A DNA stretch of 60,603 bases, counting the filler, from Platydemus manokwari (taxonomy: Eukaryota): the NCBI GenBank assembly GCA_037951405.1. It is 5 parts of 5 records of this genome, joined end to end, with 100 filler letters (N's around TTAATTAATTAA, not from the genome) between each part and the next. Parts side by side here need not be neighbours in the genome. Positions count along the whole stretch, not along the records: positions 1 to 8,862 come from JBBMOY011337650.1; 4 more parts are not named here. One strand, written 5' to 3'. Made by a program: the position numbers and the translations under genes. Position 1 is the stretch's first letter. Each line of letters starts with the position of its first letter. Of the stretch, positions 1-60,603 are shown piece after piece. The notes under the pieces were generated by a model that was not told the DNA's origin, ran no database searches, and worked only from the letters and a program-made list of their open reading frames with translations.

Positions 1-944
1 ATAGTTTATTATCAGAGTATCAACTAAATAATCGACCTAGTGTTTTAAAAGATGGAACTGGTGTCTATTCAGAAAAAACTAATGTTAACACAATTTAATA
101 AACGAAATTATATTGTTGAAGGATCTTTATTATATTATTTCATTGAACAGGGAATGATTTTAATAAAAGTTCATAAAAAACTAAAATTAAAAAAATCACG
201 ATGGTTAGAAGGATATATAAAACATAATATTGAACAAAGGACTAAAGCAAAGAATAAAGGAAATAAATTTGGAGCAGAATTTTTCAAACTTTTAAATAAT
301 TCATTTATGGAAAAACATGGGAAGATGTTAGAAAAAGATTGAATATAAAAATAGTTTCAACTGATAGAGAATCTCAAGTACTTGCATCGAAATTAACATT
401 CAAAAGAGCAAGGATATTCACTCCACAAATAGCAGCGTCTCATATGAAAAAAGCTTCAATAGAATTTGATAAATTTAATTATGTAAATTTGTTTTATGAT
501 GTTTTAGATAAATTATTCAAAGATAAATATAAAATACATTTTGGTGACACTGACAGTTTATTTATAGATTTTTTTTTAAATTTTGATGAAACATGGAATG
601 ATGTAGAAAATAAATTAAGACCATATATAGGAAATGATTTAGGAATGTTCAAAGATGAAGTTCCAAATGAAACAATAAAAACTCAATATTTTATTAAATC
701 AAAATCATATTTACAACAAAATGAAGCTGATTATGATAAAATATTAATAGAACAACCTACCGGAAAAATAATAGATGATTTTAAAAATAAAATGAAGGAA
801 TGTAAAAATTACAAGAAAAAACAATTAAGAAAATTAATTGATGGTTATAAAAGAAAACAGACTTCGGATGAAATAAAAGATACCATAATAACCTTATTTA
901 ATGAAACAATAAATAGATATAATAGAGCTTTAACAGAAAAATAA
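1..944 (+). pseudogene. Protein-primed family B DNA polymerase (Polinton/adintovirus pPolB), C-terminal part, frameshifted
   Basis: ORFs 52..342 and 339..944 carry PolB motif B (FFKLLNNSF, cf. KLxxNSxYGK) and motif C (FGDTDSLF, cf. YxDTDS), plus LGMFKDE. There is a frameshift near 305-340 and the gene is truncated at the contig start. Confidence 0.85.
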
Positions 945-964
945 CATTAATTTCGCCTATTTCT

Positions 965-1190
965 TTATCAAAATTCTTTTTAATTTTATCAATTTCAAAC
1001 CTTAATTCATCCTTAATTTTTTCAAGATATTTCTTATTAACAAGATCTGTTTCATTTTCAGGATCATCCAAATCTGTAATTCTATAAATGTTTAACTCTA
1101 AATTACCCTTCAGACTATCACGCTCCGCATTAATATATTTTCAATCGTAAATTCTTTCTTTAGCATTAAGCATTTCTCAAATTATTCATA
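965..1190 (-). pseudogene. Fiber/stalk-like protein remnant of the Polinton-like element
   Basis: The minus strand reads, across a frameshift, KYINAERDSLKGNLELNIY.ITDLDDPENETDLVNKKYLE. This resembles the GDxMxGxLxM...ITxLxDP...DAVNKxYVD motif of viral fiber-like proteins. Confidence 0.45.
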
Positions 1191-1353
1191 TTATTTATTG
1201 AGCTATTATCAATTTTGTGAACTAGGTTAGATATTTTTGAATTGGGAATATAAAGAGAGGAAGGAACTTCGTTCAAATAGAATTCTTCGTCTCAAACTAG
1301 TTTAAAGTAGCAATAGAATTCCGCATATGATCAATAATATATTCAAATTTTAA

Positions 1354-1809
1354 TCAATTATCTAAACAATATAAAACATACATAGATAATTGTCCATATA
1401 GTTCCCCCTCTGCTTGTATTTGAATTTTATTATAAAGAAAATCAGACTTAATCTGGATTTCAGCATCGGACTCGGACTTTGTCCGACCTTTGGACTTTGT
1501 GTGGCCTCCAGTATCTTCACGTTTAAAAAAATTGTAAATTTCTGTTGTCGGTAAAATTCCATAGAAATCAAAATAAATTTTATGAGGTTTACTTATTGAA
1601 ATCCAATGCGAACCCTTTTCTTTTGTGGTTTCGAAATTCATTATTATATATCGACCGCAGGTCAACTTTAATTTATCCCTCATAATAATTTCAACATCCA
1701 AGTTTATATCATTAGAAATATCCATTAAATCAAAATTAGTAGTTTTATTAATACCATACTTAGCTAGAAATTTTAATAAAGCCGAAGGAATTTCATGCCC
1801 AGAATCCAT
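1354..1809 (-). pseudogene. Adenain-like (C5) maturation cysteine protease, catalytic Cys apparently mutated
   Basis: The protein has IMNFE...KGSHWI (His), YFDFYG (Asp; cf. YFDSFG) and QIQ...LYGQLSMY, where CGxxC is expected. The probable start is ATG 1809. Confidence 0.8.
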
Positions 1810-2224
1810 TTTTAAAAAATAAAAAATAAAAATTAAGGCAACCTTCTTCAAACTCTGACTACGTCCGACTTTCAGACTTGCTTGAGTCCGTAGGAAGGGA
1901 GCTTCGTTCGTCAAGCTTACTTAAGATTCAAACCTGTTTGAGATGAAGTCTCAAAAATATTTCTTCTCCAGCAAAATTTTTTAAATTACCATTTTGATCT
2001 GTTATTTTAAAAATAATTTCACAAGAAAAATAAATAAAAAAACAAATATTTATTTACAAACAATGATAATCCAAGAAGTCATACAAGTATGACTTATAAT
2101 AGAGTCCTTTCCGAGGATTGGATTCTAGTATCACAGGCGGCTAGTTGCAAAGTTTCTTGGTGACTTGGTGTTCTTGTTATTCCGAACATGATTAATCTTG
2201 ACAGAGTCCATTTCTATAAAATCC

Positions 2225-2430
2225 AACCAATGTAAAATACAAGTCCGAACTCACAAGTCCGAAACCATAACCCCGAAAAGATAAAAAAATTCCGAGGTTA
2301 CAGTCTCGAACTCGCAAGGTCGAACTCATGAGTCTTGAAACATATAAAAGTCCAATTCCACAATCCAACCCAAGTATAAAATATAAGTCCAAAATCACAA
2401 GTCCTCGCACACAAGTCCGAGACCATAATC
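2225..2430 (+). repeat. Degenerate tandem array built on AAGTCC(G/A)A units
   Basis: Repeated caagtccgaac / aagtccaa / caagtcc units are visible by eye. Confidence 0.55.
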
Positions 2431-2485
2431 TTGAAAAATAAATTACTTGTTTTACTTCTTCTTTATTATTATTATTGGCTGTTAA

Positions 2486-3090
2486 AATTTAAAATGATAT
2501 TCGACTTTGTCTAGCGCATTTGCTAATCGATTTTATCAAAGTGTCATTGGAACTTCTAGATGAACTTCCAGCGATTCTTCCAGCTATATAACTTCCATCA
2601 GCTATTGAACATTCAACATTTATTAACGTAAGCTCAGATATATTTATTTTATTTTCTGATAAATGAGTTCCAGGTGATTATATTTTATTATTTTCAAACA
2701 TCAAAACAGAACCCAAAGTAATAAATTTTATATTACCCTTTGTAAATAGTATTCGTTTTAAAGTGGGATTATCATATTCAATTTTTACATGATATATTGG
2801 GTTATTATTATGACCAACTTGAATAATTCCATTAATTTTATACTTACCAACAACATTTTGTAAACTTTCATTTATATCACGGATTTCTCTAGCACCAGGT
2901 GGAATTTTAGATAATTTATTTTCATTGTCAAAAGGATTATTGTCATCATTAATGTTATAAACAAAATTATAAGCACTTATAGACATCAAACCAATTTCAT
3001 ATTCGAATCTTTTACCTAACTTTTATCTAAAGGCACTGAAAAAATGAATTTATATTCTGATTTTTTACTACTAGATCTTATTACTGTGCT
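2486..3090 (-). pseudogene. Minor capsid protein (penton, single jelly-roll) of the Polinton/adintovirus
   Basis: Reads YEIGLMSISAYNFVYNINDDNNPF...IPPGAREIRDIN, then in frame past a TAA: SPGTHLSENKINISELTLINVECSIADGSY. These are typical Polinton penton motifs. Several stops and frameshifts. Confidence 0.7.
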
Positions 3091-3224
3091 ATAAATTTTT
3101 AGAAATAATGTTAATTAACTTACTTAATTTCTCCTCCATCTTGGAAACTAAACGTTGGTGGAGATGAAGAGTTTAATCACCTCGAATGATTGCTTAAGAT
3201 ATAGTCAAAACTAATATTTAAAGA

Positions 3225-3644
3225 TATTAGTATTCGCCAGGAACAAATCTTCAAGAACATTTACAAAATTATGATGAAAATATCAATAACTTCAATGAAA
3301 CTAGAAAATAAGATATACCTCCAATTTCAAAAGTAAATCATCAACCTGTAAATAGAATAGATGCAATAGCAATGCAACGTGATGTTGATTATATTTCAAA
3401 AGATTTACAAGACAGACATGCTGCTGATGTTAAAATGATACATCAAATGGATAATATTCCAAATCCAACATTCAGAGAAAAACTAGAAAGATTCTTCATT
3501 AAAAGTATTATGAAAGGGAAAATTGTGCTTGGATATGGCTTATCAAGTTTGGCAAAATATTTAACAATTAAGAAAATATATGAAAACAATTCTCATGATG
3601 AAGGCGAAGAAATTAAATATACAAAGTTACATGATGAAGATTAA
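3225..3644 (+). pseudogene. Parvovirus VP1-type phospholipase A2 domain protein (adintovirus PLA2X-like)
   Basis: Contains YSPGTNL (cf. the YxGPGT Ca-binding loop) and PVNRIDAIAMQRDVDY...DRHAADVKM (cf. PxNxLDxAAxxHDxxY...RxxAD). One internal TAA, and Arg at the catalytic His position. Confidence 0.75.
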
Positions 3645-4140
3645 GTAGCCCAAGAATTACATCATGAATATAAAAAACTAAGAAATTTTTAAAATTAAAA
3701 TATTTTCTAAAGACAATACTCATAGTGCTGATTTAGCTATTATGCTTAAAAAATCTACAGAAGGATTTATATATATTTTGGTTGTTATTGATTTATACAC
3801 AAGATATGGTTGCTGTATTCCCTTGAAAGATAAAAACAAGAAACTTAAGTTGAAGACTTTGAAAAGGCAAAAGAATTCCAAAATATACGATAAAGAATCT
3901 GGAATTAGAAGTAATTTTTTTTAAAATTTGTGATGAAAATAATATCATGTTACATAAAAATGAAGGTAAAGCTGTTGTTGCAGAAAAATGTATTAGAACC
4001 CTGAAAAATATTATGTGGAAACATTATGCAGCAGTTGGAAGTCATGCATGGGATAATAAATTATTGCAAAACGTTGTTAATATAATAATAAAATTCATTC
4101 AAATATTGGTATTAGTCCTATTGAAGCAAGTAAAAAGGTG
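3645..4140 (+). pseudogene. Retroviral-type (rve) integrase of the Polinton class, frameshifted
   Basis: Motif series ELHHEYKK, SADLAIM, GFIYILVVIDLYTRYGCCIPLKDK, NEGKAVVAEKCIRTLKNIMWKHY and YNNKIHSNIGISPIEAS matches the canonical Polinton integrase. Confidence 0.85.
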
Positions 4141-4759
4141 CGATAATGAGTGTCAGTAGCAATTAGTCAGAAATTCGAAGTTCAACCCGAATGCACAAAT
4201 TTTTGGGCGCAGGCAAAAAAAGCGACATGGACTCTTCTGACTATGAGTTGAACTGGATTGACCAACTCGATCAGTATGATGAATATTTACAAGAAAACAG
4301 GAAGAGCTCAGCCAGTTCTACGATTTAACATCAACCAGAAAAGAAAAGAACGCGTGAGAACCCCTTTTTCAAACTCCCATATAGTCGAGGTTTTGTAAAA
4401 AAAATCGACTTTATGACAATTATTTTGAAATATTGTCTATGTATGTGCACTTTATTTTACCTTTATCCTTGATATTACGTAATAAATCCACCGTTGTATC
4501 GATGAATAAAATGAGGAATTTTATATAATATTTTAAATGACATGGAAAAAGCTTTTATGGTTATTTATATTTTTAAAGAGAAATAAATAAAATAATAATT
4601 ATTATAATATTGCACAACAGTTACTCGAATAGTGTATCGAAAATTAAAACTAATTTAAATAAACCTGTAGCAACAAAATAACCCGTATTAAACATCAAAG
4701 ATCACCCGTAATAAATATAAAATAATGACAATTTTTAACCAATCAACTAAATTAAAATA

Positions 4760-5260
4760 CCGTAGATAACGTGTATTAAGATTTACCTTTTTTGCAAAAA
4801 AATTCAGTCTAAAATTCAGGGGGTCTTAATAGGTGAAGTGAGCAACTTGGCTCGCTGGATCAACCATTAATGCATGTGATTAGCTAGTTTTCTGCCGTTA
4901 TTCAGGTGCTTTAAGATGCTACACAACAAACTGATATTTCAACTAACAAATTTGTGTGCAATTTTCTTATTCCTGTAAAATGGCTGAAAGGTGAAATTGC
5001 TGTACTGCAAGATACAAGATAAAAGTGGTTAAATTTTCCAAAATTGATTCTGAAGATTTTTGCCCAAAGTGATTCCTCAAACACGGATGATGAGGAAATT
5101 GAAGAATTATCTACAAAACTGGTTAATCAACACGTAGAAACAGAAGATATGCTTGAGAGTGAAGAAGAATTTCATGGTTTCTATGACGAATAAAGTAATT
5201 TAGGTTTTTCTAAAATTTTTTATCTAAAAATGAGGGGATCTTAATACACGTAATTTATGT
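4760..5260 (+). mobile_element. Internally deleted pogo-type DNA transposon
   Basis: Termini TA|CCGTAGATAACGTGTATTAAGAT ... ATCTTAATACACGTAATTTATGT|TA form imperfect TIRs with a TA duplication. It retains the acidic transposase tail ...DMLESEEEFHGFYDE* (ends 5193). Confidence 0.7.
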
Positions 5261-6287
5261 TATCCGATGAATAGAAATAATAAATTATCCTCATTTATCT
5301 GACCTGGCAACAAATATAATAAAATGAAACCCTATTGTTAGAAATATCATTAACAATTTCAATACAATGAAAACCCCTATGTTAAAGATGATATGTTCAA
5401 GCTATGATATCAACTACTAAGACAAACAGTTTAGGGAATAAAATGGAATATTAAGTCATTTCAAAAATGAAACATGAAGTGTTAATATTAATGAACATGC
5501 ACGATTTACAGAAACAATAATTGAAATTGAAAGCCTAGAAATAAGTATTATAACTGAAATTAAAATAATACAAACTCAATGACTACGATATTTAAAATTG
5601 AAATAATAAATTCTGCAAGAAAAATTTTGATAATTATTTAAAATACTGTAAATGATATAAAAGAACTTAGTTATTTTTTAAAATATTGTCATGAAATATA
5701 CTTTTATGTTGAATTCTGAAAATCGTTTTCAATACACATTTAATGAAACAGTGAAAGAAAATTAATTAACAAATTTCTTTAAAATTATTTTTATTGCATC
5801 CAAAACCCCAACAGAAGGTTCTTGACCAGTAGTGTGCAATGGGCGCACTGCATCAAGAGTTTAGGAAGAAACTATACAATAAAGTGACTTTTAAAATTCA
5901 CTATTGTGCATTTTATACACTAAAATCATTCAGGCTACAATAAAAATGGTTTATAAAATCAGAAAAGAAAAAAGACATGTTTTAAGAATGTACATAATTT
6001 TAATTTTAATAATAATTATTATTTACATAATAATGTTAATGTTTACTTTAAATTTATTTGTAAAATATAATCACCATAAGTCTGATTGTTGTTTACAATT
6101 ATAAGTAGAAACCTGTACAAATAAGTTATCCACATCTCTCGGGAAAGTACTCTCAAACCCGCTTCTTTATTTTGAATTATAGTCGGTATCATTAAACAAA
6201 ACACTATTATTTTTCTTAGATAAACTCCTCATTGCAAGTTTTCTTAGACATTAAATTGAACATTACTTAAAAATTTTTTTATAATAT

Positions 6288-7875
6288 TGTTGGGATAATA
6301 AAATAGAATATAACGAATATTACATAGAATTAAAATGACCACAATGCGAATATACAATAACAATACAATCGAATAATAATAATTCAAATTAACAATTCAA
6401 TTAACAATTCATCTCTGCAAGAATCTAAAATTAATCGAATAATAATAATTCAATTAAAAAAATATAATAACAAAATATTTATTCTAAAAATAAATAATTA
6501 TTCTAAAAATAAAAAATAGTAATAAATAAATAAATAGGAAATTAATCTAAAAATAGAAAATGAGAATTTTCAAAAAAATGGAAATAAAAAACTACAAAAA
6601 TAAACGACAGAAAAATTTAATAAAAAGTTTAATAAAAGAAAGAGTATAAAAAATCAAATAAAAATTGAAAACGGGACACAAATTTTAGAATTTACCAATT
6701 CCGGTAATTAGATTAAATCAGTTCGAGGAATTAGTTCCAGTTTAAAAACAAAATTTTCCAAAGCAGAGGAGATAAGGCAATTAGATTGAATCAGTTCAAG
6801 GAATTAGCTCCAGCTCACTCAGAATAAATTAGTTCCTATTGGCACCCAATCTCTCAAATCTCTCGCTAATATTTCTATAAGCATTCAGATTATCGATTGT
6901 CGAAACTAATTATTGCCATCCTTACCCAGCCATATAAAAGGAAGAAGAGAAATTAGAAAAGATACAACACAACAAAAAGAAAAAGAAAGAATAAGTGCAG
7001 AGCCGAAGATACGCAATCCAAAATACAGAAGAGCTCAAATAATATCCTCCAAGAATAAATTCTTGTTCGAAAATCTTCAAGAAACGAGAAGCGTAAGCCT
7101 TTTGTCATTTTAATTTCTTTAAAGATTTTTGCTTAATTATAAACAACTTTTGAATATTACTCTAAAGAATTTATACTGTGATATTGATTATTATTTTATC
7201 ATAAATAAAAAATTGATTATAAATCATACTAATTAGAATATTAACAAATACCAACAACCCAGAAGAGTTGTTCCGGTATTGACAACGTTTAACCTACCTA
7301 ACCATTTCGTTCACCAACAACGCTGTTCTGTTGTTCTGGTGATTCGCATCTCAAACTTATTAACTAATTAAACAATTCCAAATACAAAGCTATTCTAGAT
7401 TGAACCCAGTTTAACTAGAGTCTAACTTTCCTAAAATCTAAAATATAAAACAAATCTGGTCTAAGAGGTTACGGTTCCACGTAGGCCTAATCTCCAACAA
7501 ATTAGTAACTCAGGGCCCTTACCGGGAAACCTAAGAGACCACATATAAAATCACACACTCTATCTACATAGAGTCAGTAAAATCTTTAAGTCTTAATTAA
7601 GCGTAAAATTAGGAAAACTCCATAAGAGTGGTTATTTGTCATTATTAAAACGTTTTATCAAACTTAATTTATTCATAGATTGTATTTGATTATTTGAATA
7701 TATATTTCTAATAAACTCTTTGTTTTCATAGGATAGTTATACACAGTACCTTTGGAGTCAGGTGTTATGAAAATAATAATAATTATTGGACACACATAAG
7801 TTGGGATAGAATCGACTCACGATAACCTCAGATCCTAGACTTAAAACGTAAACTTAAAGCATATAAACCCCAACA
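6288..7875. mobile_element. About 1.6-kb non-coding LTR-like element (TGTTGGG...CCCAACA)
   Basis: 7-bp inverted termini, flanks ATAT/ACAT, an internal ~35-bp direct repeat at about 6705-6815, and clear homology to 25248-26128. Confidence 0.6.
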
Positions 7876-8289
7876 ACATCATTGATCTATTATTATATAT
7901 TTAATAAATTTTGCATTTATTCTTTGTGTTTATTTTTGTTGTTATTATTCGTATTAATTTATAAATACATTATAGAATTGGAAACGAATAAGATTATTGG
8001 TGGATCATCACAATATCCTATTCAATATTACATTAAATAGAACTTGTGACAAAAACACAACCAAAAACCAATCAATATAATAGCTGTATTGAATTAAGCA
8101 TCAAATAAAACAAGTAGGAATTCAAACAATATAGCGTTAGGATTTTTTTTACGAACAAAAGGTCAGGGTTTGCCCATTTGGTCTTAATTATTGGTTTTGT
8201 AAAAATATTATTGGCATGTAGTGTTAATCACGAAACATAGAATTGTTGGGAAACCATTAACCACTTCATGCTCTACTCCACCTGTAAAA

Positions 8290-8425
8290 CCAAACCCGGA
8301 ATGGAAAACATGGAGAATGAAGAACTGGAGTGTGGATCAAGCTGTCAAGGAATCATTGAAAAATTCCAATGGACCAATCGATGATACAGAGTAGGAATTG
8401 GTCAATCCCTATGTGTGTCTCCTCA
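8290..8425 (+). mobile_element. Possible RTE-type LINE 3' remnant
   Basis: Purine-rich stretch ending ...gatacagagtaggaattggtcaatccctatgt, resembling the RTE C-terminal DRxxWRxLVxALC region. Very degenerate. Confidence 0.25.
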
Positions 8426-8862
8426 TATTATCATGATTTTCGTAAAATTATAATTTGTATTTAAGTCAGCTGTGATTCGTTGATTGCCAAGCCTATATGA
8501 TTGTGTAGGTATGCCAATGCCTAAGTTGCTAAACAAGGGTTCTAATGTACAAAAACGTTTTTCTTTTTCAGGATTTTGTCGACACTTAATAGATTCAAAA
8601 AAGACCAATAATCGACATATCCCTATATCTCGAATATTTACGACATTTATGAATATTTCAATATGATTTCTAATTATTTCACACTTTGGTGATTATTTGA
8701 TTATTTTTTATAATGATTCAGTTATTTGCAAATTGTATAAAATATATATTATTTATAAAATAATTTGAAATCAAATAACTTAAATTACAATATTAAAAAA
8801 ATTTCTGAAATCGTCCAGATTAATCGACGTTCCATTGGAAAACTTTTAAACGATCATTTTGC

Positions 8863-8962
8863 NNNNNNNNNNNNNNNNNNNNNNNNNNNNNNNNNNNNNN
8901 NNNNNNTTAATTAATTAANNNNNNNNNNNNNNNNNNNNNNNNNNNNNNNNNNNNNNNNNNNN
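8863..8962. other. Artificial contig spacer
   Basis: N44-TTAATTAATTAA-N44, which places stops in all six frames. Confidence 0.97.
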
Positions 8963-9890
8963 AGTAATGTCAGTAATTTTAATAATAAAATTTGTAAGGT
9001 TAGGAAAACTATAAAGAATATTTAAGGTCTTGAACTTTTACAATTATAAATATTAAAGATCAAAAGTTAGAAAATGGTCTAAAATTCATAAACGTGATGG
9101 AAATTCCCGGGTACAAAGTACCAGATTTCAACGGCTATATAAGCTGAGGGATTTCCATCACAATTCACTCTTAAAAATCTAACTACTAAGATTTGCATTA
9201 CGGTCAATTGAAGTAGAGCGAGTAATAGTTTGTTTTATTTAAATCGCATACATTGCTTGTTTTGCTCTTAAAGATCTCCCTTTGGAGTTAGTATTATATA
9301 TTAAAATCAATAATAAATTTTTTAAGGCGTACATAAAGGTTCTCACGGTCTCTGTGAGATAACCACAGTCAATTTGTTTTTTATAAAATATTGAACGAGC
9401 TAACCTGCGTGAATAGTTGATTGTATTTTTGTCATTTCATAATTTAAATAAAATTTGTTATAAATCTTTTGTTGTTGTTATATACAAATAAAAATAAAGG
9501 GACTCGCACTGTTTAGTTGTTTCTAACAGCAACAAATAAACATCAACCACAACCCAACATTAATAGGCGTTTTTAACTCATTGATTTACGTTTTTAGTTC
9601 AGGTGTTAATTAATAGTTTACCAATCGACACTATTATTGTATCGTCATAATCTTGACCGTTGATTCGGGTATTAACTCACTTACATTCAAATAACTTACA
9701 AGCTATTAATTAAAATTCTATTTTGGGTTTTATAACCTGTTTATCATTTCAGGCTCAGAGCAACCTCAGTTCTTCTGAGCTCAAATATTAAACTTAAATT
9801 TATATAATTTCCAGTAATTCGGTTATCACACCAGTTACTGAAGCCCCCAGGAACCAGTAATTTATAAAATCAACCGCCAACTTAACATTT
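8963..9890 (+). mobile_element. Truncated LTR (ends CCCAACA at 9559) plus adjacent leader sequence
   Basis: TATA-like ggctatataagc, AATAAA signals and a CCCAACA end. Positions 9835-9862 are similar to the reverse complement of about 30890-30920. Confidence 0.45.
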
Positions 9891-10811
9891 TGTTTAATAG
9901 TTTTATTGGACCACTTTTACATGTAATTTGATTTGTTATCAATTGTTTTATTGTAATTTGTCTCTAAAGCTTTCTCTAACACATATTCATCGCATTACTT
10001 TCTTATATTGTCATTGTAAATCTGAAAGTTATCATGGTAAATCAATTTTTTGTTTAGGAGTTAACTTTCATATTTTAGAAATAATAAATTGTTTCATTTA
10101 CTATAAGCATCGATTTTTTATGAATAATTTTTCTTTATTATTATTGTTTTCAATATAGTGATTTTAACCCAACACATTTCAAAAAACATTGTACTAAATT
10201 TGTGGACTTAATGAAATTTTTTACAAATAATTAATCTTTGTGATATATTTTGTAAAACTAAAATTTCGATTGGTTTATCTAATGTGTTGGTTAAATGATA
10301 ATACATATTTCATGGAAATTAACAACTCAGGCCTCTGTCTTCTTTCATAACTTTTGTACGGCGCTCGACTTATTAAAAAAAGGTCTAATTCTTTTAATCA
10401 ACATTACTATCAACATATTTATCAATATATTTACTATAGAGAATTAATTCTAAATTTTTTCCTCTTTATCGAAGGTCATAGTAATATGTAAATAAACAAT
10501 GAACATGAATATTCAATTAATTTCTATTAGACTATTTGTTAACTAATACATTAGTAATTTAATAAAGGATTATAAAATAAAAGATTATTTCATATGAATA
10601 AAAAGTTATTGAAATATAATATTTAAAATAGGAAAAATATTAAAAATAAAAGTTCTTTTATGATTAAATTACTTTTTTAAATATGTGTTAAACCCAAATT
10701 TTTTATAATACTTATTTTGTTAACAATTTTTATTTATTTAGTATGCTTGTTTAAATATGTAATTGTTTGTAATTTTTATTTTACTTTTTAAATATAATAC
10801 ACTTATTACCA

Positions 10812-11603
10812 ATGTCATCTGATATTAAAATCGCAGTTGTATGTTCTAGTAATCAAAATCGAAGCATGGAAGCTCATCATTTCCTCAAGTATTAAGTGTT
10901 TATCCATAAATTATTTTAATTAACCATATATATGTCAGCAAAAAGGGCTATGTTGTTAAATCATTTGGAATTGGTTCTCAAGTCAAACTACCGGGTCCTA
11001 GCCAAAATGAGCCAAATATTTTTTCTTTCGAAACCACATATGATCACATGTTTGACGAATTGTCTAAACGAGATAAAGCATTGTATATTATCATATTTTT
11101 ATTATTATTGCATTAGTATTGTTGTGTTAGATACACCCAAAACGGGGTGTTAAATATGCTAGAAAGAAATCGACGAATTAAATCCAAACCTGAGAGATTT
11201 CAAGACTCCACTGATTTTTTTGACATAATTGTTACCGTTGAAGAAAGAGTTTATGATGTTGTTTTGGAATGTTAGTTTTACAATGAAATCATATTTAAGA
11301 TTAGGCAAAATCTCTGTGTTTAGGTTTGGAAAACAGAGATAACAAAATGGGTCACAGACCAGTTCATATAATTAATATTGATATTCAAGATAATCACGAG
11401 GAAGCAACTTTAGGAGCATTTTTGATTTGTGATTTAGTTTCTATGGTTGAAAACTTTTTCCTTTTATATTTGCTAATATATCGTTCTATTTTAAATTTTA
11501 GATTGTTCAATGTGACGATATAGACAATGACATAGACGTGGTAGTACAGCATTTCTCAGAACATTCAAATAGGCATCTACTGCATACTGTGTCTTTTTAC
11601 TGA
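10812..11603 (+). CDS. SSU72: RNA polymerase II CTD phosphatase Ssu72
   Basis: Exons 10812-10888, 10939-11082, 11131-11270, 11324-11445 and 11502-11603 (GT-AG introns of 48-56 nt) give MSSDIKIAVVCSSNQNRSMEAH...DIQDNHEEATLGAFLIC...LLHTVSFY*, with an intact CX5R motif. Confidence 0.96.
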
Positions 11604-12480
11604 ATATATAAATTATTTTGAACATTTTAATGTTATTAATTATTTACTTGGTAAAATCAATTAATTTTATTTGTTTAAATGTTTCAAATTATAAACTATC
11701 AAAGTGGCCATTTTAAATATTGAAATATGTTACATAAATAATATTATTTGTATATTGTGATTTAATAAATATTAAACTTTTAAAATAATTTATATTTGAC
11801 TTGATTTTTGTTTGAACGATAAATTAATGAATGTACTAAACTTTGATTTTATTAAAGTATCAATTTTGAAAAGGGAATGAATTGACATTTACGTTTTAAT
11901 ATTTAGTTGCGATATCATCTGAACTGTCTTAATAACAAAACTGATTTTATGTTATTACAATTTAAAAATTTTTCAAGGTTAGGTTTTTAAATTAATGTTT
12001 GTCTATATTACTTAAAGTTCTATTGATCGTTTTATCATATTCTCGATTAGGTTTTAATTAACCCCATTGATTTAAATAACAGGGATTTCATGAAGTAAAT
12101 GATATAAATATTTTATAAGATCATTGCTTGATTAGTGGCTAATTTATATATTTCGATAATTTAAGTCTTATTTTTCAGTATTCAATCAAGTTCAAATTTT
12201 AGTTGACCTGTGTCGGAATTTGTTTCATTATTAAATTGCATCCATTTATTGAAATTATTCAGTATTAATTCCTACTATTTTTATGAAATCCATTTAAAGT
12301 CTTTATGACAATTTGGCCCATACTAATTTCGTAATCAATTTGTAATGAAAGTTTGAGAATAATTTTATAATGATCTTTAAAAAATCAATAATTTCATTAA
12401 AATGTATTTCTATTAAAATATCACTATAAAATTATATTTTGTCAGTTATAAGCTTCACAAAATTCAACAAATTTAATTTC

Positions 12481-39620: not shown

Positions 39621-42600
39621 TTTCATTTTAGTTTTAGAGACGGACACTTATGAACGACACGATATAATATATCTTTGACATCCCACGAAAACCATGATTT
39701 TAATTTGAAAAACACCAAAAACGTTTATTTGAAAATCATTGATAGAAATTTATGTGATGAAATATTTCACCAAATATGCATATCAAGGTGTACAGGACGT
39801 GGTTGATTGTATGAAAGATTAACATTTCTATTCCGCTATTAAATTTCTAATTAGTTTTAGAACTTAATGCAGCGAAAACTCCAATGACAACCAATATGAT
39901 TGAATTTTTTTAGACAATATTAATGAATAGAGTTCTACAATATTTGTTCTTATTTCCCTCTTAACCTTGAGAGTGTGTGTGTGTCAATCATATCAATAAT
40001 AATAACAATAATAATTCGTATGAAACTTCACCGGATAAATATTGAAACAATAATGACAATATAATGAAATAATAAATAATTAAAGCAAAAATAATATTAA
40101 TAAATTATAATTGATTAAAAAATCATAATAATATTATATATAATATTAAAAATCTACATTATTCTTATTATTATTATTAATTTTATTAATCTACGACATT
40201 AATCTACTATTTGAATACCTTTCTAATTAGATGTTTCCTACACAACTGTGTCATTATAATAAAACAATTTCATAATCAATTTATTATTATTATTTACTTG
40301 GGATTAAAGAAAAAAAAATGTGTTGAAATCTCGATGAGATAATGCAAACCTGATATGTAAATCAATACATTCACAGATAAAAAAATATGCATCTGTATTA
40401 CGTAAAGCTAAGAAAACAAGACAAATAATTAGTGTTGGTGTTACCTAATTGAAGTGCGGTAGATATAATGACCATTGACACTGATATCAATTATGAAAAT
40501 GTTCTACGATGTAACTGGCTGTAATCAATCGATATATTCTACAACAAGGTGTTGCACTGACGAAAATAGTGGTTTCAGGTGACTGATAATTTTTTTGTTT
40601 GGATGGTAAATTGACGTTTTTTTGCCAAACTGCTTAGCGATTATTCAATACCGGAATCAATTGGGTTACTAGTAAAAATTATCACATGTTGTCAATTTTG
40701 TTTTTAATGATGGACAATTTTGTTTTTTCTGAATTGACTTTTCTTCTCTGTGTATTTGTTAGTTGTAATTTGTAGGGGAAATATATTTATAAACATATAT
40801 GGCAGATACACATAGTTTTCATAATTCATTGCAATTCTCGTTATTGAAATAAATCAGTATTTGGTAACAAGGAATTTGTATGTCGATAATCAATTATTAG
40901 TTGTTTTTTTTATCATTTTGATGAGCAGTTATTATTAATTAGTGTGTAGAATAAGTAATTTTTTATGAAAGATAATTGTAGATTACAAATTATTTGAATT
41001 ATGATAAATATCACAATTCGAATCAATGGTTTATATGTGACATTTCACAAATCAATTAAAATTTTCAAGTTAAACTATTAAATTGAAAATACCAAATCAA
41101 ATAATGTCGATTATAAAAGCACAATTTTTCTCAAATAATTTTCAAGGGAAAAAGTTTTTATCGTAATTGAAACTAACTACAATAACAATTTATTATCATT
41201 AAGTTGTTTATTTAAAACGGTTGTTCATTAGAGAATTTTTAAATTTACATTATAAAATATTATTTAGCTTAAGTTAAGAATAGTAGTCCAATGACCTACT
41301 TCCGTAATGATGAATTTTCGTGCATTAAGTAATTTTATGTATAATTGCGATGCTTGATTTATTCGTATAATTCGGTTAATATATCAGGCTTTAGGATGTC
41401 TATTTTGGACAAAACATAGCTTTTAAACCAAGTTCCCATTCTAATCACAACACCTCTGAATGATTTGAGTGTTTAAATTTAAATTTTTATAATTATAAAT
41501 CGAGTTAGTTAATTACAGACATGTTTAATAATATTATTGGTTATTTTTATAAAATAATTGTAAAAATTGAGAATATCTCTCAATTTGCTTTTAATGCTAA
41601 AAAGGGGTTCTCACTAATTTTCAATAAACACTTTTTCATTTTTTCAAATAATCAAATTTCAGAAGATTTTGAAGCTATAGTGCATTTAATATTTGATTTC
41701 AAATAACTAAAATTCTCCTCAAATAATTAAATACAAATTTCAAAGTGTTTTTAAAGAAAATAATTAAATAAACTATATAGATTTTTGTACTACACTCAAC
41801 AAATTAAAAATTTTATTTTAGAATTTATTTTCTTTACTTTAGCCAGATTTTTTATTCTATAAATTTGAGTTAAAACATCTAAACTAATAGCAATTGGATA
41901 GCTCAAACAGAAATTTACTAAAAATAACCACAAATTTCATAAATTTAATAAAGTTTCTTGATCGTTAATTTTTTCTTTGATTTAGAAATCCTAATGCATC
42001 GGTTTGTCATATTTTCATATCAAAAATAAAAGAAATGAAAAATTATGATGAGAAGATTTCTCAATTTTTCCAAGCAATTTTTCATTATCCAAAATTGAAT
42101 TGCTAATTAAAACTGTTGAAATAATTATCAAGCGAAATTTGGAAATTCCAAAATTCTCAAATATTCTGTCATATTTGATAAATAATCTATTAGCTTTCTT
42201 AAATTTCAAAATTTATGAAAATATGAATTCGGAATTTTCTATATAAATTAAATAAAACACCTCAGTCAGCTGTATTACTATAGAAACAATGTGATGGAAC
42301 GGATCTTTGAAATCAAGTCAGTTAAACACATTATCAGTATTTACACGAGTTATGTAAAATTATGCTGTTACATTGTCGGTGCTGTCGGAGATAGTAAGAA
42401 ATTCCAAACCCTATATTCATTTCGAGTTACCTGATATCAAATAAATGTATATCAATATGAGAAGTGAGATTAAATAAATATTCGATATTTAGTAAGTAAC
42501 TTAAATTATTACACTATAATTACTACTAATATCACATTGAGAAAGTAAATCTCAATTTAAACTCAATGTATTGAATCTGACAAAAATCGTATACGAAAAT

Positions 42601-45600
42601 TGAGTAAATCAATTAAATGAGGCTAGAGTAACTTACACTAGAAAAAGACCAAAAAGAGTACGAAAATAATCAAGAATCTAAATTACATCAGTGAAGAAAT
42701 ATGAGGAGGAATAAGGTATGAGAATCACTGGAAACCGATGGACAGGAGCTACAATCAGAGTTTCAACGAACACATGAAGATAATGAAATGAATATGGAAG
42801 TCTTGGGACAGTAAAAAGAATATGGGAATTTAGCTCTTACATGGTGGACTTGAATGCGTTGCAAACAAGACCAAAAATATCAATCAATTATATAACTATT
42901 TGGACTTTAATATAATAGTGATGATATCATACACATTGTGTTTCATTATCTCGATCTTGATGCCTTAATCTTGAAAGTATTGCATATTTCCATTTAATTG
43001 TATTTTTTATCATTAGGTCAACATTATAATTAATGTGATTTTATAGTAACTGTTGTGTTTTATGATATGTGTTAATAAAATATTACACAACTATACCGAT
43101 CAATAATGATTAATGGAGTCGAGATCCCACACTAGATAGAAATAATACTTAATACTTTATTTTTCTAAATATAGCCAAAAATAGATCAAAAGATGAATAT
43201 AGAATAAATAAAATTCAAAAATAGTACCACAACAAAAAATAGTATCAGGTATTAAAGCAAAAAGAGAAAAAGATGAAAAGCAGATGAAGAAATGAAGGCA
43301 GTGTAAATAAATTCAAAAAAACGTTGCAGCACAGTGTTTGAAAAACGAACTCAAAAATGTCTACAAATTATTAAACGTCTACAAATTGATTGCATACGAA
43401 ACTAGAATGTTATAAATTTCTACATGGCATTATTCGATTGGCATAATACAAGTGGAATATTCTCAGAAGAAATCTATATCATAGCATAAAATAAATCAAT
43501 ATTTAAGAGAAGAAAATTTACAAAAACAATGAATTGGCTTATTGAACTTGATTTGAGAAAATAATCAAGTTTATTATTTTAATTTATTGGAAATGATTAT
43601 TGTTCTTATTAAAATAAAAACTTTTATTTATTTTATAATAATCTCTTACTTACGTAATCTCTAAAAATTTAATGGATTAGAACCAGTAAAATCGTCTTAT
43701 TAGCCAAATTAAATATTTTCGTTAAATCTATAACTATTATGATGGGTTGCCGGCACTTATAGACCAAACCCTCAACAAGCTGATCAGGGACCAGCACCCT
43801 TGTGGCGCAAGCACAGGAGACTTAAAATAAATTTTATTGAGAACAACAGAATCATATATTAAAGACAATTAATACCCGGTTATTGTCTCTTTAATTAACT
43901 ATTATTATTTGACTTAAATAATTGTTATCATAATATCTATTTTGTAATTGCCACAACCAATTATATTTTATTTTATATTGATAGCATTTGTTATCGATTA
44001 ATGGGAGTCAGGAATGTTTACATTTATTATTCGAATTTATATTCATAATTAATATTCTGCTTTGTTAGTTTATTTTGATCAATGTTTTATCAAATATGAA
44101 ATTCCTTAAAGCATTTTGTATAATTAAGAATCCATAGAGTACCAGCAACATGATGGGATTATTTGCTGATTTCGTTTGGCTCCAATAAACAATTTATGTT
44201 CAATGATGTGCTCCTTAAATAAATTCAAGGTGTTAATAGTCGATTATTTATTCCTGAGAGAATAAGAGCTTGGAACATTCTTCTAATTTTTATTCTCAAA
44301 TTCTTCGAAAAGAAATATTAAATTAGTGTTTGAATACGATTCGTTTCAAAACGCTTGATATTTAACTCAAATCTTTGTTAATGATCTTCTTAGCAAGTCG
44401 TCTGTATTTATGTTGCTGTTATCCAATGAATATATTTTTTTATTAATTAAATCTGTCATGATTATCGTTGCTTTTAATCCGAATGATTTCCTGATGCCCG
44501 TTGTTTGATTTATTAATTGAGAAGACATATTTTGGCCGAGTCACACATTTTGGCATAATTATTGAATGGTTATTTTAAAAAATGAATGAATATTCTGTAT
44601 AATTGATTTTAATGTATTCATTTTCCCGACATATCTGATTTTTATTTTGATTCTTGTTTCAATTATCATGGAAGTATTTATTAGATTATCATATATCGAT
44701 ACGTAACTACATGTTGGATACAAGGATACATAAATAGACATTCTTGTACAAAAACAATGGGCGATAATTAAAATATAAAATAAAACTCAGAAACTGCAAT
44801 AGATAAAAGATCTCAATGAATTTCATCAAGTAATTTTCATAATGTTTACTTTCATCCTTATCGAATTTTATTAACTAAGCAAGTTTATTAATACTTCTTA
44901 TTATGTGTTTTTTATATTAATTAGATAATTATATTTTTTAAATGAAGTCAAAAAAATATTTATAAAATAAAATTAGGAAATAAATTTCAAAAATCATTTT
45001 TCATATTCAAGCCGAAGATTTGAATCTACCGAATGATTGATTAAAAATGAGACCACAATTATTAAAAGCAAATAAAAATGTTGTAATTTTTTGAGTATTA
45101 TATAAATCAATTATTAGAATATTAGAAAGCTAGGAAACATTAAATAACGGAGTTAAACCTCGGATATATCCGAAAAAATAGATGAAATTAAAATTAAACT
45201 TTTGACTAAAGTGCACTCAGAAACTGCGTTTGTTTGCTATGGTGATTGTACATTTTAGACTTCAATTTTGGAGAACAATTCGATAGAAAATTAGTTGAGA
45301 AATTAAATAATTTATTAAAGGCTTGGTTTCAATGGTAAAAGATAAAGCAGATAAAGAAATATTATTTTTAAAAATAAAGTATTTGTATGAGCTGTTCAAT
45401 TATTTAGTTGGGAACAATAATTGTGTCGGTACAAAAATGGAGCCGTTTTGCAGGATAGTATTAATTTAATAAAAAAAACCTTGCTTAAATAAATGTCCGA
45501 GATTTTATATGAAAAAATGAAAAATCTCTTTAGAACGGAGATATTTTAAAATAAATCGAAGAACGATTGTGTTTACTTAAATAATGTTAAGGTTACCGAA

Positions 45601-46436
45601 TTTAATAATCCTTTTGAAATTAATTTATTCTTTGGAAAATTTTAATATCAACACAATTGGTTAAGATTTTTTCAATTTCAAAAACAAGCTAAAGTTAATA
45701 AATGATTAATTAATCGAATTATTAATTCATAATTAATTAAATTTAAAAAACTAGGATATTAATCTGAAATCTTATGTAATTAAATAATTATTTTAAAATG
45801 GAAAACATTGGTATATTCTTGTTCTTTCACCGCATTAGTTTCATCAACACCATACACTCCAATTTGAATTTGATGTTTAGATTATCAAAACTGAATCATT
45901 CATGTTCCAATTTGGATTAATCGAAACTAATCCAAGTTTATTACGACATATCAATTATCAAATTAAAACAAACTGAACTGAATATCGAATGAAAAATAAG
46001 GATTTATATTTTATTTTTATGTAAATATGTCATTTGAATACTTTTATGGTTATAAACCATTCATGAATAGACTGATATCATAGAGTTTTTAGAATTAAAA
46101 ACATATCGATTTAATAAAAAGTTGATTATAAATATGAAAAATATCTGGTTTTGTAATTTGGCTATTATGAATTTGAAGTGCCATTGTAAACCATATTAAA
46201 AGTAAGTTTCAAAAACATCAGTTATTTTCATCACAACGGCAATAGTTTATTGTTAATAATTTAACATTTGATTTGAATGATTAATAGTAGACTTTAGTAA
46301 TTTTTATTGGCACAATGGAATTAAAAATCTCGATTTTTACGAACAATAATGAAAATATATAATACCTCAAATTTTTCTAAATAGCGGTGGTAATTATAGA
46401 TAAATATATGAGATTATCACAAATAACGCCTTAAGG

Positions 46437-46776
46437 CAGTGGTTTTCAACCTTTTTGCTGGAGAGGAACCCCACGGAAACATTCCTCTGGCTCAAGGAAC
46501 CCCTGTGCAATAATTTAATTGTTTTATGCAGAAAACAGCATTTATTTTTTAAAATGAAATAAAAGTATTTATGTTCAGAGTATTGTACATGTTTGTTGAT
46601 GAAATGAAGACAAAGTTGTACAAAACAATAACGAATAATAAAATAATACAAATAATAATGAAATAATAATAATAATAATAATAAAATAGATTTTTGAAAT
46701 TGAATTTAACATGTTCTAATTTAGAAATTGCTGAATCTCTGGAGTGTACTGGGGGAATACTGGTTGAAAAAAACTG
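46437..46776. mobile_element. 340-bp hAT (Charlie-like) MITE
   Basis: TIRs CAGTGGTTTTCAACC / GGTTGAAAAAAACTG, flanking duplication CTTAAGG, and subterminal GGAACCC repeats. Confidence 0.8.
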
Positions 46777-47845
46777 CTTAAGGAATTGGAATTATAATGA
46801 TGTAGTATATATTTATTTAAATTAAATATAGACTAAGGTTAATTCATTCGTCAATTTTCATATTCATAAATCTTACATATGTTGGAAGTAATAATAAAAT
46901 TTTTTGTTAAAGTACCTAACATGAAATTGCGTTCTCTTCGATGGACAAGCTTATTAAAAGTGCGTATCTAAGGAGCTATTAATTTTTATTTTTCACAATA
47001 CAATGCTATTTTTCGTATTTAATTCAATTTGTCAGTTAGACTATTATTGATACGACATTTAATATATTGGGATATCAGTCAATATTATCATATGGTTAGT
47101 CAAGTGTTTGATGGATCGAATGAAAGATAATTCTCAATCTCATGACGAAAAATAGTTAAAGTGACTTTCAGTTCACAATCTTTTTTCTTAAAATTAAATA
47201 TTTCAAATACGTAAACCCTTTTCGTATAATATATACGCGTTCACTTTGTCACATTGGAACGTGCGTAACATTTTCCGAACTGAGCACAAAAAGATAATAT
47301 TTCTTCAGGACATTTATCAATTTTTGATTTGGGATTTTTCTTTTAACACTTGTTAAACGCTGCAGAAAATCACTTTTATTTTGGGATTTCTAATAATGAC
47401 ATTGCTTAGAGATATACAAGGCCCATACGAACCAAAAAAAACAAAAGAATGTCTGATGGGATCGAGTACTACCTCGCCAGCACTGATCAGCCAAAACATC
47501 AAATAAATAACAGAGCTACTCGGCAGTGTTGTAACGCGAATGGGAAGACTTCAAATGAAGAAATCTGGAACCAGAAAATCAGATATATAAATTGTGATAA
47601 TTCAATTTAAAAGCTGACTTGAGGGCGTCGTTAAGACTGTTATGTTTATAGATAATAAATATTAATATTTCTTTTAATATCGAGAATTAAGTATAAAATT
47701 TGAAATACCTCAAATAAGCATATTAAAACAAGAGAATATTTCTTCGATTTTCATCACAAATAGTCTTCTTATAAACATTTTTAATTATAAATTATTATTT
47801 AATACAAAGTACTTACTTAAAACAAATTAATTTAAAAATCATTTA

Positions 47846-48060
47846 TCATATTTTTATAATTTTTGCCCAATTCACAAAATTATTCTTGGAAATAAGAAAG
47901 TTTAAAATGATAGTTTTGACATCTACTGAAATAATATATTTCATCCTTTTCGCTGACGTCAATTTATGCTTGCAAAATCTGATATGATCCGTTCTTGTTT
48001 TTAACTCCAAGACTGGAACTCGAAGAAATAATGAATGCTGTATCATGAATCAAACGAGTA
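47846..48060 (-). mobile_element. Tc1-like transposase remnant
   Basis: PVLELKTRTDHIRFCKHKL...IISVDVKTIIL...NFVNWA mirrors the Tc1 pattern RLxFCK...IxFSDEKxFxL...NxRxWA. Confidence 0.45.
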
Positions 48061-48163
48061 TCATTAATATGAATTTCATCTATATTATATGTTTATTAAG
48101 AAGTATCAAAATATTAACCGAAAGTCCGTACAAAAATAAATATTAAAAAGCTGACGACAGATA

Positions 48164-48263
48164 NNNNNNNNNNNNNNNNNNNNNNNNNNNNNNNNNNNNN
48201 NNNNNNNTTAATTAATTAANNNNNNNNNNNNNNNNNNNNNNNNNNNNNNNNNNNNNNNNNNNN
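48164..48263. other. Artificial contig spacer
   Basis: N44-TTAATTAATTAA-N44. Confidence 0.97.
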
Positions 48264-50542
48264 CTAAATTAAATATATTGATTAAATATTATTTTATATA
48301 TTAATTGTTTTGTCTGCATCCCGGATAACAGGAAAGTACCCGATTCTATATTATTAGGAGGGTCTATAGGTTTAAGCAGGTCCAAACTTAACACAGGAAT
48401 AATAAACTTTATAATAAAGTAAACTGGTTTTTTCAATTAAAATCTCACTAAAGTATATAGGGATGGAATTACGAATAATCGATATTTTGTCTATCAATAA
48501 TTAATATTGTTTCACTTTCTGTTTAAATATTAAAAATCATAATTTTAAATGCTTTAATAAAATGGGAAAAAATTAATGATGATTTTGCAATTTCAATTTT
48601 AGAAACTTAAATTACAAGATCATTTTACAAATACAAATCAAAAATGGTGAATAAAAATTTTAAAAAATAACATCTTAGTTAAGCAAAATTATTATAAATA
48701 TCGTTACTTTACTTATTTAATTCTTCTACAAATGATTTGGATTGATAGTAAAGAATTCCAAAACTGAAATTAGTGCTGTTTGAGAGACTCTTAAGAAAAT
48801 CTTATTAGCAAATCAATAAAAATTTCTGCACTCTTTTATTCAGTAATATTTTGAATTTTGTTGGATAACAATTATTTTTCCAAAATAAAAATATCCACTC
48901 ACAAAATTTAGTCATAATAAAAGTTAAATTCCCAGAAATTATGGAGTCTGTGTGAATCGAATCTTTGAAAGTTATGCCCATCTCACAGTGGGTATCTTAA
49001 GTTTTGTTTTCAATCATCTTATATTATATATAATATTGCTAAAGGTGTAATCAGAACTGTTATATAGAATAATCTACTCTCACGTAGAATAATCAGTCCA
49101 AACTATATGTTCGTTTATTCAGTTTTCTCATCTTCATTCTGTTAACATGAATCTCTTATGAGCAAGCCATAATAGGAAACATTTTAATATTAGTTTAGGT
49201 GTTGATTATAGCGATTGTTAAGAAAGATTCCCTTCATTAACGATACCACTGCTTATTTGTCTATTACTCGTTATTATAATTGTTCATTATCAAACTTTTG
49301 TATCATGTTATATTTGTTATTTAATAATTACTATAAGTTATCATTCATACTTATCAACTGTAAATTCATTAACATTAATCCAAGCTAAATAAAAAGTATT
49401 TAACTCAATATATTTTAATTAATTCAAGGTAGTAATCACCATACTCGAATTAGTAATATAAATCTTCTTAATCGTACCAACAACAAGAAAACCAATTAAG
49501 ACTTGAAGTCTAAATTTCAAAATCGAATATAGAGCGTTTCTAAATGGAGAAAAGTTTTGTTCGAGGAGAAGAGATAAATCAATGATTTCCCAATTGGTTA
49601 AATATAAATCCAAACATTCAATAGAAGTTTAATTGATTACAATCTTTATAAATAACCATGAATCTTGACGTTGCTAAATCAGTTCTTGATTCCATACATT
49701 TGAATGTATTATTTGATTAGTGTTCACTATAAATCAGATCATTTTGTTTTTATTTATCAATGAAATATTGTTTTACAAATATTTTCGATAAATAATGATC
49801 CAGAATTATTATTAAAATAATTTTGAATTCTAATTAATTGAACGACTTTTCCTTATTGCATGATATTCAAATTTAGACCGATAAAGATTTGCAAAAAACG
49901 TTTTATGAGGCAGTAATAAATATTTAATGATTACATAAATTTACAAAAGTCAATTTTTACAATAAGTCATCCCGATTTAACAAACAAATATAACTTAACT
50001 TTAACTTAAAATTTAATATTTTTTAAACCAAATCTGCATATTCGTGCAACATTTTTATTATTACTATTTTTAACATTTTCTATTTAATCCACTATTTAAA
50101 CTTGTTTTATTTCCAATCAACTTATTTGTTTATCTTAACGCCAAACGAACATCATTCCAATACGAATGGATAAGCACGAGATTAGTCATTTCACAAGTTT
50201 AGAAATGGATTTATTTAGTAATCGAATTACAAATTAATTCATCACCAAAAACGAAACATGACTAACAATCTAATGAATAAAAAAAAATCAACATACATTG
50301 TATGAACAAAGCATCATTTTATAATATTCATGAAAATAATTCTCAAGGCCAAAATTCAAAAATAACAATTTTAATTTTTATTTAATAACATCATTAACGC
50401 ATAAATGTTTTATCTTTGTAAAAATCCATACAAATGAAATTGACTCTTACATTTAATTCTCATTGCAATTGAGCTTAAACATAAATATAAAAATCTAACT
50501 ACATGTATCAATAACGTACCTATACTATATAAAATAATAAAT

Positions 50543-51042
50543 TTATAAGCTAAAGTTTTTAAATATTATTAATCCTAACAATGACAAACTAATGAAATAG
50601 TCGATTTTTCTGGAAGGCGAAGCGTTGCAATAATCAGTATTGCAATGGCAATAGTACATTTTAACTTTCTTACGTCCTACTCTTTTGTAACATTTCATTT
50701 CGTCCAATGGTATATCTTTACTACATTGTCTTATAATTCGAGTCCTATCATGCACTATTCCGAAGTAAACCATAAAATATTTCATCAACAAATGAAGTTA
50801 CCTTCTTGAACGGTTTTCGTACAACTCGTATATCCCGGTTTACAATTGACTTTGTATGAAAATGAATCCCAATTTTCACAGCTTCCTAGCTGCATATATG
50901 AATTACAGACAACACAAGAAATATTTTTTTCAGCTTAATTTGATAAATGACATCCATAAACTATGTTTTAGAAAATACCTGAGCTTGCTGAATAAATATA
51001 AAATCCAAAGAGTAAACTAATAGTTATCATATAGTATTTCAT
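50543..51042 (-). CDS. Ly6/uPAR three-finger protein, quiver/sleepless-like, predicted GPI anchor
   Basis: Exons 51042-50979, 50933-50802 and 50754-50543. Signal peptide, ISCVVCNS...CTKTVQ...RIIRQCS...CYKR...YYCHCNTDYCNAS (10 Cys), hydrophobic C-terminus. Confidence 0.88.
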
Positions 51043-54000
51043 ATTACCAAACCAATTTCGATAACTAATAATATATTATGTCATATAAGTATATATACAA
51101 TTTATAAATTAACATTAACATAATAAAGAAAGCAAATTTTTTCTACCTACCGATCGATATTTAACAAGAAAAATAATTTCTTCCCCGATTTATGTAGGGC
51201 AAATGAAAGTTATTTTTAGAAGCAAAATAATTACTATTAAGTTTTAGAGAAGATAATCGTTTTTCAATTATAAAAAATAGTCTTTTATGTAGATCATGTT
51301 AAATGCTTCTATGGTTTTGAATTATGTTTTAAATTTATCGTTTTTAGTTCCAAAAGACTGATTTTCTAAAGTTAAATGTTTTGAACTATATTTGATAAAA
51401 TTTATAATTTTATTGAAACTATGGTTGTGTTTTTATTTAGAATTATCGAATTTATTTAAAACCTATCGAAATCCAGTAAGATATCAACGTTTGATCATAA
51501 CATTTTGAATAGTGACAAAATTTATTTGATATTTAAGCATTATTATGCTAACCATTTATGTTTTTAAAATAAATATTAATAGATGTGGCAAATCTATATG
51601 TAAGTCTAATGAATAAATCATATCACTGAACATTCCGTGAGAATCACAAAACATTGAAGGATATATATGTATTAATGAGTCAGATTAGACGTTACAACGT
51701 CTATATCTTCTCTTAAGAGAATTCTTTTCAAAGATTCGTCTATAGTTTTGATATGTTAATAAATATCGTTGTTCTGAGTTGGAGTACAGTTACCAAACGA
51801 TTTGAGCTCTTTCACAACTAGATCGACAATAATCAGCTGTAGGTAGAGAATATATTCAGTTGGTTGGCATTGATCCAAGTTATTTAAAGGAATAGATATG
51901 AAAATATCTGAGTAAAAGCCTCACAAATCTCAATTAGTAAAGTCCAATTAAAATGCAAGCCTCGTTTAGAGTAATTTTCTCTATCGTCACATTAAGCTAG
52001 GTCTTGAACATTGTTCTCGCCTATTTAGCTTAGAGCAGCTTGATTATTTAATCAATATATTGTGAAGATTGGTAGCTTTGTTTTCATGATCACTTTGAAA
52101 TGTGTGATATTATTTCAAAAATTCATTTGTTCAAACTCAGAATGTTCAGTTTGTTACATAAGAATTATTTATTTTCTGACCCATTCTTATAGATATTTTA
52201 ATCTATTGTTCCTACCCTTCGAATATGAATTGAAATAAATAACCTGCAACATGCCCACAAGCTGTATTTACCTTTATTTAACCAATTCTGTTTACAATAT
52301 CCTTTTACAGAACGAAATATTTTAATGAAATCTTATGCAAAAAGTTAGGGCTTTGACAAAACAACTAAATCAAACTTAATTTTATACTGTGTTGTTTGCC
52401 GATTTTTATGACAATTGTATTTTATACATGACAATAAGCATTAAATGTATATTAAATTTTATTATCTTCATTTTTATTCAATCAGCATTAATTGTTTATG
52501 ATTTGACAATCCTTGGAATGATTTAGTAAAATCAGTTTGAAATGATACTTATAAAATAATATATTGAGGATTTATAATCATTATTATCCATAAGTATTTA
52601 AAATAATAATGGTATCAATATAACCCATTTAAGACAAACTCATTAAATACCCTAGATAATAAAGTAATTCATAAAATAACAACCCGTGATATATTGTCAC
52701 GCAAAAACATTGACAAAGAAAATTCCATTAATTATCGACCACAACAAATTCAGTTAAGTTAATCATACGGAATTTCTTTCTGTATAATAAATTTAATCGT
52801 AGAGAATTTCTCTTCGCGATAAATACATTCTAGCATGAAAGCGAAAAATTCATGGCATTAAATTTAATCATAGAGAACATCTACGAATGACTCATTGCTG
52901 CCTACATGAGGCAGCAGCTACTGTTAACGCGGACACTTTGACCCACATTACCAAAGTTATTATACACGGGGATAGGACACATTTTGCAAGTAAAAACAGC
53001 ATAAGGAGATCATTCAGTGTTCGAGATCAGGATTCCATATATGCCCAGTACTTTACCGGAAGACTCCAGAGCAAGATGTGCTTGAGCGATATTATATCGT
53101 CTATTTATTATTATCGAGTTTAACACAAAATCTTGCAAGGTAACTGATTTTACTCCAAGAGTATGGAGTTTATAAACCGTCATTCTTAATCAAGGAATTG
53201 TTAAGATCTGTTGTAAGATTTTATATATAGTGTAGCATTAAAATTAATTTGTAATTTTTATGTTATTTAGTTGTCAATTTTTATCGCTGTTATTTAATAA
53301 TAAACAAATGTAGTAATAAGCATTAGTTATTGATTAAATAGGGATCATAGGGATCATAGTTCGTTATCATTGGTGTTAGTAATTTAAGAAATTAAGTTAA
53401 AGTACACAAACTAAGACTGGCAGTTAAGATAAATCACCATTGTCAAACTTATTGCCTTCATAAAACAACGTTTTACGAGATGAAGATAATAATAATCATA
53501 AGGTTCACCAGTCCTATAATCCTAATCAAGAACTCATTGAGACTGATTAAGACAACAGTGATATCAAATAGAAATAAGATTAATAAAATAATAAAACTAA
53601 TAAGGCCAGAATGTAACACGATAATTATCCTAAATTTAAATGGATTGGACCTAGTCAAATTATTCTAATTCATAAATAAATTTCTCGTAAAATCACTTAC
53701 AACCAAAAAGGGTTGCTGGCACTAATATGGCTAATCCTCACCAGGAACACTTGCAGCATAAATAGCATAACGTTTCTCGATGCATTTGCATTGAAATTAT
53801 AGAATTTAATCCAAGGTTTTAAACATATCTTTATATAGTTATTGATTCTGACAGCTTATTTGAATAAGTCAACTATTTTAAATTTAGAGCTTATTCTAGA
53901 AATGTTAATAATAGTCGGAATCATGTTATGTGGGATCTCTGAGATCACGGAAACTACAAATCTCATGTGTCGAATAACAGATGGTTGATCAATGAGAAGT

Positions 54001-55025
54001 TAGAAACGTGATGCACAACAAATATGTCGAAATTATGCTTGGTCTTGATCTCAGATTTTGCAAGTTCTTTTTATTTAATATATAAATGTCACTTCACTAA
54101 AAACATAACAAAACAAATCTGGAAGATTAGTACAATTCCAATGCATTTTTATTAGATTTCTGAAATTAAAAATATATGCATATTAAATCGAAAAAAGCGT
54201 GTTCGTCACTTTAGATAAACAAATATTTTTCATCGCTATTTCTCCATTCAGATACATAGCCAAAATACCGATCACTTGTCCAGATAAACACTAACTGAAA
54301 CTGCCACTATTCGACATTATAAAATGAGATATCAACTGAGCCATGTTAATAAATCAAATTTCACAAAATGATAAAAATAAAATCTCAATACAACAAAAAT
54401 TTTAATTCTCCTTTTTATTTCAAACCCGAGGCTATACAAAGTCAAACGAAAACATTGAATGATAAATATAAAAATTAAAGGATTATTTTATATTTAACTA
54501 ATGGTAGGTGAAACCCAATCAATCACTATTAAGTTATATCAGAGGACCAATAGATGCCTTCCAAATTTATATTATCAACATTTCACTGCTAATCACTCTA
54601 AGTGCTTTGTGAATCCACTGGAAAAAAAATATCATTTTAAACAAATTTCGATTTAAATACACGAAAAATCATTACATTAAAATTAGGTCAAAGGACCCTT
54701 TTTCGTAACTTAAGCCACAAACAACTTTCCAAATTTAAAATCATACCGAGCATCGATTTTTCTGAACAGTTTCAATTAAATTGCAACAAATTGGATTTAT
54801 TATTACCAATAAAAATGAAAGACAAAATCAGATAAAAAAATAATTATTAAATCATCACTAACATTTTGATTTTATCTCATAAAATTAAGCATTGTATTAT
54901 TATTATTATTATCAAAAATAGTGATATGGTAATTATTTAAGCATATAATTCCGAGAAGCACGCTAACATCCATTAATAGATAGTAAAATCCAATTAAAAA
55001 TAATTCATCACATTAAACTTAAACC

Positions 55026-55748
55026 TCATTGTAAATCATGTAAACTATGTTTCGTATAATAATTTTCACAACAAATAAAAATATTTTTCAATGTCGGAAT
55101 CGTTCTTGTTTGCATAAATTGCTGGAGATTTTCTTTCGTATTCAAATCATTTTCAATCGGTTGACTCTTAATAACGGATTCGACCAATTTCTCTTTGTAT
55201 GGTAAAAAATTCACTGCAACTTTAACACCCTTTCGAATCATCCAAGGATGATAAGGTGCCAATGCATCATCATAGGAATTGTTTATGATTCTTTTCAAAC
55301 TTGTATCATCATCTGGAAATTAAATCATAAACGATATCATAAATAATGCTAATTTGCCCTGCATTAATCCTTCAAAAACCATATAAAGAAATTTTAATGC
55401 CCGATGAAGTCTGAGGAATGTTCTACAACCACTGTCGTTTCGAGTTCTTAAAGAATCGTACTCTGTTAAAATCATTGATTGTAATGTTAGAAAATTTTCT
55501 GGGTCATTTTTAATCAATGCTTCTAAAATTCCAATTTTTGATTCTACATCTTGAACAATAAAAGTAAAAATTGAACCTAAACTCGTTAGAAATCTAAATA
55601 AGAAAATTTACGATTCTGAGATTTGGATATCGAAGTACCTAACAAGCTCCTTATAACCATCACAATACAACTGTATATTCACATCTGTTACTGATTCGTT
55701 TGTAATATATGCACCTTCAAATTTTAAAGTTAAACTATTAACATTCAT
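55026..55748 (-). CDS. CPTP: Ceramide-1-phosphate transfer protein (GLTP-fold)
   Basis: Exons 55748-55639, 55593-55358 and 55312-55026. Motifs LGSIFTFIVQDVESKI, SGCRTFLRLHRALKFL and LAPYHPWMIRKGV. The second intron is GC-AG. Confidence 0.9.
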
Positions 55749-58700
55749 TAAAATTATGAATCGCAGTTAAGTTAATTTAAAATAAAAAATAATACCAAAA
55801 TAAATCTTATATTTCAAAAATAAAACGAATGTAAAATCTTTGTAAGTTACTTAAACAAATGAAAATATGATAATAATGATGGTACATTATAATTTCCTTT
55901 TAAAGTATCATGATGTTTAAATTTTCTCGAAATATCTCCAATTAATTATTTCATAATTATTTATGGAATATTAATTTTATGATCATTTCTATGAAAACAA
56001 TAACATATTAAGATAAAAATAAGAATACAATCATAATAATATAAATTAAAATTAAAAAGAATAATTTAAAATTATATGTTAAATAACATTTGTGTTTACA
56101 AAATTTAATAATAAGCAAAGAATGAGTTTTAAAAAGCCGTTACTATAATAAACACTAACGAAAATAATACAAAAACACAATTTATAAGAAGCTTTTCATA
56201 GTGTGAAAATTAGAGTTCAATGGTCAATTAATTTCTTATTAAACCCCGACTTTTAATTTTCCAAACACAAATAAAACAAAGTTTATTTTCAGTATCTTTA
56301 ATCAATTATAAAATCACAACGTACTCTCGTTTTGAAACTAAGTAAAGCTTAAATATTTACAAATCAAATAAATATTGATATATTATATTACTAAGCTATT
56401 GGTTCTTCATCAATAATATATATTAGGGTTTTACGTACCCGACTTATACTTGATTAAATTCTTATTTAATAAGTCTGTTATCACTATCGTAAAGTTTGCA
56501 ATATTCTCAATTACAAATTCTTCAATGTTTGAAATTTCGCGTCGTTGATGACCAAATTTTTGATCTACTTATTTCGCAGTGGTCTGTGTTTAAAATGCGA
56601 TGCTTTTGAAAGTTCACAAATCTGTCTATCATTTTATGTTTCACTCATATTTCTTCTTAATGCTGTGACTCAATTTTAAACTTTATTTTGGTGCTATTTT
56701 GTTTGTTTAAAGAATTTGTATTGTTTATCTTCATTCTACATTATTTTCTTGTTTTTGGTTTGGATTTCACATAGATCTTATAAAGAATTTTTCTTGTCTT
56801 CATATTATTTATTTTTAAATTATTTTTGTTATTCATGCGTTTACAGTTTTATTTAATCAATATTATCATTATTGATGTTAATAATTTTCTGAATTTTCTT
56901 CACTCAAAGCACCAGTTTTATTTTTTCATTTTTATTACACTTAACAATGTTTTCTATTTCTACATTATCTACAGTTTGAATCAGTCTCTGGAGTTCCGTT
57001 AAGTCCCTTAGGTAGTAAGGTAACCTTACATTTTTTCATATTACGTACTTCAGCTCTTGTATAGAGGCAGTGGAAATACTTAGCTAATGTGTTTATTTTT
57101 ATTGTAAATACAGTCCCGAACCTCATTATAATTCATTTCACTCGGGTTCTCACTATTGTTTCTTAACTTATCAGTCTGGATGTTACTTAAACTTGATGAC
57201 ACAGAAAAAGTTTGTGGATGGCAATCAATGATCTGCGGTCCAAAATGTTGGGATGAATTTTACTACTCGATCAATAACCAAACAGCAGTTTCAAATATTT
57301 ATTGCTACTGACACTTATACAACTAGCAACAAATTAAAAAATTAATGCTAACGGAAAATCCCATATCAACATAAGGGGATATCTACCAATACACTATAAT
57401 GCAATTAATTACACGGTAATTATTGAAAGAAACGCTCTAGGTGACTTTACCAGTGAATAACCTTGTACTTACTAGGCATTTCAAATATAAACTTGGCCTC
57501 TTTATGGCACTAAAATGACTTTTATATACCAGAACCGTGAAAGTTAATTAAATAATCAAACTACACAAGCAGAAAGCTACTATCAGACATGTTTCTACAG
57601 TTAGTTTGTCAATGATCAACTAGTAATTGATTCCGTAAAGTGTGTTCCAGTGAATTTGTACAAATGTATGTCAAATTACTCAATGCCCCTTCTTTATGCA
57701 AAAGTTTTCCGTATCGAGATATTCTGTGTTATTTACTTAACTATACATGATATAATAATGTTTCTGTTATTTAAATTTCGAAGGATGACATTTCTTGATT
57801 AGTATGTTCTTGTTCTTTTTGATTATCTATTTGTGGCTGTTATATATATGATAGAAATGATATCAAAATTGTGAGAATGCGGACCTCGGTATAACACTAC
57901 CTCAAACCTTCACTTGGAGACTCGATAGAACTCTATCTCAGAGTCGTATTCTCATTAAATTATATTCAAACGCAAGTTCGACTCAAAAACAATATTATAT
58001 TGTATTTAAGATTTGACAGACATGCTATTGGGTACAAACTTACAATAGATAACAAAATAAATAGTACACAATATTTTTCCGAATTTTATTATGAGTCACT
58101 GAATCAAAAATTGTAAGATCCCAAAATAGAATTATAATAACATAAGAATAAAAACAAAATTATTAAGCTACAAAATATAACAACCATAGCATTTAGATAC
58201 TAAAAACAGTAAAATTAAATAACAATATTATAATGAAGCGAAAAACCAGAAGATAAAAATCATAACAGAATATTAGATAAATACTGAGCCGCCCTTAACA
58301 ATTTATACAGATATCGAGAATTGCGTTAATTCTCATTAGTAATTCAACCAGGATGACAATAAGTGTTGATAAACGAATTAATCATCTAGGTATTTAAACC
58401 CGGCGCTGAACAAGTTCTGGAAAAATTGTTCGAAAGGTAAAGAAAGGAGATTTAATTTGAAAGATTTGATTGAATTCACTGAAAAGGCCTCATCACAAAC
58501 ATTGTTATCACTACAATCGTTTGTCACAAGATTTTCTCGAGAATATTACATTCAACCCATCTTCCTTTACTTTCGTTATTTATGAGAAGATTGTGTCCTA
58601 AATTCAGAAACTTGTTAAACAATCAATAAGTTATTTTGATAAATTGTAAATTCATAGAAAGTTGAATTCTAATTTTTATCTTTTTAATAAACCACAAAAA

Positions 58701-58959
58701 TTCTACCATGGGCTAAGTTCAACTGGAAAATAAATAAATTGAAACTTGAGTGATTACGGTACTACTAGGTCTAATGATAGACAATCTACTTAACATAAAA
58801 GACTAAATGTAATAGTTTTCAACAAAAGTCCAATGTACAGAGGAAAAGGAACTCATCTGTTGCGTTGTCGTACAGTAAAATGAATTCTTTTTATTAAACA
58901 AAAACATCTTTTCGATTATTAATAAAGCCGAACAAAATGAAGGAGATTGATTGTTAAAA

Positions 58960-59319
58960 AATTATGTCTGCTTTAGAATAATCAATAATCACATCATATT
59001 TGCTTTTTAATTATCCCGCGATTTTTTCTCGTGTTCACACTTCTTGACCGGCCACTTTTTTTTCTTTTCTGCCAGTGTTCCGGTTGTTTTCCATTGTTTT
59101 GATACCTTGTAAACCAACGAAATTGAACATTTAAGTTTTTTCGCGATTACTGATGGCTTCATTTTTGATTGAATTAAGCTAACTATCGCTTCTCTGTGCG
59201 AAGAAATATTAACCATAGATGAGGTTTATAATGAAGAAATTTAAAATATCAATTTAAAATCGAAGATTAACTTTAAGCATACTTTTTTTAATTATTACAC
59301 GTACTTATCGGCCACCCTG
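58960..59319 (-). mobile_element. 5' fragment of a Tc1/mariner element
   Basis: TA|CAGGGTGGCC TIR start; HTH HREAIVSLIQSKMKPSVIAKKLKCSISLVYKV...TG, with frameshifted SGRSRSV. Confidence 0.8.
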
Positions 59320-60129
59320 TATAAACAGTGCTAAATCAGACAAATCCCGATAAAAGGCAAATATGTACATGTTTAGATCGAACGGTAGACATAATTGAGA
59401 GGTATGTACAGATTTTGAGTCCAGACATTCATTTAGATAATGAAAATATTTATTCTCTATTTGATATTCAAAATTATAACTATTTGAAGAAATCTAAGCA
59501 ATGTTTTATTGATTAAAATTCGAAAGATCACGATTTAATTTATAATTTATTTTCAGAAGGCTAGAAAATGATCAGTAAACTGAAATGTATTGATTGTTAT
59601 TTTATTATAGTTTTATAATTGGTCATTTAATGTTGAATAAAGGACTTCTTACCAACATTCCAACGGGTGCTACAAAAGTAAATTAATTTTCTATTGTTGA
59701 GTTAACAGATTTGATTGACAATTCGAAAAAAAACATAGGGTTACTGTATGGTTTTTCTTAGCTCTTATACTTAACTCTTTTATCTTACAAATATCAATTT
59801 TGATTAATATGACGTTGGGGTTCTCATTGGTTCTTCATTTTAAAAGATCAATTACGATAGATTTCATTAGGCTGAACGGATTTAGGGATTTATTGGAGTG
59901 TCTCTTGGGGCACAGCAAATTGATGGAATTATATTTAGTGATTCTTATGGTCTTTCAAACCACAGTAATTAATTAATCACAATACTTAGAATATCTGAGT
60001 TGATGTAGCTAATATAAGAGGCAGTAAATATTTTATCTTTTTTGTCTAATTTTATATATTTTTCTCACATTGGGTTATCCAGGACACGCTATTTAAATAA
60101 TGTACACTTTCTTTGGGAGCATCTGTAAA

Positions 60130-60603
60130 ATCTAAGAATGTGTAAATATTATATTTTCTCTCATAATTTCCAGTGAAAACTTCTAGTCAATCAGTATATT
60201 TAGACTCCATTTCCGTTGTTATTACTTTCTGTGACTAAAATATCCCGATTGTTTTGCTCCTCATGCTCCTTATTCATATCTATAAGCCTCAACAAATAAA
60301 TAAAGGTGTAGTTGGAGTAATGAACTGTTATTGAAATCCTAAAGCCTTATAAACCATTAACAAATCATTCAATAAATTGACATTTTCCTCATTCTTGTTT
60401 TTGAAAAAGATTGAATATGCTTTTCATTGTTACTCAATGTTGAAGATAAATTACGGTTCTTAATCAATTTCGTGATTTTAGGTCCAACATAAATGCCTTA
60501 TTTAAGTTTTACTTCATTAACAGTTGCTAATATTAGGCTGAGTCAAAAGTTATTCATGTTTTTTAGTTGTTTAAAGTTTTTGTTTTACCAAATCATTTAA
60601 ACA
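60130..60603 (-). mobile_element. Chapaev3-like (CMC superfamily) transposase C-terminal remnant
   Basis: KLK*GIYVGPKITKLI...NEKA...DLLMVYKALG...EHEEQNNRDI...QRKWS follows the pattern KLKEGIFVGPQIR...SDEHGERFHQDI...YQGKW. Confidence 0.65.

Follow-up and report, generated by a model that had tools for sequence, protein, structure and literature searches.

The window, the whole 60,603 nt stretch of Platydemus manokwari DNA analysed here (assembly GCA_037951405.1), is a pack of five stretches of 26–28% G+C from a fragmented 911-Mb genome. Positions 6288–7875 of its plus strand contain a solo long terminal repeat (LTR) of 1588 bp, assigned to lineage A, which reads TGTTGGGA...CCCCAACA, has the ends TGTTG...CAACA and is flanked by ATAT and ACAT. 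Copies of the LTR begin with TGTTGGGA, and the sequence that they have in common stops sharply at CCCCAACA. Inverted TG...CA ends and a short target duplication are present; among 11 two-ended copies, the 4-bp flanks were identical in three and one-off in four (chance 6e-5).

Several candidate signals lie along this LTR, all on the plus strand. A TATA-like box at 6933–6941 is a putative promoter element, and TATAWAA was found 330–700 nt upstream of the core described below in 22/25 lineage A and 17/26 lineage B loci, counts made in AT-rich sequence with no chance control. A candidate splice-donor-like GTAAG (7093–7097) is kept in 18/25 A and 15/26 B loci, and AATAAA at 7204–7209 is one among several candidate poly(A) signals. 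A hairpin island upstream of the core at 7312–7341 belongs to lineage A and has related words in B, and a GT-rich island at 7630–7640 is common to lineages A, B and C and to a relic at 33314. We also observed, at 7800–7808, an internal repeat of the bases with which the LTR starts; in A and B it lies ~70 nt short of the right end and follows GCATA-like letters, like those at the purine-tract junction. Rearranged copies were seen as well: in L129/L149 an integrase end is fused to the middle of hairpin H2, in L147 an inverted LTR piece precedes the core, and L029/L132 is a tandem partial LTR.

Copies of the core in the window and the genome

The sequence-only reading of this DNA had singled out a core recurring at 7394–7574 and 25939–26119 and, more diverged, at about 43668–43823 and 53629–53760, and all four plus-strand copies were upheld. 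By BLAST within the window, 7392–7583 and 25938–26128 share 76% identity. A covariance model trained on 42 natural copies, including the first three window copies, matched 7380–7590, 25926–26135, 43657–43859 and 53625–53812, all on the plus strand, with 174, 169, 153 and 67 bits. An nhmmer profile of natural copies recovered the same four with E values of 1e-51, 7e-53, 2e-24 and 1e-11 (profile starts 7388, 25932, 43665 and 53633), and gave no match below E 1.7 in the reversed window used as a control. The second copy lies in a lineage B LTR that has lost its right end (25248–26230, plus strand; core 25940–26119), and the third in a lineage C LTR with decayed ends and approximate limits (43107–44150, plus strand; core 43672–43821), in which GGAGTCAG is found at 44004. 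The fourth is a C-type fragment (53625–53812, plus strand) with hairpins H1 and H2 present and H3 lost.

Two further partial copies had been proposed on the minus strand, and neither survived. The one at 48310–48445 scored 8–9 bits with the covariance model, which is chance level, and ~75 nt at its distal side come from the terminus of a young, unrelated repeat present at many contig ends; the one at 56982–57035 was absent among the matches listed (300 of 433) and matches no fetched locus. A weak relic that had been missed was found by the covariance model at 33402–33540 on the minus strand (E 0.009). It forms part of a more distant, weak LTR relic at 33165–33540 (minus strand) with an H1-like stem, the GT-rich island and TGGAGTCA; besides the core, two LTR islands are present in it.

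Other features were noted in the window. The segments 48270–48345, 33033–33106 and 60530–60603 lie at contig ends and represent termini of young high-copy repeats; the second is identical to the reverse complement of the third. A near-perfect inverted repeat with ~55-bp arms at 32701–32850, which gave a spurious miRNA match, is likely to be a MITE. Polinton-like frames are located at 26367–27056 (minus strand), 300–941 (plus strand) and 1357–1920 (minus strand); a double jelly-roll capsid (PF21738) lies beside the broken right end of the lineage B LTR, and the Polinton-like polymerase and protease frames were recognized by eye, without Pfam support.

Own-genome searches gave 304 candidates for the first core and 331 for the second (40 scored for each), 34 for the third and 14 for the fourth. 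The core loci sort into the three LTR lineages A, B and C, in a set gathered with window cores from which lineages beyond these may be missing. Flank-versus-flank BLAST of the first 60 core loci revealed no common internal region, so most core loci are solo LTRs, and those in the window are either solo LTRs or truncated ones. A metagenome scan with a loose pattern returned 80 loci with flanks, none of which matched the core profile. In one sequencing run (contigs, of unspecified kind), depth was 10,000–15,000 over 7442–7552 versus 41–530 over 6850–7404, as expected if the core is what LTR copies have most in common; these depths have no bearing on expression, transcript ends or splicing.

The claim that the surroundings have diverged more than the core was also supported. 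The share of matched bases in other lineage A loci was 0.81–0.93 over 7388–7587 versus 0.09–0.75 elsewhere in the window LTR, and in lineage B loci it was 0.72–0.74 over the core versus 0–0.40 elsewhere; lineage C was unalignable at that stringency. No other part of the LTR is as well kept as the core, whose apparent conservation is inflated because the loci were chosen by core.

Hairpins and covariation

Four hairpins were defined in the core, all on the plus strand. H1 (7394–7419) consists of 5 bp, a bulged A, 6 bp and a CCA loop. H2 (7465–7494) has 7 bp and a 16-nt loop that contains the palindrome TAGGCCTA in 28/31 A, 18/31 B and 0/29 C cores (46/62 for A and B together). H3 (7513–7540), which had gone unnamed, has a purine–purine mismatch and a tetraloop cap. 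H4 (7557–7574) is the terminal hairpin of the sequence-only reading and occurs in lineages A and B, without a counterpart in C.

The stems quoted in the sequence-only reading were found where they had been described. The structural alignment comprised 42 copies (12 A, 12 B and 18 C) chosen from 91 cores. In the window B copy, H1 reads TCTAG-A-TTGAAC-CCA-GTTCAA-CTAGA, and in the C copy L043 it reads AATGG-A-TTGGAC-CCA-GTCCAA-CCATT; four pairs are changed on both sides, all still paired, and the bulge and loop are retained. One pair of H2 forms an A-U, G-U, G-C series across A, B and C, and a second changes from A-U to G-C in only 6/18 C copies, with A-C in 5. H3 shows A-U to G-C, G-C to C-G and two wobbles.

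Of 747 cells in H1 and H2, 87.6% were paired, a level reached by 0/500 shuffles in a test that ignores the relatedness of copies; slid controls gave 21–49%. Among pairs of the three hairpins that differ between B and C, 10/12 keep their pairing, compared with a rate of 0.223 among arbitrary column pairs (p ~1e-5), and H1 alone, which was defined without C, keeps 4/5 differing pairs (p 0.01). This covariation rests on three lineages and ~ten independent changes; all lineages were in view when H3 and its inner register were chosen, and a two-column gap was moved by hand in lineage A. When helices that every lineage could form were scanned for, H1, H3 and H2 ranked top and no clear pseudoknot compatible with A, B and C emerged.

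Thermodynamic folding gave a weaker signal. RNAalifold recovers five pairs only, all of H1; single-copy folding z-scores were modest (–0.5 to –2.3 on the sense strand), with the sense strand favoured in 3/5 copies, and the best fold of the window copy replaces H2 by an alternative. An AAGAG/CTCTT helix can form in A and C, not in B, and a long-range pairing of the H2 loop with the 5′ arm of H3 is compatible with all three lineages. In most A and B copies the base of H3 carries GGGCTC (window 7513–7518), which complements GAGCCC of the primer site described below; this six-base complementarity may be chance.

Taken together, the covariation holds, and the hairpin pairing has very probably been under selection. 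Other parts of the earlier structural proposal fared less well. The enclosing TGGTC/GACCA stem stands in A and B (6–12 of 12 copies per pair) and fails in C, where three of its five pairs form in 0, 3 and 1 of 18 copies. The argument that G-U wobbles point to selection at the RNA level is weak, since G-U and A-C cells number 8:12 in A, 18:12 in B and 72:36 in C, and 3:1 at the level of lineages.

The retrotransposon to which the LTR belongs

The LTR almost certainly belongs to a GAG-ENV-POL Ty3/gypsy retrotransposon with autonomous-type genes, a kind that has been described. The sense strand of the element is the plus strand of the window. A search pattern with TGG placed past the right end of the LTR identified junctions at which the LTR end is followed by TGGTGAGCCCGACGTGAT, an 18/18 primer site complementary to the 3′ 15 nt plus CCA of a tRNA-Trp gene of the same genome; the tRNA pattern was found at three places in the genome, one of them called tRNA-Trp. 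A gag with zinc knuckles starts ~10 nt past the primer site, followed by a class III fusion-type glycoprotein (PF24664), protease, RT, RNase H and integrase, with Pfam matches to zf-CCHC and to each of these. The pol order PR-RT-RH-INT is that of Ty3/gypsy, and PF24664 lies between the zinc knuckles and protease/RT in L128, L129 and L179.

Single contigs link the core to these genes. L338 carries TATA, the whole core (E 9e-40), TGGAGTCAG, the LTR end, the 18-nt primer site and the start of gag; L177 carries, in order, the core, LTR end, primer site, gag, glycoprotein region and pol. A polypurine tract precedes the LTR start in two cases, L104 (a core-bearing LTR) and L181 (after pol). The 5′ and 3′ LTR junctions sit on different contigs, and none of the fetched contigs has two LTRs around one interior; no C-type LTR joined to coding sequence was found. 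The LTR context suggested by the sequence-only reading is borne out by LTR ends, target duplication, primer site and polypurine tract. Its description of the element as non-autonomous is unsupported, because the same LTR adjoins primer site, gag, glycoprotein gene and pol on single contigs. Readings as Penelope/retrozyme, DIRS or a Ginger-type DNA transposon were set aside on the strength of the primer site, purine tract and gag-pol.

All coding copies examined in the core-bearing family are broken by stops or frame changes. The genomic copies are dead, and the covariation is a record of selection in past active lineages. In L177–L182 of this family, extra frames lie downstream of integrase; their beginning is hydrophobic and they match nothing in Pfam. 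The best protein-database matches of the element are at 53% and lower, mostly to unnamed proteins.

A distant relative (L319:1515–9998 and L320, G000:C1468085) contains a single open frame of 3304 codons in the order zinc knuckles, fusion glycoprotein, protease, RT, RNase H and integrase, that is, gag-env-pol in one polyprotein, followed by a 677-aa frame without a Pfam match. The L319 LTR forms a stable stem that contains similar words (z –2.85) and does not match the core profile; we do not claim homology.

Position in the predicted leader and complementarity to the primer tRNA

Measured from the core, the TATA-like box lies ~460 nt and the donor-like GTAAG ~300 nt upstream, and the LTR end and primer site follow ~300 nt downstream. 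In the span that begins 300 nt ahead of the core and runs to the LTR end, the sense strand contains 41 ATGs versus 218 expected in 19 A copies and 38 versus 140 in 12 B copies, observed/expected ratios of 0.19 and 0.27 taken over related, non-independent copies. The other strand gave 0.80 (A) and 1.17 (B), and the flanks 0.87 and 0.83. This sense-only depletion therefore appears as the mark of a scanned 5′ leader. The core would be R/U5 sequence of the LTR, predicted to lie in the 5′ leader. In that sense it does match an LTR sub-region, one of the outcomes that the sequence-only reading had named as refuting; another, a lack of covariation, is not what was found.

Between the core and the primer site, the conserved 9-mer TGGAGTCAG (7753–7761, plus strand) is an exact complement of nt 27–35 of the host tRNA-Trp, in the anticodon arm. 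It is the longest Watson-Crick complement between LTR and tRNA-Trp, and was matched by 6/500 shuffled tRNAs (last 200 nt). An 11-mer containing it is present, within two mismatches, in 21/25 A, 19/26 B and 6/15 C loci, and in A and B the 9-mer sits in the loop of a small CACCT/AGGTG stem that is weak in the window copy. At primer sites collected by primer sequence alone, TGGAGTCAG was found within one mismatch upstream of 10/26 and downstream of 0/30. The positive sites span three mutually unalignable groups, one being an element that protein search had brought up first; the complement is missing at 16/26 tRNA-Trp primer sites, and other groups are without it. We also observed that a second tRNA-Trp-primed LTR group (L133, L134, L139 and L146) has its own, different GC-rich hairpins upstream of TGGAGTCAG.

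The available text of PMC3185550 describes pairing of the HIV U5 A-loop with the primer anticodon and an extra contact of Rous sarcoma virus with tRNA-Trp. By analogy, TGGAGTCAG would be a candidate extra contact for the primer tRNA, like the HIV A-loop. We found no description of an anticodon site in gypsy LTRs, or of this hairpin motif, in the open-access literature.

Possible functions of the core

Retroviral Psi lies past the primer site, and the signals of Ty1 extend into GAG. Because gag starts ~10 nt past the primer site in the present element, a packaging signal would have to sit in R/U5 or in gag; the usual Psi site would be missing and the structured signal would occupy R/U5, or else gag. 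We hypothesize that transcription from the TATA-like box at 6933 would yield a leader of ~900 nt, scanned by ribosomes as far as the gag ATG, in which the core hairpins could serve as a Gag-binding packaging/dimerisation and priming scaffold at the 5′ end of the genomic RNA. Being downstream of the donor-like GTAAG, the signal would be confined to unspliced RNA. The primer tRNA would bind the primer site and, via its anticodon arm, TGGAGTCAG ~110–130 nt upstream. A comparable arrangement is described in the available part of PMC4974528 for Ty1, whose structured 5′ end holds dimerisation, packaging and priming signals. We consider the scaffold the likeliest role of the core, with a probability of roughly 50%, so the packaging or dimerisation signal proposed by the sequence-only reading is still the preferred candidate.

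The main rival, which we regard as conceivable and on balance unlikely, is that the hairpins steer 3′-end formation, hiding or spacing an AATAAA between H2 and H3 and bringing it near the GT-rich island, such that polyadenylation would be suppressed in the 5′ LTR and allowed in the 3′ LTR. AATAAA is present in the scanned core span of 23/31 A, 14/31 B and 8/29 C cores, is situated between H2 and H3 in the majority of A cores and in many B cores, and is followed by the GT-rich island ~60 nt past H4, which is kept in all lineages. In animal Metaviridae, AATAAA and a GT-rich stretch are reported as the best-kept LTR motifs, and stem-loops as accounting for conservation in long R regions, in the accessible portion of PMC3601003. 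However, the hexamer between H2 and H3 is missing in lineage C and in the A copy of the window, a second AATAAA, at 7204, is itself followed by GT-rich sequence, and H1 is distant from either.

It is less probable still that the hairpins aid translation or nuclear export of unspliced RNA as an IRES, shunt or CTE-like element. Retroelements do employ such elements, and the long leader with a donor-like site upstream would suit one, but the strong ATG depletion fits plain scanning and is not needed by an IRES, and no known export or IRES family was matched in Rfam. An action of the stems in DNA, either as single strands during reverse transcription or as palindromes that bind protein, or their being functionless leftovers, we judge improbable: most pairs are Watson-Crick and can fold on either strand, and the wobble polarity is weak, yet pairing, bulge and loop size stay while the sequence changes, unlike a protein site, the three lineage-level wobbles are G-U on the sense strand, and neutral drift leaves the 10/12 kept pairs unexplained.

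We further considered whether H2–H3 might constitute a new class of small RNA that cleaves itself or acts as a switch. Carried in the LTR of an autonomous gypsy element with an envelope gene, it would act together with a U5 loop displaying a codon, by which the anticodon of the primer tRNA would be read; we regard this as very improbable. The related proposal of the sequence-only reading, an undescribed ribozyme, taken here as self-cleavage by H2–H3 in the manner of the hammerheads in retrozyme LTRs, deserves hardly any credence. The covarying stems, the retention of some unpaired bases in the H2 loop and the purine–purine mismatch in H3 could be read in its favour, as could a word in the H2 loop of 21/31 A cores that we take to resemble the HDV L3 motif. 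However, that word is absent from B and C, and the nested double pseudoknot of HDV cannot be completed, since P2 and P1.1 cannot form, there being one base between P1 and P3 and no GG behind P1; nor is any pseudoknot kept in all lineages. The earlier statement that hammerhead and twister consensus are lacking agrees with word counts in the 91 cores: in a scan with catalytic motifs, the hammerhead CUGANGA plus GAAA core occurred in 0/91 on the sense strand and 3 on the other, and twister, pistol and hairpin ribozyme words in at most 6/91 per word and strand. A search of Rfam, as the sequence-only reading had suggested, matched no family at the window cores, in 7200–7900 or in seven loci, the lone hit in 7200–7900 being chance (12.8 bits versus a cut-off of 65). 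With no Rfam match and no ribozyme words kept, the proposal gained no positive support, and it fits poorly because the core lies in the middle of the leader of the genomic RNA, where a cut would part the cap from gag in an element with genes of its own.

Relation to known retroelements

The GAG-ENV-POL order with a gB-type ENV is known from Nematoda, Bryozoa and Platyhelminthes, according to the available text of PMC13524379. The errantiviruses with HSV/gB-type ENV of Chary and Hayashi (PMC13524379), for example Smed_errantivirus_1–6, have the same gene order, and elements of this type share with the present one the gypsy pol order PR-RT-RH-INT and a multi-copy state; the L129 glycoprotein piece looks homologous to Smed_errantivirus_1 by eye, with no score. 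The likeness to gB-type errantiviruses rests on gene order and domains. For the six Smed elements the accessible text of PMC13524379 gives no primer tRNA, LTR coordinates or LTR RNA structure, whereas the present element has a tRNA-Trp primer, LTRs of 1.0–1.6 kb and extra frames past pol without a Pfam match.

At the level of the LTR, animal Metaviridae (PMC3601003, in its available part) offer TGTT...AACA inverted repeats, a TATA-like box, AATAAA, a GT-rich stretch and stem-loop-linked conservation in long R regions; their LTR sets average 170–700 nt, and that part of the source gives no covarying motif or anticodon site. Ty1 and retroviral 5′ ends resemble the present leader in their several hairpins, a palindrome and an extra primer-tRNA contact, as far as the available portions of PMC4974528 and PMC3185550 describe them. 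In contrast to these, the present signals show no sequence kinship with them and all lie inside the LTR, and the anticodon contact would be a 9–13 nt match to tRNA-Trp. Plant retrozymes (PMC4918200) likewise have a structured RNA motif within the LTR; they are non-coding with a hammerhead, whereas the present LTR belongs to a coding element and has no hammerhead.

A review of Ty1 and Ty3 describes, in its available part, even the Ty3 RNA structure as uncharacterised, and we found no account of cis-acting RNA signals of invertebrate envelope-bearing gypsy elements in the open-access literature. Retroviruses and yeast Ty1 have mapped cis-acting RNA signals; what is added here is a compact, covariation-supported model of a leader. 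The result is a useful annotation with testable detail and not a new kind of system. If true, the 9–13 nt anticodon-arm contact in three unalignable LTR groups would extend the principle of the HIV A-loop to distant retroelements.
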